Assembly: GCA_036405175.1 (NCBI GenBank)
Contig: DASWYC010000002.1
Location: 251,429 to 315,428, forward strand
From: Minisyncoccota bacterium
GTDB taxonomy: Bacteria; Patescibacteriota; Minisyncoccia; Phycocordibacterales; UBA1006
Direction of reading: 5' to 3'
DNA: 64,000 nt
Shown: positions 1 to 64,000 of the stretch, in pieces
How the letters are laid out: every line of letters begins with the position of its first letter
How positions within the stretch are numbered: position 1 is the first letter of the stretch
Notes under the pieces: model-generated
Seen by the model: only the letters and a program-made list of their open reading frames with translations
Told to the model about the DNA's origin: nothing
The model's database searches: none
Made by a program: the position numbers and the translations under genes

Positions 1-1
1 T

Positions 2-853
2 GAGCAGTACGTTGGAAACTATAACGATGTGTTAAAAGATATCACTGCTCGCGTTGAAAAAGAGAACATGAAAAACGCGCAGCTCAAAAAAGAAATCATT
101 GCCAAGAAAGAAAAGGCAAATGAATTTGCATACAAAGGAGGACAAATGCGTATGGTGGCAAAGCGTATGCGTGAAAAAGCAGAAGAGCTTGAAGAAGAAA
201 TTGTTGATGTGCGCAAAGAGGACAGAACTATTCGTCCATTTGTGATCCCATCACAAGAAACGTTAAGTGGAGAAATCATTACGCTTTCAAGTCTTACTAT
301 TTTCAAAAATCACACACCCGAGAAAAAGGCGGTGAATAAAAGTTTGCGCAAAAATACTCACTTGCTTTTGAAAGGACCAAACGGAATTGGAAAGTCTACC
401 TTGCTTGAACGTATCACAAAAGGTGATGCTGATGGGGTAAAAATTGCATCAGGTGTACGTGTTGGATACTACCGACAGGACTTTTCTAATATTGATTTTG
501 AACAGAGCTCATTTGAAGTGTTGAAAGAGGCGATGATAAAGGGAGGAGAAAAGTTTGATGAACAAAAAATGCGCGCCGTTGCAGCTGCGTTCCTCATTAT
601 TGGCGATATGATTCATGCAAAGGTTGGATCACTCTCAGAAGGGCAAAAAGGATTGTTGGCATTTGCACGTTTGGTGTTAGAGAAGCCAGGACTTTTGGTA
701 TTGGACGAGCCAACTAACCACATTAACTTCCGTCATATTCCGGTAATTGCAGAAGCGTTGAATAAATTTGGAGGAACAATGATTCTTGTGTCTCACGTGC
801 CGGAGTTTGTTGAGAAAATTAGAATTGACGAGACACTTGATTTGGGGAAGTAG
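2..853 (+). CDS. ABC-F family ATPase, C-terminal ABC domain (5' end truncated by window edge)
   Basis: The frame is open from position 2. Walker A is LLLKGPNGIGKSTLLERI, the ABC signature is LSEGQKGLL and Walker B is LLVLDEPTNHI. A charged K/E-rich linker (KEIIAKKEKANE...EELEEE) is typical of ABC-F interdomain linkers. Confidence 0.7.
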   Translation, partial: EQYVGNYNDVLKDITARVEKENMKNAQLKKEIIAKKEKANEFAYKGGQMRMVAKRMREKAEELEEEIVDVRKEDRTIRPFVIPSQETLSGEIITLSSLTIFKNHTPEKKAVNKSLRKNTHLLLKGPNGIGKSTLLERITKGDADGVKIASGVRVGYYRQDFSNIDFEQSSFEVLKEAMIKGGEKFDEQKMRAVAAAFLIIGDMIHAKVGSLSEGQKGLLAFARLVLEKPGLLVLDEPTNHINFRHIPVIAEALNKFGGTMILVSHVPEFVEKIRIDETLDLGK

Positions 854-897
854 TTTTTAATATCTATAAAAGTTTCAGGTGATATACTTTACTTGAT

Positions 898-2214
898 ATG
901 GGCGTTACCCCTTTAGCTGTTTTAAAAAAGTTTTCAACTCTCGAGGCTTCTCCTAACTGGTCATTTTCGGAATATCAGCGTATAGATACAACAATGATGA
1001 GTCATAGCTATCATCGTTATCCTGCAAAATTTATCCCACAATTAGTCGATAAATTAGTCGATAAATATACAGAGGAGGGAGATACTGTGTGTGATCCGTT
1101 TGGCGGATGTGGCACAACACTAGTACAGTCAAAAATTGTTGGTCGCGAAAGTATTGGTTTCGACATCAATCCTGTAGCCAAATTAATTACTGATACAAAA
1201 ACTCGGGCGATAGATCCAAAGAAGCTAAATCGCATAAGAGAAGTTTTTATTAAAAAATATGAACAGTCTCAACAAAGAAAAAAAGCTTTTGTGCATAGCG
1301 AACGAATCTATTACTGGTTTGATGAGAAGATTGTTTTAAAGCTGGATGTGATATATTCTCTAATTTTAGATATTACCGATAGTGAAACGCGAAGATTTTT
1401 CCTGTGTGCATTTTCTCACATTCTAAAGAACTGCTCAAGATGGCTAATGAAGAGTATTAAACCTACCATTGATCAACATAAAGAGTTTCCAGATCCAATA
1501 AAGGTCTTTTTAAAACACCTTAACTCAATGATAAAAAAGAATGAACTCTTCTACAACTCTCTCAAAGATTCAGGGTGCTTAAAAACTCCTGCTAAGATGC
1601 AGCTGTGGAATTCTACAAAAAAGTTACCTTTAAAAAATAGAAGTATCGATCTTATCGTTACTTCACCGCCTTATGTAACTTCTTATGAATATGCTGATCT
1701 ACATCAGTTGTCGCTTTTATGGTTTAGTGAAGATAAAAAGCATTTTAAAAAATGGGATAAAGTAATGAGCAGATTCCTTGATTTTAAAAAACAATTTATT
1801 GGCAGTAGCCATAAAAAAAAGATTGCAAATAGGGAATTTAAGAGTAAGATTGCAGAAGACATAGTCTCAAAGCTTGAAATTCAGAATTCCGCACTTTCGC
1901 AGAGTGTAGCTAGCTACTTTGATGACATGAGAGCATCATTTAGTGAGATGTACCGAATTCTGAAAAAAGGCAAAAAAGCGTGTGTCATTATAGGTAATAC
2001 CGAACTGCTAGGAATCCCCATATTAAACGCCGAGGTAGCAACGGAACAGATGATAAATCTTGGATTTACTAAGTCAAAAGTTATTAAAAGAGAGGTTTTA
2101 AATAAGATGATTACTCCTTGGCGAGATAATAAGACAGGTAAATTCACAAGTCAATCTAATCCTAGCAAAAGACGAGCTTACGAATATGAATATATCTTAC
2201 TCATGGAAAAATAA
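898..2214 (+). CDS. DNA methyltransferase, N4-cytosine/N6-adenine family (SPPY type)
   Basis: The AdoMet-binding motif DPFGGCGTT sits near the N-terminus, preceded by HRYPAKFIPQLV. The catalytic motif IV is IDLIVTSPPY, about 190 aa downstream. The ORF is 438 aa. Confidence 0.75.
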   Translation: MGVTPLAVLKKFSTLEASPNWSFSEYQRIDTTMMSHSYHRYPAKFIPQLVDKLVDKYTEEGDTVCDPFGGCGTTLVQSKIVGRESIGFDINPVAKLITDTKTRAIDPKKLNRIREVFIKKYEQSQQRKKAFVHSERIYYWFDEKIVLKLDVIYSLILDITDSETRRFFLCAFSHILKNCSRWLMKSIKPTIDQHKEFPDPIKVFLKHLNSMIKKNELFYNSLKDSGCLKTPAKMQLWNSTKKLPLKNRSIDLIVTSPPYVTSYEYADLHQLSLLWFSEDKKHFKKWDKVMSRFLDFKKQFIGSSHKKKIANREFKSKIAEDIVSKLEIQNSALSQSVASYFDDMRASFSEMYRILKKGKKACVIIGNTELLGIPILNAEVATEQMINLGFTKSKVIKREVLNKMITPWRDNKTGKFTSQSNPSKRRAYEYEYILLMEK

Positions 2215-2225
2215 AAAATACTCTT

Positions 2226-4097
2226 ATGAACTCTTTTAATCTAGATGAGCTCAAAAAGGAGACAGTGAATAATAATCGATACGAGCGACGACTGGCAAAA
2301 CTCATTTTAGCCAATCAACAGGTTGATCGCATCAAGGGTGTCATTGAGAATGCCGTGATTAACATAAAAAGAGGACAAAAATCTTTTGTTATCTATGGAG
2401 AACCTCAAAGTGGTAAGACCGAAATGATGATAGCTCTTACAGCAAAACTTCTAGATATAGGAGTAAAGATCGTTATAGCATTATTAAATGACAGCGTACA
2501 ACTTCTTGATCAAAACCTTGAACGCTTCCAAAGATCTGGACTCTCTCCCTCTCCCAAGAAATTTAGCGAGGTTTTATCGCCAGAGGTTAGTATAAAAGAT
2601 CATCAGTGGGTAATTTTTTGTAAAAAGAATTCAAGTGACCTACAAAAGCTATTACATAAGCTGCAAGGACATTCTAGCAGGGTAATAATCGACGATGAAG
2701 CTGACTACGCAACACCAAACTCAAAAGTTAATAAGCAAGAAAAAAGTAGGATTAACGAACTTACTGAAAAACTAATTGGTGCTGAGGGTATATATATTGG
2801 AGTTACAGCAACGCCAGCTCGTCTAGACTTAAACAAAACTCATGCAAACCAAAATGAGCATTGGATTGATTTTCCAACGCATTCAAACTATACAGGGCAG
2901 GATGTGTTTTTTCCTATTTCTATTGATAATATACCCTATAGACTAACTTTTTTACCAGATGCGGGCGATAATCCAAAATACATGCGAGATGCAATCTTTA
3001 GTTTTATTATTAATGTATCTTACTTAAATACCTCAGTGAATGATCCTGAAAGAAATTACTCTATTTTAATTCACACCAGCAGCAAAAAGGCCGACCATAC
3101 GGTTGACTACAAGCAGGTCATCAAAACTTTTGAAGCACTTAAAGACGACTCTGACCCTAATCATGAGATTTATTTTAAAAGAATTTGGGATATCGCAAGC
3201 GAGCGCTATCCTGATCGCGTAAATGAAATTACTAAGTATGCAATTGCAAACTGTGATCGCAATAATATTGTTGTAATGAATAGCGATAAAGAAGTAAATG
3301 CGGCGGATAATCGTACAGCAACTGACCCCACTGCTCCGTTCACGATTATCATTGGAGGAAATATTGTTTCTCGTGGGGTAACCTTTAATAATCTATTATC
3401 AATGTTTTTTACTAGAGACGTTAAACATAAATTACAACAGGATACGTATATTCAAAGAGCCCGAATGTTTGGATCACGAGGTGATTATCTAAAATACTTT
3501 GAGTTAACGATTCCTAAATCCTTATATTTAGATTGGCAAAAGTGTTTTATTTTTCATAGACTCTCTCTTGAATCCAGAAAACAAGATAAACGTTCTCCTG
3601 TTTGGCTAGACGGACAAAGAATTACAGCAGTAGCAGGGGCAAGCATAGATAAAACGAGTGTGGTTGTCGACCGAGGAGAAATGAGTTTTCAGTTGTTTGA
3701 ATTTGACAAAGATAATATTTATGAAATATTAGGTCAAGATATAAAACCAATCAACAAAGTAAAAGCTCTTTCTGAGTTGTTAGGAAAAGATTGCCTGCCT
3801 GATTACCTAATAAGCTACATAGAAAGCTTTACCCCTGCTGGGAATAATTCTCTTATCATTCATGAACCTAAAAATATTTCTGGATATAAAGATAAAAAAG
3901 AGGAGAAGGAAATCACTGATACCAACTCTGTGTTTAGAACAAAAGGTTTTATTGGTACAGGTGAACTAGAAAAAGGGAAATACCCTGATGCAGTTCATCA
4001 TATTTTTATTTTATTCAACGACATCAACAAAGCTCGCATGTTTTATAAATACGATGGCAACATAAGATTCCTAAAAACTCCAAAAAAGTATGATTAA
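2226..4097 (+). CDS. SF2 helicase-like P-loop NTPase, putative restriction/defence subunit partnered with the upstream methyltransferase (Z1-domain-like by recollection)
   Basis: The P-loop is GEPQSGKT, the DEAD-like Walker B is VIIDDEADY and a TAT motif III (GVTATPARL) is present. The start lies 12 nt after the methyltransferase stop on the same strand. Confidence 0.5.
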   Translation: MNSFNLDELKKETVNNNRYERRLAKLILANQQVDRIKGVIENAVINIKRGQKSFVIYGEPQSGKTEMMIALTAKLLDIGVKIVIALLNDSVQLLDQNLERFQRSGLSPSPKKFSEVLSPEVSIKDHQWVIFCKKNSSDLQKLLHKLQGHSSRVIIDDEADYATPNSKVNKQEKSRINELTEKLIGAEGIYIGVTATPARLDLNKTHANQNEHWIDFPTHSNYTGQDVFFPISIDNIPYRLTFLPDAGDNPKYMRDAIFSFIINVSYLNTSVNDPERNYSILIHTSSKKADHTVDYKQVIKTFEALKDDSDPNHEIYFKRIWDIASERYPDRVNEITKYAIANCDRNNIVVMNSDKEVNAADNRTATDPTAPFTIIIGGNIVSRGVTFNNLLSMFFTRDVKHKLQQDTYIQRARMFGSRGDYLKYFELTIPKSLYLDWQKCFIFHRLSLESRKQDKRSPVWLDGQRITAVAGASIDKTSVVVDRGEMSFQLFEFDKDNIYEILGQDIKPINKVKALSELLGKDCLPDYLISYIESFTPAGNNSLIIHEPKNISGYKDKKEEKEITDTNSVFRTKGFIGTGELEKGKYPDAVHHIFILFNDINKARMFYKYDGNIRFLKTPKKYD

Positions 4098-4566
4098 AGA
4101 ATTTGAATTTTTTCACGGATTAGTATTCGCAAGAATACTCCACGGAACTCAGCGGCCACTTTCTTTGAAGCCGTTTCCATCTGGATCAAATGCTTCCTAT
4201 ATAATCAATGAAAAGACTGGTATCTATATCAAATACTCTAGCAAAAGAATGACACCTTGGAGGTTTTCTTTTGCAAAGCAACATCAAGAAGAGATTGAGT
4301 TAATGAAAAGTACATTGAAAGAAGTTTATCTACTACTGGTTTGTAATGATGATGGAGTTGTATGTTTGAATTATTCAGAACTTAAACAAATACTAGACGA
4401 TCAGCATGAGGCAATTGAATGGATTAGCGCCAATCGTCACAAAAGAGAGATGTACACGGTCAAAGGATCTAACGGAGAGTTGGGCTTTAAAATTGGTCCA
4501 AATGATTTTCCTGGAAAGCTATTCGATGTAGATGCCCCTAAGGGAATACTCGGATGGTTTAAATAA
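4090..4566 (+). CDS. small protein, possible PD-(D/E)xK nuclease component of the R-M-like module
   Basis: The start overlaps the upstream stop by 8 nt, suggesting translational coupling. LLLVCNDDGVVCLNYSELK fits a D-x11-E-x-K restriction-endonuclease-like core. Confidence 0.3.
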   Translation: MIKEFEFFHGLVFARILHGTQRPLSLKPFPSGSNASYIINEKTGIYIKYSSKRMTPWRFSFAKQHQEEIELMKSTLKEVYLLLVCNDDGVVCLNYSELKQILDDQHEAIEWISANRHKREMYTVKGSNGELGFKIGPNDFPGKLFDVDAPKGILGWFK

Positions 4567-4605
4567 TTTATTATTTATTTAAACAAAATCTGATAGAATG
4601 AGGTT

Positions 4606-5364
4606 ATGAAACCAGCAATCTATTCAGACATTAAAGAAAAGGTGGTTCTTGTTACCGGAGCAGCACGCGGGATGGGTAAAGCTATTGCTTTGGCATTTGC
4701 TCAGCAAGGTGCACATTTAGTAATTAATGATTTACCTGAGCGCGCTAAACTACTCAATCAAACGGCTCAAGAGATTATAGATCTCAATATGAAAGTTGAA
4801 GCACTGATTGCCGATGTTCGCCTAGAAGATGACATTAAAAAGCTTATTTCAACAGCTCTTGCCACATACGGACGCATTGACGTACTCGTTAACAATGCAG
4901 GTATTGCGTACGATAAAGATTGGGAAACCAAAACCAAGGACGAGTGGCATGATACCTTGGATACTAATTTGATTGGACCATACTTGCTGATCCGTGAAGC
5001 TCGTGAGGCACTTATTGAATCAAAGGGAAGTGTAATTAATATCACGTCAACAAATGCATATAAAGCAATGAGTGCATTCTCGCTTGATTACGATGCGTCA
5101 AAAGCAGGACTCATTACCTTAACGCACAATACTGCTTCTGGACTTGCGCCGCATGTGCGCGTGAATGCTATAGCTCCTGGATGGGTGAATACGGATATGA
5201 ATAGCGAACTTCCACAAGAATTTATTGATCAAGAAACCAAGAAAGTATTTGCAGGAAGATTTGCTGAACCTGAAGAAATTGCATCAGTAGCTGTCTTTCT
5301 TGCATCTGATGAAGCGCAATATGTAAATGGTGCAACAATTACCGTTGATGGTGGGTATCAATAG
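4606..5364 (+). CDS. short-chain dehydrogenase/reductase (FabG-like)
   Basis: The Rossmann motif is VTGAARGMGKAIA, followed by NNAGI and the catalytic YDASK (YxxxK). Confidence 0.8.
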   Translation: MKPAIYSDIKEKVVLVTGAARGMGKAIALAFAQQGAHLVINDLPERAKLLNQTAQEIIDLNMKVEALIADVRLEDDIKKLISTALATYGRIDVLVNNAGIAYDKDWETKTKDEWHDTLDTNLIGPYLLIREAREALIESKGSVINITSTNAYKAMSAFSLDYDASKAGLITLTHNTASGLAPHVRVNAIAPGWVNTDMNSELPQEFIDQETKKVFAGRFAEPEEIASVAVFLASDEAQYVNGATITVDGGYQ

Positions 5365-5433
5365 AAAATTGACAAAATATATAATTATAGTATAAATCTA
5401 AAAAATCTTTCACCAATCTCAAATGAATAAGAC

Positions 5434-6141
5434 ATGGAAATAAAACCTAAAATGCAGTTTATAAATGCGACCAGAGAACTCATTAATCAATCTCAGCAGC
5501 CCGAAAGTGTAACAATCTCAAGTGTCCGGATCACAACGCACCCCGATGTGTTTAATCCCTCAACTTTCTTTTCGTCAAAATGGTTTGCTGATCAGCTATC
5601 CCATTTGATTCACAAAGAAAGTATCTTTATAGAGGTTGGTTCGGGAACCGGTATTGTCTCTATAAAATGTGCCCTCAGTAATCCGAAGCTGCAAATTTAT
5701 GCTACCGATATAAGCCAGAAAGCAGCTGAATTAACTCGAGCGAATGCCACAAAAAATGGTGTAAGCGGAAGAGTAGTCTCATATTCAGGCAATGTTCTTG
5801 ATGCTTTACCGGAGCGTATTAAGGCAGACAGTATATTTTGGGCTATGCCGTTTGGCTACGTAGAGCCAAATTACACCTTGGTCGGAAGAGAGGCTCAGGT
5901 GTTTGATCCTGGATATGTAGCAATAAGAAAGTTTTTTACTGATGCTGTTAAGTACCTAAAAAAGAAGGGTAGACTTATTATTGGCTTTTCTTCCGATATT
6001 GGACATTATGAGCTTCTTGAGAAATTCGCTACCGAGAATGGATATAGTCTCAAGCTTCTTAAAAGAATAACAGGGCAAGAGAAAAGTAATGTATCAATGG
6101 AACTGCATGAAGCACGTCTTATTAATAACTCACTTTACTAA
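5434..6141 (+). CDS. class I SAM-dependent methyltransferase (small-domain, HemK-like fold)
   Basis: The SAM motif I is IEVGSGTGIVSI, followed by a D in ATDIS. The MPFGY segment is at the position of the NPPY-like motif IV. Confidence 0.5.
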   Translation: MEIKPKMQFINATRELINQSQQPESVTISSVRITTHPDVFNPSTFFSSKWFADQLSHLIHKESIFIEVGSGTGIVSIKCALSNPKLQIYATDISQKAAELTRANATKNGVSGRVVSYSGNVLDALPERIKADSIFWAMPFGYVEPNYTLVGREAQVFDPGYVAIRKFFTDAVKYLKKKGRLIIGFSSDIGHYELLEKFATENGYSLKLLKRITGQEKSNVSMELHEARLINNSLY

Positions 6142-6162
6142 ATTTAGCATAAAAGTAAAAGC

Positions 6163-6195
6163 TAATTTAAATGCCTTCTGGTTTATCCCAGAAGG
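6163..6195. terminator. bidirectional intrinsic terminator hairpin between convergent genes
   Basis: aatgccttctgg tttatc ccagaaggcatt forms a 12-bp stem. It is flanked by A- and T-runs. Confidence 0.5.
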
Positions 6196-6219
6196 CATTT
6201 TGTAATAAGAAGACAGAAC

Positions 6220-6624
6220 TTACGTGCCCATGAGCTCAAGTACACCTGTTTTCATTTCGGTAATTTCATAAAGAACTTGCGCTCCGTCATAAAACCCTTC
6301 GATTTCGCCATACTCGCCGGTTTTAATATCTTCAAAATATTGAGCATTCTCTGGGGAAGCTATCAATACAATCTCTGTTGATGGCCACACTTCTTTTACC
6401 GTGAAGGCTTCTATGTTGCCGTTAACAATAAGCGCATCTGGTATAAACACAACATCCGGGTGCACTTCGCGTGCGTAAGCATTGGCAATCTCTGTTGGTT
6501 TAACGACTTCTACGTCAAATTTTTTACCAAGAAACTTACCAAGCTCTTTGGCAGTTTCTTTGAGTAAAGGATCCTTGGGATTGAGAACCCAACCGTTGTC
6601 TATAATATAAATACGTTTTTTCAT
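6220..6624 (-). CDS. hypothetical protein with Rossmann-like N-terminus
   Basis: The ORF was trimmed to the internal Met (MKKRIYIIDNGW). No recognisable catalytic motif was seen. Confidence 0.4.
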   Translation of the reverse strand: MKKRIYIIDNGWVLNPKDPLLKETAKELGKFLGKKFDVEVVKPTEIANAYAREVHPDVVFIPDALIVNGNIEAFTVKEVWPSTEIVLIASPENAQYFEDIKTGEYGEIEGFYDGAQVLYEITEMKTGVLELMGT

Positions 6625-6727
6625 CGAACTGGAGGTTAAATTAATGTATATGTTTATTGAAAAGTACCACCTGACTTGAGGCATGTCAAACACGGCACAA
6701 TAAGCTAAATCATGCTAAAATCAGCTC

Positions 6728-7855
6728 ATGAAAACTTCTTTGCGTACGATGTTTATTTTCATAACAGTAATGGCAATCTTCTTGCCATTGGCATCTTTTG
6801 CTCAACAAAATCAACAAGAAGAAATTCTGCAAGCTCGGGTAATTAAAGTCGTGAGCGAAGAACAAATTGAAGTACCCGCAACACACATTATTACGACACT
6901 TCAAACACTTGAGATTGAACCGCTCAACAACCCGTCACAACGTGCCATTATTCAAAATGATTACATTGTTCTTGAAGAAGGCGACAAGATTTTTGTACGC
7001 GCAACACCCGATGAAGCTGGGGCAATAATTTATAGTATTGTTGAACGCAATAGAATCTCAACACTCCTCATATTTCTTGGACTCTTTATTATTACTATCT
7101 TAGTGTTTGGAAAGAAACAAGGGTTACGATCACTCTTAAGTCTTGCGGGCAGCATGTTTATTTTGGCATATGTGTTGATTCCCTCGCTCACGAAGGGTGT
7201 TAATCCTGTAGCTGCTAGCACGATCATTGCTGCACTTATTTTGTTTGTTGCTATTTATTCAACGCACGGATTTAAAAAAGAATCAACCGTAGCATTTACT
7301 GGAACCGTTATTGCGGTGATTATTACCAGTATTATCTCGTTAATTGCGGTAAAGATTTGTCACTTTACCGGACTTGGGTCCGAAGAAGCAAACTTCCTTA
7401 ATATTCAAAGTGCAACACGCCTTAACTTTAGCGGACTTCTACTGGGTGGAATTATTATCGGAATCCTTGGAGTGCTTGATGATATTGCTATTACACAAGC
7501 ATCGGTAGTACGTGAATTGTATAGCTCAGCAGCACACCTCACAAAAAAACAAATTTACACCAAAGCACTCCGAGTAGGACAGGAGCATGTGGGAGCTCTT
7601 GTAAACACACTTGCATTGGCATACACCGGAGCCTCATTACCAATTTTATTACTCTTTTCTACCTCAACATTTCCGCTTGCACTCATTTTAAGCCAGGAGA
7701 TTTTTGCGGTTGAGATTATCCGTACGATTGTGGGAAGTATTGGGCTCGTACTCACGGTTCCAGTCACCACACTTCTTGCAGCGCATATGCTTGAGCATTA
7801 CCGTGGCAAAGAATATTATAATGATCATCATCACGGACACAGCCATGCGCACTAA
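6728..7855 (+). CDS. YibE/F-like polytopic membrane protein with His-rich C-terminus
   Basis: It has a signal peptide, an extracytoplasmic N-domain, at least 6 TM helices and a C-terminal HHHGHSHAH. Confidence 0.45.
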   Translation: MKTSLRTMFIFITVMAIFLPLASFAQQNQQEEILQARVIKVVSEEQIEVPATHIITTLQTLEIEPLNNPSQRAIIQNDYIVLEEGDKIFVRATPDEAGAIIYSIVERNRISTLLIFLGLFIITILVFGKKQGLRSLLSLAGSMFILAYVLIPSLTKGVNPVAASTIIAALILFVAIYSTHGFKKESTVAFTGTVIAVIITSIISLIAVKICHFTGLGSEEANFLNIQSATRLNFSGLLLGGIIIGILGVLDDIAITQASVVRELYSSAAHLTKKQIYTKALRVGQEHVGALVNTLALAYTGASLPILLLFSTSTFPLALILSQEIFAVEIIRTIVGSIGLVLTVPVTTLLAAHMLEHYRGKEYYNDHHHGHSHAH

Positions 7856-7954
7856 TTCTGGGGCACGACGCATGCTTGACTAACTATTATTTTCATAGTA
7901 AAAATAAGCCATCAAATTTCTTTTATAATTGAACCAAAAAACTAAAAATAATAG

Positions 7955-9157
7955 ATGAAAAAAATCTTATGTTACTGCTATCGGAAATTCTTTATACTCG
8001 TATTTATTGCGAGTCTGGGAATCTTTCAAGCTATATGGGAATATGGCAAGAAACCCGAGCGAAAAACCTGGGAAAATACTTTTGAAATACCGCCGGGTAC
8101 TGACCGTTTTAATAACGGTCGGATGTTTGGTGACTTCTGTAATAAGAAGCTTTCAAAAGCTAATGAAAACTTTCATAAAGGCATTCCGTATTCGCCTTAT
8201 ACATGCTATAAGGATTTACGAGAAATTGCACTTTTAAAGAAAGCTCTGGGTATTTTACAGCCCGCACCGCCACACCTTATTACCTTAATGCATGAGGGCG
8301 TCCGGTCAGGTAAATATACCTATAAAGATGTAGCTAAGGCGTATGCAATGTATATGCCCGAAACGTACAATGAAAGAAAGAAGCGCACATATCAGGGTGA
8401 TGTTTGGATTGATATGTCTTCATGGTTATTGAAGATGTATCTAAAAATGTTACCATGGGCTTTCTTGCTGCTCTTAATATGGAATTATGAAAAGAATGAA
8501 TCTTCATCGTTCAAGATTAAGAGTCCTCTTGGTTTTTTCGTTTCGCTGTTAGGGTATCCAATAGTATTAATTATTGTTGCATACCGATGGCTACACTTGA
8601 AACAGCGCTTCTTTGAGGCCTCAGTAGAAATGCGCAGAACACGAGACAACATGCTTGAGCTTTTGTCAGAAGAGGATATACAACTCGCCTGGCGGTACGC
8701 TCACAGTAAAATACGCTTGCAAGATCTGCGCCAAATTCATGGGCGTGCCCTTAAACACTCATTTGGTGCTGCATGGATCGCCACGGTCATCATTACCGTT
8801 GCCCCACAAGCAATCGAGTCTACAGCAACTATGATAGTGGCATATGATGTAGTTATTACAACAACCCACACTTGTTGTTCAAAGAGTAGGCAGTCAAAGG
8901 CGCCACCGGATTTTCTGTACACCGTGTACAAAGATAAAGAAATACCTTCTTTTCTTGTTTACGATATGGAGAGTTTGGAAATTACTAAATATTTGAAACA
9001 TTTTTTTAAAGACTTTGAATCACGGATATTAAAAGGATTTACACGATCTCTTGAGTCTGTGCCGTTATATGGATTAATCTCTGCATTAGGATTAATCACA
9101 TATAAACTCAAAATCAATGAAAAAAATAATCATATTAGCAATAACTTTTTCTGCTGA
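7955..9157 (+). CDS. hypothetical membrane protein (weak)
   Basis: This is a long ORF with hydrophobic segments. It has no motifs and odd composition, so it could be a degenerate gene. Confidence 0.25.
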   Translation: MKKILCYCYRKFFILVFIASLGIFQAIWEYGKKPERKTWENTFEIPPGTDRFNNGRMFGDFCNKKLSKANENFHKGIPYSPYTCYKDLREIALLKKALGILQPAPPHLITLMHEGVRSGKYTYKDVAKAYAMYMPETYNERKKRTYQGDVWIDMSSWLLKMYLKMLPWAFLLLLIWNYEKNESSSFKIKSPLGFFVSLLGYPIVLIIVAYRWLHLKQRFFEASVEMRRTRDNMLELLSEEDIQLAWRYAHSKIRLQDLRQIHGRALKHSFGAAWIATVIITVAPQAIESTATMIVAYDVVITTTHTCCSKSRQSKAPPDFLYTVYKDKEIPSFLVYDMESLEITKYLKHFFKDFESRILKGFTRSLESVPLYGLISALGLITYKLKINEKNNHISNNFFC

Positions 9158-9962
9158 AGTATTAGCCACCAGTGCATGGGCACAAATAGAAAATGTTGCC
9201 ACAAAGGATAGCAATTTAGTTATCAGCAACATCTACGCTGGATTACTAGCATGGACTGGATACAAGCTTGATACATTCTCATTACCATCTGCTGCAACAG
9301 TGCGCGTTGGATCAGTACTTACATGGAAAACTTCTCAAAAACTTTCCATAGAAGTAATGGGAGTATATGAAGCGGGCGCAGGGAAGCCTCTTGTAATTGC
9401 TGCTGGATGGATGCGGTATAGACCTGCTAAAAACTGGAAAGTTATGGCTGGATATATTCCCACACCAATTAGTGAGCAACGACCATTTCCGCTTTCGCCT
9501 GGTGGGCAATTTGAGACATGGACCATGTCTCAAATACCTGGAGGCGCGCTCGGATTTAAAAATACCCTGATTCTTGGTAAAGCCACGTTAGTGAGCGGCA
9601 TTGTCAGAAGATCAGCTGGATTTGAGTATCAGCTTGCTGGCAGCTATGGACCCCTCACAACCGGGCTCTATTATCAGCCCGACTCAAAAAGTATGGGTTT
9701 TGCAACAACACTTACGACTTCAAAAGTCTATAGCTTGCTGGTGATCAAGCCCACCCTCATAGGGAATACAAGCGTACTCAAAGTTGCAAAGAATCTTAAA
9801 ATCTATAATGATTGCGGATTCGACCTTAAAGAGAAAAAGTTTTTACGTGAAGTGTTTGGAATTTTTAGACCTTTCACCTCAAAAACTTTTAAAGGGTTGC
9901 TGAGTTTTAGTTATAGTGTGACAGACAATAGCCTAATAAGTTGTTTGTTCATCCATATATAA
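9117..9962 (+). CDS. secreted beta-strand-rich hypothetical protein
   Basis: The signal peptide is MKKIIILAITFSAEVLATSAWAQ. The mature part has alternating hydrophobic/polar beta-like segments. Confidence 0.45.
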   Translation: MKKIIILAITFSAEVLATSAWAQIENVATKDSNLVISNIYAGLLAWTGYKLDTFSLPSAATVRVGSVLTWKTSQKLSIEVMGVYEAGAGKPLVIAAGWMRYRPAKNWKVMAGYIPTPISEQRPFPLSPGGQFETWTMSQIPGGALGFKNTLILGKATLVSGIVRRSAGFEYQLAGSYGPLTTGLYYQPDSKSMGFATTLTTSKVYSLLVIKPTLIGNTSVLKVAKNLKIYNDCGFDLKEKKFLREVFGIFRPFTSKTFKGLLSFSYSVTDNSLISCLFIHI

Positions 9963-9964
9963 AG

Positions 9965-9996
9965 AATTGCCTCTCAAAAATATGAGAGGCAATTTT
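9965..9996 (+). terminator. intrinsic terminator after the 9117-9962 gene
   Basis: aattgcctctca aaaatat gagaggcaatt followed by ttatttt. It overlaps the nominal ATG at 9967 of the downstream ORF. Confidence 0.45.
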
Positions 9997-10035
9997 ATTT
10001 TCACAACCTATTCTTTGCTTTGCTATACTAGTACC

Positions 10036-12387
10036 ATGATGCGATTTTTTACAACGCTTGCTCCGCTACTTATGATCGTTGGATCATTTTTTACAACAAC
10101 TGCAGCTTCTGCAGCAGTTGAACTTACCGGAAGTAACTCATTTACCGGAACAACCAGTGTTGCAATGCCAATTACCGATCTTCAGCTTACCGGAAGCAGC
10201 GGATCACCCGTGCCAGTTAAGCTTTTGGTAACCAATGGAACACTTTCATTAGGCACCACTACCAATATCACGTTTACCTCAGGAGGAAATAACGCATCCG
10301 CACTTTATTTTAGCGGAACAGTAGCAGATATAAATGCAGCCTTGGCTTCACTCACATATACACGCGGGAGCGCAGGAAGTGACACACTTGAAGTTTCATT
10401 GGTAAATCCTGGAGAAGTATTTTTCCCAGATAATGGACACCTCTATAAATTTATCTCAGGAAGCATCAACTGGAACAGCGCAAAAACAGCAGCAGAAGCC
10501 TTAACTGAATATGGCGTATCAGGATATTTAGTAACCGTAACATCGTCAGCAGAAAATGCCTTTGTTGCCGCACGTCTTGGCGCAGACGGATGGATGGGAG
10601 CAAGCGACGCTGCTCTTGAAGGCGATTGGAAGTGGGTAACCGGACCAGAAACAGGAACATCATTTTGGTCAGGAACATATACGGGAGGGCCAGTAAGTAG
10701 CCGTTATTCCAACTGGAATAATAACGAGCCAAATCAAGCAGGAGAAGAAGATTGTGCGCAATTTTACTCAAGCAGTGGAAAGTGGAATGATCTTTCTTGT
10801 GGAAATAGTATTGGCGGATATGTTGCAGAATTTGGAGCAGGAAGCACTAATCCAACCGTTGTTGCAAAAAATATTTCAATCACAACCGCCAATAATCCAA
10901 CTATAAGCAGCCTTACACCAGCGGATAACTCAACAAACATCACCACGGGAACTAATCTTACCATGGTGTTCAGCACCACTATTTCGGTGGGCACCGGAAA
11001 CATTCTTATTAAAAAGACTTCTGATGACTCAACGGTTGAAACCATTGACGTTGCAAGCGGCAAGGTAACCGGATGGGGAACTAATACTATCGTTATTAAT
11101 CCCGACACTACACTCGCAGAATCTACCGGTTACTATATTTCTATTCCTAATACTGCTTTTAAAGATGGATCAAATCGTTTTTACGCAGGAATTTCCAACA
11201 ATAGCACCTGGAATTTTACGACTGGAGATTTTACTGCACCAGTTTTGAGTGCAATTAATTCTGTGCCATCTTCAACTAGTACAACTATTACCTGGACAAC
11301 TAACGAGAATGCTTCAACACGTGTATCATATGGCGCAACATCATCATACGGTGTAAATACATCAGAAACAGATACCTCACCACGCGTGACCAGTCACACC
11401 GTTAACTTAACCAGCCTTATTCCATGTACTACGTATAACTTCCGCGTAACTTCTACGGATGGATCAGTCAATGCAAACGTAGCTAACTCAACCAACAATA
11501 CGTTTAAGACCACGGGGTGTACTGCAAATTCAGAATCAACTGCACAATCATCAACAAATGTAACAACAAGCAGTACTAGCACAACCTCATTAACCGATTC
11601 ATCAACAACACTCGTTGTTCAAACACCGTCAAACTTTACCACCACACCGTCATTGGTAATTCAAATTCAGTCACTTCCAAGCAAAAATATCATTAGTAAT
11701 ATTGGAACACCATCAGGTATTCCAAATCATATTGGAGATATTGTATTTGATGTTAAAGCAATCGTTAATGCAACAACCGTACTTGATTCATTTGATGCGC
11801 CTGTAACGATTACCTATACGTATACCGATGAAGATATTGAAGGTATTGAGGAATCTACACTGTGGCTGTATCACTACCACAATAACGCATGGGCAAAACT
11901 TGATAACTGTACGGTAGACATGGCAAATAATTTTATTCAATGTACCACCCAAGGATTTTCACTCTTCTCGCTCTTTGGGCAAACGCAACAAGTTGCTACC
12001 AGCAATGCGCTTCGCGCAAAAGGATGTAGAGATTCAAAAGCAAAAAATTATTCTGACTTTGTACTCCATGTGCAAGAAATGTGTGAATACTCGGCAAAGA
12101 CTGCAGACGCAAAAGGAAAGAAGATTAGCACTCCAGTTTTTACCAAAGATTTACAACTTGGATCAAAAGATACGGAAGTCTATGAATTACAAAAATTCCT
12201 CAATAATAATGGATTTGTAATCGCTAAGAATGGAGCAGGATCACCCGGGAAGGAGAGTCAGCAATTTGGTGCGCTTACCAAGAATGCACTTAGATCATTC
12301 CAAAAGGCACATAAGATTTCTCCAGCAACAGGCAATCTGGGACCAATTACTCGTAAATATATTACAGATTTAAGCCAGAAAAAGTAA
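10036..12387 (+). CDS. cell-surface protein with a C-type lectin domain, Ig/FN3-like repeats, a Ser/Thr-rich linker and a C-terminal peptidoglycan-binding domain
   Basis: The start was moved to MMRFFTTLAPLLMIVGSFFTTTAASAA, a signal peptide. The CTLD (about nt 10435-10833) reads WNSAKTAAEAL...ENAFV...WMGASD...EGDWKWV...YSNWNNNEPNQAGEEDCAQF...GKWNDLSCG, with EPN and WND motifs. An FN3-like segment is TITWTTNENASTRVSYG...YNFRVTSTD. The C-terminal PG_binding_1-like segment is ELQKFLNNNGF...FGALTKNALRSFQKAH. Confidence 0.7.
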   Translation: MMRFFTTLAPLLMIVGSFFTTTAASAAVELTGSNSFTGTTSVAMPITDLQLTGSSGSPVPVKLLVTNGTLSLGTTTNITFTSGGNNASALYFSGTVADINAALASLTYTRGSAGSDTLEVSLVNPGEVFFPDNGHLYKFISGSINWNSAKTAAEALTEYGVSGYLVTVTSSAENAFVAARLGADGWMGASDAALEGDWKWVTGPETGTSFWSGTYTGGPVSSRYSNWNNNEPNQAGEEDCAQFYSSSGKWNDLSCGNSIGGYVAEFGAGSTNPTVVAKNISITTANNPTISSLTPADNSTNITTGTNLTMVFSTTISVGTGNILIKKTSDDSTVETIDVASGKVTGWGTNTIVINPDTTLAESTGYYISIPNTAFKDGSNRFYAGISNNSTWNFTTGDFTAPVLSAINSVPSSTSTTITWTTNENASTRVSYGATSSYGVNTSETDTSPRVTSHTVNLTSLIPCTTYNFRVTSTDGSVNANVANSTNNTFKTTGCTANSESTAQSSTNVTTSSTSTTSLTDSSTTLVVQTPSNFTTTPSLVIQIQSLPSKNIISNIGTPSGIPNHIGDIVFDVKAIVNATTVLDSFDAPVTITYTYTDEDIEGIEESTLWLYHYHNNAWAKLDNCTVDMANNFIQCTTQGFSLFSLFGQTQQVATSNALRAKGCRDSKAKNYSDFVLHVQEMCEYSAKTADAKGKKISTPVFTKDLQLGSKDTEVYELQKFLNNNGFVIAKNGAGSPGKESQQFGALTKNALRSFQKAHKISPATGNLGPITRKYITDLSQKK

Positions 12388-12458
12388 ATGAAATTTGAAT
12401 GAAGCTCATCATGCGTGATGGGTTTTCATTTTGAGAGATAGGCGTATACTACCAGTAT

Positions 12459-12932
12459 ATGAAGAAAGCAATCATTACCCTCATTATTCTGATTATCATT
12501 GTTGCCGGAGTGTCACTTATTCTTGCCAAGAAACAGACCAATGCACCTGTAACAGAGACTCCTACCACAGAAACTGCCCAAGATATTAAAGGTTGTTATA
12601 TAGCGCGTCTTGCAAAAGATGTATACACCCTTAATATTCAAAATCAAACCAACGAAGCTGTGACTGGAACTCTCGCATTCAAGAACTTTGAAAAGGATAG
12701 CTCATCAGGAACATTCTCAGGAATGTATCAGAATGATGTTCTTCTTGGAGTATACAGTTTTAGTTCTGAGGGAATGGATTCTGTGATGCAGGTTGCATTC
12801 AAGAAAACTCCTGAAGGATTTGTTCGCGGATTTGGCGATGTAACCACCGAAGGAAACACTGTTAAGTTTAACGATGTAAATGCCCTTGAGTGGGACACTA
12901 AAGCGGTGTTTAAAGCAGAAGCTTGCCAGTAA
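12459..12932 (+). CDS. membrane-anchored small hypothetical protein
   Basis: It has an N-terminal signal anchor (IITLIILIIIVAGVSLILA). No further motifs were seen. Confidence 0.45.
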   Translation: MKKAIITLIILIIIVAGVSLILAKKQTNAPVTETPTTETAQDIKGCYIARLAKDVYTLNIQNQTNEAVTGTLAFKNFEKDSSSGTFSGMYQNDVLLGVYSFSSEGMDSVMQVAFKKTPEGFVRGFGDVTTEGNTVKFNDVNALEWDTKAVFKAEACQ

Positions 12933-12941
12933 ATAAATCCC

Positions 12942-13655
12942 ATGGAACAGTATTGGCTTTCCAATTCTGGATATTATATTCTTAAAGATTCTGGTACGTG
13001 GCCAGAATTTTTAGGTGCGTTTTTAGGTGCACTTTTTGCCTTTGTATTTGGACTGCTTACCTACATAATCTCAAAAAAGAATGAACGTTTTGTATTAAAT
13101 CAGAATGCCCTAGTAAAACTAGAAAGGATATTACATAAGCATTTAAATAATTTAGGTATATTGGAGGCAATAGCGACTGGAGCTCAAGATATATTAAAGG
13201 CTCAGGGTATACCTACGAGTAGAATTTTCCCTATTGAAACCCCTGATCAAGCTGAAATGGATTTAATTGATATTGAATTCATAAATAAAGTTCATCTTTA
13301 CAGTATGAGTTTAAGAGCTCTAAATTTTAATATTATGACAATAACTCATACACTAACGCGAATAGAAGATCTTTATATTAATGGTCGAACTATTGAAGCT
13401 AAAAATTTCGAAGTCATTATAAGAATGCTTCAAGGTTTTCTAAACGATCTTCCTTCTATTAACAAGAAAACCAAACAACTTCTCATTATTACAAGACTCC
13501 ATATTCATCACTTAAACAAAAAAGTGAATCTCTTGGAAAGACTTATTAAGAACAGCTGGAGACCGCTCTTTACGGAAGAACTAATCTTAAATGAACAAAA
13601 GAAGCTTGATGAAGAAATTAAAAAAATACAGGAAAGCGGAGACGATAACTTTTAA
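12942..13655 (+). CDS. hypothetical single-pass membrane protein
   Basis: It has one TM (FLGAFLGALFAFVFGLLTYII) followed by an alpha-helical soluble part. Confidence 0.4.
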   Translation: MEQYWLSNSGYYILKDSGTWPEFLGAFLGALFAFVFGLLTYIISKKNERFVLNQNALVKLERILHKHLNNLGILEAIATGAQDILKAQGIPTSRIFPIETPDQAEMDLIDIEFINKVHLYSMSLRALNFNIMTITHTLTRIEDLYINGRTIEAKNFEVIIRMLQGFLNDLPSINKKTKQLLIITRLHIHHLNKKVNLLERLIKNSWRPLFTEELILNEQKKLDEEIKKIQESGDDNF

Positions 13656-13757
13656 CCTAAGAATTTCTACTGAAAAGCTGTATGAGTGGATTTTATTTTT
13701 TACCCAAACATTTCAATTTTAAGAACATAGAGACGGTATACTAGATACATTATCTGT

Positions 13758-16469
13758 ATGCGCAAACAATCTTCATCTCAACAAACTCACATTAAAAAAT
13801 CATGGCACAGTATGGCGCTTGATGAGGTTTTTGCTCAAACAAACTCATCAGAAAAGGGAATCTCTCCTAAAGATGCCACGCATAGATTAGCCCAATATGG
13901 TCAGAATACACTGCCAGAAGAAAAAAGTGATTCACTCTTAAAGCTATTCATCCGCCAATTTAAAAGCCCGCTCATGTATATTATGATGCTGGCAACACTG
14001 GTATCGTTTTTGGTAGGCAATAACGTTGAGGGATTTTTTATCATTTTTGTAATGATCAGTAATGTATTAGTAGGGTTTTACCAAGAATACAAAGTAGATA
14101 AGTCACTCCAATCACTCAAAGAAGTGATTAAGCCTCAAGCTCGCGTGATCAGAAGTGGACGAGAATATGAAATTGAAGCAATTAATATTGTCATAGGAGA
14201 TGTAATTGCACTGCGTCCAGGAGACAAAATTCCGGCCGATGCACGCATTTTGGAATGCAAAGGACTCAAAGTGAACGAAGCAAGTTTAACCGGAGAAGCA
14301 AAAGCAGTAGACAAAATGGTTGGAGAAGTTAAACCTGATGTTGAAGTTGCTGATCGCACCAATATGGTATTTATGGGAACAACGGTTGAAGAGGGATCAG
14401 CGATTGCTATTACCGTTGCAACAGGTGCTCATACAGAATTTGGCGATATTGTATCACTGCTTAAAAAAACCGCGGAAGAAATGACACCGCTCCAAAAAAT
14501 GGTGATTTCACTTTCAAAGTTTATTGGTATCTTTATCACGATTGTTGTTGCAGTAGTTATTGCTATTGGATTTTTCTCGGGCTACGATTTTGAAACTATT
14601 TTTGAAAGCGCGTTAGCACTCTTTGTCTCAGCAATTCCAGAAGGATTATTGCCAGGAATTACGATTGTATTAGTGCTGGGTGTTCGTCATATCTTAAAGA
14701 GAAACGGACTTGTGCGTCGCATTGCTGCCACAGAAACACTTGGAGGTGTTACGGTAATTTGTACCGATAAAACAGGAACACTCACGGAAGGAAAAATGGA
14801 AGTGCATAGTCTGATCACCACAGATGGCGTACACGTATGCGAGCCTCATACCTATGATCAACTTTCTGAACGTGCCACAGCATTAATCCATGCAACCGTA
14901 CTGGCAACTGATGCGTATGTAGAAAATCCATCAGCTAAAAAAGAAGATTTGATTGTACGCGGAAGCATGACTGAACAATCGCTTATCCGCATGGCAGTTG
15001 CTGCACAGATGGACACCTATGCAATGCGTGAACGTGAACCAATTCTTGACCATATTCTGTTTTCTTCAGATAGAAAGTATTCAGCAAACCTGAGAACATC
15101 TAAGGAAGGGAATGTTGTGTACGTACTAGGTGCACCGGAACGTATTTTAAATCACACAACGCATGTATTAACCAGCACAGGAGCTGTGTCAGCTTCAAAT
15201 GCTGCATACAAAAAGCTTCTTGCAGAAAAAGATAAATTTGTTGCCATGGGGTATCGCGTAGTGGCATGTGCATCAAAATCTATTGATCATACCGTACAAA
15301 CAGGAGAGCTTGAGGCAGAGATGTCTGATCTTACGCTTATAGGATTTATTGCTATTTCTGATCCAGTACGCGCGGATGTTCCAGCCGCATTTAAAGACAC
15401 TAAGAAAGCAGGAATCAGAACTATTATTGTGACCGGTGATCATGCATTAACAGCGCAAGCAGTGGCTGAACAAATTGGCTTCACTATCCCTGCTGATAAA
15501 ATTATTGAAGGACATGATATTGAATCAATGACTGACGCGACTCTCAGAAAGAAAATTAAAACCATTGTATTGTGCGCACGTGTTTCTCCTCGTCATAAAC
15601 TTCGTATTGTTCAGGCGCTTCAATACAACGGAGAAGTAGTTGCCATGTTTGGTGATGGCGCCAATGATGCACCTGCACTTAAAGCAGCCGATATTGGAGT
15701 AGCGGTGCAAACAAAAATTTCTGCCGTGAGAGAAGTTGCAGACCTTGTGCTTCTTGATGGCGGATTTGGTACCATCATTAAAGCAATTGAACAGGGAAGA
15801 ATTATCTTTAACAATATTCGTAAGGTGTTTTTGTATTTGATTACGCAAGATTTTTCTCAATTCTTTATTTTTATCATGTCGATCTTGCTCGGATTACCAC
15901 TTCCAATTTTGGCAGTTCAGTTACTCTTGGTAAATTTAATTGAAAGCGGATTACCAGACCTTTCACTTACCACCGAACAAGAAAAAGAGGGAATTATGGA
16001 TGAACCTCCACGTGATCCAAAAGAATCTATTCTTAACAAGTCTTCCCGATATTGGATGGCAGCGTTGTTTATCACCAGCAGCAGTATTGCGATGATCTTG
16101 TACATTAGCTTATTAAGAACCGGCATACATATTGATCATGTGCGCACCATGATGACCGTGTTCTTGTGCCTTGAATCACTCTTCTTAGTATTCTCAGTAC
16201 GATCATTCACACGCAGTATTTTTAGAAAGAGTATCTTTGAGAATAAATTTATTACCTGGGCAGTAGTGATTAGTTTTGTGATGATATTAGCAGCGGTATA
16301 TCTACCGTCACTACAAAAGGTTCTTAATACCGTATCACTCAGTTTCCATGACTGGCTGTTGATTGCAACACTTAATTTGTGTGAGGTTGCTATTATCGAT
16401 CAATTCAAGAGATACTTCTTTCAGAAACCAAAGAAGATAAAAGGCGAAAGACAGGTATTGCAAAGCTAG
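13758..16469 (+). CDS. cation-transporting P-type ATPase (type IIA, Ca2+/Mg2+-ATPase-like)
   Basis: The phosphorylation motif is ICTDKTGTLT. PEGLLP, TGD and GDGANDAPALKAADIGVA are present. About 10 TM helices are predicted. Confidence 0.85.
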   Translation: MRKQSSSQQTHIKKSWHSMALDEVFAQTNSSEKGISPKDATHRLAQYGQNTLPEEKSDSLLKLFIRQFKSPLMYIMMLATLVSFLVGNNVEGFFIIFVMISNVLVGFYQEYKVDKSLQSLKEVIKPQARVIRSGREYEIEAINIVIGDVIALRPGDKIPADARILECKGLKVNEASLTGEAKAVDKMVGEVKPDVEVADRTNMVFMGTTVEEGSAIAITVATGAHTEFGDIVSLLKKTAEEMTPLQKMVISLSKFIGIFITIVVAVVIAIGFFSGYDFETIFESALALFVSAIPEGLLPGITIVLVLGVRHILKRNGLVRRIAATETLGGVTVICTDKTGTLTEGKMEVHSLITTDGVHVCEPHTYDQLSERATALIHATVLATDAYVENPSAKKEDLIVRGSMTEQSLIRMAVAAQMDTYAMREREPILDHILFSSDRKYSANLRTSKEGNVVYVLGAPERILNHTTHVLTSTGAVSASNAAYKKLLAEKDKFVAMGYRVVACASKSIDHTVQTGELEAEMSDLTLIGFIAISDPVRADVPAAFKDTKKAGIRTIIVTGDHALTAQAVAEQIGFTIPADKIIEGHDIESMTDATLRKKIKTIVLCARVSPRHKLRIVQALQYNGEVVAMFGDGANDAPALKAADIGVAVQTKISAVREVADLVLLDGGFGTIIKAIEQGRIIFNNIRKVFLYLITQDFSQFFIFIMSILLGLPLPILAVQLLLVNLIESGLPDLSLTTEQEKEGIMDEPPRDPKESILNKSSRYWMAALFITSSSIAMILYISLLRTGIHIDHVRTMMTVFLCLESLFLVFSVRSFTRSIFRKSIFENKFITWAVVISFVMILAAVYLPSLQKVLNTVSLSFHDWLLIATLNLCEVAIIDQFKRYFFQKPKKIKGERQVLQS

Positions 16470-16852
16470 ATGAAGAAACTTATTATAAAGAGGTGTTTCC
16501 TTAACAATGTTTTCAGTTCATATTAGCCATAGAAGAAGCACTCCCTAACTAACGGACTTTTCTTATTTAACACCAGCCTAATATTGAACACATTAAAAAC
16601 ACAAAACCCTACAAATCTAGCCGACATCCTACTATGGAAAAGTCGGCTATTTTTATGCTCAAAATCCCCATTCTTGACAAATTTATCAAAAAATGCTATT
16701 TTTTACACATTGGGATATAGCTCGGATACATTTTATGACTGTGTTTCAATATTACTCGGATAACACAGTGGTGGTCCTTCACATAAGAAAATCTATAAAA
16801 ACCAGTAAAACTGGCTGATACTCGTGTGTTTTACTATTACTCAACTTAAATT

Positions 16853-18070
16853 ATGGCTTTTAAACCAGCAAAACGCGGGCGGCGCAGCGAACACGCGCAG
16901 CAAAAAAATAGAAACTATAAACAAGCAGGCGGACACGCCGGAAAAAATCAGCGCAAGCGTATCATGCGTAACGGCATTGATATTTCTAAGTTCATCAACA
17001 AAGCAGAACCTATTAAGGAAGCTGCTCCATATATTCCTACGCATACATTTGCAGATTTTAATTTACATGAGTTGCTTCAAAAGAATATTATTGCAAAAAA
17101 TTATGTTAATCCAAGTCCAATTCAAGACAACGCTATTCCAGCCGCGCTTGAAGGACGTGACGTTGTTGGTATTGCCAACACCGGAACAGGAAAGACTGCA
17201 GCATTTTTGATTCCAATCATTAATAAAATTCTTGAAAACCCATCAGAGACCGCATTAATTATTACGCCAACGCGCGAGCTTGCGATCCAAATTGATAAGG
17301 AGTTTGCAAGTTTTACCAAAGGAATCAGTCTCTTTAGCGCAGTATGTGTTGGAGGAGCACCCATGTTCCAGCAGATCAAAAACATTCGTAAAGGATGCCA
17401 TGTGGTTATTGGAACACCGGGACGCTTGATTGACCTTGCAGAGCGCGGAGAAATTGATTTCTCAGGCGTAAGCAATGTTGTTCTTGATGAAGCAGACAAA
17501 ATGCTTGATATGGGATTTATTGATGATATTGCCCGCATGCTTGAGGTAATGCCAGAGGATAAGCAAAGCTTGTTCTTCTCAGCAACCTTCCCAAAGAAAA
17601 TCGAAAACTTGGTTCAGAGCTTTATGCATGATCCGGAAATTATTACCGTTAAAACACGTGACACCTCAAAAAATATTGATCAGGACGTTGTGTATACTAC
17701 GGATTTTCCAACCAAGATTGATGGTCTTCATACAATTTTGTCTGAGGGCGAAGCTAAGAAGGTAATTATCTTTGCAGGTATGAAAACTACCGTGCATGAT
17801 CTTGCACTTGAGCTTGAACGTCGCGGACACCGCGCAGGTTCTATTCATGGTGATAAGCGTCACCGTGAACGTCAGCAGATTCTTGAAGCTTTTAAGAAAA
17901 ATGATATCTCAATCCTTGTTGCAACCGATGTTGCAGCCCGAGGGCTTGATATTCCAGAAGTTACACACGTAATCAACTACGAAATTCCAAACAGCTACGA
18001 CACGTATGTTCACCGTATTGGACGAACAGGACGTGCAGATAAAAAAGGTTTTGCAATTACGTTTGTCTAA
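16853..18070 (+). CDS. DEAD-box ATP-dependent RNA helicase
   Basis: Q-motif FADFNL...PSPIQ, Walker A TGTGKTAAF, DEAD in VLDEADKML, SAT, and HRIGRTGR. There is a basic N-terminal extension, so the exact start is uncertain. Confidence 0.85.
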   Translation: MAFKPAKRGRRSEHAQQKNRNYKQAGGHAGKNQRKRIMRNGIDISKFINKAEPIKEAAPYIPTHTFADFNLHELLQKNIIAKNYVNPSPIQDNAIPAALEGRDVVGIANTGTGKTAAFLIPIINKILENPSETALIITPTRELAIQIDKEFASFTKGISLFSAVCVGGAPMFQQIKNIRKGCHVVIGTPGRLIDLAERGEIDFSGVSNVVLDEADKMLDMGFIDDIARMLEVMPEDKQSLFFSATFPKKIENLVQSFMHDPEIITVKTRDTSKNIDQDVVYTTDFPTKIDGLHTILSEGEAKKVIIFAGMKTTVHDLALELERRGHRAGSIHGDKRHRERQQILEAFKKNDISILVATDVAARGLDIPEVTHVINYEIPNSYDTYVHRIGRTGRADKKGFAITFV

Positions 18071-18204
18071 TTTTAGAAAGAGTAAACATAAATAGGTGCG
18101 GCTGAAGACACACTTATACAAAATCCCTCAGAGAAATCTGAGGGATTTTAATTGATTCCTTGCGAATTAGGGTCATTTACTCGAAAAGTGTTATACTCAT
18201 TAAA

Positions 18205-18762
18205 ATGAATACGCTTGACTACATCAAAACAAAACAGCAAACGTGGTTTAAACATATTCAACCTTACCTGTCTGCGACAAATCTTAATGTGGGAAGTGGG
18301 CATGGGTTTTTCTCCCAAGCTGCACAGGATGCAGGTATTTCAATGACTTCATTAGAGGTATGTCTTCCTGAAAACGTGATTAACAAAAATGATGTAGTTT
18401 TGTACGATGGCATACGTATGCCTTTCGACGATAATGCTTTTGATGTTTCGATTGCAATGTACGTTTTACATCATACGTCAGACCCAGTCCGTGTTCTTAA
18501 CGAAATGAAGCGGGTATCGAAAAAACGAATAATACTAGTTGAACAATTATATACAAACTTCTTTGGGAAAATTTACTTAGCAATTGATGATTGGTTGGTT
18601 AACATTAGAGGAGGTCTCAGATCAAGTTTTTATTGGCATAGCTATCTCACATATAACCGGCTACGGGATATTTCTCAAGAGGGCGGATGGAAGATATATC
18701 ACACAGAATCGAAATCGAGAACAGGATTTAATGATGTGTTATGGATTCTTGAGAGAATATGA
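18205..18762 (+). CDS. class I SAM-dependent methyltransferase (Methyltransf_11-like)
   Basis: The start was trimmed to MNTLDYIK. GSGHGFF and a following acidic residue are typical of a small-molecule methyltransferase. Confidence 0.55.
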   Translation: MNTLDYIKTKQQTWFKHIQPYLSATNLNVGSGHGFFSQAAQDAGISMTSLEVCLPENVINKNDVVLYDGIRMPFDDNAFDVSIAMYVLHHTSDPVRVLNEMKRVSKKRIILVEQLYTNFFGKIYLAIDDWLVNIRGGLRSSFYWHSYLTYNRLRDISQEGGWKIYHTESKSRTGFNDVLWILERI

Positions 18763-18781
18763 TACGCTCACTTTTAGCAAT

Positions 18782-19555
18782 ATGTCCACCGATGATAAAT
18801 CAATAAAATTCTATAAAACTAAGGCTCAGGAATACGCTGCTCAAGTTCGAAGCCCAAAAGATTCTGTCTATCATGCTTATTATGAAAAACCTGCAATGTA
18901 TTCGCTCTTGCCTGATCTTATTAATAAAACAGTATTAAGCATAGGCTGCGGTAGCGGAGAAGATAGTATCTATCTCAAGAAGCAGGGGGCTGAAAAATCT
19001 ATCGGAATTGACTTGTCTGATGAACTAATCGATATTGCCAAAGATTCCTATCCTGAATGTGAATTTCATGTCATGAATATGGAGAAGTTAGGCTTTCCTG
19101 ACAGTAGTTTTGATTTTGCCTATTCTAGTCTTGCTATTCACTATGTTGAAGATTGGAGTATTGTTTTTAAAGAAGTCTTTCGTGTTTTAAAACCCAACTC
19201 TCATTTTCTTTTTTCATGCGGACATCCTGTTCGATTTGCCCTAAGCAATGAAAAGACCGATGATTATTCAACCAAAAAGCTTGAAGTAAGAAAAAACAAC
19301 CATACAGGTGAGATTATAATTACTGGTGATTATCTTACAAAAAAGAAAGCACTTGATGCAATGGGAAAAGATACGGTAAACCTTTGGGTTATGCCAGTAG
19401 GAGATATTGCAACCCTAGCCATCGACGCAGGATTTGCGATTGAAAGACTCATCGAGCCGCGACCTCTTGAAAAACTTAAGAGTATTGACCCTAAAACTTA
19501 TAACATATTAAGCAAGATACCTGAGTTCATTATATTCAAGTTAAGAAAAGTATAG
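18782..19555 (+). CDS. class I SAM-dependent methyltransferase
   Basis: The start was trimmed to MSTDD, after the upstream stop. Motif I is LSIGCGSGEDSIYL, followed by IDLSDE and VLKPNSHFLF. Confidence 0.6.
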   Translation: MSTDDKSIKFYKTKAQEYAAQVRSPKDSVYHAYYEKPAMYSLLPDLINKTVLSIGCGSGEDSIYLKKQGAEKSIGIDLSDELIDIAKDSYPECEFHVMNMEKLGFPDSSFDFAYSSLAIHYVEDWSIVFKEVFRVLKPNSHFLFSCGHPVRFALSNEKTDDYSTKKLEVRKNNHTGEIIITGDYLTKKKALDAMGKDTVNLWVMPVGDIATLAIDAGFAIERLIEPRPLEKLKSIDPKTYNILSKIPEFIIFKLRKV

Positions 19556-19610
19556 CTTTCTGTCGAAGAATGAGTGCATAATTCGATTGTGAGGTATACA
19601 CTTAACTTAT

Positions 19611-20213
19611 ATGCTTGACTGGGCAACCAATATCATAGAATCAAGCGGATATCTAGGTGTATTCTTAGGAATGTTTCTTGAAAATATTTTTCCTCCGCTT
19701 CCATCAGAGCTTATGATGATCTTTTCTGGTGCAACTGCAGGGAAGGGAGATCTTAATATTATTTTGGTTATCTTAGCTGGTTCGATAGGCTCAGTCATTG
19801 GATTGCTGCCATGGTTTTATCTTGGTAAGTGGTTTGGCCGCAAGCGACTCAAAAAACTTGCTGATAAGTTTGGAAGATTCTTAACATTTTCAGGGGAAGA
19901 TATTGAAAAAGCAGATAAGTGGTTTGAAAAGCACGGAAAGAAAATCGTATTCTTTGGACGATTCTTACCGGCGGTGCGCACACTCGTTGCCATTCCTGCA
20001 GCTATTACCGAAATGAAGCTCTGGAAATTTATGCTCTATGCATTCTTGGGATCAATTGTGTATGATGGAGCATTTGCAATGTTGGGGTATTTTGTGGGAG
20101 ATAATGACACTAAGCAACTTGAAAAGATTGTTGATATTGGAACCTATATTGTTTTAGGTCTTGTAGTTATTTGGTACATATACCGTGTGATTACGTTCAA
20201 AAAGAAAAAATAA
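19611..20213 (+). CDS. DedA/SNARE-associated family membrane protein
   Basis: LGVFLGMFLENIFPPLPSE and FGRFLPAVRTLVAIPAA are DedA signature segments. Confidence 0.7.
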   Translation: MLDWATNIIESSGYLGVFLGMFLENIFPPLPSELMMIFSGATAGKGDLNIILVILAGSIGSVIGLLPWFYLGKWFGRKRLKKLADKFGRFLTFSGEDIEKADKWFEKHGKKIVFFGRFLPAVRTLVAIPAAITEMKLWKFMLYAFLGSIVYDGAFAMLGYFVGDNDTKQLEKIVDIGTYIVLGLVVIWYIYRVITFKKKK

Positions 20214-20241
20214 AAATCCGCTCACTATGAGCGGTTTTTTA
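20212..20241. terminator. bidirectional intrinsic terminator between convergent dedA-like and pspC-domain genes
   Basis: aaaaatccgctca cta tgagcggtttttt has a 7-bp GC stem. It is flanked by an A-run and a T-run. Confidence 0.6.
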
Positions 20242-20243
20242 TT

Positions 20244-21920
20244 TTATATATGTTCAACTTTTCCAATATCTTGAGTTTTGATAACTGGTTCTTCAACACC
20301 ATCGTACATAATTTTGCTTGAATCACGCGCAGTAGCTTCAAGCGCACCGGTTGCATGAACTTCTGCACGAGCAACATCATTGGTTATTACCACAGCTTTA
20401 TTCACCATCAATTCCATTCCTTCAAATCGGCTTGCATCATTCATTTCTAACGCAAGATTTGCCGCCGTACCGGTAAGCATACTGCGTGATACATCTTCTT
20501 GTTTAATCACAAGATCTTTCACTTCAAGCATACCTTCTAAGCGTGATGCATCTTGCAATATAATCTTCACAGCATCGCCCTTGAATGAGTCTACGGTAAT
20601 GCGTGAAATATCATGTGCGGCAATTTCAGCAAGTGATGGTACGGTGATAGTGATGTCAGGATCTTGTTCACGACCACATCCTAAACACCAATCGTCATTC
20701 TTTTCGTTAATCTTCAATACACTATCCTTAACACCAAACTGCAAACGATCAAGGCGAGCCTGCACACCTTGTGCAGTTACTGAGTATTCATCACCTTGTA
20801 TAACTTTTACGCGAGTTGAATCATACAGATCAAGCTTGGTAAAATCTTTCACATCAATGACTTTACTCACTGTTTGCTGCTGCGGAAGATTCTCAATATT
20901 ATTGCTAATCTGTGGCGCATATTTAAGGGCCAAAGTCCCTGCAGTAAACAAAGATACAATCCAAATACTCAACAACGTAATTACCGCTGTGAGGCCCATT
21001 TTTCGCTTTGCAGAGAGCATTGAAACACCAATAGCTGCAACAAAGAGCGCAGGAATAAAGAGGATAATAAATCCAAGAATCACGGCAATATAATAGAGCC
21101 CACCTGGAATAACTTGCTCAATAGGGAAGTTTATATACCCGCTACTTGCATTGAAGATCATATTGATTACCACAAAGATAAACAAGAGGATCATCATGAT
21201 CGGAACAACGGTAAGAAATAGTCCCATAAGTTTTACAAAAATCTTCCAGATACCACGTACCACGATACCAAAGATTTCAAAAATCTTTTCGATAAATCTG
21301 CGGAGTGGAGAACCTTCTTCTCCCATCTTTTTACTATTCTTAGTAAAATCATCAACGTGTTCACGCATCGTTTCTTTAAATGAGTTAAGCGTCATTGGTC
21401 CACCACGCATTTTGATCTTATCTGCTTGAGTAATTGCTTTTGGAACAAATATTGCAAGTGCAATATACGCAAAGATAAATGCTCCGGTAGTAAAGATAGC
21501 AAGGACAACAAAAATACCTCGCATCAAAAGTGGATCAATACCAAAGTACGCCGCAAGCCCCGATGCAACACCGGCAACAATTGCGTCATCAGGATCTCGG
21601 TAGAGTTTACGCGGAGCAGATGCTTCTTCTTTTGATTCTGACTGTTCTCCCGCTTCATCGCCAGTAATTTCTTCAACCGTTCCCATAGAAGTAATAACCG
21701 CATTCACATCTTCAAGTGTCACAATATTATTATGAGATTTAATAGCCTCAAGAAGCTGCTCGGCAATGCGCGCTTCAATATCATCAACAACATCCTGGTT
21801 GTCAGGAGTTTTACCAAAATATGATTTTATAGAATTCAAATACTGACTAAGGCGATCAAATGCATCTTCTTCAATGGTGAAGAGGCTGCCAGCCAATGTG
21901 ATTTGTAGTGCTTTTTTCAT
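20244..21920 (-). CDS. PspC-domain envelope-stress membrane protein with a C-terminal DUF4097-like putative beta-helical domain
   Basis: The PspC domain is LYRDPDDAIVAGVASGLAAYFGIDPLLMRGIFVV. It has multiple TM helices and a long extracytoplasmic C-terminal region. Confidence 0.6.
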   Translation of the reverse strand: MKKALQITLAGSLFTIEEDAFDRLSQYLNSIKSYFGKTPDNQDVVDDIEARIAEQLLEAIKSHNNIVTLEDVNAVITSMGTVEEITGDEAGEQSESKEEASAPRKLYRDPDDAIVAGVASGLAAYFGIDPLLMRGIFVVLAIFTTGAFIFAYIALAIFVPKAITQADKIKMRGGPMTLNSFKETMREHVDDFTKNSKKMGEEGSPLRRFIEKIFEIFGIVVRGIWKIFVKLMGLFLTVVPIMMILLFIFVVINMIFNASSGYINFPIEQVIPGGLYYIAVILGFIILFIPALFVAAIGVSMLSAKRKMGLTAVITLLSIWIVSLFTAGTLALKYAPQISNNIENLPQQQTVSKVIDVKDFTKLDLYDSTRVKVIQGDEYSVTAQGVQARLDRLQFGVKDSVLKINEKNDDWCLGCGREQDPDITITVPSLAEIAAHDISRITVDSFKGDAVKIILQDASRLEGMLEVKDLVIKQEDVSRSMLTGTAANLALEMNDASRFEGMELMVNKAVVITNDVARAEVHATGALEATARDSSKIMYDGVEEPVIKTQDIGKVEHI

Positions 21921-21925
21921 AAGAG

Positions 21926-22264
21926 TTATTTAATAAGAGTAGTAATAGATGCAACCAGGGTGGACCATGTCTCGGTAAGCTCAGCAAGTGCTTGCTTGCC
22001 GGCGTTTGTAAGCGTGTAGTACTTACGTGGCGGACCAGACTTGGATTCCTCCCAACTATGATCAAGTAATCCTGCAGCACGCAGACGACTGAGGAGGGGA
22101 TAGAGTGTTCCTTCTACCACCAAGAGATCAGCCTTTTTAAGTTCTAATAAAATCTCCGAGGCATAGGTGCGATCACGGGAAATAATGAGGAGAATACAAA
22201 ACTCCAAAATCCCTTTACGCATCTGAGCCTTGGTTGTATTGGTTGATGATTCTTTAGGTGCCAT
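21926..22264 (-). CDS. PadR family transcriptional regulator
   Basis: The winged-helix PadR signature is RKGILEFCILLIISRDRTYASEI...GTLYPLLSRLRAAGLL. It lies 5 nt upstream of the pspC-domain gene. Confidence 0.75.
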   Translation of the reverse strand: MAPKESSTNTTKAQMRKGILEFCILLIISRDRTYASEILLELKKADLLVVEGTLYPLLSRLRAAGLLDHSWEESKSGPPRKYYTLTNAGKQALAELTETWSTLVASITTLIK

Positions 22265-22280
22265 TTTTTTATAGTATCAC

Positions 22281-22307
22281 ATAGTACCTTGTTATACAAG
22301 GTACTAT
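22281..22307. promoter_or_regulatory. perfect 11-bp inverted repeat (ATAGTACCTTG-ttata-CAAGGTACTAT), candidate PadR operator
   Basis: This is an exact palindrome 17 nt upstream of the padR start codon. It sits in the divergent promoter region shared with the RDD-family gene. Confidence 0.5.
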
Positions 22308-22389
22308 TATGAAGAAGAGTGGAAAACGGGTTTACACATTCAACAGAGAGGCATACCATTAATACATACCAGTAAGATACGAAAATAGT

Positions 22390-22800
22390 ATGCATACACA
22401 TACCACGTTCCAAGCGGCAACCGCATCAAAACGGCTCGTAAATTATCTGATAGACAATGTATTCATTGTTGTAATACTTCTAGCATTGTTCAGGATTATT
22501 CCGTTCTATAGAGAAGGCACACAATTTGTTGTTACATTGTTAGTGTACTTTGGATATTACTTTTTATTTGAATATTTTTGTGAAAAGACCCTCGGAAAGT
22601 TCATCACCAAAACGCGCGTGGTGACGTACGAGAATAAGAAACCAAGTATTGATCATTTCTTACTCCGCACTCTTGTTCGATTTGTACCGTTTGAAGCATT
22701 TTCATTCATTGCAAAACGACCGGTAGGATTCCACGACGTTTGGGCAAGTACCCGCGTGGTGTCTGATCAAGAAATCAGCAATCAAAAACTCCCTGAATAG
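22390..22800 (+). CDS. RDD-family membrane protein
   Basis: KRLVNYLIDNVFIVV is followed by two to three TM helices and basic residues. Confidence 0.45.
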   Translation: MHTHTTFQAATASKRLVNYLIDNVFIVVILLALFRIIPFYREGTQFVVTLLVYFGYYFLFEYFCEKTLGKFITKTRVVTYENKKPSIDHFLLRTLVRFVPFEAFSFIAKRPVGFHDVWASTRVVSDQEISNQKLPE

Positions 22801-22854
22801 GGGAGTTTTTGATATAAAATAAAAACTTAAATTATGATACACTGACTTTAATAT

Positions 22855-23283
22855 ATGAATTTAGACATTATCTATATCCTAGAATTATTTGCACCCATAG
22901 TTATTTTAGGAATACTCTTTATTATGGCCCTTATAAAAGTTTATTCAAAATCTGACACAAAGCACTACAAAGTCTGGGGAATTGTTACGGGAATTATACC
23001 TTCTCTCTATCTATTCCTTTCAATCCAACTTTCTGGATTTAATTTTTTTGAACCTCTTGGACCTAGCAATAGCTTTACCCATAGCGGTGAAGTAAGTAAA
23101 GCATGGATCTTTTTTATGGGTGTATATATTGTTCATATTATTTTTATTCTCCTCTCATTAAGAAAAAACTTACAACAAAATACCGCTCGCGCACTTAAAG
23201 CATTTGGCGGAGTGCTGCATGTAATAAATTCACTACTATTAATAGCTATCATTCTAGGAAGTTTGGCAATGCGTAGTATTTAA
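22855..23283 (+). CDS. hypothetical 4-TM membrane protein
   Basis: Hydrophobic helices only. Confidence 0.4.
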   Translation: MNLDIIYILELFAPIVILGILFIMALIKVYSKSDTKHYKVWGIVTGIIPSLYLFLSIQLSGFNFFEPLGPSNSFTHSGEVSKAWIFFMGVYIVHIIFILLSLRKNLQQNTARALKAFGGVLHVINSLLLIAIILGSLAMRSI

Positions 23284-23289
23284 AAAGAT

Positions 23290-23691
23290 ATGTCGAATCT
23301 CTATCACGGAAGTGTTGTACGAAATCTAAAGACGCTTGAACCTCGTAAAAGATACACACCAAGCCAAACTATTGAATATGCTGCCATTTATGCCACACCG
23401 TTACCAGGATTTGCTGCGGCACATAGTTTTGCGTGGTCATCAGATGAAGGAGTTGAACTTGATGTTGAAAATGGAAAGGTGACCATGCTAATCCCAGAAA
23501 CATTAAAAGAACGGCTTAGTATTCCAATTTCAATCTACACACTTCCACCTGATACTTTTGAACTCACTAAAGAGGAGGGAACAGGCGCAACGTGGCACAG
23601 CACTCAACCAGTAAATATTCTTCAAGAGAAAAAGTATTCAAGTGTTTTAGAAGCACTAACCGAAAATGGTGTAGAGCTAACTTTTAAATAA
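23290..23691 (+). CDS. hypothetical protein (133 aa)
   Basis: It is tightly packed in an operon, with 7 nt after the upstream gene and 1 nt before the next. No firm motif was seen. Confidence 0.4.
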   Translation: MSNLYHGSVVRNLKTLEPRKRYTPSQTIEYAAIYATPLPGFAAAHSFAWSSDEGVELDVENGKVTMLIPETLKERLSIPISIYTLPPDTFELTKEEGTGATWHSTQPVNILQEKKYSSVLEALTENGVELTFK

Positions 23692-23692
23692 T

Positions 23693-24202
23693 ATGAATAA
23701 AAAAGTCACCGTAAATGACAAAATGCAACATGGATATACTTATGAACTTTCTGCACCCACCGGAAAGAAATTTGAGCCAGAATTTACACCCGACCTAACT
23801 CCAGCAGAAATGCTCAAGTTAGGAGTTTTTGGCGGTAAATATATGACTGACTGCGCCAAGGAATTTCCTGAGAGTTGGTTTAAGCATGCAAAGCTTTCTC
23901 CAAAGAAATATGATAAAAATATTAATTTCTTTAAAATAAAAGCAAGCCAGCCACTCAGCGTATGGCGCGCAAAAGGATGGATTAACGAGCAGCATGATCC
24001 ACGTGGATGGTTTCAATGGTATTGCCGCTATTATATGGGCCGTCGTTTACCAGAAGAAGATGCTCGGCAAATCAAGCGATGGAAGGCTATGCGTCGCCAC
24101 ATTGCACAGATTAAAAAATATTGCTATCCAGGGAATCTAAGCTGCCATCCAAAACAACGCCAAGCACTTTTGCATTGGGCGTATGATTCACGGAAAATGT
24201 AA
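23693..24202 (+). CDS. hypothetical basic/aromatic-rich protein (169 aa)
   Basis: WFQWYCRYYMGRR...RQIKRWKAMRRH is Trp/Arg-rich, with no recognised family. Confidence 0.4.
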   Translation: MNKKVTVNDKMQHGYTYELSAPTGKKFEPEFTPDLTPAEMLKLGVFGGKYMTDCAKEFPESWFKHAKLSPKKYDKNINFFKIKASQPLSVWRAKGWINEQHDPRGWFQWYCRYYMGRRLPEEDARQIKRWKAMRRHIAQIKKYCYPGNLSCHPKQRQALLHWAYDSRKM

Positions 24203-24221
24203 AGTGATATATACTTCTAGT

Positions 24222-24863
24222 ATGAATCCAGAGAAATTCGGCCAAGAAAATGAACATTCCGAGTCAAAGCAAGAACTTGAGTGGCAAGAGTACTACGAAA
24301 AATCAAAACAGCTTAAACCTCGATGGACCTTGGTTCAAGCTCTTGAATTTGTAACTAACAGAGATTCCGCACTTGATATTGGCGCAGGGTCACTTAAAGA
24401 TGCAAAGTATTTGCTGCAAGAAAATTTCAACCATGTTACAGCTTTGGATGTTGAACCAGTAGCTCAAAAAGATGCCGACGCGTTACCGTCCGATAAATTC
24501 AACTACATTATTACGCCTGTAGAATCCTATGATTTTCCTAAAAATGAGTACGATTTTGTTTCAGCTCAATCAGTGCTTCCATTTCTCACCAATGAAGAAG
24601 TGTCTCAGGTTTTAGAGAACATTATGCAGTCATTGAAGCCTGATGGTATTCTTAATGGTCAAATTTTTGGCGAGAACGAATATTGGGAAAAGTTTTCACA
24701 TCCTGTCCAAAGTATCTACACCAAGGAAGAAGCAGAAAATCTTATTACATCATTAGGAGGAGAAGTTATTCTCTTTAGAGAGGTCGACAGACAAGAACCA
24801 AATGTTCATGGAAGTCTACGAAGATTCCATTATTTTAATTTTATTATCAAGAAGTCAAGCTAA
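24222..24863 (+). CDS. class I SAM-dependent methyltransferase (TehB/TPMT-like)
   Basis: Motif I is LDIGAGSLKDAKYL, followed by VTALDVEP. The start was trimmed to MNPEKF. Confidence 0.5.
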   Translation: MNPEKFGQENEHSESKQELEWQEYYEKSKQLKPRWTLVQALEFVTNRDSALDIGAGSLKDAKYLLQENFNHVTALDVEPVAQKDADALPSDKFNYIITPVESYDFPKNEYDFVSAQSVLPFLTNEEVSQVLENIMQSLKPDGILNGQIFGENEYWEKFSHPVQSIYTKEEAENLITSLGGEVILFREVDRQEPNVHGSLRRFHYFNFIIKKSS

Positions 24864-24868
24864 ATCGT

Positions 24869-25336
24869 ATGACCATTACATCTCAGCAAAATAACAATGA
24901 TTCTTGCGTATTCTGCTCAATTCCTGAAATTAAAACACGTACAATTATTGAGAATGACTTAGTAGCTGCCTTTCCTAATAATCTCCCTATAACTCCTGGG
25001 CATACCTTAGTTGTACCTAAAAGATGCGTTAAAAAGCTTGAGGATCTAAGCAAAGAAGAAAAGATTGCAATATTTGAGTTAGCAGAAAAGATTATGTCAG
25101 CCTTGCGACAAGCTTACGGAGCTGAGGGTTTTAACTGTGCATGGAATCAAGAGAAGCTAGCTGGGCAATCAGTACCACATTTTCACCTGCATATTATTCC
25201 AAGAAAAGAGGGTGACACGGGACTTTTAGGGTATGATCCAAGAAGTATGATTTATCGAACTGGAGATCGAGAACCTGCAACAGAAGAAGATTTGCTCGCC
25301 GTAAAGACCTTAATCCAAGATGCTTTGTTAGAATAA
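24869..25336 (+). CDS. HIT (histidine triad) family hydrolase
   Basis: HFHLHIIPR is the histidine-triad motif. Confidence 0.8.
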   Translation: MTITSQQNNNDSCVFCSIPEIKTRTIIENDLVAAFPNNLPITPGHTLVVPKRCVKKLEDLSKEEKIAIFELAEKIMSALRQAYGAEGFNCAWNQEKLAGQSVPHFHLHIIPRKEGDTGLLGYDPRSMIYRTGDREPATEEDLLAVKTLIQDALLE

Positions 25337-25344
25337 TCAAAGAT

Positions 25345-26007
25345 ATGATAAATAACCCTTCTGCGAAACAAATTCTTATCTATGGAGATTCTCTCGTGTA
25401 TGGTAAAAAACCTTCGGTTCCAGAACGATTTGATAGTGCTACGCGATTCACCGGTATCATCCAAGAACTTCTTGGTAATAATTTTAATATTATTGAGGAA
25501 GGGCTTCGCGCTCGCATGTTAGTAGGAGAGAATGTATTTTTTCCAGAACGAAACGGACTTGAACAATTTGGTCCAATTTTTGGAAGTCACGTACCACTTG
25601 ATTTAGTAGTGATTATGCTCGGTACTAATGATGGAAATAGTGGACAACATAGAACAGCAGAAGAGTACGCATCAACTCTTGGAAGCTATCTTGAAAAGAT
25701 ATCTACCTGGTGCACAAACCTAGGAATTCCAACTACTCCAAAAGTTTTACTAGTAGCCCCACCGCACATGCAGGCTTCAGAAATCGCTCAAGATACTGCA
25801 CTTACTAAAATATTTGGCGAAGCAGCAGAACAGAAGAGCAAAGAACTTGCTCCTATTTATGAACAGTTTGCACGAGAAAATAACATTGCATTTTTTGATG
25901 CTTCAACCGTTTGCAAAAGCGCATCAGGTGAAGGTGTTCATTTAGATATAGAAAATAATAAGTTGCTCGGTGAAGCATTAGCACGTAAAATTCAAGAACA
26001 AATATAA
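25345..26007 (+). CDS. SGNH/GDSL family hydrolase
   Basis: Block I is ILIYGDSLVYG, block III is GTNDG and the C-terminal catalytic histidine is in GVHLD. Confidence 0.7.
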   Translation: MINNPSAKQILIYGDSLVYGKKPSVPERFDSATRFTGIIQELLGNNFNIIEEGLRARMLVGENVFFPERNGLEQFGPIFGSHVPLDLVVIMLGTNDGNSGQHRTAEEYASTLGSYLEKISTWCTNLGIPTTPKVLLVAPPHMQASEIAQDTALTKIFGEAAEQKSKELAPIYEQFARENNIAFFDASTVCKSASGEGVHLDIENNKLLGEALARKIQEQI

Positions 26008-26010
26008 TTT

Positions 26011-26757
26011 ATGGAACAGAAATTCAATCTACTTTTAGAAGAAGTAAAAAATGACCCCAATATTCTTGGCTTTTGGTTGAGTGGATCTCGGGGTAAAGGA
26101 CTTATCACGGAAAAATCAGATTACGATTGTGTAATCCTTGTAAAAGATGAGGTATTCACTGATTATAGGGAGAAGTTTAAGGAGCGTGAAGATGAAAACT
26201 TTGAATTTTTTATAAAAACAATGCAAACATTTCAAGATCAAACAAAATGGGGATCTGACCAGCGGTGGAATAGATACAGCTACACACATGTTAAGCCATT
26301 AGTAGACAAGACAGAAGGAGAAATTGAAAAACTATTTGCAGAAGTCTCAGTAATTCCTCCCGATAAGATAAAAGAAGTAGTTTCTGGTTACCTTGATGCC
26401 TATATTAATCAAATATACCGCTCTCTTAAGTGCTTACGAGACGGGAATCTAATTGCTTCTCATCTAGAAGCATCCGAATCAGTGTCATTTCTTATAAGCG
26501 CCTTGTTTGGATTGGAAGGACGTCTTAAGCCTTACTATAAATATATTCAGTGGGAATTAAAAAATTATCCTCTTAAGGATTTACCGTGGAGTACCGATGA
26601 GTTTCTGGAAAAAGTTATCAGAATCCTTAGCTCTGGTGACAAATCTACTCAGCAAGAAGTTTTAAAATCAATTGAACCAATCTTTAGAGAAAATAATTAC
26701 GGAGGAGTATTTGATGCATGGAAAGAAAAACTTATGTGGATGAAAACTTATAATTAG
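26011..26757 (+). CDS. nucleotidyltransferase-domain protein (ANT(6)/AadK-like)
   Basis: GFWLSGSRGKGLITEKSDYDCVILV fits the GS...D.D minimal nucleotidyltransferase motif. Confidence 0.45.
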   Translation: MEQKFNLLLEEVKNDPNILGFWLSGSRGKGLITEKSDYDCVILVKDEVFTDYREKFKEREDENFEFFIKTMQTFQDQTKWGSDQRWNRYSYTHVKPLVDKTEGEIEKLFAEVSVIPPDKIKEVVSGYLDAYINQIYRSLKCLRDGNLIASHLEASESVSFLISALFGLEGRLKPYYKYIQWELKNYPLKDLPWSTDEFLEKVIRILSSGDKSTQQEVLKSIEPIFRENNYGGVFDAWKEKLMWMKTYN

Positions 26758-26763
26758 GAACTT

Positions 26764-27468
26764 ATGCATTCTATTCACTCTACAATCCTCAAAGAACTTA
26801 AAGATCCTAAAAATCAAAAACCCTCATCATGGGATACAGAGAGCTATTTGTTGAGCGGACACACATATTATGGCGTTCCAGTGCCAACACGCCGTAAAAT
26901 CGCAAAAATGTGGCTTAGGGAGCATTCTAATCTTTCAAAGAAAGAATTCTTTGATGCTATAGATACACTTATGAAAGGCGATTCTCATGAAGAGAAAACA
27001 ATTGCCGCAATACTCCTTGAATATTCACCAGAAATGCGTAAGACTGTAACATTTAAACAACTCAACGAATGGCTTAATCATCTGGTTGGTTGGGCAGAAA
27101 TTGATGCGCTATGTTCTGGGACTTTTAAAGCAGAAGATTTTATGATCGACTGGGATGGATGGAAAACATTTATTCAAAAACTTGTTAAAGATAAAAATAT
27201 TAATAAACGGCGGGCAGCCTTGGTATTTTTAGTCTATCCAATTCACTACATCTCCAACCCCGACATTGCTCAATTTAGTTTTGAAGTTATTGAAGAACTC
27301 AAACACGAAAAACCAATTATTATCACCAAAGCGATCTCATGGGTTCTGCGAAGTGGAGTAGGGCATCATACGGAAGCAATTAAAAAGTATATCCAACTTA
27401 ATCAAGATACTCTTCCTAAAATTGCTATTCGCGAAACAATACGAAAGATTGAAACGGGGAGAAAATAA
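26764..27468 (+). CDS. DNA alkylation repair protein (AlkC/AlkD-like HEAT-repeat fold)
   Basis: YLLSGHTYYGVPVPTRRKIAKMW is followed by a helical repeat architecture. Confidence 0.5.
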   Translation: MHSIHSTILKELKDPKNQKPSSWDTESYLLSGHTYYGVPVPTRRKIAKMWLREHSNLSKKEFFDAIDTLMKGDSHEEKTIAAILLEYSPEMRKTVTFKQLNEWLNHLVGWAEIDALCSGTFKAEDFMIDWDGWKTFIQKLVKDKNINKRRAALVFLVYPIHYISNPDIAQFSFEVIEELKHEKPIIITKAISWVLRSGVGHHTEAIKKYIQLNQDTLPKIAIRETIRKIETGRK

Positions 27469-27515
27469 AAAGCATGCAATTTTTATTTGCATGCCAGTAA
27501 ATGGTTTTTCTTGGT

Positions 27516-27905
27516 TTATTTTTTATAAGCTATTTTTTCAGGATTTAACAGTAAATATTCAAATCCTTTAGCTACGGCAGTAATCCAGAGGATAATGCCT
27601 GAACCCCATAGAGTGTATGCGGTCCAGTACGAGTTACCAGGATGCCATGAAACTATAAAAAGAATAATTCCAACGACCAATGTGATTCTCGAAAATAAGG
27701 TAAAGATAGCAAAGGTGGACATAAATAAGAAGAATAGAATACTTATTATCGGCACCATAGGTATGAATATCTTTACAATGCTGCAGAAGATAAAAAGAAA
27801 GAAAGCGCTTAAGAGAACTTTGATCCAAATACCTAACAGGATTTGAAAATATTTTCTGATCTTTCGACCAAGAAGATACGAATATACTTTTACAAGTTTT
27901 TTCAT
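27516..27905 (-). CDS. hypothetical 4-TM membrane protein
   Basis: Hydrophobic helices only. Antisense ORFs inside it were ignored. Confidence 0.35.
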   Translation of the reverse strand: MKKLVKVYSYLLGRKIRKYFQILLGIWIKVLLSAFFLFIFCSIVKIFIPMVPIISILFFLFMSTFAIFTLFSRITLVVGIILFIVSWHPGNSYWTAYTLWGSGIILWITAVAKGFEYLLLNPEKIAYKK

Positions 27906-28008
27906 TAATAAAGAATGTTTTGATTTGAATTACAGAGTATCACACAAGACTGATACGTCAAGAGGTAAGGGGAGAGTAGCGTGGGGGTTATGGTATACTT
28001 TTTAGACT

Positions 28009-28266
28009 ATGGCAAAGTCTCAAGAATCTGAAACATTACTTCACACATCTAAAGGCGGACGTGTGATGGGTAAAAAATATAATGAAGACCAAGAACGCAA
28101 CGTAGCGTTGTACACGCTTCATAAACTTGATCCGCATACCTATACCGCTTATTTGCTTGCTAAGATCTTTCAGCGTGATCGCAAGACGGTCTACGATATC
28201 ATCAAACGACTTCGTACTCTTGATGATGCTGGTGAGCTTTCGGGTAATTCATTTTTAAATGAATAA
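28009..28266 (+). pseudogene. transposase-like N-terminal HTH fragment (IS630/Tc1-type helix-turn-helix), probable IS remnant
   Basis: LLAKIFQRDRKTVYDIIKRL is HTH-like. A 40-codon +1-frame continuation follows (MLYLKKADTALAGKSHSNPLKQERAYF...), then stop-rich sequence. Confidence 0.3.
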
Positions 28267-28811
28267 AAAATGCTGTACCTCAAAAAAGCGGATACAGCAT
28301 TAGCCGGGAAGTCTCATTCTAATCCTCTCAAACAAGAGCGAGCATATTTTAAGTCCCTATTAGCCATACGCTCTGACTTCACCTGGTAGAACATAGCCTA
28401 TCATACTTTTCTTAAATGAGTAATGTATCGTCTCTATTTTTACGTAACGTACCGTGGGGGTTATAGAGGGAAATTACAAGAGAGGAAATTATACATAAAT
28501 TAAATAAGATGTAGATATGTCTATAAGTAGAGCGTTACCATAGGAGATATTAGTTATTAGATAGTATTCAAATGAAACCGACAGAAGCCAAAGCCGGCCA
28601 AACAGATTAGACAATGGTGCAACGGGCGTTATTTCATGGCTTCTGTGTCGCAAAAGATATATTGTACGACATTCAAGAATCCCTAAAGATGAAGAAGTTT
28701 TCCACATACGCTTTACCAGCTATTGACACTACCCTGTCATCACATATTCCAAAAGTTTGGTCGCAATTAATATATTTAGATAATTACATAATTAATTACT
28801 TAATAAAAAAT

Positions 28812-28843
28812 CCCTATGATCAAGCGGTCATAGGGATTCTAAA
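28812..28843 (-). terminator. intrinsic terminator of the 28881-29345 minus-strand gene
   Basis: atccctatga tcaagcgg tcatagggat has a 10-bp stem. On the minus strand it is followed by TTTTTTATT. Confidence 0.5.
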
Positions 28844-28880
28844 TTACAATTTTGTTAAAAATCTAAACCTGTCTTATTTG

Positions 28881-29345
28881 TTATCCCCTCACCTGAGGGG
28901 AATACTCTTGCTCAAACACAAGAATGTAAATTTCTTCTTTTTTTCTTTCCTGTATTTTTTTATGATTCTTCTTAGTATCTGGTCTCCAGATAGGGCGACT
29001 TTCTTGCCAATCTGCATACGTATACAGCGTAAACAAAAATACTGCCGAACTGGCTAAGGTAACCATAGAGTCAAAGAACGGCACTGTTCTGGTAGCGCTT
29101 CTATCCAGAGGGATTATTCCAATAAATCGGATTATTAAATAACTTGCAAAGATCATTGGAATCGTAAATATAATCTTCCTCATTCCCAAACTCTGCTCAG
29201 CTGCAAATTGAGCAAACTGAGTATTGTAAAAACTTTGGTAAAGAGCATGAAAGACAACACTCCCAGATAATAAGGCCATCGTGAGTCGGATTCCGTAATA
29301 AAAGATTGCAGAACCACTATTTTGAATTTTATGTAGTGATAACAT
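28881..29345 (-). CDS. hypothetical multi-pass membrane protein
   Basis: It has TM helices and a terminator immediately downstream. The overlapping +strand ORF 28614-29057 is judged spurious. Confidence 0.45.
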   Translation of the reverse strand: MLSLHKIQNSGSAIFYYGIRLTMALLSGSVVFHALYQSFYNTQFAQFAAEQSLGMRKIIFTIPMIFASYLIIRFIGIIPLDRSATRTVPFFDSMVTLASSAVFLFTLYTYADWQESRPIWRPDTKKNHKKIQERKKEEIYILVFEQEYSPQVRG

Positions 29346-29556
29346 CGCAAGGAGGTTTTAGGTTGTATTGTTAAAAAGAGTATATTTATTTTAAATAATA
29401 AGGGTATTATGTCAATCCCTACAAATTACTATAAAAAGTTATCAACATTTCTTCATCTTCCCTCTTGCAAATATAAGAAAGTTTGTAATAATGTCGTCAA
29501 TCAGTTTATTTTATACTTATCGCTGATTTTTTATTAAGTAGTATTTACACGACACC

Positions 29557-29838
29557 ATGACAACATTAGTTGATGACACATTACATCTTGGATATATCTT
29601 TGCCACAGGCGAAGGAGACGATACCACTACCGATTATCTAGAGACAGAGGAAGAATCAGATACCACATATAAACCAGTGGATCCTCGACATGTTCCTCAA
29701 GAAGATAGATTTGGACTTGGACTCGTTGGCGATTCAGAAGATGAATCAGAGGAAGAACCTGGTTCTGATGATTTATTGGAAGAATCAGAAGAAGACGAGC
29801 TTGATGGCTTTGGAGAAGAAAGTGAGGATAATTACTAA
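29557..29838 (+). CDS. extremely acidic small protein (93 aa, D/E/T-rich)
   Basis: DDTTTDYLETEEESD...DSEDESEEEPGSDDLLEESEEDELDGFGEESEDNY has a very high negative charge. Confidence 0.45.
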   Translation: MTTLVDDTLHLGYIFATGEGDDTTTDYLETEEESDTTYKPVDPRHVPQEDRFGLGLVGDSEDESEEEPGSDDLLEESEEDELDGFGEESEDNY

Positions 29839-29963
29839 GTTTCTACCCTAATACAAAAACACAGCAAATGCTGTGTTTTTGTATTAGCCCAATTACTCAT
29901 TTAAGAACCAAGACTTCATAACATAAAATTCGCCCAGTTTCCTAGACGAATTTTATGAAAAGA

Positions 29964-30098
29964 TTATTTTTTTGAAGTCTTTTTTGCAGCTTTCTTTACT
30001 GCTTTCTTAGCAACCTTCTTGGTAGCTTTTTTAACAGCTTTCTTTACTGCCTTCTTTGCAGCCTTCTTTACTGCTTTCTTAGCTTTTTTTGCAGCCAT
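29964..30098 (-). CDS. 44-aa lysine/alanine-repeat histone H1-like/Hc1-like basic protein (not in ORF track, below the 60-aa cutoff)
   Basis: Hand translation gives MAAKKAKKAVKKAAKKAVKKAVKKATKKVAKKAVKKAAKKTSKK*, running from ATG at 30098 to TAA at 29964-29966. Confidence 0.5.
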   Translation of the reverse strand: MAAKKAKKAVKKAAKKAVKKAVKKATKKVAKKAVKKAAKKTSKK

Positions 30099-30463
30099 AC
30101 GTTTACTTTAGTGTGAAAATAACTTGATTATATATTGCTATATAAAAGTTACGATTAGCTTAGTCGACCGCATGAAAGTATAAATGGTCGATAAAGGCAT
30201 TTATTCTTCATGTGAATATATTGTATGAATAATTTTTTATACTAACAAGATAAAAGGCTGTGTATAACTCAATTTGAAATAAAAATATGCAAATGATTTG
30301 CAAAAGCGCTTTTGCTACTTTTTAGCACTTCTCTTCCCTATTATAAACTTTTTTGTAAAACTCAACTTTCTTTTTACGTCTTTTAAACTTTGACTTCTTC
30401 TTATATTTAAGCTATAAAAGACTAAGTTTAAACTTAATATGTAACAAAAAACCAATTATCATA

Positions 30464-30838
30464 ATGCAGGTACCTGATATGAAAGTCATTCTACTGGGAG
30501 GTATTCCTCAGTATGTAGAACAAGTATCTAAGATTTTTAAAGAGAATAGTCGGAAGATCTTAGATATCATCCTGGAAGTAACCTTTAGCGATATTGTTGA
30601 AGAAGAACCTATTCCGGGCGGTATACGGTGGACACTTTGTTCCCATATAAATCCCAGTCGAGACAGAAGAGTCATGATCTCGTTCTTCTATACAGGAGAA
30701 ATATCTATGGTGCCAACTTCTTCTTTAGAGACAACGGATGAATCCTCTGAAACAACGCTTCGTTACAAGACCAGTTTCGTACGCGAAATGGTAAAGTTCA
30801 TGGCGGACGTTATGTCTATTCTCTATCCTTCTGGATAA
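30464..30838 (+). CDS. hypothetical protein upstream of rpmA
   Basis: No motif. MKVILLGGIPQYVEQ weakly resembles an L21 N-terminus, but this is not sustained. Confidence 0.35.
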   Translation: MQVPDMKVILLGGIPQYVEQVSKIFKENSRKILDIILEVTFSDIVEEEPIPGGIRWTLCSHINPSRDRRVMISFFYTGEISMVPTSSLETTDESSETTLRYKTSFVREMVKFMADVMSILYPSG

Positions 30839-31008
30839 GTCCTAATACTTACGGAAGCCTCTTTACGAGGCTTTTTCTTATAAAAGATATATTTTATAGC
30901 ACATTTCTCCGCCATACAGCCGGTTCCTTGTACTAGGCGGTGCTTATTTGCAAAATACCCCATATCATGGTATTATTTGCCCACAGTAACGTATTTATAT
31001 AAATCACT

Positions 31009-31281
31009 ATGGCACATAGAAAAGCGGGGGGAACAGCGAGAAGCTTTAGAGATTCTAATCCTCAGTACCTCGGAACCAAAAAATACGGCGGAGAAAAAGT
31101 ACAACCTGGAAATATTATTATTCGCCAGCGCGGTACTAAGATCCTCGCAGGAGCCAATACCGATCTTGGATCTGACCACACTATCTACGCAACCAAAGAA
31201 GGATACGTGGTATACGGAACTAAGCGTGTACAACACTTCGACGGAACCGTAAAAATCAAGAAGATTGTTTCCGTTCAATAA
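31009..31281 (+). CDS. rpmA: 50S ribosomal protein L27
   Basis: [31 protein letters not shown]...IIIRQRGTK is a canonical L27. Confidence 0.9.
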
Positions 31282-31292
31282 TCTTCAATCAT

Positions 31293-31316
31293 AAAAGCCA
31301 CAGAAATGTGGCTTTT
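31293..31316. terminator. bidirectional terminator between rpmA and rplI
   Basis: aaaagccaca gaaa tgtggctttt forms a 10-bp stem. Confidence 0.6.
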
Positions 31317-31755
31317 ATGATACCTGGATCTTTAAATTGGTCGTTTGCTTATCTAAACAATGAATCTTTACCGTTGATTCCCCTATCTTATGGATTGGTT
31401 CATCCAGTAGTACATCTGATTCTTTGACACTCATCTTAAACTGTTTAAGAATTTCTTCCACAATTACTTTCTTGGTAATTGATTTATACAATGTACCTTG
31501 CGGGGTTTTTTCTGCATGAACACTCAGTGTTTTATTATTAAGAAGATCATGACGCTTCTGCTTGAGCTGCTCACCTTCTTCCTGTGCATGCTGGCGTTTC
31601 TTATCCTGCTGAGCTTTCTCATTAATCACCTGAGCAGTAGCTGGTTCTGCCATCTTCTTAGGAAAGAGCATGTTCCGAGCTTGTCCCTCGCTCACTTCTT
31701 TAATATCTCCTTTTTGCCCCATTCCTTTAATATTTTGCAGTAGTCGCACTTTCAT
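31315..31755 (-). CDS. rplI: 50S ribosomal protein L9
   Basis: The N-terminus is MKVRLLQNIKGMGQKGDIKEVSEGQARNMLFPKKMA, and a C-terminal L9 domain follows. Confidence 0.8.
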   Translation of the reverse strand: MKVRLLQNIKGMGQKGDIKEVSEGQARNMLFPKKMAEPATAQVINEKAQQDKKRQHAQEEGEQLKQKRHDLLNNKTLSVHAEKTPQGTLYKSITKKVIVEEILKQFKMSVKESDVLLDEPIHKIGESTVKIHCLDKQTTNLKIQVS

Positions 31756-31843
31756 ATAGTCTCATTATTACGTAATTCTCTTCTAAAAACAAGAAACCCT
31801 CATGCTTTTACAAGTATGAGGGTGATGCAGACAAAAACACGTT

Positions 31844-32119
31844 TTATCTATTCCGCGGTCCACTTAAGACAACAAGTCCGTTTTTAAAACAATCAATACC
31901 CCACAACTCTTGGCGAAGCCGAAAGGTAACATTCATTGTTTGTTTAAGCGCCAATATCTGTTGTGGATGAAATTTAGGAAAATCAACCCCTATCGGCTGA
32001 TGAACATCAATGAATCTTAGAATCTCAATAAGATTTCCCTTAATCTCTTCAGGAATCTTCATGACTTTTAAGATCACCGTCGTGCTTCTATTAATGCCTA
32101 TGGATAACTTATTCAGCAT
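31844..32119 (-). CDS. hypothetical protein (91 aa)
   Basis: ORF only. Confidence 0.3.
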   Translation of the reverse strand: MLNKLSIGINRSTTVILKVMKIPEEIKGNLIEILRFIDVHQPIGVDFPKFHPQQILALKQTMNVTFRLRQELWGIDCFKNGLVVLSGPRNR

Positions 32120-32172
32120 GGCGATATCTGGTTTTTAATTTTATTCACTGTATCAGACTTTATATAAAAATA

Positions 32173-32194
32173 AAACCACCCTGTCGGGTGGTTT
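32173..32194 (-). terminator. intrinsic terminator immediately after the S41 protease gene
   Basis: aaaccaccc tgtc gggtggttt. On the minus strand it is followed by ATTTTTATATA. Confidence 0.55.
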
Positions 32195-32197
32195 AGT

Positions 32198-33427
32198 TTA
32201 TTTCTTTAATAATTCAATTGCTTTATCCAACTGAGGATCTTTCTTTCTATCTCGATCTTTTAGTTGCTCTTCGGTAAGCTTTACCTCGTAATCAGGAGTG
32301 ATTCCCTTCTTAGAAATCTGATGATTATCTGGGGTGAGCCACTGTGCGATCGTAATTTTAACCGCAGAACCATTTCCAACACTCATAAGCTCTTGTACTG
32401 ATCCTTTCCCAAACGTAGTTGTTCCTACTAATTGCGCACGATCATTTTCATTTAATGCACCTGCAAGAATTTCTGCTGCTGATGCTGATCCGCCATCAAC
32501 CAGTAATACTACCGGAAGAGATTTTGAAACGGTGCTGTATCCGTATGAAACATGATCAATATTCTTTTTCTTGCCTCCAAAGTCTTCTTTAACAATCACC
32601 GCATTCTTTGGAAGGAAGTGACTGGCAATATCAATAGCTGAAGAGAGCAAGCCTCCTGGATTACCCCGAAGATCAATGATCAATCCCTTTGGATTAGTTT
32701 TAAGAGCGTTATTGAGTGCAGTTTTAAAGAGTGCTGCAGAATCCATTGAGAAACTCGTCAGTTGAATTTCATAGATTCCATTTTCAAGCTGCTTCTCTAC
32801 TACGATTGGAACTTTAATGATCTCACGTACAATCGTCACATCAAATGGTTCAGCTCCTTCGCGCACGATAGTGAGTGTAACAGCCTTCCCTTCCTTTCCG
32901 CGAATCTTTTGGAGTGCCTGCTGGATATTAATATTAAGCGCATCTTCTCCATCAATCTTGGCAATAATATCTTTTGGTCGAAGACCTGCACGTTCTGCCG
33001 GGCTTCCCTTCATAGGAGTAATAATAGTGAGTACGCCGTTGATTGAATCAATCTCGGTTCCAATACCGCCAAACTCTCCTTGAATCTCTTGTTCAAATAA
33101 ACGAGCTTCTGTTGGTGAGAAATACATAGTGTATGGATCCTCGTACGATGCAGTCAGTCCACGAATGGCGTTATATACCTTTTCCTGATTGTCCGGCTGC
33201 TTAAATGGATATTTATCGCGCAAAAGCTGCCATACTTGCCAGAATTCGCCAAAGTCAGCAGAAACGGTCTTAGGAACAGCAACACTTGTTACCCCTTCAA
33301 CCTTATTTACTTTCACAAGTTCTTTTGATGAGCCCACCTTAACGCCAACCAAGAAAATGGCAATCATTAAGATGAATGAGCCCGCACCGATAGCTGAAAT
33401 ATGTGGAATTTTGTCTTTGATCTTCAT
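32198..33427 (-). CDS. S41 family C-terminal processing peptidase (CtpA-like) with PDZ domain
   Basis: It has an N-terminal TM. The serine protease core is GGSASAAEILAGAL, followed by TTFGKGSVQ. Confidence 0.8.
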   Translation of the reverse strand: MKIKDKIPHISAIGAGSFILMIAIFLVGVKVGSSKELVKVNKVEGVTSVAVPKTVSADFGEFWQVWQLLRDKYPFKQPDNQEKVYNAIRGLTASYEDPYTMYFSPTEARLFEQEIQGEFGGIGTEIDSINGVLTIITPMKGSPAERAGLRPKDIIAKIDGEDALNINIQQALQKIRGKEGKAVTLTIVREGAEPFDVTIVREIIKVPIVVEKQLENGIYEIQLTSFSMDSAALFKTALNNALKTNPKGLIIDLRGNPGGLLSSAIDIASHFLPKNAVIVKEDFGGKKKNIDHVSYGYSTVSKSLPVVLLVDGGSASAAEILAGALNENDRAQLVGTTTFGKGSVQELMSVGNGSAVKITIAQWLTPDNHQISKKGITPDYEVKLTEEQLKDRDRKKDPQLDKAIELLKK

Positions 33428-33532
33428 GGGAAGATTATATCATTTTTTAAATCGTGATTAAAGTAGTTTTTTGAAAACAAAAAGTCGCATATTTATTGTA
33501 AATATGCGACTCAATAACATCAAACTTGAATG

Positions 33533-34012
33533 TTACCTTTTCCAAACTCGGTGCTGAACGCTAATTAAGAGTCCCAGGGTAAAGTATTTACCTTGCTTGA
33601 AATCAGTGCCCAACTCTGCCAAAATGAAACACTTTATTCCTTCCTTATCAGCATCTCCGACTTTAGTCATGCGCTCAATTCCCCATCCGAGATATTGACC
33701 ACGAGTGGAAATACTTTTTGAATAGAAGAGGTAGGTATCCCACCCATTCTTTAAGAAGTATCCATTTAAAGAGTTTAGAGAATTATTTGATGTTCCATAC
33801 AAAATACTGTGGTATGTTTTTGGAGTCATCATTAAGATATTCAGTGACAAATTCATGCCAACATTGAATGGCTTCTCAACAGTCTTGAAGTCGGTAGTTG
33901 AAGCAAGTGATGATACTGCTCCGACTGTTACCTTTTGAAAAATTTTCAAAGAGTCAGCTTTTTGAGCTAATGCGGTGTTAGCAATAAGTAATAAAAATAT
34001 TATTTTTTTCAT
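33533..34012 (-). CDS. secreted beta-rich hypothetical protein
   Basis: The signal peptide is MKKIIFLLLIANTALAQ. Confidence 0.4.
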   Translation of the reverse strand: MKKIIFLLLIANTALAQKADSLKIFQKVTVGAVSSLASTTDFKTVEKPFNVGMNLSLNILMMTPKTYHSILYGTSNNSLNSLNGYFLKNGWDTYLFYSKSISTRGQYLGWGIERMTKVGDADKEGIKCFILAELGTDFKQGKYFTLGLLISVQHRVWKR

Positions 34013-34094
34013 CCTCTTGAGAGTTTAGATTGGTTTTATTGTAAATATTGATACTAGTATTATATCATATATGCCATACTATGTCAATATCATC

Positions 34095-35402
34095 TTATTG
34101 TTGTACTTTCTCTTCTTTTTTCACCAAATCATCTCCAAACGCAGTATATGCTTTTTCTGTATAGACATTATTAGGGCTCCACACCATAAATCCTTTTGTT
34201 CCATGTAATGAGACTGCGCGCAACTGATCAACTACTTCTTTGACACCATACTTCTCTTTTAAGCTAAAATCTTGAATCCATGGACGGATTTTTCTAAACT
34301 CATGCTTGGTAAGCTCAGACTTATTGTACGCATCCTGCATCACTTTAGTAATAGTTTCAAATGGATGCTTTTCTGGATCTTTAATCCCCACTGAACCGCT
34401 TGTATAGTGTGATGGATAGATCATGGGTGCAACATAATCAAAATTATCGAGTGCAATAGCAAGATTTTGTCCAATACCGATATCATCTTCTGTAGTTAGT
34501 AATCCAAAGATATCAACTGAGCTGGTTATCTTTTCTTCCTTTAAGCCTTTATTAAGATGTTTAAAAAATGCCTCGATCACATCTTTTTTAGTATCTTCTC
34601 CAGTTGATGGATATACTAACGTGTATGCACTACTCGTTTCTGTTGGATAGCGAACATAATCAAAATTAATCTCATCAAACCCATATGATTTGCCGAGCTT
34701 TGCAATATTCAAAACATAATCCCATGTTGGCTTATACCCAGGATCAATCCATGATACGTTTTTACGATCTTTCCACGGCTTCTTAGTTATACTATTTTGA
34801 ATGGCGCTTTCTGGAATCTTTTGTGTATAAATATTATCTTGAAATACTGCAATACGACCAATTACATAAATTCCTTTCTGATGAAGCGTATCTACAAATG
34901 ATTTAATATCCTGAATCCTCACCTGCTTATTCTCATTTGCATATGGATAGAGTGGTGAATCTTTTGGTACTGGTACGGAAATCACTCCTGTCTCATCTTT
35001 AAGATCAATAATAATGGCATTAATCACCGGAGACTTGTCCACCATATTCACCAACTGAGTTCTTTTTTGAATCGTACTTCCCACCCATGAGGTCATATAG
35101 ACAGCACGAATCTCATCACTGTTTGGTAACTCATAATGAGTTACTGGTGCCGTTGTTTTTGTCATCACAATAGGATTTTTACTCTGCGGCTGCCCTTCTG
35201 CAAACGCAATAACCGTTCCGCGTAGTTGTTCAGCGGTAAATGTTTTAAAGGTATCTTCTTGCGAGAGTGGCTGTGCCTCATTTTGGGAAGGTTTAATAGC
35301 ATATGTGCGAGATACATGCAAAAATCGCGCAGCGCCCACCAAAAGCGCAAGAATGATCAAAACTTCACAGGCAATAAAAATCTTATTAATCGAGGACTTC
35401 AT
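34095..35402 (-). CDS. secreted TIM-barrel glycoside-hydrolase-like protein (GHL/DUF4015-type, by recollection)
   Basis: It has an N-terminal anchor. AVYMTSW...VINAIIIDLKDE...GIYVIGRIAVFQD...FDEINFDYVRYP follows the pattern of hypothetical glycosyl-hydrolase-like families. Confidence 0.4.
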   Translation of the reverse strand: MKSSINKIFIACEVLIILALLVGAARFLHVSRTYAIKPSQNEAQPLSQEDTFKTFTAEQLRGTVIAFAEGQPQSKNPIVMTKTTAPVTHYELPNSDEIRAVYMTSWVGSTIQKRTQLVNMVDKSPVINAIIIDLKDETGVISVPVPKDSPLYPYANENKQVRIQDIKSFVDTLHQKGIYVIGRIAVFQDNIYTQKIPESAIQNSITKKPWKDRKNVSWIDPGYKPTWDYVLNIAKLGKSYGFDEINFDYVRYPTETSSAYTLVYPSTGEDTKKDVIEAFFKHLNKGLKEEKITSSVDIFGLLTTEDDIGIGQNLAIALDNFDYVAPMIYPSHYTSGSVGIKDPEKHPFETITKVMQDAYNKSELTKHEFRKIRPWIQDFSLKEKYGVKEVVDQLRAVSLHGTKGFMVWSPNNVYTEKAYTAFGDDLVKKEEKVQQ

Positions 35403-36600
35403 ACCGCTTAGTATACCCTACGCGCGGAGCGGTATCTTCCCCATGTTCTGGAAGTGTCTTGCGGATAATACGCCGCTTAAGAATGCCGGTAGGAGTTTTA
35501 AGAGGTGCAGGCTCAGATAATGGCACCTGTTGAGCTGGTTCTGGAGAAAAGACACGCTGAGGTTCTTGAGGTACTACTGGTGTAGGCTCAATTTCTTCAC
35601 TATCAAGTATTTCATACGCAGGCATAGTTTCTTCTTGAATATGAGGTTGTGGTGGGACAACTTCATCTTCTTGTGAAAGCGCAGAGCGTTTAGTGCGACG
35701 ACGTGGCGGCTTAATAACAAACGCTTCAATCTCGTTTTCTGAAAGATCTGGATATTGCTCATCTTCTTCGACCTCTTCAATGGGAGTAACTTTTTTTACG
35801 GGAGCTTTTTTAGCAGTTATGCGTCCAAAAATAACCCGCTCTTCAGATGCTTGTGGCACAGATACTTGTTCTTGCGGATCGGCTATGAATGCATTGTTGT
35901 ATTCAGAAACTTCTTCAGGTTCACTATCAATAATAGGCTCATCTTCCTGAGCTGTTTGCGGTGCAGGCTCTTCAATAATAGCTTGTGTGATTTCTCTAAA
36001 CACCTCATCAACAATCTCATCAGGATTATCAGAAACAGACACGATTTCTTCTTCAGTAGCTTCTTCTTGCAATGCAGCCGGCCCACGTTCAATTAAATCT
36101 CTCAACGATGGACGTGGTGCACGAGGTTGAACGGGTTCTATATATACAACATCTTGTGGCTCCCCTAAAACTTCTTCTTCATAACGAGGCGCAAATGAAG
36201 TTTCTTCCCGTTGATGCGTTAATTGATCCAAAAACTCTGGACGCTTGATAGTTGGAATCTTGGCATACTTTCTGAGTGATGAAATCCCCGCAACAATGCT
36301 TCGTGATGCATCAACAATTGTTTTGGTGTAGGACGAACGAGTAATCACTCTTCGTGGTGCCTCAGTACGCGCTGCAGCCTCAACCAACTTTTCTTCTTGA
36401 ATCATTTCCTCAGTAACCACAACGCTTGTTGTCTTTGATGATGCAACCGATGATTGATAGAGTGCAAAGAGCGCACCAATAATAATCAGCCCTAGAATAA
36501 TAGCAATCACAAGCGTTGTCTGGTACGAAAGCCCAATAAAAAGAGTAACAATCAAGAGCAGCGTTGCTCCACCAATTACTTTCAAGAGCCAGATTTTCAT
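35386..36600 (-). CDS. membrane-anchored Pro/Glu-rich intrinsically disordered protein
   Basis: It has two N-terminal TM helices. About 330 aa of low-complexity P/E/Q/V-rich sequence follow. It overlaps the downstream GH-like gene by 17 nt. Confidence 0.45.
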   Translation of the reverse strand: MKIWLLKVIGGATLLLIVTLFIGLSYQTTLVIAIILGLIIIGALFALYQSSVASSKTTSVVVTEEMIQEEKLVEAAARTEAPRRVITRSSYTKTIVDASRSIVAGISSLRKYAKIPTIKRPEFLDQLTHQREETSFAPRYEEEVLGEPQDVVYIEPVQPRAPRPSLRDLIERGPAALQEEATEEEIVSVSDNPDEIVDEVFREITQAIIEEPAPQTAQEDEPIIDSEPEEVSEYNNAFIADPQEQVSVPQASEERVIFGRITAKKAPVKKVTPIEEVEEDEQYPDLSENEIEAFVIKPPRRRTKRSALSQEDEVVPPQPHIQEETMPAYEILDSEEIEPTPVVPQEPQRVFSPEPAQQVPLSEPAPLKTPTGILKRRIIRKTLPEHGEDTAPRVGYTKRYEVLD

Positions 36601-36754
36601 ATCTCTATTGTATCAAGTTTTGGGCCAGGAGACATCTTTATTGACGCTAGTGTCACAGTATGCCAATATAAAGATCTGGGTTTTGTCTCAATCCTCATTA
36701 CTCCCACCCCTGACGTACAAATTTTGTTCAGTTCAGGGGTTTTTATATTCACTT

Positions 36755-37477
36755 TTACTTTTTAGGCGGAAGTACCGTAATAGCAAACTCTCCCTTAATG
36801 TTTTCTCCAAAAGCAGCTTTAAGTTGATCAGTAATCCCATCTGGCGCTCCGTGGTATATAGTTTCGTGAAGCTTAGTGAGCTCTCGTCCAATAACAAGCG
36901 TGCAGTTGATTTCTTGCAAATCTTTGAGGAGCTTTAAAATTCCATGCGGACTTTCATAAAGCACAACGTTATATTCAAGTTCTTCAATCAAATGTTTAAT
37001 TTCTTTAAGCTTGGTTTGACGCCCTTTCTTTTTTGGCAGGAAGCCAATAAATACGATGGGTTCTTCGCCAATAATGCCTGAGATAGAAATTTGTGCCGCA
37101 AGTGCTGAAACGCCCGGAATCGGTTCTATAATGGTTTCTGGTGAGTTAGTGCGAATATAGTGAACCAAAAATCCCCCAGGATCAGATACACCTGGTGTTC
37201 CTGCATCAGAAATATATGACACGTGTTCGCCTTTATTGAGGCGCTCGATGATTTCTTCAAAAACTTTACGCTCAGAAAATTCATGCAACGAGTGACATGA
37301 GGTGGTAATGTCAAAATGCATCAATAGTTTTTTACTATTACGTGTGTCTTCTGCAAAAATAACATCGGACACTTTGAGAGTTTCAACCGCACGTGGCGTC
37401 ATATCACCTAAATTACCAATAGGCGTAGCAACAATAGAAAGTTTTCCGGTTGAATTATTCATAGGTATAGGTTTCAA
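36755..37477 (-). CDS. rsmI: 16S rRNA (cytidine1402-2'-O)-methyltransferase
   Basis: LSIVATPIGNLGDMTPRAVETLKVSDVIFAEDTRNSKKLL is the tetrapyrrole-methylase-fold RsmI signature. Confidence 0.85.
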   Translation of the reverse strand: MKPIPMNNSTGKLSIVATPIGNLGDMTPRAVETLKVSDVIFAEDTRNSKKLLMHFDITTSCHSLHEFSERKVFEEIIERLNKGEHVSYISDAGTPGVSDPGGFLVHYIRTNSPETIIEPIPGVSALAAQISISGIIGEEPIVFIGFLPKKKGRQTKLKEIKHLIEELEYNVVLYESPHGILKLLKDLQEINCTLVIGRELTKLHETIYHGAPDGITDQLKAAFGENIKGEFAITVLPPKK

Positions 37478-38219
37478 GGTTTACACGATCAAACTCAATT
37501 AAATTCTTTTCATCAAGATTATACGCAGCATTTTGATATTTGTTTTCGGGCCAATCCAATTTAAATGGATTAAGCTGCATCAGATAAATAAGTGCTTTTG
37601 GTTGCTTTCCTGGATAACACCATAGGATCCACTTTTGATGATCTTGAATGAAGTCATTTGGAAGTCTCACTTTTCCTCTAGAAAGTAGATAAAACATCAA
37701 ATGTTCCTCTAAGAAGAAATTGACTTGATTCTCAGTTAACTCACGCTTAAAAAAGTCAGCATCTTCTTTTATATATTGCTGAAATTTTTCATCCTGCTTA
37801 TAAAGACTTTTTATTTCACTAAGTTTAATATTAAAATTTACAGTACCAAGATACATCTGGTTCCATACCATATAATTAAAAGCATTTTGAATCTGAAATT
37901 GCGTAGTATTTTTACTCAGTAATTTTGACATTTCATTCTTATGATTAATAACTTGAGTCATAAACGTATTTTTAAGCTCTGCTGCTGGCTTATCAGAACT
38001 TAGATACAGAAAGTCCCCGTAGACGAAGTTGAGTCCAACTAATGGTTTAGAAATTTTAGATGGAGAAAGATGACGTATATCCTTCAAGCATTCTGGCGCA
38101 CTTTGACGATTCAAAATACGACTCATCGAAATTGGAAACAGTAAAATCCCCTTCTCTGCCGGAAATTTATTAATGTCAAAGAATTCATTCTCTACTCGAT
38201 TCATGAGAAAAATATACAA
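37455..38219 (-). CDS. hypothetical protein (254 aa)
   Basis: ORF only. It overlaps the rsmI start by 23 nt. Confidence 0.4.
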   Translation of the reverse strand: MYIFLMNRVENEFFDINKFPAEKGILLFPISMSRILNRQSAPECLKDIRHLSPSKISKPLVGLNFVYGDFLYLSSDKPAAELKNTFMTQVINHKNEMSKLLSKNTTQFQIQNAFNYMVWNQMYLGTVNFNIKLSEIKSLYKQDEKFQQYIKEDADFFKRELTENQVNFFLEEHLMFYLLSRGKVRLPNDFIQDHQKWILWCYPGKQPKALIYLMQLNPFKLDWPENKYQNAAYNLDEKNLIEFDRVNLETYTYE

Positions 38220-38241
38220 TACTTTCTAGATTATGTAAATA

Positions 38242-38910
38242 TTAGTTAACTCTGAAGATTTTCCCCGCTGGTGGATAGATTTTAATCAGTGGATCTTGAG
38301 AAGTATCGTAGGGTTTTGCGGGAGCCAATCGTCGCCCATAGGCAATAAACTTATGAGGTGCATCAATCCAGGTCTCTTTTGGAATTACTTCCAATAAATC
38401 CTTCTCGATCTTTTCTACTTCTGTATGATCGGTGAGATTATATCTAAGAGCAAAACGCTTTACATGCGTATCAACCGGCATTCCAGTGGCGATATTAAAT
38501 GCATACGCACGCACCACCTGAGCCGTCTTGCGCCCCACTCCAGCAAGTTTAGTAAGCTCATTAATTTCTTGAGGTACTTCTCCATTAAATTCTTCAAGGA
38601 GTTGTTGTGAAAGTTTGATAATATTTTTAGCCTTTGCTTTATAAAATCCGGTTTGATAGACAATCTTCTCAACATCAGCAAGATCAGCTTTTGCTAACTT
38701 TTGAGGTGTTGGATACTTTTTGAACAACACCGCAGTTACCTCATTCACCTTTTTATCCGTACATTGTGCAGAGAGTGCAACCGAGACTACTAGTTCCCAT
38801 GGATTCTTCCAATGAAGCTCTGTGTGGCGATCTTCCGGATAGAGTTTTTTGAGTTCCTTCCAAAGAAGTTTAAATCGTTGCTGGCGTTCTTTGAGGAGTT
38901 CTGATTTCAT
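38242..38910 (-). CDS. endonuclease III-family HhH-GPD DNA glycosylase/lyase lacking the Fe-S cluster cysteines
   Basis: The HhH is LAGVGRKTAQVV with the catalytic Lys, and the Asp is in VDTHVKRF. Only one Cys in the protein and no C-terminal CX6CX2CX5C motif. Confidence 0.7.
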   Translation of the reverse strand: MKSELLKERQQRFKLLWKELKKLYPEDRHTELHWKNPWELVVSVALSAQCTDKKVNEVTAVLFKKYPTPQKLAKADLADVEKIVYQTGFYKAKAKNIIKLSQQLLEEFNGEVPQEINELTKLAGVGRKTAQVVRAYAFNIATGMPVDTHVKRFALRYNLTDHTEVEKIEKDLLEVIPKETWIDAPHKFIAYGRRLAPAKPYDTSQDPLIKIYPPAGKIFRVN

Positions 38911-38969
38911 AATTGGAATATATCACGCTTAAGGCATAACAAAAAGGCAGATCAACTGCCTTACTTTTG

Positions 38970-39635
38970 TTAAAGTTCTATAGACCCGTAAATACATGAG
39001 GATTGTTTTAAGTACACAGCCCACATACGATCACCCCAGCAAAAGTGCCACCACTCGCCAGGGTACCACACGAATTGTTCTCTCCTCATTGTTTCCCTTA
39101 AGATTTCTCTATTTTTCTGCTGCAACTCTGTAATACCTTTTGACAGCATAGGATGATTTACCCGATCTTCCTTACTTGCAATATTAAGATAGGGTGTTCC
39201 CATATCTAATAAGGTGCCGTCTTTACGTGCCAGTGTTACGTCAACAGCACCACCACAGTGATGGTTTGCCAGCTGAGTAGGCTTGGCTACCAAAAGCCGT
39301 ACAATCTTTTCAATATCATCGTCCGATAAAGCAGAATTTGACTGCTTCACTTTTAGCCATTCCCTATCCCAACTTTTCTGTTGAGATTCCAGTGTTCGAT
39401 AACCCTCAATTACTACTAATTGTAGATCTAATTGAGAGCTGAGGTAATTCCCAATCCGATAAAGTTTATCCGCGATTGTTCTACGTACAAAAAATATTGG
39501 ACTATTAACGCCAAATCCAGTTCCTTTTATGAGTCCAGGGATTTTTTGTAATTCAACGAGAGGTTCATTATTTTCATTAATAACAATACCCTCCCAATCA
39601 TTGCGAGATAGTACATGTTCTATTTGTGTTTTCAT
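38970..39635 (-). CDS. M15 family D-Ala-D-Ala dipeptidase (VanX/DdpX-like)
   Basis: The zinc ligands are HHCGGAVDV and WWHF. Confidence 0.65.
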   Translation of the reverse strand: MKTQIEHVLSRNDWEGIVINENNEPLVELQKIPGLIKGTGFGVNSPIFFVRRTIADKLYRIGNYLSSQLDLQLVVIEGYRTLESQQKSWDREWLKVKQSNSALSDDDIEKIVRLLVAKPTQLANHHCGGAVDVTLARKDGTLLDMGTPYLNIASKEDRVNHPMLSKGITELQQKNREILRETMRREQFVWYPGEWWHFCWGDRMWAVYLKQSSCIYGSIEL

Positions 39636-39709
39636 TTGATTCTATTTAAAGGTTTTTAACAATTGATACTCCTCACCTTACCAGATTATTCTATTTTTTC
39701 AACTGTCTG

Positions 39710-39783
39710 TGGGTGTACCAGGACTCGAACCTGGGACCTCGTCATTATCAGTGACGCGCTCTAACCACCTGAGCTATACACCC
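39710..39783 (-). tRNA. tRNA-Ile (anticodon GAT)
   Basis: The reverse complement is GGGTGTATAGCTCAGGTGGTTAGAGCGCGTCACTGATAATGACGAGGTCCCAGGTTCGAGTCCTGGTACACCCA. It forms a cloverleaf with a 7-bp acceptor stem. The anticodon loop is CTGATAA and CCA is not encoded. Confidence 0.85.
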
Positions 39784-39870
39784 GTTTGTGAATCTATACT
39801 AGCATAATTTTTGAGAAAATAAAACCCTAAACCAGCAAGAAAAAGTTAAAAAGAAAAACACCTCTCGGTG

Positions 39871-40176
39871 TTATTTCTTTTTTGCTTCTGAGCGCTTTAC
39901 GGTTGGTTTCTTGGTTGGGAGTGAGTTACGTGTACGTGCCTCAACAATATTGTTGCGAACCATAAAGTTGTGAACGGTATCTGAAACTTGTGCTCCAACT
40001 CCCATCCAGTATTGTGAACGTTCCTTGTTGATTGAAACAGTTCCTGACTTTGGAGTGTAATATCCAAGTTCTTCAATGAATTTTGCTGACTTTGGACCTT
40101 TGCGGGCATCGGTAACAACCACCTTATAGTGAGGCTCGTTTCTGCGTCCGATTCGATGTAATCTGATCTTTAACAT
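39871..40176 (-). CDS. rpsP: 30S ribosomal protein S16
   Basis: MLKIRLHRIGRRNEPHYKVVVTDAR...YWMGVGAQVSDTV. It has a basic C-terminal extension. The start was trimmed to the internal Met. Confidence 0.8.
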   Translation of the reverse strand: MLKIRLHRIGRRNEPHYKVVVTDARKGPKSAKFIEELGYYTPKSGTVSINKERSQYWMGVGAQVSDTVHNFMVRNNIVEARTRNSLPTKKPTVKRSEAKKK

Positions 40177-40230
40177 GTTCCCTATTCTATCAATGAAGGG
40201 GTTATTTGTCAAATAGTTATGAGTGTATTT

Positions 40231-41115
40231 TTAATTAACCGGCACCACCTGCTCTGCCCCAGCCAAAACAGCCTCCTTAGTGTGCCCTACAAGCAAGAAT
40301 CCAGCCCGGTGACAGAATTTAAGCCCTTCAATACCAGAAACAGCCTGAAGCTCTTCTCCGGAAAGTCCTCCCCATTCTTCAGGAAATCGCACCCAGCGTG
40401 AGAAAGTGCCCTCCATTTTACGCACGGTTTCTGCTCGCCATTCATTATTTTTTGGGTATACCACTACATGAACATCTGGATATTCGGTCTCAAGGCCTTC
40501 CCATAAATACATTTCATCAAATACAGCAGTATTCCCCTCTACATTGTTAAGCACCTCACGAGCACGATTATGCTCTCGCTCAACCACATATGCACGGGCA
40601 AGAATGCGCACGATCATTCCCTTCACGAATTCCATAGCCTCCATAAAATATGGATCAGTGTCTGTGCTGTCGAGGATTGGCTTATATGTTGAAATGATCT
40701 CACCTAAATTATATTGTGGCTGAAGTCCGCCCTCAGTAAGAGTTTGAATCAAGATGCCATTATCATGCGCATCTACTGGAATACAGATACGATCTTCAAT
40801 TTCCTGCCACAACTCTTTATTGTTATTGCAAATCTCATATCCAAAATGACGCCACACCAATCCACATGATGCATATGGAATACCGTTATGACGGATCCCG
40901 GCACCCTCTTGTTGATGATGATCAAATCTGTTGGCAGCTTCATTATAAATATGTCCAACATCAATTACATAATCTCCGGTTGCAATAACTTCTGGATCGC
41001 GGGTGCGGACCACTGTATAATCTTCTGCTTGCATGCCAAGGTAAATACCGAGCATGGCAACAGCACATACTTCATCGGCATGGAATCCTCCATTGTGGGT
41101 GATAACTTTTTTCAT
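40231..41115 (-). CDS. MYG1/UPF0160 family metal-dependent hydrolase
   Basis: The N-terminus is THNGGFHADEVCAVAML, with conserved His/Asp-rich segments. Confidence 0.55.
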   Translation of the reverse strand: MKKVITHNGGFHADEVCAVAMLGIYLGMQAEDYTVVRTRDPEVIATGDYVIDVGHIYNEAANRFDHHQQEGAGIRHNGIPYASCGLVWRHFGYEICNNNKELWQEIEDRICIPVDAHDNGILIQTLTEGGLQPQYNLGEIISTYKPILDSTDTDPYFMEAMEFVKGMIVRILARAYVVEREHNRAREVLNNVEGNTAVFDEMYLWEGLETEYPDVHVVVYPKNNEWRAETVRKMEGTFSRWVRFPEEWGGLSGEELQAVSGIEGLKFCHRAGFLLVGHTKEAVLAGAEQVVPVN

Positions 41116-41118
41116 ACA

Positions 41119-41457
41119 CTAAAATGTTTCTGAGACAATTACGCTATAAAATCCAAGAATAATAGCAAAGAGCCACAAGATGCCATTTGAATCAAAGAGT
41201 ATCAGTCCACTTGTGCGTGCAATACCATACACAATGAGCACCATAAGCACTGAACTGAATAATCCAAAGGTAATAAAATTCAATGGAAACGTAATAAATC
41301 CCAAAATTGGTTTAATAATTTCAAACAAGACTAAGAGGATTGCTCCTCCAATTATAAAATAATAGAGTGGTCCCGGAATGGTAATTCCAGGTAAGAGTTG
41401 ATCAAGTCCGTAGAGTCCTCCCGAGAGAAGGAATAGTTCAATAAGTTTGGAAAACAT
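41119..41457 (-). CDS. small 4-TM membrane protein (holin family IV / DUF360-like)
   Basis: LLSGGLYGLDQLLPGITIPG is followed by hydrophobic helices. The start was trimmed to MFSKLIELF. Confidence 0.4.
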   Translation of the reverse strand: MFSKLIELFLLSGGLYGLDQLLPGITIPGPLYYFIIGGAILLVLFEIIKPILGFITFPLNFITFGLFSSVLMVLIVYGIARTSGLILFDSNGILWLFAIILGFYSVIVSETF

Positions 41458-41517
41458 ATGTTTCTTAAGATTACAGCTAATAATCCAACCAAACGTTGCG
41501 AGCAGTACTCGCAAATA

Positions 41518-41967
41518 TTACCTTACCAATTCATCAACTACCTCTTTAACAAGTGCTCCATCAGCTTTTCCTGCAAGATCTTTCATTACTGATCCAACAA
41601 AAGGACCTTTTGAAATTGGTTCTGGAGTTGCTGCGATTTTTTCTTGTACAAATTTAGTAATATCTTCTTTACTCATGAGTTGTGGAAGATAGATTTCAAG
41701 TACGGTAAGTTCAAACTTTTCATTATCAGCAAGATCTTCACGCCCTGCTTTAGCAAATTCTTCAATAGCATCTTTGCGCTTTTTTGCTTCACGACGAATT
41801 ACAGAAACGGTTTCTTCTTCTGAAAGCGTTCCGTCTGGACCGCGCTTGAGATTTACGAGTTCATTAGTGATTGATGAGAGAATTCCGCGGATTACGGTAA
41901 GTTTCTCTGATTCTTTGGCACGCATTGCGTTTTTCATGTCTTCTTTGAGTGTTTCGAGGAGTGTCAT
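41518..41967 (-). CDS. GatB/YqeY domain protein
   Basis: LKEDMKNAMRAKESEKLTVIRGILSSI is the YqeY signature. Confidence 0.75.
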   Translation of the reverse strand: MTLLETLKEDMKNAMRAKESEKLTVIRGILSSITNELVNLKRGPDGTLSEEETVSVIRREAKKRKDAIEEFAKAGREDLADNEKFELTVLEIYLPQLMSKEDITKFVQEKIAATPEPISKGPFVGSVMKDLAGKADGALVKEVVDELVR

Positions 41968-42057
41968 ATAGATCAGAAATGTTTTATGAGTATGAATTTA
42001 GAATAGCATATTTGACGAGGTTTCTCAATTGGGGCGTTATATAAATTTATTTGCATA

Positions 42058-42088
42058 ACAGAGGCGCGACCTTCGGTCGCGCCTCTGT
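42058..42088. repeat. GC-rich hairpin repeat copy 1 (core GGCGCGACCTTCGGTCGCGCC)
   Basis: acagaggcgcgac cttcg gtcgcgcctctgt forms a 13-bp stem. It lies between the PBP2 stop and the yqeY start, and is identical in core to 54052-54072. Confidence 0.6.
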
Positions 42089-42115
42089 CCACTACAATCC
42101 AAACATTTACAACGG

Positions 42116-43894
42116 CTACTCAATTAACTCAATTCCACTTCCTGGCGCATCGCTTGGCAAATCTGCTACCCCGCTGTTATTTTTTTGAATTCCCCAGAAA
42201 TCTGGTGAATCAATAAATGATTGTTTAAGGAACTGACGCATTGCCCATGATGCGGTAACTGTAGTAGTTTTTGGTGCACTCTCCAATACCAGAGCAAATG
42301 AATAGCGCGGATTTTCATACGGGAAGAATCCTGTTACCCACGAGTTAATCCTGGTCTTGTCGGTTCCGACCTGTGCCGTTCCTGTTTTTGCAGCAATATT
42401 CACCTGAGACAGGTTAAGAACCCATGCCGTTCCACTCAATACTGTTTGGCGCATTCCATCTCTAATTACTTCATACGCATGCGGATCAATATCAAATACG
42501 TCAGACTTAGCCCCTTGTTCTCCTTTCAAAATCACCGGCGTTACCAAGTGCCCCCCATTTGCGATACCTCCAATACCACGCGCCAACTGAATTGGTGTCA
42601 CCTGAAATCCATACTGACCAATTGAAGTAATATAGGTATCTCCAAGCCACCAGTTTTCTTTGAAGAGTTTTTGTTTCCAGCTTGGGGTTGGAAGATTTCC
42701 CTTCTTTTCGTCCATAAATGAAATTCCTGTTTCTGATGCCAAACCAAATCCTGCTGTATATTTTTCAATATTCTTAATTCCAATCCCTTTGATATTTTTA
42801 TATCCTCCTCCAATTGCATAGAAATAGGTATTTACTGATTCTGCCAACGCTTTGGTTACATTGGTAACTCCGTGACCTCCCTTTTTCCAATCACGATAAA
42901 TAGATGGCTTATCCGGATTATATCGATTGGGAATTTCTATAGCACCCGTTGAATCAACTGTCGTATCTGCAGTTACGGTTCCTTCATTGAGTGCAGCCAG
43001 TGCAATGAATGGTTTAATAGTTGATCCTGGAGAGTAGAGTCCAGATGTTACACGATTCAAAAATGGTTTACGCTTATCATTAAAATAATCACGAATAGCT
43101 GCAACATCGGTACGATCAGAAAATACCTGTGGAGAAAACTCCGGTGCACTCGTCATGGCAAGCACTTCACCTGTTTGAATATCCATAATAATACCGGCAG
43201 CTCCCTGATATCCTCCGTCATTCATAGATGTTGAAAGTGCGTTAAAGAGTGCACTCTGCATGTTGGCATCAACAGAGGTAATCACATTGCTTCCATTTTT
43301 TGGGGGCACAACAGTTTGTGTTCCAATCTCTTTTCCGGTTGAGTCTACCTCTTTATAGATTGAGCCGTTTTCTCCGCGCAATAACTCATTATATGTTTTT
43401 TCAAGTCCTTCATATCCTTTGAGTTCCTTCTGCCACAATTGACCCTTTTTATCTTTCTTTGGATACTCAATATAGCCCAGCATTGAAAATCCTGGTTTTT
43501 CAATATAGGTGCGACGCGGAAAATCTTCATTTCCTGTTACGGTACTATTCCATGCTAAAAGTTTCCCATTTCTATCCAAGAGCGTTCCACGCTGTCCCCA
43601 TAGTGGTGTTGATGCAAGGCGATTCTTTTCTGCAATCGTCATATACTTCTCTCCGCCTTTCACTTGAAGGTTATAGAGCTTTACTCCTATACCGAGCAAA
43701 AATAAAATCATAATTGAAAATACAATTGCACGCGGAAATGATGGCAGCTTTGAATTCATCACGTTCTGCATCTGATCAACATCAAGCCCAGAAATATTTT
43801 CACTATCAATAAAAATCTCTTCCAAATTCTTATACGATGGTTTTGACTTCATTGAACTCGTTATCTTTTTACGATGATAGTTAATACGTATCAT
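42116..43894 (-). CDS. mrdA: penicillin-binding protein 2 (peptidoglycan D,D-transpeptidase)
   Basis: It has an N-terminal TM and a dimerisation domain. The SxxK is STIKPF and the KTG is KTGTAQV. Confidence 0.85.
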   Translation of the reverse strand: MIRINYHRKKITSSMKSKPSYKNLEEIFIDSENISGLDVDQMQNVMNSKLPSFPRAIVFSIMILFLLGIGVKLYNLQVKGGEKYMTIAEKNRLASTPLWGQRGTLLDRNGKLLAWNSTVTGNEDFPRRTYIEKPGFSMLGYIEYPKKDKKGQLWQKELKGYEGLEKTYNELLRGENGSIYKEVDSTGKEIGTQTVVPPKNGSNVITSVDANMQSALFNALSTSMNDGGYQGAAGIIMDIQTGEVLAMTSAPEFSPQVFSDRTDVAAIRDYFNDKRKPFLNRVTSGLYSPGSTIKPFIALAALNEGTVTADTTVDSTGAIEIPNRYNPDKPSIYRDWKKGGHGVTNVTKALAESVNTYFYAIGGGYKNIKGIGIKNIEKYTAGFGLASETGISFMDEKKGNLPTPSWKQKLFKENWWLGDTYITSIGQYGFQVTPIQLARGIGGIANGGHLVTPVILKGEQGAKSDVFDIDPHAYEVIRDGMRQTVLSGTAWVLNLSQVNIAAKTGTAQVGTDKTRINSWVTGFFPYENPRYSFALVLESAPKTTTVTASWAMRQFLKQSFIDSPDFWGIQKNNSGVADLPSDAPGSGIELIE

Positions 43895-43896
43895 AG

Positions 43897-44151
43897 CTAT
43901 ATCACCTGAGGAATTTTCATTGAGTCTTTAATGCGTTCGCCAGCAATAATTAATACTCCAATACATCCAAATACGATAGCAAGTGTTGTTAATTCTGCTC
44001 CACTCATAAGCACTGAGAGAAACAATGTTATTAAAATGATTCCTCTAAACGGAGTCACAAAAAAGACCACAATACAGATAGGAATTAACAGCCATGTTGG
44101 CAGTACCAATGCTGACCAGATAAGGAGTATTGCTGCGATGGTAAATTGCAT
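43897..44151 (-). CDS. small 3-TM membrane protein immediately upstream of PBP2 (possible minimal MreD-like)
   Basis: It is 84 aa and all hydrophobic. It ends 2 nt before the PBP2 start. Confidence 0.3.
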   Translation of the reverse strand: MQFTIAAILLIWSALVLPTWLLIPICIVVFFVTPFRGIILITLFLSVLMSGAELTTLAIVFGCIGVLIIAGERIKDSMKIPQVI

Positions 44152-44239
44152 AAATTAGACCTAGTATAGAGTCTTTCATGTTTCTTGAAAAGACTGCTCG
44201 GGAGTATATACTAGGATATATTCCTAATACTTTACACAT

Positions 44240-44515
44240 ATGGTAGAAATTTACACCACCAACACCTGCACCTATTGCGTTATGGCAAAAAACTTCATGA
44301 AAGATCAAGGTATTGAATATACAGAATACAATATTAGCAACGATGCTGATCGTCGCACCATTGCAATTGAAAAGTATCACGCGCAAGGGGTACCTTTGAT
44401 TGTGGTAAACGATACTCCTATTTATGGGTTTAAGCCTGATGAGATTTTACGCCTTCATAAAGAAGCTCCTATGACTGTTGCTAAAAACGGTTCTGATTTA
44501 GCTCAAGCAGCATAA
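44240..44515 (+). CDS. glutaredoxin-like protein (NrdH/Grx fold)
   Basis: The CxxC active site is in IYTTNTCTYCVMAKNFM. Confidence 0.7.
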   Translation: MVEIYTTNTCTYCVMAKNFMKDQGIEYTEYNISNDADRRTIAIEKYHAQGVPLIVVNDTPIYGFKPDEILRLHKEAPMTVAKNGSDLAQAA

Positions 44516-44527
44516 TCTCTTATTTGT

Positions 44528-45091
44528 ATGCTTACCAAACAAACATTTAGCTTTCATTCAAATACCGGACTTTCTGAAGATGCACTTAAGGGGCATGTTG
44601 CGCTCTATGAGAAATATGTAGATGAGGCAAATAATATTCTTACCAAGCTTAAAGGCGACGTTGCATTGCCTGAAAAACAAGAATTGATGCGCCGATTCTC
44701 ATTTGAGTTTAACGGAGCAAAGAATCATGAGTACTTTTTTGAGACACTCACTGGCGAAGCCCGTGAGATTAGTGAAGGCTCTGAATTGCACAAGAAGATT
44801 TCAGCAACATGGGGATCATATGATACATGGAAGTCTGAATTTATGATCCTGGCAAAAACCCGTGGCGTTGGATGGGCTATCCTCTGGCAAGACAATCAAA
44901 GTGGCGAACTCTATCACTCATGGGTAGACGAGCAACATCTTGGACAGCTCGTTGGTGCAACACATATTCTTGGTATTGATTGCTGGGAACACTCATTTAT
45001 TCTTGACTTTGGTATTACCGGACGTGCCGGATATCTAGAAAAAATCTTCCCCGCTCTTAACTTTGAAGTTATTGAACAACGAATTAAATAA
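44528..45091 (+). CDS. Fe/Mn superoxide dismutase family protein
   Basis: The C-terminal GVGWAILW...ILGIDCWEHSF matches the D-x-WEH motif. The N-terminal NHEYFFE is in the NHxxFW position. Confidence 0.6.
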   Translation: MLTKQTFSFHSNTGLSEDALKGHVALYEKYVDEANNILTKLKGDVALPEKQELMRRFSFEFNGAKNHEYFFETLTGEAREISEGSELHKKISATWGSYDTWKSEFMILAKTRGVGWAILWQDNQSGELYHSWVDEQHLGQLVGATHILGIDCWEHSFILDFGITGRAGYLEKIFPALNFEVIEQRIK

Positions 45092-45092
45092 C

Positions 45093-45123
45093 AAAAAACC
45101 GCTAATTAACTTAGCGGTTTTTT
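45093..45123. terminator. bidirectional terminator between sod-like and comEC-like genes
   Basis: aaaaaaccgctaa ttaac ttagcggtttttt. Confidence 0.6.
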
Positions 45124-46607
45124 GTTATTTCTTGTAGCTCAAATGCTTCAGATTTTTTAATGATGGCAAAGATTGCAAACATACAGCTCATACACGCAAC
45201 TAAAATAAGTACCATGGTACCGGTCATGATAAATGATGGAATATGATATCGTATCGTAATCCCCATAGACACCAACAAACTTGTTGCTTTAGTGAGCCCC
45301 CATGCAGTCCACAGTAACAGTGGCTGGATAAGTGGCACCAGCTGCGCCAACATTCCTACGAGCAAAAAACCAATCCCTACGACCGTATACATAAATACCA
45401 GTGGAATAACCAACAGAGACATCACCATGCCTCCAGGTGTTGCAACACCAAAGTATCCAATAATAATTGGCAGGGTGCCCATCCAAGCACCAAGCGTTGT
45501 GACAATGGCAGACGCTAATCCGCTCACATATTTGTGAATCTTGAGACTTTTAGTGAACATGGTATAGATTTTCATCGTATATACAATACCTAAAGTTGCT
45601 GCACAAGAAAGCAGTAGTCCAATATGGTCATTAAGTGGCGTTACGGTGACAATACTTATGTAAACGATCAAATAGAGAATAGTACGCTCAATTGATGGCA
45701 TGATACCGAATACTCGTAAGATCTCATGTAATAGGATACTTTGATATGCACGCGCAGAAGCTTCGGTATTTCCGGCAATCAACACTAGGATATATGAGAG
45801 TATTAATGAGGTTGCCACGATGGTGGTACGGTTTAAAAAACTTCTTCCCAATAAAAAGAGTCCTTCATATACAAGCAGAATATTATATCCAGATAGCACA
45901 ATAATATGAGAAATCCCAACGTCTCTAAAAAGTGACGAGAACCAATATGGCAAGTGGTTCTGCATTCCCAGCACAATACCTTCTGTTATACCGAGTGTTT
46001 CTTCTTGTAAATAGGTTTGATAAATTCCAGACAAATATGTTTGTGTTGCATACACAATACGTCCCACTATCTTTGAGGTACGTTCTATTGATTCCTCTTC
46101 TTTAAGTTTTAATCGCACACGTGCTGGCGGAATCTCGGTTACCGTAAGTTTGCCGCGCAGCAGAACCTCATCGTGATAAAAGTAGATATTTTTAGTAGTG
46201 AATGCTACTGAAAGATGTGGATCTTCAAAGTATGCTTGGTACGTTTGATCTTTAGTAGTTTCAGAAAGCTTGCGCTCAACAATAACAGAATATTTTTGAG
46301 TTTGCCCTACTTGCTCTTGTAGCAGTGCAATTGCTTTGCGTTTTACTGCCTCTTGATGAGAAAATACTTTATACGAAACTCCACCGATTACCAGTGCAAC
46401 CAAGCCTACTAAAAATATTATTTTAAATCGCACAAACTGGAATGTTGTACCAGCAATCGCAATTAACGCACTAGACAACACCAATATCATCACCAACGTA
46501 GAAGTTTCTGATGCAACGGCATTACGCACATAACTTGCCATCCAGATCCATACAATACACCAAAGTGGTAATCCTCGTGCAATGGTTTCAACTAATATAT
46601 TCATCAA
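45111..46607 (-). CDS. ComEC/Rec2-like DNA-uptake channel protein (competence domain only, no metallo-beta-lactamase domain)
   Basis: It has 10 or more TM helices. DVGISHIIVLSGYNILLV matches the ComEC GxSHLLAISGLH motif. Confidence 0.5.
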   Translation of the reverse strand: MMNILVETIARGLPLWCIVWIWMASYVRNAVASETSTLVMILVLSSALIAIAGTTFQFVRFKIIFLVGLVALVIGGVSYKVFSHQEAVKRKAIALLQEQVGQTQKYSVIVERKLSETTKDQTYQAYFEDPHLSVAFTTKNIYFYHDEVLLRGKLTVTEIPPARVRLKLKEEESIERTSKIVGRIVYATQTYLSGIYQTYLQEETLGITEGIVLGMQNHLPYWFSSLFRDVGISHIIVLSGYNILLVYEGLFLLGRSFLNRTTIVATSLILSYILVLIAGNTEASARAYQSILLHEILRVFGIMPSIERTILYLIVYISIVTVTPLNDHIGLLLSCAATLGIVYTMKIYTMFTKSLKIHKYVSGLASAIVTTLGAWMGTLPIIIGYFGVATPGGMVMSLLVIPLVFMYTVVGIGFLLVGMLAQLVPLIQPLLLWTAWGLTKATSLLVSMGITIRYHIPSFIMTGTMVLILVACMSCMFAIFAIIKKSEAFELQEITKNR

Positions 46608-46668
46608 CGTATCGTACGATCTGATGCAAAAACTTTCATTAGAAAAGTAACCAATTTTTTAGATACTA

Positions 46669-46693
46669 AAAACCCACCTTGCGGTGGGTTTTT
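46669..46693. terminator. intrinsic terminator downstream of dnaX
   Basis: aaaaacccacc ttgc ggtgggttttt. Confidence 0.55.
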
Positions 46694-46765
46694 AGCCGTT
46701 TGATAGTTGACCCAACATGATCTTAGGTCGTACTTATAGTATCGCGCAAAAAATTTTCATGTCAA

Positions 46766-47740
46766 CTAGTTTTCCACACCCTGCTGATTGAGCACCCACG
46801 CAATCATGTGCTCTCGTTTGTATTGAGTTGATTGCAAACTTTCTGCAAGTTGAATAAGTGACACCAACAACTGCGAGTTAATATTTTTTTGTTGTATAAA
46901 TTCTTGCTTGTGTTCTTCACTTAATGAGATTGATGTTTGATGTTCCCGGCCTGCATCATAACGTGACAATAAAATATATTGAACGGTTTCCAGTAAAAGT
47001 TCCGTAAAATAATCAAATGATTCAAGAGGAACCTTTTCAATGATCGAGAGTGCAGCAACAGGATTGGTGTAACTTCGCAAAAAGTTTTGAACGTCATGAC
47101 CATCAATCATAGTAAACCCATCTTTCATATGAAGACGACGCTCCAAAACACTCAATGCATCACGGAATGACCCTTTGGCCTGATGTACAATGCGCGTAAC
47201 CTCTTCTGTTTCAAGCGTCATTGATTCTTGCGACGCAACACCATTTACCAATGTCTCAATATCTTTGATTGATGGATTTTTAAAATCTAAAACTACACAA
47301 CGAGAAATAATTGTTGGAAGCACTTTGTGTTTTTCCGTAGTTGCAAAAATAAATATCACGTGCTTTGGCGGCTCTTCAATCGTCTTCAAAAGAGAGTTCC
47401 ATGCTTCTTTAGTGAGCATGTGCGCTTCATCGATAATATACATTTTGTAGTCGGAAGAAATTGGCAACGTGTATACGGTATCTTTTAAATCTTTTGCATG
47501 TTCAAGTTTTCGATAACTTGCAGCATCAATCTCGTACGTATCTTCCGGAGCAATGTTGAGCTCCCGTGCAAAAATACGTGCCAATGACGTTTTCCCAAGC
47601 CCACGCCCACCTACAAATAAATAGGCATGTGAGGGCGCTTTGGTGCCTGCCTGTTTCTTAAGAACTGACACCACATGGTCCTGCCCCACCACCTGATCAA
47701 AATTTTGAGGACGATATTTTCTATAGAGAACTTCTGACAT
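46766..47740 (-). CDS. dnaX: DNA polymerase III gamma/tau-like clamp-loader subunit, short form
   Basis: GQDHVVSVLKKQ, HAYLFVGGRGLGKTSLARIFAREL, EIDAAS, IIDEAHML and SRC in IISRCVVLDF. It is only 324 aa. Confidence 0.65.
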   Translation of the reverse strand: MSEVLYRKYRPQNFDQVVGQDHVVSVLKKQAGTKAPSHAYLFVGGRGLGKTSLARIFARELNIAPEDTYEIDAASYRKLEHAKDLKDTVYTLPISSDYKMYIIDEAHMLTKEAWNSLLKTIEEPPKHVIFIFATTEKHKVLPTIISRCVVLDFKNPSIKDIETLVNGVASQESMTLETEEVTRIVHQAKGSFRDALSVLERRLHMKDGFTMIDGHDVQNFLRSYTNPVAALSIIEKVPLESFDYFTELLLETVQYILLSRYDAGREHQTSISLSEEHKQEFIQQKNINSQLLVSLIQLAESLQSTQYKREHMIAWVLNQQGVEN

Positions 47741-47822
47741 ACTTATATTATATGTTTTTTAACTGGAAAATACAAAAAGCCCGAAGTATTCAGGCTTTGA
47801 GTAAATAAGAAATCTCTACTTC

Positions 47823-48233
47823 TTAATAAATACCAGTTTTAGCTTTTAAATATGCCTTTTGATTACTTTCTGTATCCTTAAAGTCGCTTCTATCCGTAAA
47901 TAATCTTAAAGCAACCAGTGATAAAAAACTCTCTCCTCCTATATGATTCACAGCATCAGCAAGCATATCAATAGCTTCTCCCAAACTCTTTGCCAAAGAA
48001 ATTGAAATAAGCTTTACATAAGTCTCGGTTTCCTTGTTCCCCTTTATTTGTTCGGTTAAATTATTCTGTACAAGACTTTTAGCTCCATCTAACTTTTCTT
48101 TTAGTTGAGAAGAAATATCGAACAACCCCATTGCATCCGGTGTTGTCTTAAAGCTTCTATAAATACTCCCTAAAGGCATATCTATTGGATTCAGACTGAG
48201 CCCACTTTTTTGAATTGGCATAATATTATTCAA
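47823..48233 (-). CDS. hypothetical protein
   Basis: ORF only. Confidence 0.35.
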   Translation of the reverse strand: MNNIMPIQKSGLSLNPIDMPLGSIYRSFKTTPDAMGLFDISSQLKEKLDGAKSLVQNNLTEQIKGNKETETYVKLISISLAKSLGEAIDMLADAVNHIGGESFLSLVALRLFTDRSDFKDTESNQKAYLKAKTGIY

Positions 48234-48304
48234 TTTTAATGATTATAAATATTTAAAAAACTAATTTACCCCACAAAAATACCACACTTCACAATTCTTG
48301 CCAA

Positions 48305-49348
48305 CTATTTAATACTATTCAAAATACTCATACATTCTTCATATGAGCGGCTCATCACCAATTGCTGCTTAAGCTCGGCATATTCTGGAAAGTCGGCAAA
48401 ATAAGCTTTAAAATGCTTTGCCATCAGTGCAAATGCTTTGGGCTTAATCTCCCCTCCTTCAATGGCTAGAGTTTCACTACCAAATTCATACACTGCCGAA
48501 CGCAATGTACCAACACTCTTCATATACAATTCAACGTGCTCCTTACACAGAGCAATCAACTCCTCAATATTTTTTGGCTTCATTGTTTCTTCTGGATCAA
48601 ACAACCACGGCTTTCCAAAAATTCCCTTTCCAATCATCACGCCATCGCAGCCTGTTGCTAATCGCACCTCTTCCGCCTTTTCAAACGAGGTGACATTTCC
48701 GTTTGCTAATACCAATACGCCTTCTGCATGTGCAAGCTCAACAATTTGCTTAAGCACATCCCAGTGCGGTTCCGGTTTAGACATTTCATTTTTGGTGCGT
48801 GCGTGAATCGTTAAAATATCTGGCTTCAAAGAAATTACCCGTTTAATGTATGCCTCATCGTACGAGTTCCATCCAATACGGGTTTTGATAGAAATTGGAA
48901 GATGTGGTGCACCTTCTCTGCAAGCTTCAATCAAAAGCGCAAGTGTTTCAACATTTTTAATGAGTGCAGAACCAGCACCTTGTTTACAGATAGTATCGTC
49001 GGGGCAGCCAGCGTTAATATCAATTCCATCGTAGCCAAGCTCTGCTACCATGCGTGCAGCTTCTTTAATTTTCTCCGGATTACTACTAAAAAGTTGCGCA
49101 ATCAATGGACGTTGGCGCTCGGTATATTCAAGATCACGCAATAAACTAACACGTCCTTGCGGATGAATAAGCCCATCTGCTGCAACAAACTCTGTCCAAA
49201 GTGCATGAAGTTTGCTTCCCGTTTCTCCCATACGAGAATATTTAGCCAGCATTTCACGTTCAGCAACATCAGTTACATCTGCCATAGGCGCTGCAACATA
49301 TAAAAAGCCGTGCTTTTCTTTAAGATTGTGCCAAAATTGATTGCTCAT
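48305..49348 (-). CDS. tRNA-dihydrouridine synthase
   Basis: APMADVTD, ISIKTRIGW and HARTKNE are present. The start was trimmed to MSNQFW. Confidence 0.7.
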   Translation of the reverse strand: MSNQFWHNLKEKHGFLYVAAPMADVTDVAEREMLAKYSRMGETGSKLHALWTEFVAADGLIHPQGRVSLLRDLEYTERQRPLIAQLFSSNPEKIKEAARMVAELGYDGIDINAGCPDDTICKQGAGSALIKNVETLALLIEACREGAPHLPISIKTRIGWNSYDEAYIKRVISLKPDILTIHARTKNEMSKPEPHWDVLKQIVELAHAEGVLVLANGNVTSFEKAEEVRLATGCDGVMIGKGIFGKPWLFDPEETMKPKNIEELIALCKEHVELYMKSVGTLRSAVYEFGSETLAIEGGEIKPKAFALMAKHFKAYFADFPEYAELKQQLVMSRSYEECMSILNSIK

Positions 49349-49651
49349 AATCTTGACGATTGTACAGTATTGGGATGATTTTGTATACACGTATCTATAC
49401 TACTCACTTCATTGTTATATAATTAAACTAAAACCATACCTTAATTTTTGAACATGAAAAAGAGATACAAAAGAGTGTGTTTTGTTGATCCCTGCTCAGC
49501 AAAACAGTCAGCTAAAAATCTGCGAGTTTTGGCTGTAAGAACGCGAAACGAATTTCGAAAATTTATTTTTAGATTTCAGCCCATTATTCCCTCCAGATTA
49601 TGTGCATAACTTGGAAATCTATCTCCAAGAAATAGCCACCTCCGACGGTGG

Positions 49652-50503
49652 CTATTTGTATACAATCTTTGGATAAAACCGTAAGTCTATATATGAAAGT
49701 GTTTCAGTTTCTTTAGGAATATTTTTAATCACAATATCCATAATCGGCTCATCAGCTGCAGCGATTAATTTGCTCGATGGTGCATCAATGTAGAGCGACA
49801 CAACACCAAATCTATTCGTAGACATCAAGCACTCATAGTCTGGTTTTTCATGATGATAGGTACACGCCAAGATTCTATGCTGCTCAGTTGAAACCAAACG
49901 GTAAATTCCTAACGTCTCTTCCGCAATGAATGCCGGTAAAATATTATTCACTAAATAAATTGAGGTATTAAGCTTAGGATTTACATCAAAATCATTTTGT
50001 GGAGTTTTTAATAGCGGGCGCCCGTTACTTGATCGCTGCCAACATGACACATCTTCATTAGGCAAGCTATTACAGTGCACAATGCGCGCCTCTTGCTCAA
50101 CGATTGTTATGTACAGATCATTAAAACCATCGTACCAAACATCAGCTTCTGCAATTTCTGGATAGCGCTCAACAAGATAACTCTCAATTGCAGATGATGA
50201 TTGCAAAATCCTATTTGGATACGGCACAATCACATCAGAAAATCTCGTTAAATATGACATGGTCTGTTTTCCAATTTCAAACGACGATAGCACTTGATTC
50301 CCTTTTACATGTACCCGCTGTACCCCAAGCTCCGGCGAACGCATGATCCCTACATAGAGTGCAGTGATAATAATGAAGCCACCGATTACGCCCCATAATG
50401 TGGATGAGAAAAAATGACCAACCAAAACAGCAGCCTGAGGCGGCTGTTTTTTTACAACTTTTCTGACGGTTTTAGGTTGTTCGGCTGGTGCAGTTTCCGG
50501 CAT
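49652..50503 (-). CDS. FtsQ/DivIB-like cell-division protein (TM + POTRA)
   Basis: It has a basic N-terminus and one TM. RVHVKGNQVLSSFEI and YLVERYPEIAEADVWYDG...IVEQEARIVH resemble FtsQ POTRA strands. Confidence 0.45.
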   Translation of the reverse strand: MPETAPAEQPKTVRKVVKKQPPQAAVLVGHFFSSTLWGVIGGFIIITALYVGIMRSPELGVQRVHVKGNQVLSSFEIGKQTMSYLTRFSDVIVPYPNRILQSSSAIESYLVERYPEIAEADVWYDGFNDLYITIVEQEARIVHCNSLPNEDVSCWQRSSNGRPLLKTPQNDFDVNPKLNTSIYLVNNILPAFIAEETLGIYRLVSTEQHRILACTYHHEKPDYECLMSTNRFGVVSLYIDAPSSKLIAAADEPIMDIVIKNIPKETETLSYIDLRFYPKIVYK

Positions 50504-50530
50504 TACCGTTATTATACCGCGTCCAACGTA

Positions 50531-51793
50531 CTAGCCAATACGATCAAACCCACAGTATGGCACCAATGCGTCCGGAATTTTGATTGATCCGTCTTCCTGC
50601 TGGAAGTTTTCAATAAGTGACACCAAAATACGCGGTGTTGGAATTGCCGTACAGTTAAGTGAGTGCGCAAATCGCATTTTTCCTTCTGAATCTTTATAGC
50701 GAATATTAAAGCGGCGAGTTTGGAAATCATGGAAATATGATGCTGAAGAAATCTCGCGATATTTCTCTTCTCCCGGTACCCATAACTCAGTATCGTATTT
50801 TTTAACCTGCCCCAACCCAAGATCACCAGAACAGTTGATCACGGTGCGATACGGTATACCTAATGATTCAATAAAGCTTTCAACATTTCCCTGAATCCAA
50901 TCATGAAGTTCAACTGATTTAGCATGAGATGCCTCACATAAAATCACCTGTTCAAATTTATAAAACTCATGCACACGAATAAGTCCTTTTACATCTTTTC
51001 CATGCGATCCAGCTTCTCTGCGGAAACACGGTGAAAATGCCAAGATCTTACGAGGAAATTCTGCTTCTTCCAATACTTCATCACGGAAATATCCCATTGT
51101 TGCCACCTCTGCGGTTCCAATAAGATTTTGTCCGTCTTGAGTTTCAAATAAATCTTCTGCTTCATTAGGGAGATGACCTGTTCCAAAGAAATTTTCTTTA
51201 TGAACAATGGTTGGTGTAATCATAAATTCTGGAAACCCATTCTTAAGATAAAAATCTTTTGCGTAATTCCAAATAGCAAACGTGAGGAGTGCTCCTTTAT
51301 TCTTGAGGAAGTAGCCACGGAATCCGTGAACTTTAGTTCCGCGTTCAAAATCAACCATATTATGCTTGAGCATGAGGTCAATATGACTTTGTGGTGTAAA
51401 GTTAAATTTCTTGGCTTCCCCCCAGTGTTTGATTGGAACATTATCTTCGTCAGAATTTCCATCCGGAACTGACATATCTGGAACATTAGGAACTTTCAAC
51501 ATGAGCTCCTTCCAGCTGGTTAAAATAGTGTTGTATTGATCTTCTTGAGTGCGCAACGTTTCCTTTACCTGCTTCATTGATTCAATCTGTGAAGCGCGTT
51601 CAGTATCTGATGCGGAGGTAATTTTATCGGAAACACTATTTTGTTGCGTACGCAATTCTTCTATTTTTCTAAGGAGTTCCAAGCGATCATCGTCAAGCTT
51701 AATGAGCTTATCAATATCCACCTTGACTTTTTTTGAAAGTACGGCGTTTTTGACAATCTCAGTATGAGCGCGAATAAATTTGATGTCTAACAT
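50531..51793 (-). CDS. serS: seryl-tRNA synthetase
   Basis: MLDIKFIRAHTEIVKNAV is followed by an N-terminal coiled coil. Class II motifs include FRREAGS. Confidence 0.9.
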   Translation of the reverse strand: MLDIKFIRAHTEIVKNAVLSKKVKVDIDKLIKLDDDRLELLRKIEELRTQQNSVSDKITSASDTERASQIESMKQVKETLRTQEDQYNTILTSWKELMLKVPNVPDMSVPDGNSDEDNVPIKHWGEAKKFNFTPQSHIDLMLKHNMVDFERGTKVHGFRGYFLKNKGALLTFAIWNYAKDFYLKNGFPEFMITPTIVHKENFFGTGHLPNEAEDLFETQDGQNLIGTAEVATMGYFRDEVLEEAEFPRKILAFSPCFRREAGSHGKDVKGLIRVHEFYKFEQVILCEASHAKSVELHDWIQGNVESFIESLGIPYRTVINCSGDLGLGQVKKYDTELWVPGEEKYREISSASYFHDFQTRRFNIRYKDSEGKMRFAHSLNCTAIPTPRILVSLIENFQQEDGSIKIPDALVPYCGFDRIG

Positions 51794-51913
51794 AACTTTT
51801 TGAGTATATCATATTTTTCTAATTCTTCATGATTCATTTTTATAGTTGGCGCAACAAAAAGTTTGGTTATTTTTTACTAGTGAAAGTATGGTACGAGATT
51901 TTATTATATGTAA

Positions 51914-52768
51914 ATGATAGATGCTGATATTAAAGTTATTTCCAAATCTATGCTTCCCAATTATGTTGATGATTTCTTACGATCATTTCCGGATGAGTTA
52001 TGGTATTGCGGAAATATTAATTTGTTACAAAAACCAATTATTACGATTGTTGGTACACGTAAGCCAAGTAGTTACGGGATACAGCTTGTGAGTCATTTAA
52101 CGGAGCGATTGAGCTTATATGATATTGCAACTGTTTCTGGACTAGCATTTGGTATTGATACGTTGGTGCACGAACAGAGTATATTGAATGAAATTCCAAC
52201 GATTGCAATCCCTGGATCTGGTCTTGGCAAGTCAGTTCTGTATCCACGCGGGAATATTGAAATGGCAGAAAAGATTCTTAAGCATCATGGACTCCTACTT
52301 TCTCCATTCCCTATTGATCGCCGAGCAGAAAAATATTTCTTTCCGGTACGTAATTGTTTAATGGCAGCCATTAGCAATGTAGTGATTGTGATTGAAGCTC
52401 AAGAAAGATCCGGCTCGCTTATTACTGCTCATCATGCGCTTGAATATGGAAAACCCACCTATGTATTCCCTGGATCATACTTTTCTCCATTATCACGTGG
52501 ATGTCATCAGTTAATAAATGAAGGTGCTTGTGTGCTTAGCTCTTTTGAAGACTTTGTGAGCGATCTCGGTTTTCCTCTCAAGAAATCTGAGAATACAAAA
52601 AGTGTCACTAATATGACACTCGATATTTTTGATGCTCCAAAAACACTAACGGAATTATGTGAGTATTTTTATCTACAACCAACTGATATGCTAGTGCAAC
52701 TCACCTTAATGGAGTTTGAGGGAAAGATTATAAATATGGGCGGAAGGTATCAAAAAAGTCGCCAATGA
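51914..52768 (+). CDS. dprA: DNA processing protein DprA (Smf)
   Basis: IVGTRKPSSYG, GLAFGIDTLVH and SGSLITA. Confidence 0.8.
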   Translation: MIDADIKVISKSMLPNYVDDFLRSFPDELWYCGNINLLQKPIITIVGTRKPSSYGIQLVSHLTERLSLYDIATVSGLAFGIDTLVHEQSILNEIPTIAIPGSGLGKSVLYPRGNIEMAEKILKHHGLLLSPFPIDRRAEKYFFPVRNCLMAAISNVVIVIEAQERSGSLITAHHALEYGKPTYVFPGSYFSPLSRGCHQLINEGACVLSSFEDFVSDLGFPLKKSENTKSVTNMTLDIFDAPKTLTELCEYFYLQPTDMLVQLTLMEFEGKIINMGGRYQKSRQ

Positions 52769-52809
52769 TTAGCGACTTTTATTTTATTTAGACTTTACTT
52801 TTTAAGAAC

Positions 52810-53229
52810 TTATTTAACTTTTTTAAACAGTTCAATCATGGAGCGCCAAGATATCCCCGTGCAAATAGCACCTATGTGAAAAAGTACCCCGGTGAGCAAT
52901 CTAACTCCTTTTGCAAACTTTCTTGATGATAGGGTTTCTACCCCTGCACTAAAAAAGATTTGACCCATAAGGATAAATAGCATCATTATGAGCACTATCT
53001 GTACGAAAGGTTTCACCTTCCCCTTGTTGAAGATAGAGATAAATACAAGGGCAAAGAATACTAACAAAGAAAACATGTTCAGTTCTTCACTTGTTACTGG
53101 CTCCCAACCACCTCCGAAAATATCAGGGTAAACTAAAGTTGTAATTGCAGCTGTTAAGCATAAGCTCAAAGCCACAAGAGATAGACCCATCCAATCAATT
53201 GGATTATCTTCTAAGTTATTGTTTTTCAT
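52810..53229 (-). CDS. hypothetical membrane protein
   Basis: It has four hydrophobic helices. Confidence 0.35.
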   Translation of the reverse strand: MKNNNLEDNPIDWMGLSLVALSLCLTAAITTLVYPDIFGGGWEPVTSEELNMFSLLVFFALVFISIFNKGKVKPFVQIVLIMMLFILMGQIFFSAGVETLSSRKFAKGVRLLTGVLFHIGAICTGISWRSMIELFKKVK

Positions 53230-53329
53230 AGTATCTCGAAAACTTTAATGTTAAGTAAATGTATTAATTTATAAAAATCTATCACATCTATTTACATTTG
53301 TCAATAATATGTTATTATAGGTTCATTAT

Positions 53330-54013
53330 ATGCAGACCTATACATTTTCCGGCTCAGAACCTATATACAATAATGTATATATGGCACAATTGGGCGTTGC
53401 GTCTCGTCGTGAGGCGGATAAGCTCATTGATGCTGGATTAGTTCAGATCAACGGCAAAACAGCCACTCGTGGGCAAAAATTGAACGCTGGAGACACGCTT
53501 TCTATTAACAAAGAAGCTAAGGAATTCAGCTACTTTTTCTACTACAAACCTCGAGGAGAAGAAACTGGGGTTCATAAAGGAATGCCTGGTTTGCACCCTA
53601 TTGGGCGCCTTGATAAAGAATCTGAAGGACTCTTGGTATATAGCGATGATCACCGCATGGTTGATGCGCTATTGAATCCTGATAACAAAATCACCAAAGA
53701 GTATGAAGTATGGACTCAAGAACGTATCTTTGATGAGGCAGAACAAAAACTCAAAAAAGGAATGCGCTATGAAGGCGTTACATACAGAGCACCAAAGAGC
53801 GTGATTATTGCACCATCACGTAACAAAATTACCATTACGCTTACCGAAGGAAAGAAGCATGAGATTCGCAGAATGTTAGCGGCGGTAAAACTTACCGTTA
53901 CAAGATTGAAGCGTACAAAAATTAATGGGATCGAAGCCCCTACACTTAAGCCGGGAGACTTCAAGAAATTAAAAGGGATAGATCTACAAAACCTCAAGCA
54001 ACTTCTTAAATAA
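53330..54013 (+). CDS. pseudouridine synthase, RsuA/RluB family (S4 domain)
   Basis: The S4 domain is MAQLGVASRREADKLIDAGLVQINGK. The catalytic motif is GRLDKESEGLLV. Confidence 0.8.
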   Translation: MQTYTFSGSEPIYNNVYMAQLGVASRREADKLIDAGLVQINGKTATRGQKLNAGDTLSINKEAKEFSYFFYYKPRGEETGVHKGMPGLHPIGRLDKESEGLLVYSDDHRMVDALLNPDNKITKEYEVWTQERIFDEAEQKLKKGMRYEGVTYRAPKSVIIAPSRNKITITLTEGKKHEIRRMLAAVKLTVTRLKRTKINGIEAPTLKPGDFKKLKGIDLQNLKQLLK

Positions 54014-54047
54014 ATCACTTGAGTGATTTATTTTTCATCTAAAGAAA

Positions 54048-54076
54048 GTGGGGCGCGACCTTCGGTCGCGCCTCAT
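54048..54076. repeat. GC-rich hairpin repeat copy 2 (core GGCGCGACCTTCGGTCGCGCC), acting as terminator after the pseudouridine synthase gene
   Basis: gtggggcgcgac cttcg gtcgcgcctcat followed by ttttt. A second small hairpin, aaatcacttgagtgattt, precedes it. Confidence 0.6.
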
Positions 54077-54086
54077 TTTTCAAATA

Positions 54087-54467
54087 TTATTCTTTTTCTT
54101 CAAATCCTAAACACACCGAGTTTATACAATATCGCATTCCTCCTGCTTCTTTAGGTCCATCATTAAACACATGCCCCAAATGCGCTTTGCAATTCTTGCA
54201 CACTACTTCAACTCGATGCATTCCATGTGAATCATCTTCAATCAATTCAATATGTTCCAAGTTGGCTGGCTCGGTAAATGATGGCCACCCAGTTCCAGAA
54301 TCAAACTTTGCATCAGAAGAAAAAAGTTCTGTGCCACATACCGCGCACTTATATATTCCTTCTTTATGATTATTTAGAAGTTCTCCCGTAAACGGCATCT
54401 CTGTTCCCTTTTCACGAGCTACTCTGTAAAGCTCATCAGAAAGCCCCTCTGAATTAGCATGTGTCAT
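54087..54467 (-). CDS. msrB: peptide methionine-(R)-S-oxide reductase
   Basis: CAVCGTELFSSDAKFDSGTGWPSF, GHVFNDGP and RYCINS. The start was trimmed to MTHANSEG. Confidence 0.85.
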   Translation of the reverse strand: MTHANSEGLSDELYRVAREKGTEMPFTGELLNNHKEGIYKCAVCGTELFSSDAKFDSGTGWPSFTEPANLEHIELIEDDSHGMHRVEVVCKNCKAHLGHVFNDGPKEAGGMRYCINSVCLGFEEKE

Positions 54468-54553
54468 ATAATTGCAGTATACACCCAGATTGCAAATTTG
54501 TTGCAAAAGGCGTACTATATGAAGAATTTCGATATTTAACTCCTTATTTATAT

Positions 54554-55120
54554 ATGAAGACTATTCAGACCCACTTTCATCATCACAAGAAGATTTATCT
54601 CAATATCTTCCTTATTGCATATGGAATAGCTTCAATCCTTCATATAATTACTACCCTTACTAACGATGCAACCTTTTGGGCGCTGGGTGCGTTTATAGCT
54701 GGACTTATTGTTGCAATTTATTCACACAATCGCCATGGCTATGAAACTATTGCACTCTTACTAATTCATATGGGTATCGAGTGGTGGCAGCATGCTCAAC
54801 ACATTAATATTTACACTCTTAAAGAGTATATATTTCATAGCATCCATGCGATTCTTGATACAATTCTTCTTGTTGAGGAGTCACACCACTTTAAAAATCG
54901 GAATGCATTCTTGATGATCGTTGCCTTAGGTTTGCTTGGCTTGGTTATCTGGTCATTTTTCAAAACTGAACATCATTTTGGCATTCACATGCTTGCACAT
55001 ACACATTCGCACACTCATTCAGCATGGTATACTGCGATTGAAGCAGCCGTAAGTGGTGGAATCATTGGTTGTATTATATCTCACCTCTATCGCTTAAACA
55101 TTAAAAAAGCAGGTCGTTAA
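54554..55120 (+). CDS. hypothetical His-rich membrane protein
   Basis: It has five TM helices. HFHHHKK is at the N-terminus and HTHSHTHS is in a loop. The start is uncertain, since the ORF opens at 54461. Confidence 0.35.
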   Translation: MKTIQTHFHHHKKIYLNIFLIAYGIASILHIITTLTNDATFWALGAFIAGLIVAIYSHNRHGYETIALLLIHMGIEWWQHAQHINIYTLKEYIFHSIHAILDTILLVEESHHFKNRNAFLMIVALGLLGLVIWSFFKTEHHFGIHMLAHTHSHTHSAWYTAIEAAVSGGIIGCIISHLYRLNIKKAGR

Positions 55121-55136
55121 ACCTGCTTTTTTAGTA

Positions 55137-55403
55137 TTACATTTCGTCTTTTTCAATCTCCTCACCTTCTATTTCCTCCTTTTCATCATCATGAATCAGG
55201 TCATCTTCGTTGGTGTCATTTTCTTCATCCCCCATATCATCGGGAGAAAATTCATCCCCTTCAGCTCCAATTTCTTCAGTAAAATCTTCTTCGAGCGGAT
55301 CTACTTCCTCATCTCCACGGAGCTTCTTATTGGTTTCTACTCCAGCATCTGAATTAATAAGTTCGTCAGCTGAAATGTTGTTGGTATCATCGTTCATACG
55401 CAA
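55137..55403 (-). CDS. highly acidic small protein (88 aa)
   Basis: DEEVDPLEEDFTEEIGAEGDEFSPDDMGDEENDTNEDDLIHDDEKEEIEGEEIEKDEM. Confidence 0.4.
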   Translation of the reverse strand: MRMNDDTNNISADELINSDAGVETNKKLRGDEEVDPLEEDFTEEIGAEGDEFSPDDMGDEENDTNEDDLIHDDEKEEIEGEEIEKDEM

Positions 55404-55759
55404 TTTGATTAATTAGTTCAGTAAAAGTTAAACACTAATTCGACAAGTATCCTATTTTAGAGGATTTTCTCCCCTGATAATACGAATCAAAAACATGACC
55501 ACGGCTGCAATCAGCAAAATGTGGATAAAGTTTCCAAGCACATGGAATGCTAAGAATCCGAGTGCCCAGAGTACCAGTAAGACTATACCTATTGTCGCTA
55601 GCATATACATCTTAATTAATTACTAGTATGACCTAAGTATACGCCTATCTATTTAAAAATTGCAACCTTTTTTATGAAGGTTTGATGAATTCAAAAATCA
55701 ACCACAATAATTGTTGTTATAGAAAAACATCCTCACCGCAAGTGAAGATGTTTTTGAAT

Positions 55760-56500
55760 TTATTCCATCGGCACCAAATAATTCTGCAATACAGTGAGTG
55801 GAATTGGAAGCGGCACGGGACCCATTGCTCCAGGACCAACTTCATACTTATCAAAATAAATAATCATCTCAGTTGGATTAAAAGCAAAATCATCAAGCTG
55901 CGCGAGTCCAAGCTTTTGTACCTGCTCCTTAAACACTGGCAATGTGTCACCTCCATCAGGACGATAGCTGAGCAATTGCTGCTTTACCGTATTAAGAAAT
56001 GCACCCTGTTGATCTTGTTTAATTACATCATTAAGTGCAAGAACTTTTCCGGTTTTCTTTGAAGCCGTAAACACCTTATAGCTACTCATTCCATTCGCCC
56101 CACCCGTATACGCATAGCTATTGATCACAATAGACATGGTTGTTGGCGACTGGACTGTATCAGCTTCCATTTCTAGCTCATAGTGCGCCGTTGGAGCATC
56201 TGCGCCAAATTCTTTACGAAGATCAGGAACTTCTTTATCTGCCGTAACACCAAACGTTGCAACATTCTGATCCACAAATGCACGTGCAGCATCGGCAAGA
56301 GCACCAGTACCGCTAATTACTGGCTTAGTAGCTGAGTAATTCTCTTGTGTAATCTTTTGATCAGTAATTGAGATTTCTTGTGTTGTTTGAGTTGGCGTGG
56401 TGGTATCGGTTGGCATTTCTGATTTATTTCTATTCACGATAATTAAACCAATCAATACAATAATCACCAAAAAAATAAGTGCGGTAATGTTTGTCTTCAT
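55760..56500 (-). CDS. secreted DUF3298/DUF4163-like (RsiV-like) protein
   Basis: It has a signal anchor. FDKYEVGPGAMGPV is characteristic of the DUF3298 C-terminus. Confidence 0.45.
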   Translation of the reverse strand: MKTNITALIFLVIIVLIGLIIVNRNKSEMPTDTTTPTQTTQEISITDQKITQENYSATKPVISGTGALADAARAFVDQNVATFGVTADKEVPDLRKEFGADAPTAHYELEMEADTVQSPTTMSIVINSYAYTGGANGMSSYKVFTASKKTGKVLALNDVIKQDQQGAFLNTVKQQLLSYRPDGGDTLPVFKEQVQKLGLAQLDDFAFNPTEMIIYFDKYEVGPGAMGPVPLPIPLTVLQNYLVPME

Positions 56501-56586
56501 ATACTTTATGGTACCATGATATAAAAAACTGAAGCAAGAGAAAAAGCGATCAAAGAATTTAAGATCACTTTTTCTTTAATCGCTTA

Positions 56587-57075
56587 CTAATTAGCCACTA
56601 ATACCTTATTATTACTTTTTAAAAAATAGAGCCTTGTTGCCGACGGAAGAACCTTTACTTCTGTTGGCTTGAGAAGGCTGTACATCCAAGCACCCCTACA
56701 CCAATGGATCATACCAAGAGTAATAGATTTGGATGGAAGTTCTATAAGAAATAGGCTTGGGGCTTTTTGGGATAATTGCCCGCTTCCTTGCAAATACGCA
56801 ACATGAGCAATAAACTCATCCTGATTCCAATATCGGGCAAGACTAAAACCATACAGAATAGAGATCTGATTAAGGAATGCTTCCCCTTCAGCTCCTAATT
56901 GATATACGAGTGAATCAACTTGAGTATTTATTTCGGGCTTAATGTCATCCACCTGGTCAAACAACACCGATTTAAACGTGGCAGTAAGTCTGCCTTGGCT
57001 AATGATATTCTTTGATTGAGCATCTGAAATAAATGGCATTCCAATCAATACTACGAATTGTATAAATCTTCTCAT
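56587..57075 (-). CDS. secreted hypothetical protein
   Basis: The signal peptide is MRRFIQFVVLIGMPFISDAQ. Confidence 0.35.
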   Translation of the reverse strand: MRRFIQFVVLIGMPFISDAQSKNIISQGRLTATFKSVLFDQVDDIKPEINTQVDSLVYQLGAEGEAFLNQISILYGFSLARYWNQDEFIAHVAYLQGSGQLSQKAPSLFLIELPSKSITLGMIHWCRGAWMYSLLKPTEVKVLPSATRLYFLKSNNKVLVAN

Positions 57076-57182
57076 AAGAATATTAGGTTTTTATGGTTAA
57101 CTGATTTTTTTAAACTTTTCTTTATTTAATACCTCATCATGCTTATTGTCAAATTAAAATCCCTCATATGAGGGATTGTAAA

Positions 57183-57674
57183 TTATTCCATTGAAGTTTG
57201 ATATTCTGCAATTTTCCAAACTCCATCTACTTGTACGACGGTAAGGTATACGGTTGATCGAACAGCTGCACCACCATTTGCAGCCTCAACGCTGGTCACC
57301 TCAACAACATCAGCAACCACCTCGTAATGATCTCCGGCAGGCTTAATATCTTTTACCTCCATACGGTCAGGCCATGGGCTTGATGTTGCACGCCCCGGAA
57401 CACTCATTGGATCATTCATCCAGCGATCATACAATGCATCCGTAATATAGGGACGATATTCTTGATCAACAAGCGGCGGAATAAGCGCAGGGTTTGCGGT
57501 AGTTGGAACATTCTTAAGATGATTTCCAAATTCTGCAACCAATTTTGTAATCTCCATAGTCGCATCAGCCTGCTCAGTAGTTTGAGCAACCTTGTGTGAT
57601 AATGATCGGTCAAGAACCGTTACTAATCCCAATAATACAACTGCAACCACTAAGTAGATGAGCTTCTTTTTCAT
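57183..57674 (-). CDS. membrane-anchored hypothetical protein
   Basis: The start was trimmed to MKKKLIYLVVAVVLLGL. Confidence 0.35.
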   Translation of the reverse strand: MKKKLIYLVVAVVLLGLVTVLDRSLSHKVAQTTEQADATMEITKLVAEFGNHLKNVPTTANPALIPPLVDQEYRPYITDALYDRWMNDPMSVPGRATSSPWPDRMEVKDIKPAGDHYEVVADVVEVTSVEAANGGAAVRSTVYLTVVQVDGVWKIAEYQTSME

Positions 57675-57698
57675 ATACCTTAAGTATAGCACTCATCT

Positions 57699-58505
57699 TC
57701 ATGATTTCATTAAATTCTCAAAAACTCCCACAACGGCGAGCGGGCCAACCCCTCCGGGAACGGGTGTGTAGTAGCTCGCCTTTTCATAGCACGCTGGATC
57801 AATATCTCCTGCAACTTTGCCTGCTTGTTCGCTCGTACCAGCATCGATTAAAATAACACCTTGCTTAACCATGTCAGGAGTGATTAAGTGCGGCTTGCCA
57901 ACACCAGAAATAATAATGTCTGCATGTTTGAGTGCGCTTGTATATTCATGCTGAGGAGTTGTTTCGGTAATAATGGTATGAGCAATATTTTGACGCTTAA
58001 AATAACGAGACACCACAGAACCAACCAAGCGTCCATTGCCAACGATAACAATATTTTTATGTGCAAGATCCACATTAATTGATGCAAGAATGTGATGAAC
58101 CGCACTTGCAACGGGCGGCATAGCCTCTATTCTTCCCTGAGCATACGCTTCCAGTGCTATATCACTGAGTACATCACAGTCTCGTATGAGCGGAATAGTA
58201 TTGAGAATCACCTGAGTATCAAGCTGCGGCGGTAGTGGCAACTGAACAACAATGCCATCATATTGTGCACTAATAGCGTATACAAAATCTTCAGCAGCTT
58301 CAGTGGTGAGTTCATCATCATATTCAACAATCTCTGCATCAATACCAATCTTTTCTGCAATTTTCATTTTGATATTCACAAATTGTTCGGTAGCATACGT
58401 GCGTTCAAACACAATAAATCCTATCTTTTTCTGAGGCATCGTTGATACTTGTTCTTTCAACGCTTGAATACGTTCTTCTGCAAGTTGCTTACCGTTAATC
58501 ATCAT
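57699..58505 (-). CDS. folD: bifunctional methylenetetrahydrofolate dehydrogenase/cyclohydrolase
   Basis: MMINGKQLAEERIQALKEQV, NIVIVGNGRLVGSVV and GGVGP. Confidence 0.85.
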   Translation of the reverse strand: MMINGKQLAEERIQALKEQVSTMPQKKIGFIVFERTYATEQFVNIKMKIAEKIGIDAEIVEYDDELTTEAAEDFVYAISAQYDGIVVQLPLPPQLDTQVILNTIPLIRDCDVLSDIALEAYAQGRIEAMPPVASAVHHILASINVDLAHKNIVIVGNGRLVGSVVSRYFKRQNIAHTIITETTPQHEYTSALKHADIIISGVGKPHLITPDMVKQGVILIDAGTSEQAGKVAGDIDPACYEKASYYTPVPGGVGPLAVVGVFENLMKS

Positions 58506-58509
58506 ATAT

Positions 58510-59697
58510 TTACATGGTGCGTTTTAAAATTTCATCGATCTTTTCTGCAACTTCGCAAACACATTTTTCATCAAGACCCTGAGTGGTAACAAATGGTGTT
58601 CCAATACGGATTCCTGATGGATCCATAGGGCTACGTGTATCGTACGGAATAGTATTCATATTCACAATAATTCCCTCTTTCTCAAGTGCATCACTTGCAG
58701 CTTTCCCGGAAATTCCTTTTCCATTCATCCATGTATCAAGAATAAACAAATGAGTATCTGTTCCACCTGACACCACACGCCATCCAAGCTCTTCAAATTT
58801 TTGAGCCATTGCTTGAGCATTTTTGATAACCTGTTGGATATATTTTTTGTATTCTGGTGTTTGAGCTTCAGCAAGCGCCACTGCAACACCCGCAATTTGA
58901 TTCATATGTGGACCGCCCTGCATTCCGGGAAATACCGTCTTATCAATTTTTTGTGGAAGATTGCGCGTATCTTTTTTTGAAAAAATCATGGCACCACGTG
59001 GACCCCGCAATGTTTTATGAGTAGTAGTCATGACGGTATCTGCATATTCAAATGGTGATGATATTGCGCCCGTGGCAACCAATCCAGCAATGTGTGAAAT
59101 ATCCGCATGCAAGTACGCGCCAACGGAATCGGCAATATCACGCATGCGCTTCCAATCAATAGTGCGTGAATATGCTGTGTAGCCAGCAACTATGAGCGCA
59201 GGTTGTTCTGTTTGAGCAAGCGCCATCATGGCATCGTAATCCAAGAGCTCTGTTTCTTTGTTTAAAATATATGGAACTTGTTGCCAAAGTTTTCCGGTGA
59301 TTGATGCCTTATATCCATGGGTTAAGTGCCCACCTTGATCAAGTTGGAGTCCCATAATTTTTGAACCAACAGGAATAAGCGCGTGATACACCGCCATATT
59401 GGCCGGTGATCCAGAATAGGGCTGCACATTTACCGCCCATTTGTCATCGCTCAAACCAAATGCAGCCAATGCACGTTCTTTGCAGAGCTCCTCAAGCTCA
59501 TCAATATACTGGTTACCCGCATAGTACCGTGCTCCAGAATATCCTTCTGCATATTTATTTCCCAAGACCGACCCAACCGCCTCCATCACATCATCTGAAA
59601 CTACATTTTCTGATGCAATCAAATTAACCATGTCATATTGACGCTGTTGTTCCTGTTCGATTATCTTTTGAATCTGAGTATCCTTCATACGGCTCAT
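58510..59697 (-). CDS. glyA: serine hydroxymethyltransferase
   Basis: LIASENVVS, YAEGY and TTTHKTLRGPRGA with the PLP lysine. The start may be a few codons later than the ORF opening. Confidence 0.9.
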   Translation of the reverse strand: MSRMKDTQIQKIIEQEQQRQYDMVNLIASENVVSDDVMEAVGSVLGNKYAEGYSGARYYAGNQYIDELEELCKERALAAFGLSDDKWAVNVQPYSGSPANMAVYHALIPVGSKIMGLQLDQGGHLTHGYKASITGKLWQQVPYILNKETELLDYDAMMALAQTEQPALIVAGYTAYSRTIDWKRMRDIADSVGAYLHADISHIAGLVATGAISSPFEYADTVMTTTHKTLRGPRGAMIFSKKDTRNLPQKIDKTVFPGMQGGPHMNQIAGVAVALAEAQTPEYKKYIQQVIKNAQAMAQKFEELGWRVVSGGTDTHLFILDTWMNGKGISGKAASDALEKEGIIVNMNTIPYDTRSPMDPSGIRIGTPFVTTQGLDEKCVCEVAEKIDEILKRTM

Positions 59698-59730
59698 TAT
59701 ACACAAAAAGACCCGCTTTGGGACTTTTTG

Positions 59731-60105
59731 CTATACCTCAGTATTTTGCTTACCATATTGTGCATGAGCTTCCGCCAATGCTTTCAAAAACATTTTCCAC
59801 TCCTCTGATTTAATATCTTCTGCTCGCTCCGCATTCCAACTATCTATATCCTGTTTATATGAAATATTCCGAGACCATTCCATATCTGATGCAACACTTA
59901 ATAAATCTTCAAAAATATTTGAATCAGAAATAGCATCAAATTGCAGACCAATCCCGGTCACTCTATACCCTACAAACTCTTCACTACATTCACCCTTATC
60001 CTTATATTCAACAAGCTTATCGCAATATTCTAAAAACAATTTAATCTGCTCGCGTTCAGGCGCTTCATGCATATGATTCCATATCTTTTCTAATTCTTCC
60101 TCCAT
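59731..60105 (-). CDS. hypothetical protein
   Basis: ORF only. Confidence 0.35.
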   Translation of the reverse strand: MEEELEKIWNHMHEAPEREQIKLFLEYCDKLVEYKDKGECSEEFVGYRVTGIGLQFDAISDSNIFEDLLSVASDMEWSRNISYKQDIDSWNAERAEDIKSEEWKMFLKALAEAHAQYGKQNTEV

Positions 60106-60106
60106 A

Positions 60107-61213
60107 CTATTTTGAAAGCATAACTTTTAAAACCTTATCATCGCCCTCCTGCGGATCACCGCGTCCGTCTTTGTTTGATGTAGCAATAAGTAAACTGCCA
60201 TCTTTGAGTGAAGTAACAGCACGTAAACGTCCATAGGTATTAGCGAACATGGTAGAAAGCTCGCCAACTTTTCCTGAACTTGTGACTGGAACTACATATA
60301 ATGTTTTTCCTTTAAGTCCATTAAAATACAACTTTCCGTCTAGATATGCCAAGCTTGATGGTGCCCATGTGGTCGTTGCGCCGGAATGAAGTACTGGCAC
60401 ATGCATTCCTTCTTTTGTTTCATCTCCTTCAATTATCGGCCAACCGTAGTTACCGCCTTTCTCAATATAATTTAATTCATCATAGCCTGATTGAACTCCT
60501 GACCGCCCATGCTCAGTTGACCAAAGGCCGTCATTAGCATCCCACGCCAAGCCTTGTGGATTACGATGACCATATGAATACACCGCGTTCTTAAATGGAT
60601 TATCTATAGGAATACCACCATCATCTTTGATACGTAAAATCTTGCCACCAAGTGAATTAATATCCTGCGCAAGTTTTTCTTCACCCGCTTCGCCGGTTGC
60701 TATATACAAATATCCATCCGGACCAAATGCAATGCGCCCACCATTGTGCACCGAACCTGCAGGAATAGCATCAATAATAGTTTTTGCACCACTCACTGAT
60801 TTTCCATCAAACACATATCTCACTACACGATTCACTGTTTTATTATTTGCTTTGGTTGTGAAATATATATAGAGAAACTTGTTCTCTACAAACTTAGGGT
60901 GGAGCGCCATACCCAATAGTCCACCTTCACTTGTTTCAATAACACCAGGAATGTTAAAACTCACATTCGATCCAACAATATGCATACGTCCGTTACGTTC
61001 CGTTACTAAAATCTTTTTGTCAGGCAACTCAACCATTTCCCATGGCGTATCCAAGTTAGTTTCAATCTCTGTAACTTTTTGCTCTTGTACTGCGGAAGTA
61101 ACTGGTTCTGGGTTTATTAATTGTTTTTCAGTATCGGGGCGCAGTAAAAACCATGCGGTGATTCCAAGGATAATAATGATAATCAGGATGAGAATACGAG
61201 TGGTGCGATTCAT
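60107..61213 (-). CDS. PQQ-dependent sugar dehydrogenase-like (GSDH family) beta-propeller, membrane-anchored
   Basis: LLGMALHPKF...FLYIYFT, GGRIAFGPDGYLYIATGE and GGNYGWP. Confidence 0.6.
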   Translation of the reverse strand: MNRTTRILILIIIIILGITAWFLLRPDTEKQLINPEPVTSAVQEQKVTEIETNLDTPWEMVELPDKKILVTERNGRMHIVGSNVSFNIPGVIETSEGGLLGMALHPKFVENKFLYIYFTTKANNKTVNRVVRYVFDGKSVSGAKTIIDAIPAGSVHNGGRIAFGPDGYLYIATGEAGEEKLAQDINSLGGKILRIKDDGGIPIDNPFKNAVYSYGHRNPQGLAWDANDGLWSTEHGRSGVQSGYDELNYIEKGGNYGWPIIEGDETKEGMHVPVLHSGATTTWAPSSLAYLDGKLYFNGLKGKTLYVVPVTSSGKVGELSTMFANTYGRLRAVTSLKDGSLLIATSNKDGRGDPQEGDDKVLKVMLSK

Positions 61214-61277
61214 ATACATTCAGTATACGCTTCTCATCTGTATAAAAAACTACCAGACTTTTCATCTGGTAGCTTTT

Positions 61278-62186
61278 CTATTCTGCTTGCGCAGCGGCTT
61301 CAAGTGCAGCAATATCAAATTTTTTCATCTGCAAAAATGCCTGTGTCACACGATTAATCTTTTCCTGATCACCGCTTTGCATAATTTCTTCGATCATTGT
61401 TGGAGTAACTTGCCATGACACACCATACTTATCCTTGAGCCATCCGCATTGTTCAGATTCTGGAACGGCAGAAAGTTTTTCCCAATAGTAGTCAATTTCT
61501 TCTTGAGAATCGCATTTAATAAGTAAAGACACACCTTCATTAAAACTAAAGTCGTGCATCGTTTTCCCGCCATCCATAGCAGTAAGCCATGTATCTTCTA
61601 GCTTAAAATCAGTAAACATTACCTTGCTATCAGTATCAGGCGCAGCACCTTCTGGATAATATGCAATCGCTCCACGTTTACTGTCTTTAAATACTGAAAG
61701 ATAAAAATTAGTTGCTTCTTCTGCTTTACCAGAAACATCTTTTGTGAAAAGCAGTGATGGGAGTACGAGCGGACGCTCTTCGCCTTCCGGATTTGTAAGA
61801 ATCAGCTGCCATGACACACCAAATTTATCTTCTACCCATCCATAGCGCTTACTAAATGGATATTCACCAATCGGCATCATCACCTTTCCTCCTTCAGAAA
61901 TCTTTGACCATACCTCATCAAGTTTTTCTGCAGCATCTGCTTGCTGGGAAGGATCAAAATTCACCATAAATGAAATTGATGGATTGATTTTAAAATATGG
62001 ACCAGCACTAATAGCTTCAAACGGTGTTCCCATAACTTCAAATGAAACTATGTCGCAATCCCCTGATGGAGTCCCGGTAAGTTTACTGGTATGCGTTACC
62101 CGAGAGTTTGGAAATACTGATGCATAAAAGTTTGCAGCTTCAACCGCTTGTGTGTCAAACCAAAGATGAGGGATGATTTTTTTCAT
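61278..62186 (-). CDS. tandem VOC/PhnB-like (3-demethylubiquinone-9 3-methyltransferase-like domain) protein
   Basis: IIPHLWFDTQAVEAANFYASVFPNS is repeated as a second domain, with GWLKDKYGVSWQV C-terminal. Confidence 0.55.
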   Translation of the reverse strand: MKKIIPHLWFDTQAVEAANFYASVFPNSRVTHTSKLTGTPSGDCDIVSFEVMGTPFEAISAGPYFKINPSISFMVNFDPSQQADAAEKLDEVWSKISEGGKVMMPIGEYPFSKRYGWVEDKFGVSWQLILTNPEGEERPLVLPSLLFTKDVSGKAEEATNFYLSVFKDSKRGAIAYYPEGAAPDTDSKVMFTDFKLEDTWLTAMDGGKTMHDFSFNEGVSLLIKCDSQEEIDYYWEKLSAVPESEQCGWLKDKYGVSWQVTPTMIEEIMQSGDQEKINRVTQAFLQMKKFDIAALEAAAQAE

Positions 62187-62226
62187 ATACCTCAAGTATA
62201 CAAAACTTTAGATCAAACTAACAAGA

Positions 62227-62847
62227 CTATTCTGATTTATTGGTATTATATTTCTTGCGTAAAAACTTAATTCCCTGATGAACAAGTGCAGCTATAATTG
62301 AAACAACGATTAAACCTAAAATGAATACTGTTGCACGTTCTCCAAAATACATCGTAAATAGTTTTCCTGCATACACGCCTACAATACCCCAGAGCATTGA
62401 ACCTAAAAAGCTGTAGATCATATAGCGTCTTGTTTGCACGCCTCGCACAGCCGCAAAAATTGATGGAGTTGAGCGAACAACCGGTATGAGCTTTCCAAAG
62501 ATAGTGATGAGTGCAATATGTCGATCAAAAAGATCCCACGACTTTTGATACTTCTCGCTTGTAACAATGGTTTGGATCCAGCGGATGTTTGTAAATCGCT
62601 TACCCAAGAAAAATCCTGTCATATCACCCAGAAAACTCGCAATACCAACAATGATACATGCCACTAGTGGTGTCATAATTCCACTTTCAGAAAGACTTCC
62701 TGCAAAAATAGCAATCGTGCCTCCAGGAAGTATTGATCCAATGACTGGCAAACCTTCTGCGTATGAGAAAAAGCCAAGAATACTCATTTGTTGCCATAGC
62801 GGCACCGTTTGCAGTAACGTAATGATAGATTGAGAAAAAGACTCCAT
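62227..62847 (-). CDS. DedA family membrane protein
   Basis: GFFSYAEGLPVIGSILPGG and FGKLIPVVRSTPSIFAAV. The start was trimmed to MESFSQ. Confidence 0.55.
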   Translation of the reverse strand: MESFSQSIITLLQTVPLWQQMSILGFFSYAEGLPVIGSILPGGTIAIFAGSLSESGIMTPLVACIIVGIASFLGDMTGFFLGKRFTNIRWIQTIVTSEKYQKSWDLFDRHIALITIFGKLIPVVRSTPSIFAAVRGVQTRRYMIYSFLGSMLWGIVGVYAGKLFTMYFGERATVFILGLIVVSIIAALVHQGIKFLRKKYNTNKSE

Positions 62848-62878
62848 AGTATTTAGATTACCATGAAAGACCCTCTGT

Positions 62879-63370
62879 CTAAGATAAAGATTCAACTTCT
62901 TCAATCTCAAATTCTAAAATTTCAGAGGTATATTCTGAGCTAGAAGGCTTATCAAATAAAAATCTTCCTTTAAAGAATCCTTCATCGAGTAGATATGGAA
63001 ACCAATGTTCATCATCCGGCCACATCATATCAAACGGAATCTGATCAAGACGAAACCACTGCGGTCTCATTTCTTCTGTTTCAACTGGCTCACCGGTAAA
63101 GTTATAGATTTTAAATACATGCACTTCAAGCACTTTTTGTTCATTTTGATATTCAAAGTCTAGAATACCAGCTTTTTTAAGATCTTCTGTTTTTACAGTA
63201 AGTCCAACTTCTTCTTGAATCTCTCGCACTGCTGCCGATTCTATAGACTCGCCTTCATTTAATTTGCCACCAAAACCATTCCAGCGGCCCTCACCAAATC
63301 CACGCTTTTTAAAACCCAAAAGGATCTCGTCGCCCTTAAACACCATGCAGAGTGTGAGTTGTTTTTTCAT
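62879..63370 (-). CDS. NUDIX hydrolase (MutT-like)
   Basis: The Nudix box is GGKLNEGESIESAAVREIQEEVGL. Confidence 0.8.
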   Translation of the reverse strand: MKKQLTLCMVFKGDEILLGFKKRGFGEGRWNGFGGKLNEGESIESAAVREIQEEVGLTVKTEDLKKAGILDFEYQNEQKVLEVHVFKIYNFTGEPVETEEMRPQWFRLDQIPFDMMWPDDEHWFPYLLDEGFFKGRFLFDKPSSSEYTSEILEFEIEEVESLS

Positions 63371-63411
63371 ATACGCGAATTATACATCAGACTTTAAACA
63401 TTTCTTTATAT

Positions 63412-63999
63412 TCATTTTTTTGCCTTGATGACGACATCACGCTCTATTCTGTCTATAATCTTCACTTCTTTAAAGCCAATCTCTCCTAGCATCCTCATGA
63501 GAACTCCTTCTTGTAACCTGTATTGATCCGTTGCATCTTCTATTTCGTGAGCGATTATAGCGGAAGCAACATCTTCTGGTAGATAACGAGAATAACGTTC
63601 ATTTTGTTTTTTCAATAAAATCTCTCCACCGGTATCAGGATATACCTTATCCATCAAGAAGAAATATCCTTCTGGAGTAAGACTTTCATAAATACTCCGA
63701 AGTAACGTTAACTGATCTACATGATTGAAGTTATGAATTGTCCAGCCAGAAAAGATAATATTGTATGAAGAGGCTTTTTCTAAATATTTATTTGCATCTT
63801 CGCAGATATACTCAGCCCTAGTGGTGAATTTGGATAACTTCTCCTTTGCGATATTAAGCATTTCTTGAGAAATATCCAATAGATCAATATGCGCTTTCGT
63901 ATGCTCAAAAACAGGAAACGCGGAGTCTCCTTCGCCAGTTCCGATTTCTAACACTCTATCTCCATCTTTATAAACTTTTTCAATCTCCTTTGCAGTCAT
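63412..63999 (-). CDS. class I SAM-dependent methyltransferase
   Basis: Motif I is VLEIGTGEGDSAF, followed by an acidic residue in LLDIS. Confidence 0.6.
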   Translation of the reverse strand: MTAKEIEKVYKDGDRVLEIGTGEGDSAFPVFEHTKAHIDLLDISQEMLNIAKEKLSKFTTRAEYICEDANKYLEKASSYNIIFSGWTIHNFNHVDQLTLLRSIYESLTPEGYFFLMDKVYPDTGGEILLKKQNERYSRYLPEDVASAIIAHEIEDATDQYRLQEGVLMRMLGEIGFKEVKIIDRIERDVVIKAKK

Positions 64000-64000
64000 A

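Follow-up and report, generated by a model that had tools for sequence, protein, structure and literature searches.

We identified a gene of a Paceibacteria-class bacterium (Patescibacteria/CPR) whose product is, with a probability of roughly 0.6 in our estimation, a secreted, wall-associated and Ca2+-dependent lectin that likely acts as a glycan adhesin. The gene lies within a stretch of 64,000 nucleotides, hereafter the window, and its 783-aa product is identical to an NCBI protein named 'Ig-like domain-containing protein [Candidatus Paceibacterota bacterium]' (P0001), whose source is a 667,975-bp contig of a Candidatus Paceibacterota MAG. A preliminary description had proposed a reduced-genome organism, which agrees with this assignment to the Patescibacteria. 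It had also quoted ENAFV, WMGASD, EPN and WND motifs from the ORF at 10036-12387; all are present in the translation, where ENAFV occupies aa 173-177 and WMGASD occupies aa 186-191. The features of the gene and of the protein are listed in Table 1.

A longer version of the ORF (9967..12387, forward strand; 806 aa) would start with TTG. We discarded this start in favor of the ATG at 10036 because the TTG falls inside a very stable hairpin (9963-9996) that is likely the terminator of the upstream gene, and because the deposited 783-aa protein matches the shorter version. The hairpin has a folding energy of -20.1 kcal/mol (z = -7.8), none of 200 shuffled sequences folded equally well (0/200), and the same stretch was also listed as an inverted repeat. 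A promoter-like site is found between this hairpin and the ATG, although such sites are not enriched over shuffled sequences in the region. Only 6 nt separate this site from the ATG, so that the transcript may have a very short leader or none at all. Downstream of the gene, a second hairpin constitutes a weak candidate for a possible terminator. Bounded by a terminator and a promoter-like site, the lectin gene appears to be monocistronic.

Table 1. Features of the lectin gene and its product (positions in the window).
Feature	Position	Strand	Remarks
Hairpin followed by a U-run, likely intrinsic terminator of the upstream ORF	9963..10004	+	Directly after the upstream stop; covers TTG 9967
Promoter-like site: TTCACA, 18-nt spacer, TG-extended TATACT	10000..10029	+	10/12 matches; consensus only
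Coding sequence of the lectin protein	10036..12387	+	783 aa from ATG, stop codon included
Putative Sec-type signal peptide, aa 1-27	10036..10116	+	MMR, hydrophobic core, A-S-A before AVE; read from the sequence
N-terminal beta-sandwich with one helix, aa 28-125	10117..10410	+	Motif INAALASLTYTR..G.DTLEVSL; AF2 pLDDT >= 92
C-type lectin domain, long-form, aa 126-268	10411..10839	+	One disulfide C240-C255; ~14-residue insertion before the EPN loop
EPN triplet, aa 231-233, mannose/GlcNAc/glucose/fucose-type determinant of predicted Ca2+ site 2	10726..10734	+	Invariant in 120/120 members
E238-D239-C240, aligned with the DC-SIGN-type site 2 Glu, site 1 Asp and Cys C2	10747..10755	+	SIGN-R1 alignment; invariant in 120/120 members
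W250-N251-D252 (WND; N and D predicted site 2 ligands) to C255 (Cys C3)	10783..10800	+	Alignment and conservation
Big_5 bacterial Ig-like domain, aa 276-398	10861..11229	+	Pfam 46.8 bits vs cut-off 23.6; all-beta, pLDDT >= 93
FN3-like beta-sandwich, aa 399-494	11230..11517	+	Confident beta-sandwich model; Cys pair 464/495
Beta-sandwich, aa 495-650	11518..11985	+	pLDDT 87-96, strands from aa 503; Ser/Thr-rich N-terminal part
Two flexible linkers flanking a small two-Cys module, aa 651-700	11986..12135	+	GC.D..A.NY...C.Y, Cys 664/683
C-terminal PG_binding_1 domain, aa 701-783, three-helix bundle	12136..12384	+	Presumed cell-wall anchor
Hairpin then U-rich run, possible terminator	12397..12432	+	-13.8 kcal/mol, z -2.15; absent from the terminator scan

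The lectin assignment is based on the C-type lectin domain (CTLD). The Pfam family Lectin_C (PF00059) matched aa 161-257 with 44.5 bits (cut-off 22.6; E = 2.9e-11) and is also precomputed for all 120 listed relatives. The AF2 model of the domain (pLDDT 93.5) presents the two helices, two beta-sheets and long-loop region of the fold. The best Foldseek matches of this model were sugar-binding animal CRDs (E = 2e-10; target TM-score 0.80-0.85), and the sequence matches in the PDB were the CRDs of SIGN-R1, DC-SIGN and CD23 (E ~1e-10). The canonical long-form CTLD with EPN and WND motifs of the preliminary description is confirmed, and the predicted structure that it had put forward as a check indeed adopts the CTLD fold. 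Its boundaries (residues ~157-289) need revision, since the domain starts at ~aa 126-130 (GHLYKF).

Nucleotides 10726-10800 translate to EPNQAGEEDCAQFYSSSGKWNDLSC, and the spacing EPN-x3-E-E-D-C...W-N-D-x2-C is the same in this protein, SIGN-R1 and DC-SIGN. All the residues aligned with Ca2+ sites are present: the positions E231-P232-N233, E238 and N251-D252 match SIGN-R1 column for column, and we take them to be the ligands of Ca2+ site 2, as in the published structures of DC-SIGN and MBP. Across the 120 members of the family, D191, E195, E231, P232, N233, E238, D239, C240, W250, N251, D252 and C255 are invariant (120/120). The auxiliary Ca2+ site 1 comprises D191, E195 and D239 among these, together with position 234, which is occupied by Asp, Gln or Asn in the family. 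No other domain of the protein is as conserved as the CTLD, which has 63% mean identity and 30 invariant positions, and the loop positions flanking the primary site vary among members (aa 228-230, 234-237, 243-249 and 256-260). It had been asked whether homologues retain EPN or switch to QPD: EPN was found in 120/120 members and QPD in none of them, the latter appearing among bacterial relatives outside the family. Judging from these residues, the CTLD would be a Ca2+-dependent sugar binder with a ligand of the mannose, GlcNAc, glucose or fucose type. So strongly conserved a binding site points to a ligand that is itself conserved rather than host-specific.

The conserved cysteines expected of a CTLD are only partly found. 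The inner pair C2-C3 (C240 and C255) is present and invariant, but the outer pair is missing, with Ala153 in place of C1 in 120/120 members and Val or Ala264 in place of C4. This absence counts against the lectin proposed here. Two disulfides are nevertheless not a defining feature of the bacterial branch of these domains, because close bacterial relatives have neither pair. The family also presents a conserved insertion of ~14 residues (GPE.GT.FW.G) ahead of the EPN loop, and its location beside the binding loop suggests that it could alter specificity.

The other domains are consistent with a protein displayed at the cell surface. The putative signal peptide has no lipobox Cys, is modeled as a low-confidence helix at aa 3-17 and is among the least conserved parts of the family, with 21% identity; it suggests that the lectin protein is probably secreted. 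The N-terminal beta domain, with 56% mean identity in the family, matched no Pfam family, and the profile search returned no solved relative. This domain adjoins the CTLD in Flavobacteriia, was matched in the loci L023, L026 and L063, and is repeated many times in giant adhesin-like proteins, with 29-32 matched stretches in P0121 and P0130; P0121 also bears DUF4347 and Cadherin_4. In the FN3-like region, which follows the Big_5 domain, Pur_ac_phosph_N (26.7 bits) and fn3 (22.3 bits) were both under their Pfam cut-offs, and Cys 464 and Cys 495 are both invariant in the family. The following domain (aa 495-650) contains a conserved motif YHYH..W..L..C...N.I.C..FS.F.LFG with a Cys pair at 625/636 and weakly resembles PGF-pre-PGF (TIGR04213, E = 0.002, below cut-off); no solved relative was found for it by profile search. 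The stalk thus comprises a single Big_5 domain, a single FN3-like domain and this further beta-sandwich, with no tandem array. The region at aa 651-700 drops to pLDDT <50 at aa 655-658 and 687-696 and is, like the signal peptide, poorly conserved in the family, with an identity of 17%. Finally, PG_binding_1 (PF01471) matched the C-terminal three-helix bundle with 39.8 bits (cut-off 23).

The signal peptide, the Ig/FN3-like domains after the CTLD and the C-terminal PG_binding_1-like domain had all been anticipated by the preliminary description, although the FN3-like domain is recognized by its modeled beta-sandwich rather than by its profile score. In contrast, the 80-aa Ser/Thr-rich linker that it had proposed is not one. 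The Ser/Thr-rich stretch spans ~50 aa (aa 481-530) and was rejected as a disordered linker, because it is modeled as beta-strands within a folded region (pLDDT ~95) and its length is invariant in the family (gap fraction 0.00). The eight cysteines of the protein form four sequence-local pairs, which we counted toward an extracellular character, and Pfam identified no catalytic domain. The full-length AF2 model has a pLDDT of 91.8 and a pTM of 0.58, which would fit well-folded beads whose mutual orientation is undefined.

The full-length family contains >500 members from hundreds of related lineages, found on bacterial contigs of up to ~1.3 Mb, and full-length identity among its members ranges from 47 to 79%. 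Some of the homologue loci are labelled "uncultured Gammaproteobacteria", which may be mislabelled Patescibacteria. Among 120 members the C-terminus is mostly PG_binding_1, ~10/120 present LysM, and two (P0031 and P0079) end with a CarboxypepD_reg domain, a transmembrane helix and a basic tail. The head and the stalk therefore stay constant while the C-terminal anchor is swapped, and this exchange supports C-terminal anchoring with the lectin facing outward. The window also encodes a PBP transpeptidase, which indicates that the organism makes peptidoglycan, the substrate for the anchor. It could also be that PG_binding_1 binds the wall of a partner rather than the organism's own.

Related lectin domains are widespread in bacteria outside this family. 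In a library clustered at 50% identity, relatives of the head amounted to 639 representatives at E <= 1e-30 and 4,266 at E <= 1e-10, so that the suggested rarity of EPN/WND domains in bacteria was overstated. Examples of bacterial CTLDs were found in Flavobacteriia, Micavibrio, Myxococcales, Bradymonadia and Clostridia. The nearest CTLDs outside the family are bacterial (35-50% identity, with ~44% at E ~1e-34), whereas animal CRDs reach ~26-30% identity (E ~1e-10). The term "animal-type" therefore applies to the motif and not to the origin of the domain. EPN is kept in 39/51 of the matched CTLD stretches of genome loci, family members included, and WND in 50/50 of the alignable ones; QPD variants occur among bacterial relatives such as P0125 and P0265 but in 0/120 of the Paceibacteria-type members. 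The same head is carried by other display devices, namely a CHU_C T9SS tail in Flavobacteriia, RTX repeats in Micavibrio and dockerin in Clostridia, where related CTLDs are found on a dockerin protein with ricin-B lectin domains.

Based on these results, we propose the following model. The protein would be exported via Sec with a cleavable signal peptide, and its C-terminal three-helix domain would grip the cell's own peptidoglycan non-covalently. Three beta-sandwich domains (Big_5, FN3-like and PGF-pre-PGF-like) would form a stalk that presents an outward head made of the N-terminal beta domain and the CTLD. The ligand of the CTLD would be a sugar whose 3-OH and 4-OH are both equatorial and next to each other (mannose, GlcNAc, glucose or fucose type), coordinated to a Ca2+ ion held by E231, N233, E238, N251 and D252, and a second, structural Ca2+ ion would be held by D191, E195, Q234 and D239. 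The most likely role of such a protein would be adhesion to the glycans of another cell (host or partner), to a surface or to a matrix.

A role in host attachment is plausible. Glycan-based host recognition has been proposed in Saccharibacteria, whose lectins and target sugars are still to be identified (PMC11623550; PMC10633639), and methanogen-parasitising Paceibacteria express secreted peptidoglycan-binding-domain proteins at high levels, for which a function in host attachment was proposed (Kuroda et al. 2024, PMC10936435). The conservation of the family, with its full-length identity and invariant site, is unusual for a host-specific adhesin and counts against this role. It is possible, and we suggest this only tentatively, that the family is a general glycan-recognition device for host attachment across the Paceibacteria class, whose EPN site reads a widespread sugar of host envelopes. 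GlcNAc or mannose on the S-layers, sheaths or wall polymers of archaea or bacteria could be such sugars.

Alternatively, the glycan bound by the CTLD might belong to the bacterium's own envelope, for instance to a secondary wall polymer or a glycosylated S-layer, or be the same glycan on sister cells. In that case, the protein would tether or organize the outer envelope onto the peptidoglycan, or drive self-aggregation, without any host recognition. Several observations fit this alternative: the whole protein and its site are highly conserved over >100 distinct lineages, as expected for a self-made ligand; binding modules at both ends give the protein a tether-like layout; the window holds no paralogue; and we observed neither hypervariability nor an association with host-interaction gene clusters. 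The proteins flanking the gene in the window were absent beside homologues in 80 loci, the neighbors in L081 and L082 also differ, and no conserved neighbor at the homologue loci connects the gene with secretion systems or pili; when the UBA1450 locus was compared by tblastx, the alignment was informative over the lectin gene itself only. However, the T9SS, RTX and dockerin proteins that carry the same head in other phyla are typical adhesins or binders facing outward, and the variable loops around the primary site fit a tuning to differing external glycans. We regard a self-directed lectin as unlikely.

The outward-facing adhesin that we favor must also be weighed against a nutritional function, in which a surface lectin would gather polysaccharides or glycoconjugates for degradation and uptake, much like a CBM or a surface-glycan-binding protein. 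This assumes a sugar-fermenting organism with a reduced metabolism. The combination of a lectin head and a wall anchor with no catalytic domain, the apparently conserved ligand class and the polysaccharide-utilisation setting of the clostridial CTLDs with dockerin and ricin-B domains are compatible with such a function. In contrast, no glycoside hydrolase or sugar transporter was found adjacent to the lectin gene or conserved beside it, and one has to go ~22 kb, to the opposite strand, to reach the nearest putative glycosyl hydrolase (DUF4015). Moreover, a single low-affinity CRD site suits multivalent adhesion at the cell surface better than the capture of substrates. Nutritional capture appears quite doubtful.

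It is finally very improbable that the CTLD is a DGR variable protein, or a recent animal transfer or contaminant, rather than a stable bacterial lectin: although two studies describe Patescibacteria as rich in DGRs with targets of C-type-lectin fold (PMC11661182, PMC8144416) and every top match of known structure is an animal protein, the Pfam match is a canonical Lectin_C, the >500 relatives lie on bacterial contigs, the closest outside CTLDs are bacterial, and both the terminator and the promoter-like site of the gene are of bacterial type. We rejected the gene as a DGR target since its binding-site residues are invariant rather than hypervariable and the 64-kb window contains neither a paralogue nor a template-like repeat of it (at E <= 1, beyond chance matches of 15-29 nt).

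The protein is built from known parts and represents a candidate attachment lectin. It bears on how the ultrasmall Patescibacteria recognize and hold their hosts, including in the Paceibacteria, a class much larger than the Saccharibacteria. The compact head of ~245 aa with its fully conserved Ca2+/EPN site offers a concrete and expressible candidate, whose ligand could be read on glycan arrays and which, once labelled, could serve to stain candidate hosts in samples from the environment. Canonical and apparently functional C-type lectin domains further form a broad bacterial lineage present on at least five anchoring systems, which tempers the textbook notion that animals invented the CRD. 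If the family does mediate general attachment, it would constitute the first identified lectin adhesin of the Paceibacteria, the uncultured majority of CPR, and its functional C-type lectins would form an ancient lineage of bacteria, separate from that of animals; if the domain binds no sugar, or only the organism's own envelope, it would be an ordinary surface protein.

Several known systems resemble this protein in part. With the animal EPN-type CRDs (DC-SIGN/SIGN-R1, CD23, langerin, SRCL and the collectins CL-K1, MBP and SP-D) it shares the Pfam family, the EPN-x3-EED-C and WND-x2-C spacing, the auxiliary Asp and Glu and the inner C2-C3 disulfide. It differs from them by its low identity (~26-30%), the replacement of C1-C4 by Ala153 and Val/Ala264 and the ~14-residue insertion. 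Unlike these CRDs, it has a bacterial beta domain ahead of the CTLD and a peptidoglycan-binding anchor instead of a coiled-coil neck or a transmembrane stalk, and its sugar binding is predicted. The bacterial CTLD scaffolds are closer; they include proteins with Ig_7 and CHU_C (T9SS) in Confluentibacter citreus (L025) and Flavobacterium flevense (L064), a Micavibrio RTX protein (L058) and the giant DUF4347/Cadherin_4 protein P0121. These scaffolds share the insertion, the mostly retained EPN and WND motifs, the Ala and Val at the outer-disulfide positions and the N-terminal partner domain, which is common to Flavobacteriia and, as a repeat, to the giant proteins. They differ in their anchors (T9SS tail, RTX/T1SS or dockerin) and often contain many CTLD copies, and the flavobacterial domains also lack the inner disulfide (E-D-Y) and fall under the Pfam Lectin_C threshold.

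The DGR variable proteins with a CLec fold (Mtd, TvpA and Patescibacterial targets) belong distantly to the same fold superfamily, are common in Patescibacteria and bind ligands at the surface, but the lectin gene has no template repeat in the window and its binding residues do not vary. DGR targets are not known to carry the canonical Ca2+-site motifs. We also searched the literature for a Lectin_C adhesin described in bacteria or Patescibacteria; the results were limited to animal lectins, CLec papers related to DGRs and PA14-type lectins of RTX adhesins, and none of them characterised the present family. The Paceibacteria proteins of PMC10936435 come from the same class and likewise possess a signal peptide, a beta-rich extracellular body and a peptidoglycan-binding domain. 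We compared one of their genes, PMX_810_sub_00350 (2079 nt), by annotation only, and did not place it in the lectin family because the table of that study lists no Pfam or lectin annotation for it. Fibrillar-adhesin-like proteins, finally, combine an adhesive domain, a stalk and an anchor, with PG_binding_1 and LysM among the listed anchors (Monzon, Lafita and Bateman, bioRxiv 10.1101/2020.12.07.414375). Compared to these, the protein is short (783 aa), its stalk has three different domains instead of repeats, its anchor is non-covalent with no LPXTG and its family is Patescibacterial, but it presents the same order of a distal binding domain, a beta-sandwich stalk and a cell anchor.

The lectin gene (10036..12387 (+) in the window) encodes a protein with a C-type lectin domain (CTLD), as the preliminary description had proposed. 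A sequence search of the PDB matched ~100 carbohydrate-recognition domains (CRDs), led by SIGN-R1, DC-SIGN(R), CD23 and langerin (E about 1e-10). The AlphaFold2 model of residues 118-275 (pLDDT 93.5, pTM 0.88) adopts the CTLD fold, and Foldseek ranked CD23, SRCL, MGL, DC-SIGNR and CEL-I as the top matches to the domain, with E-values down to 2e-10 and target-normalised TM-scores of 0.80-0.85. The EPN and WND motifs of the predicted Ca2+/sugar site were confirmed by alignment with SIGN-R1: the spacing of E231-P232-N233-x3-E237-E238-D239-C240 and of W250-N251-D252-x2-C255 is identical in the two proteins, and D191 and E195 align with the Asp and Glu of the auxiliary site. In the published DC-SIGN and MBP structures, the corresponding positions supply every side-chain ligand of Ca2+ sites 1 and 2. 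The EPN triplet predicts a mannose, GlcNAc, glucose or fucose-type specificity. Of the two findings that the preliminary description named as refuting, a missing CTLD fold is contradicted by the model, and missing disulfide cysteines hold for one of the two pairs: the inner disulfide pair is present (C240/C255), but the outer disulfide of animal CRDs is absent, with Ala153 at the C1 position and Ala264 at the C4 position. The domain further differs from animal CRDs by an insertion of roughly 14 residues (GPETGTSFWSG...) ahead of the EPN loop.

The full-length AlphaFold2 model, whose input alignment comprised 109 sequences of the family, reached a mean pLDDT of 91.8 with a pTM of 0.58; the domains are therefore confident and their mutual orientation is undefined. 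Both Pfam and the model support the C-terminal PG_binding_1-like domain described earlier. Residues 412-492 also matched Pur_ac_phosph_N and fn3, both under the Pfam cut-offs, and the only NCBIfam match was a sub-threshold one to PGF-pre-PGF (residues 602-647). All eight cysteines of the protein fall into pairs of near neighbours in the sequence (240/255, 464/495, 625/636 and 664/683), a pattern that fits an extracellular protein. The Ser/Thr-rich stretch, previously read as a linker of 80 aa, peaks at 62% S+T near residues 481-530. Because its length is constant across the family and it is modelled as folded beta strands (pLDDT about 95), we assign it to the beta-sandwich that follows the FN3-like domain and not to a flexible linker. 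A two-Cys module (GC.D..A.NY....C.Y, window 12022-12090, residues 663-685) lies between flexible linkers before PG_binding_1, and relatives carry a similar motif (e.g., GCHDPKAINYN...CRYG in the related protein P0093).

Domains of the 783-aa lectin protein and window neighbours of its gene
Feature	Position (aa)	Source or remark
Lectin_C	161-257	Pfam, 44.5 bits (cut-off 22.6)
Big_5	286-396	Pfam, 46.8 bits (cut-off 23.6)
PG_binding_1	712-774	Pfam, 39.8 bits (cut-off 23)
Signal-peptide helix	3-17	AlphaFold2 model, low confidence
N-terminal beta domain, one helix	28-125	AlphaFold2 model
CTLD	126-268	AlphaFold2 model
Big_5 beta-sandwich	276-398	AlphaFold2 model
FN3-like beta-sandwich	399-494	AlphaFold2 model
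Further beta-sandwich	495-650	AlphaFold2 model
Two low-confidence linkers flanking two-Cys mini-module	651-700	AlphaFold2 model
Three-helix bundle (PG_binding_1)	701-783	AlphaFold2 model
Two ORFs upstream of lectin gene		Without family matches
Two small ORFs downstream of lectin gene		Unknown type
YibE/F membrane protein		Window neighbour
P-type ATPase		Window neighbour

The open reading frame 9967..12387 (+) opens with a TTG codon, and the ATG at 10036 yields the 783-aa product, which matches a deposited NCBI protein (667,975-bp contig) from end to end at 100% identity. The ATG is the better start, since the TTG lies inside a hairpin (9963-9996) directly past the stop codon of the upstream ORF. 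This hairpin has a 14-bp stem (-20.1 kcal/mol, z -7.8, none of 200 shuffles equally stable) and is followed by a U-run, so that it is probably a strong terminator; a weaker hairpin with a U-run lies past the stop codon of the lectin gene. No Shine-Dalgarno-like sequence is visible 5' of the ATG. A promoter-like site (TTCACA-18-TGcTATACT, 10000-10029), which is a consensus match only, ends 6 nt 5' of the ATG, and this short gap from the -10 box suggests that the mRNA may be leaderless. These features hint at a transcript that would be monocistronic and leaderless or nearly so.

None of the window neighbours accompanies homologues of the gene elsewhere, and neither a paralogue nor a repeat resembling a diversity-generating retroelement (DGR) was found for it within the 64-kb window. 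An origin as a DGR target or as animal contamination is effectively excluded. One of the two upstream ORFs without family matches, a 281-aa ORF (9117-9962 (+)) that directly precedes the lectin gene, has a signal-peptide-like N-terminus and is beta-rich with an alternating sequence pattern. Pfam gave no match for it, and among 5.8 billion proteins it matched only itself (NCBI hypothetical protein VGE63_01545). A 400-aa membrane-protein-like ORF (7955-9157) overlaps it by 41 nt. Farther along the window, 20244-21920 (-) encodes 558 aa with a PspC domain, a PspC transmembrane region and a C-terminal DUF2807 ("putative auto-transporter adhesin head GIN domain"). The UBA1450 genome carries, about 5 kb downstream of its lectin gene and on the opposite strand, a predicted partial paralogue (L004:15040-16068 (-)) that encodes FN3-like and beta-sandwich-type domains with 33-47% identity to the family (tblastx).

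Searching the protein database for the family returned 541 matches among 8,000 candidates scored, and the best 120 of the 541 were aligned. These all span nearly the whole protein (query coverage of 78% or more, 47-79% identity, 707 bits or more), and almost all share the precomputed architecture of the lectin protein. Where given, their source names are "lectin-like protein", "peptidoglycan-binding protein" or "Ig-like domain-containing protein", and named members come from Paceibacterota, Pacebacteria or Patescibacteria. Conservation peaks in the CTLD, where 30 of 143 positions are invariant and identity to the query averages 63%, and is lowest in the signal peptide and the linker at residues 651-700. 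D191, E195, E231, P232, N233, E238, D239, C240, W250, N251, D252 and C255 are invariant in the alignment, as is Ala153. The preliminary description had asked whether homologues retain EPN or switch to QPD: all 120 aligned members retain EPN and none presents QPD. In a scan of one genome per species, full-length relatives were found only in Patescibacteria-type MAGs (loci L001-L015), several of which bear automatic labels such as "uncultured Gammaproteobacteria" or "Saccharibacteria". Five genomes with LysM-anchored members (L005, L006, L007, L009 and L010; contigs of up to 1.6 Mb) are titled "uncultured Gammaproteobacteria bacterium", and the genome with the closest relative of these members bears the title Candidatus Roizmanbacteria UBA1450. 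The Gammaproteobacteria titles could reflect automatic misassignment, or else a family that reaches beyond Patescibacteria.

The module that varies within the family is the C-terminal one. It is PG_binding_1 in most members and LysM in about ten of the 120 (e.g., P0043), while in P0031 and P0079 a CarboxypepD_reg-like domain leads into a hydrophobic helix and basic tail; a few members possess an additional FN3 domain or a different C-terminal domain. Another Patescibacterial genome encodes, about 4.4 kb upstream of its lectin homologue, a surface protein with TIG/PKD-like beta-sandwiches and PG_binding_1 (L081/L082:2362-3621), and the design of stalk plus PG_binding_1 therefore appears to be reused with other heads.

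The head alone (N-terminal beta domain and CTLD, 245 aa) is far more widespread than the full-length protein. An exhaustive HMMER search of 1.84 billion representatives clustered at 50% identity, without taxonomy, yielded 12,402 matches at E <= 1e-3, 4,266 at E <= 1e-10 and 639 at E <= 1e-30; animal proteins presumably contribute to the weakest tier. Complete EPN/WND CTLDs are thus no rarity among bacteria, contrary to the initial impression. Other bacterial CTLDs share about 44% identity with the domain (E about 1e-34) against about 30% for animal ones. In Flavobacteriia (Confluentibacter, Flavobacterium, Polaribacter and Mariniflexile), the head is followed by Ig_7 repeats and a CHU_C tail for type IX secretion, and these copies, unlike the lectin protein, have lost the inner disulfide too (E-D-Y). 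Heads were also found in a Micavibrio RTX protein, Bradymonadia and Myxococcales, and in giant proteins (the longest 6,674 aa) that contain many CTLDs or as many as about 30 copies of the N-terminal domain; one of these giants carries DUF4347 and Cadherin_4. Among 51 matched CTLD stretches in the loci examined (15 family loci included), EPN was kept in 39, and WND in every one of the 50 alignable stretches. Some of the wider relatives carry QPD. The 901-aa protein P0265 shares only the head with the lectin protein (46% identity), has an unrelated C-terminal body and reads NQPD...EHC...WNDLPC; with galactose-type QPD replacing EPN and the inner disulfide retained, it represents a switch from EPN to QPD that occurs naturally among the wider relatives. 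A 1,335-aa protein of a Clostridia MAG (L078:6612-10616) combines six tandem Lectin_C domains, mostly EPN/WND and with Cys at the C1 position, with ricin-B domains and a C-terminal type I dockerin, and looks like a cellulosome-style multi-lectin. EPN/WND CTLDs also appear repeatedly in bacteria of known predatory groups, in proteins that are secreted or on the surface: one is embedded in RTX nonapeptide repeats in Micavibrio sp. UBA1850 (L058:429-2549), and others belong to Bradymonadia and Myxococcales (L077, L079 and L080), with three matching stretches at one Bradymonadia locus. A role in prey recognition is possible for these domains.

The best-supported reading is that the lectin protein would be exported via Sec and anchored through its C-terminal domain to the peptidoglycan of the producing cell, with a short stalk of three beta-sandwich domains projecting a head composed of the N-terminal beta domain and the Ca2+-dependent lectin domain. 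Its likely role is adhesion to glycans of other cells or surfaces. Published work supports this only indirectly. In methanogen-parasitising Paceibacteria, secreted proteins with peptidoglycan-binding domains are highly expressed and have been proposed to act in attachment (PMC10936435), although they were not tied to this family. Saccharibacteria apparently attach to hosts by glycan binding through lectins yet to be identified (PMC11623550), and their epibiotic growth requires envelope proteins with polysaccharide-binding domains (PMC10633639). The main rival is a lectin directed at the cell's own envelope, as a tether or for self-aggregation, a reading favoured by how unusually conserved both the protein and its site are. 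Nutrient capture is less likely because the gene is not linked to hydrolases or transporters.

Every domain of the protein is already known, and databases already label its relatives as lectin-like; we found no paper on the family or on any Lectin_C adhesin in Patescibacteria. Rather than a new principle, the family offers a candidate, conserved, compact and easy to express, for the lectins of host or glycan recognition that are still sought in CPR. In its arrangement of binding head, stalk and anchor it matches known bacterial surface adhesins.

What the first reader, a model, noticed from the sequence alone, without database searches (positions are those of the whole stretch)
29557..30098. 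Convergent pair: hyper-acidic 93-aa protein and a 44-aa KKA-repeat histone-H1-like protein missed by the ORF track
The minus-strand 135-nt ORF is MAAKKAKKAVKKAAKKAVKKAVKKATKKVAKKAVKKAAKKTSKK. It is the only gene in the window below the 60-aa track cutoff and was found by hand translation. This is a pure AKK/VKK repeat, like eukaryotic H1 tails and chlamydial Hc1 or AlgP-type bacterial nucleoid proteins. Its partner 130 nt away on the other strand is a D/E/T-rich polyanion, about 45% acidic. A DNA-compacting polycation next to a DNA-mimic-like polyanion suggests a nucleoid-condensation and chaperone pair. Alternatively the acidic protein is an Ocr/ArdA-like anti-restriction decoy.
Basis: seen in the sequence. 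Interest (0 to 1): 0.6.

Follow-up and report, generated by a model that had tools for sequence, protein, structure and literature searches.

The report
Conserved polycation–polyanion small-gene pair
Two tiny neighbouring genes in an uncultured ultra-small (CPR, Paceibacterota) bacterium are real and are kept side by side in related lineages; one encodes a 44-residue histone-H1-tail-like string of lysines and the other a disordered, strongly acidic protein, but what they do, and whether they work together, is only inferred.

Summary
A 44-aa (KKxx)n ORF lies at 29964-30098(-) and a 93-aa acidic ORF at 29557-29838(+), convergent and 125 nt apart. D+E is 37%, not about 45%.

Both are real genes. 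HMMER and tblastn found no homologues, because low complexity defeats them. Synteny around ribosomal protein L9 recovered orthologues in three further Paceibacterota lineages (L9 61-92% identical).
- The KKA ORF (45-52 aa) keeps its start, its stop and all 22 Lys. Changes are mostly at third codon positions, and indels are in frame.
- The acidic ORF (91-100 aa, net -31 to -36) is convergent next to it in both lineages where the contig extends far enough. It evolves fast but stays in frame, and keeps N-terminal MTTL and a C-terminal DGF.
- Each gene has a conserved sigma-70-type promoter, a conserved leader and its own 14-18-bp terminator hairpin.
- AF2 gives one helix for KKA and disorder for the acidic protein.

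Best reading: a minimal, tail-only H1-like polycation that binds nucleic acid by charge. The acidic protein may be its counter-ion, chaperone or antagonist, as prothymosin-alpha is for H1. This partnership is inferred, not shown.

Membership of Hc1, AlgP, linker-histone, Ocr or ArdA families is not met. I rate it moderately interesting.

The parts
29964..30098 (-). KKA gene: a 44-aa polycation, M-A-A-(K-K-x-x)n-KKTSKK, net +22.
   Evidence: -: translation and charge.
- orthologues of 45, 46 and 52 aa. All 22 Lys are invariant. Differences by codon position are 1/2/12 (window vs L010) and 5/6/21 (vs L015). Indels are in multiples of 3.
- AF2 predicts a single helix over residues 2-43, pLDDT 88.
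- Lys are spread evenly around the helix.
29557..29838 (+). Acidic gene: a 93-aa polyanion, net -31, predicted disordered.
   Evidence: -: translation and charge.
- orthologues of 100 and 91 aa with invariant MTTL at the N-terminus and DGF near the C-terminus.
- indels of 6, 12, 6 and 3 nt; pN 0.34 against pS 0.70.
- AF2 pLDDT 60, pTM 0.13, essentially no secondary structure.
29922..29957 (-). Terminator hairpin of the KKA gene (16-bp stem).
   Evidence: -: -21.7 kcal/mol, z = -6.2.
- The same position in L015 has a different sequence but a 15-bp stem (z = -6.4). L010 has a 16-bp stem (z = -6.6).
29848..29887 (+). Terminator hairpin of the acidic gene (18-bp stem).
   Evidence: -: -25.3 kcal/mol, z = -9.0.
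- L010 and L015 have hairpins of different sequence at the same place (z = -7.7 and -5.4).
30220..30248 (-). Conserved sigma-70-type promoter of the KKA transcript: TTGTTA, 17 nt, TACAAT.
   Evidence: -: scan hit.
- both hexamers are kept in all four lineages (TTGTTA / TTGTGA / TTGTAT, and TACAAT) while the spacer varies.
30099..30213 (-). Conserved ~114-nt leader of the KKA gene, with an invariant core CATGAAG.ATAAATGC.T.TATCGACCATTTAT..TTTCATGCGGTCGAC.
   Evidence: -: the core is 96%, 93% and 79% identical to L010, L014 and L015, although synonymous sites are saturated (pS 0.64-0.80).
- a predicted long-range helix joins AUGCCUUUAU to AAGUAAACGUAU, which includes the A and U of the start codon. 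It shows one compensatory U-A to G-C change.
- no Rfam family.
- single-sequence fold z = -1.2, not significant.
30155..30211 (-). Possible leaderless 18-codon upstream ORF (MKNKCLYRPFILSCGRLS). It starts 8 nt after the -10 box.
   Evidence: -: translation.
- alignment read in this frame: the first 12 codons are kept, with synonymous changes AAG>AAA, CTT>TTG, ATA>ATT/ATC and CTT>TTA. L015 shifts frame after codon 12.
- a -10 box 6-9 nt before the ATG is the common (leaderless-type) arrangement in this genome.
- Tentative.
29465..29492 (+). Conserved promoter of the acidic gene: TTGCAA, 16 nt, TG-extended AATAAT.
   Evidence: -: scan hit.
- invariant in all three lineages.
- the 124 nt upstream are 97% identical between the window and L010, against 60% for the CDS.
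29499..29528 (+). Conserved inverted repeat AATCAG...CTGATT in the ~57-nt leader of the acidic gene.
   Evidence: both arms are invariant in three lineages while the loop varies. Read directly from the sequence.

Best explanation
Two independently transcribed, convergent small genes are conserved in a narrow clade of Candidatus Paceibacterota.

(1) The 44-52-aa product is a minimal, tail-only polycation resembling the histone H1 C-terminal domain. It consists of strictly periodic Lys-Lys-x-x, where x is A, V, T or I with a rare S or P, and carries a net charge of +22 to +24. It has no folded domain. It most likely binds a polyanion, above all DNA, non-specifically through charge neutralisation, folding into a helix on binding and compacting or coating the nucleic acid. 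Its dose appears to be tightly controlled: it has a conserved promoter and a conserved ~114-nt leader. That leader may be a leaderless 18-codon upstream ORF whose RNA can pair with the KKA start codon.

(2) The 91-100-aa neighbour is an intrinsically disordered polyanion with a net charge of -31 to -36. Its sequence drifts quickly, but its charge, its N-terminal MTTL and its C-terminal (L/M)DGF are kept. The most likely link is that it acts as a counter-ion, chaperone or antagonist that buffers or strips the polycation. Prothymosin-alpha does this for H1, and acidic DNA mimics do it for HU.

Shown: both are real, conserved genes; they are adjacent; they carry these charges; they have their own expression signals; one is predicted helical and the other disordered.
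Inferred: DNA binding, and any interaction between the two proteins.
For: KKA is a real gene:
- In-frame conservation in four lineages, with third-position and Lys-synonymous changes.
- Called by gene callers.
- Conserved promoter and leader.
- A structure-conserved, sequence-divergent terminator.

The acidic ORF is a real gene:
- In-frame indels and pN < pS.
- Conserved terminal motifs.
- Conserved promoter and terminator.

The pairing:
- A convergent neighbour in the window, L010 and L015/L017.
- Both genes are absent from the equivalent locus in more distant relatives.

Physical character:
- Charges.
- AF2 helix against disorder.
- Lys are not confined to one face of the helix.

Precedents in the literature:
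- K/A-rich tails bind DNA: AlgP (PMC9239181) and HBHA (PMC10665949).
- Tail-only H1-like proteins occur in bacteria, kinetoplastids and Toxoplasma (PMC9769792).
- H1 and prothymosin-alpha form a high-affinity disordered complex (PMC7661507).
- Acidic mimics bind HU (PMC3643605, PMC5722371).
- Chlamydial Hc1 translation is tightly controlled (PMC3469542).
Against: - There is no experimental or expression data.
- Adjacency could be plain synteny. L9, L27 and a downstream membrane-protein gene are also conserved around the pair.
- Only three or four lineages are available, all from one clade.
- The genes are convergent and separately terminated, not co-transcribed.
- The charges do not co-vary (+22/-31, +22/-36, +24/-31).
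- Another hyper-acidic ORF sits unpaired at 55137-55403.
- Parcubacteria also use Ala/Lys-rich tails on ribosomal protein uS19 (PMC9297842), so the target could be rRNA.
- AF2 was run on single sequences.
Confidence: 0.45

Rival explanations
1. Both genes are real, but they are functionally unrelated neighbours. The KKA protein is a nucleic-acid-binding polycation. The acidic protein does something else, for example cation buffering, mimicry aimed at another DNA-binding protein, or an interaction through its C-terminal DGF tip.
For: - The two are separate transcription units with their own promoters and terminators.
- Surrounding synteny is conserved as well.
- Their rates of evolution are very different: KKA is 95% identical between the window and L010, the acidic protein 46%.
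- A second, unpaired hyper-acidic ORF lies in the window.
Against: - The convergent adjacency is kept in every lineage where it can be checked, even where other neighbours change. The 124-aa gene is absent in L015 and inverted in L014.
- The charges are complementary and of the same order.
Confidence: 0.33
2. The KKA protein is a ribosome- or rRNA-associated polycation, either a free-standing version of the Ala/Lys-rich extensions found on Parcubacteria ribosomal proteins or an RNA chaperone. On this reading it is not a nucleoid protein.
For: - Parcubacteria uS19 carries a lineage-specific Ala/Lys-rich tail of about 25 aa (PMC9297842).
- The gene lies about 1 kb from rpmA (L27) and rplI (L9) in all lineages.
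- The Toxoplasma H1-like protein also associates with ribosomal proteins (PMC9769792).
Against: - It is not in an operon with the ribosomal genes. The strand, promoter and terminator are its own.
- A pure repeat with variable copy number (44-52 aa) is unlike known small ribosomal proteins.
- No family hit.
Confidence: 0.12
3. The pair is a polycationic toxin or effector with an antidote. The KKA peptide is harmful, through membrane or nucleic-acid damage, or is aimed at the host cell of this episymbiont. The acidic protein neutralises it inside the producer.
For: - Local 18-residue windows are strongly amphipathic (muH 0.66).
- Expression signals suggest tight control.
- The neighbour carries the opposite charge.
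Against: - There is no signal peptide and no export genes nearby.
- There are no large hydrophobic residues, and over the whole helix Lys surround it (muH 0.09).
- The two genes are not co-transcribed as toxin-antitoxin pairs usually are.
- The context is chromosomal housekeeping genes.
Confidence: 0.05
4. The acidic protein is an Ocr/ArdA-type anti-restriction DNA mimic.
For: Only its high negative charge and small size.
Against: - No Pfam or PHROGs match.
- AF2 predicts disorder, whereas Ocr and ArdA are folded charge arrays.
- It is inherited vertically in a housekeeping locus between a DNA-alkylation-repair gene and the L27/L9 genes. It is not on a phage or plasmid.
Confidence: 0.02
5. The KKA ORF is spurious. 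On this reading the repeat is non-coding, or the real product is the hydrophobic FFxA peptide read from the opposite strand (30019-30111, +).
For: The antisense frame stays open in all lineages, and a 30-aa TTG-initiated ORF exists.
Against: - An open antisense frame is an automatic consequence of the KKxx codons.
- It has no ATG start in any lineage. The TTG of the window's 30-aa antisense ORF also lies in the same antisense context in L010; it was not checked in L014 or L015.
- Most substitutions fall on KKA third positions, which are antisense second positions.
- The promoter, the leader and the terminator are oriented for the KKA strand.
Confidence: 0.03

Closest known systems
Tail-only 'H1-like' lysine/alanine-rich proteins (bacterial H1-like proteins, kinetoplastid H1, Toxoplasma TgH1-like; PMC9769792)
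   Same: They are small and extremely basic, rich in Lys and Ala, of low complexity, and lack any globular domain. DNA or chromatin binding by charge is presumed.
   Different: - At 44-52 aa this is at the very small end.
- The repeat is a strict KKxx tetrad with almost no Pro and no S/TPKK motifs.
- This is a compositional class, not a demonstrable homologous family, and HMMER finds nothing.
Chlamydial Hc1/Hc2 (HctA/HctB)
   Same: These are bacterial Lys/Ala-rich DNA condensers. Their synthesis is tightly controlled after transcription: the sRNA IhtA represses hctA (PMC3469542, PMC4355289). Here a conserved leader may mask the start codon.
   Different: - No match to Pfam Hc1.
- Hc1 has a conserved non-repeat N-terminal part, and Hc2 uses pentamer repeats (PMC2848022).
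- No acidic protein partner is known for either.
Pseudomonas AlgP / PhaF C-terminal KPAA repeat domain (PMC9239181)
   Same: It is a tetrapeptide-periodic Lys/Ala repeat that binds DNA. In AlgP it also binds polyphosphate granules. The repeat number varies.
   Different: - It has one Lys and one Pro per tetrad (KPAA), against two Lys and no Pro here.
- It is attached to a 124-aa helical N-terminal domain, and the protein is 352 aa long.
Histone H1 with prothymosin-alpha (PMC7661507, PMC10576128)
   Same: A polycationic disordered tail pairs with a disordered polyanion of about 100 aa of comparable opposite charge. The polyanion chaperones and displaces H1 from DNA.
   Different: - That pair is eukaryotic, with no sequence relationship to this one.
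- The acidic protein here has conserved aromatic and hydrophobic positions (MTTL, Y, F, DGF).
- The interaction here is untested.
Acidic DNA-mimic proteins that bind the nucleoid protein HU (Neisseria DMP12 and DMP19, phage Gp46; PMC3643605, PMC5722371, PMC8892312)
   Same: Small acidic bacterial proteins that modulate a nucleoid-associated protein by occupying its DNA-binding surface.
   Different: - Those are folded proteins with a DNA-like array of charges, whereas this one is predicted disordered.
- Their target is HU, not a Lys-repeat peptide.
Ala/Lys-rich C-terminal extension of ribosomal protein uS19 in Parcubacteria (PMC9297842)
   Same: It occurs in the same phylum-level group, has the same composition, and is about 25 aa long.
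   Different: It is fused to a ribosomal protein, whereas here the repeat is a free-standing gene with its own regulation.

Membership tests
Chlamydial Hc1 (Pfam PF07432) | Significant match to the Hc1 profile | tested here: not met
   no Pfam family at E <= 0.1; no relevant NCBIfam family. The HMMER bias filter penalises such sequences, so this negative is weak.
Chlamydial Hc1 (Pfam PF07432) | A non-repetitive N-terminal region ahead of the Lys/Ala-rich tail | tested here: not met
   the repeat starts at residue 4 (MAA-KK...). There is no non-repeat domain in any of the four orthologues.
Eukaryotic linker histone H1/H5 (PF00538) | Winged-helix globular domain of about 80 aa | tested here: not met
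   44 aa in total, with no Pfam hit. AF2 gives a single helix.
Eukaryotic linker histone H1/H5 (PF00538) | C-terminal-domain-type composition (rich in K, A and P, with S/TPKK motifs) | tested here: inconclusive
   the window's protein is 50% K and 30% A (read from the translation). There is no Pro in the window or L010, and 1-2 in L014 and L015. There is no SPKK motif. The resemblance is in composition only.
AlgP/PhaF KPAA-repeat proteins | KPAA tetrapeptide repeats attached to an alpha-helical N-terminal domain (PMC9239181) | tested here: not met
   the repeat unit is KK(A/V/T)(A/V), with no Pro in the unit and no N-terminal domain.
Tail-only H1-like proteins (compositional class) | Small, more than 40% Lys plus Ala/Pro, no globular domain | tested here: met
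   This is a class defined by composition, so membership says nothing about descent.
Tail-only H1-like proteins (compositional class) | Binds and compacts DNA | not testable with these tools
   Needs EMSA, compaction assays, or nucleoid condensation on heterologous expression.
Ocr (PF08684) / ArdA (PF07275) anti-restriction DNA mimics | Profile match, or a folded structure with a DNA-like array of charges | tested here: not met
   no Pfam or PHROGs hits. AF2 pLDDT 60, pTM 0.13, essentially no secondary structure (single-sequence model, so a caveat applies).
Ocr (PF08684) / ArdA (PF07275) anti-restriction DNA mimics | Carried by a phage, plasmid or conjugative element and expressed early on entry | tested here: not met
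   the gene is flanked by housekeeping genes (DNA-alkylation repair, L27, L9, S41 peptidase) and is syntenic in diverged lineages.
Prothymosin-alpha-type H1 chaperone | Highly acidic, fully disordered protein of about 100 aa | tested here: met
   net -31 to -36, predicted disordered. There is no sequence relationship and no Pfam hit.
Prothymosin-alpha-type H1 chaperone | High-affinity binding to the polycation and competition with DNA | not testable with these tools
   Needs ITC, smFRET or competition EMSA with the two products.
Folded DNA mimics that bind HU (DMP12/DMP19) | Folded monomer or dimer with dsDNA-like surface charge | tested here: not met
   predicted disordered.

The most novel reading that the evidence does not exclude
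A bacterial counterpart of the H1 / prothymosin-alpha system. The 44-aa pure polycation and the ~95-aa disordered polyanion would form a charge-driven, disordered complex or coacervate. That complex would set the level of free polycation, and through it nucleoid (or ribosome) compaction, in an ultra-small CPR cell. Synthesis of the polycation would be gated by a leaderless upstream mini-ORF whose translation unmasks the KKA start codon.
Probability: 0.18. Interest if true: 0.75.

Novelty: new variant of a known kind. Interest (0 to 1): 0.42.

Why it matters
- If the two products interact, this would be the simplest natural polycation/polyanion regulatory pair known in a bacterium. It would also be a prokaryotic parallel to linker-histone chaperoning, in a lineage whose chromatin biology is essentially unknown.
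- Both products are small enough to synthesise, so the idea can be tested directly.
- There is a practical lesson too. Both genes looked like orphans in searches of billions of proteins only because low-complexity filters and length cut-offs hid their orthologues. Synteny recovered them at once.

Tried and rejected
Searches that led nowhere:
- Homology searches with either protein found only the protein itself or nothing (phmmer against 5.8 and 1.84 billion proteins).
- Pfam, NCBIfam, PHROGs and PDB gave nothing.
- tblastn confirmation of acidic-protein loci in genome contigs found nothing. That collection does contain L017, which carries a sequence identical to row 3 of the query alignment, so these negatives are artefacts of low complexity.
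- The KKA orthologues are not even in the clustered protein collection.
- BLASTP of the window's acidic protein against L015's gives E = 0.45. Orthology therefore rests on synteny, the terminal motifs and the conserved flanking DNA.

Ideas rejected:
- Antisense hydrophobic peptide.
- Fragment of a larger gene.
- A coding reading of the 42-aa ORF at 29409-29537. L015 reads the same conserved nucleotides in another frame, so the region is a promoter and leader.
- The second acidic ORF at 55137-55403 as a paralogue (hhalign probability 0.7%).
- A known RNA family in the leaders or between the genes.
- The leader motif as a repeated operator: it occurs once in the window.
- A dif-site reading of the conserved block upstream of KKA. 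It matches 15 of 20 positions of the B. subtilis dif sequence as I recalled it from memory. This is weak, and the promoter explains the block better.

Limits of the comparison:
- More distant L9-anchored loci (L018-L029) lack the pair.
Full report
**1. The observation**

The window is AT-rich (35-42% GC). It belongs to a Candidatus Paceibacterota (CPR) metagenome-assembled genome: NCBI names the acidic protein 'MAG TPA: hypothetical protein VGE63_01660'.

- The plus-strand ORF 29557-29838 is the 93-aa acidic protein.
- The two converge across a 125-nt gap.
- Charges are +22 (pI 11.3) and -31 (pI 4.05).
- D+E is 34/93, or 37%, not about 45%.
- The gene callers behind the public assemblies call both ORFs, so the small gene was missed only because of a length threshold.
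- TRF sees a period-12 array of 8.6 copies at only 72% match. The DNA units differ mainly at synonymous sites, which points to selection on the protein rather than recent slippage.

**2. Homology searches fail, for a technical reason**

- Pfam, NCBIfam, PHROGs and PDB give nothing.
- phmmer against 5.8 billion and 1.84 billion proteins returns only the acidic protein itself, and nothing for KKA.
- These negatives are not informative. An identical copy of one acidic orthologue sits in genome contigs (L017), yet the tblastn confirmation rejected all candidates.
- None of the KKA orthologues are in the clustered protein collection.
- BLASTP between two syntenic acidic orthologues gives E = 0.45.

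**3. Synteny recovers orthologues**

Homologues of the neighbouring ribosomal protein L9 at 92%, 71% and 61-65% identity led to contigs L010, L014 and L015. L017 is the same organism as L015.

| Locus | KKA ORF | Acidic ORF |
|---|---|---|
| window | 44 aa, 29964-30098(-) | 93 aa, 29557-29838(+) |
| L010 | 45 aa, 11668-11805(+) | 100 aa, 11929-12231(-) |
| L014 | 46 aa, 5979-6119(+) | not testable: the contig ends 5 nt after the KKA stop |
| L015 | 52 aa, 11225-11383(+) | 91 aa, 11489-11764(-) |

- In every locus a small KKxx ORF lies on the far side of the L27 gene.
- In L010 and L015 an acidic ORF converges on it.
- So the pair is present in all three lineages where it can be tested.
- More distant L9-anchored loci have neither gene nearby. 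These are Peribacteria, JGI metagenome contigs, and relatives at 43% and 35% L9 identity.

**4. Both are coding**

KKA:
- All 22 Lys positions of the window's protein, the start (MA.AKK) and the end (KK[TV]SKK, then stop) are invariant.
- Differences by codon position are 1/2/12 (window vs L010) and 5/6/21 (vs L015).
- Lys codons swap between AAA and AAG freely.
- The x positions wander among A, V, T and I, with a rare P or S.
- All indels are whole codons. L015 has six more residues than the majority consensus, plus one extra after the start.
- The upstream in-frame stop shows the ATG is the true start.
- The antisense FFxA frame is always open, but that follows automatically from the codons. 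It has no ATG start, and it would take most of the substitutions at its second codon positions.

Acidic gene:
- Indels between the window and L010 are 6, 12, 6 and 3 nt.
- pN is 0.34 against pS 0.70. For L9 the values are 0.05 and 0.64.
- The gene is therefore coding, under weak constraint on sequence but strong constraint on composition.
- Invariant features are MTTL at the N-terminus, a few aromatic residues, and (L/M)DGF about 10 residues from the end.

**5. Expression signals**

Synonymous sites between these lineages are saturated (pS 0.64-0.80). Even so, the non-coding flanks are highly conserved.

KKA:
- Promoter: -35 TTGTTA (30248-30243), 17 nt, -10 TACAAT (30225-30220). Both hexamers are kept in all four lineages while the spacer varies.
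- The leader core is 96%, 93% and 79% identical to L010, L014 and L015. The 22 nt before the ATG are 100%, 95% and 83% identical.

Acidic gene:
- Promoter: TTGCAA, 16 nt, TG-extended AATAAT (29465-29492).
- The 124 nt upstream are 97% identical between the window and L010, against 60% for the CDS.
- L015 reads the conserved nucleotides in a different frame from the window's 42-aa ORF (29409-29537). That stretch is therefore regulatory, not coding.

Terminators:
- Each gene ends in its own perfect hairpin of 14-18 bp, with z from -5.4 to -9.0.
- The sequence differs between lineages but the stem is kept.
- These are two separate, convergent transcription units.

**6. The KKA leader**

- RNAalifold predicts pairing between AUGCCUUUAU (30198-30189) and AAGUAAACGUAU, which includes the A and U of the KKA start codon. 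L015 shows one compensatory U-A to G-C change.
- The single-sequence fold is not significant (z = -1.2), and there is no Rfam family.
- Read as protein, the core is an 18-codon ORF, MKNKCLYRPFILSCGRLS (30211-30155). Its ATG lies 8 nt after the -10 box.
- That spacing is this genome's usual leaderless arrangement. Of 55 genes, 29 have a TAnnnT hexamer 5-10 nt before the start, and only 2 have a Shine-Dalgarno-like motif.
- The first 12 codons are conserved, with synonymous changes AAG>AAA, CTT>TTG, ATA>ATT/ATC and CTT>TTA. L015 shifts frame afterwards.
- A model consistent with both observations is that translation of the mini-ORF melts the helix that masks the KKA start codon.
- With only four sequences this is tentative.

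**7. Physical character**

- AF2 on single sequences predicts one continuous helix for KKA (pLDDT 88).
- It predicts essentially no structure for the acidic protein (pLDDT 60, pTM 0.13).
- On an ideal helix the Lys pairs spiral evenly around the axis, with 3-5 per 60-degree sector and a whole-helix muH of 0.09.
- This fits wrapping of, or insertion along, a polyanion. It does not fit a membrane-active amphipathic face, although local 18-residue windows are amphipathic.

**8. Interpretation**

What it works like: the Lys/Ala-rich tails that bind DNA by charge. Examples are:
- the H1 C-terminal domain;
- tail-only H1-like proteins of bacteria, kinetoplastids and Toxoplasma (PMC9769792);
- AlgP and PhaF, which also bind polyphosphate (PMC9239181);
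- mycobacterial HBHA (PMC10665949);
- chlamydial Hc1 and Hc2, whose synthesis is tightly controlled at translation (PMC3469542, PMC4355289).

Membership: it fails the defining features of Hc1, AlgP and linker histones (see the membership table). It fits only the compositional class of tail-only H1-like proteins.

The acidic neighbour most resembles prothymosin-alpha as an H1 chaperone in function (PMC7661507, PMC10576128). Acidic DNA mimics that bind HU are a bacterial precedent (PMC3643605, PMC5722371, PMC8892312).

The partnership is inferred only from conserved convergent adjacency and complementary charge. General synteny, separate transcription units and the lack of charge co-variation all weaken the inference.

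A ribosomal or rRNA role is a live rival, because Parcubacteria attach Ala/Lys-rich tails to uS19 (PMC9297842) and the gene sits beside the L27 and L9 genes. The Ocr/ArdA idea has no support.

**9. Verdict**

- That both are real, conserved genes: about 0.9.
- That KKA is a charge-driven binder of nucleic acid or another polyanion: about 0.6.
- That the acidic protein is its functional partner: about 0.3.

I class it as a new variant of a known kind: a minimal H1-like polycation with a conserved polyanion neighbour and an unusual conserved leader. Interest is moderate.

Noticed in passing
window 30099-30250 (-): The non-coding region upstream of the KKA gene is better conserved than the coding repeat. 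The core is 79-96% identical although synonymous sites are saturated. It contains a conserved promoter, an invariant CGACC/GGTCG hairpin, and a predicted long-range helix onto the start codon with one compensatory change. No Rfam family matches.
   Followed up: partly
window 30155-30211 (-): Possible leaderless 18-codon upstream ORF, MKNKCLYRPFILSCGRLS, starting 8 nt after the -10 box. The first 12 codons are conserved with several synonymous changes in four lineages, and L015 shifts frame after codon 12. Translation of this ORF could be coupled to KKA translation.
   Followed up: partly
whole window (55 gene starts): The genome has almost no Shine-Dalgarno motifs (2 of 55 genes). It has a -10-like TAnnnT, often GGTATACT or TGATAnAAT, ending 5-10 nt before the start codon in 29 of 55 genes. 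This suggests widespread leaderless mRNAs.
   Followed up: partly
window about 27500-31300: Gene orientation switches here from nearly all plus-strand on the left to nearly all minus-strand on the right, and cumulative GC skew peaks here. This is probably the replication terminus. The region is unusually rich in small lineage-specific genes and long intergenic spacers. No convincing dif site was found.
   Followed up: partly
window 55137-55403 (-): A second hyper-acidic ORF: 88 aa, 43% D+E, no family hit. It is not related to the acidic protein of the pair (hhalign probability 0.7%), and no Lys-rich ORF (K+R above 33%) turned up anywhere else in the window.
   Followed up: partly
window 29433-29556 (+); L010 12232-12355 (-): The 124 nt upstream of the acidic gene are 97% identical between the window and L010, while the CDS is only 60% identical. 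The regulatory DNA is under far stronger constraint than the protein sequence.
   Followed up: yes
window 29409-29537 (+); L015 11791-11916 (-): The small ORFs over the acidic gene's promoter (42 aa here, and a called 41-aa gene in L015) read the same conserved nucleotides in different frames. They are probably not genes.
   Followed up: yes
window 28009-28266 (+); L010 13333-13590 (-): An 85-aa protein with a weak helix-turn-helix match. By eye it differs at about 8 of 85 residues between lineages whose L9 is 92% identical. It has a GGTATACT box 9 nt before its ATG. It is a conserved small putative regulator of unknown target close to the pair.
   Followed up: no
searches: Both genes look like orphans in searches of billions of proteins only because of low-complexity and bias filters, and because very small proteins are missing from the clustered collection. 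Synteny recovers their orthologues straight away.
   Followed up: yes
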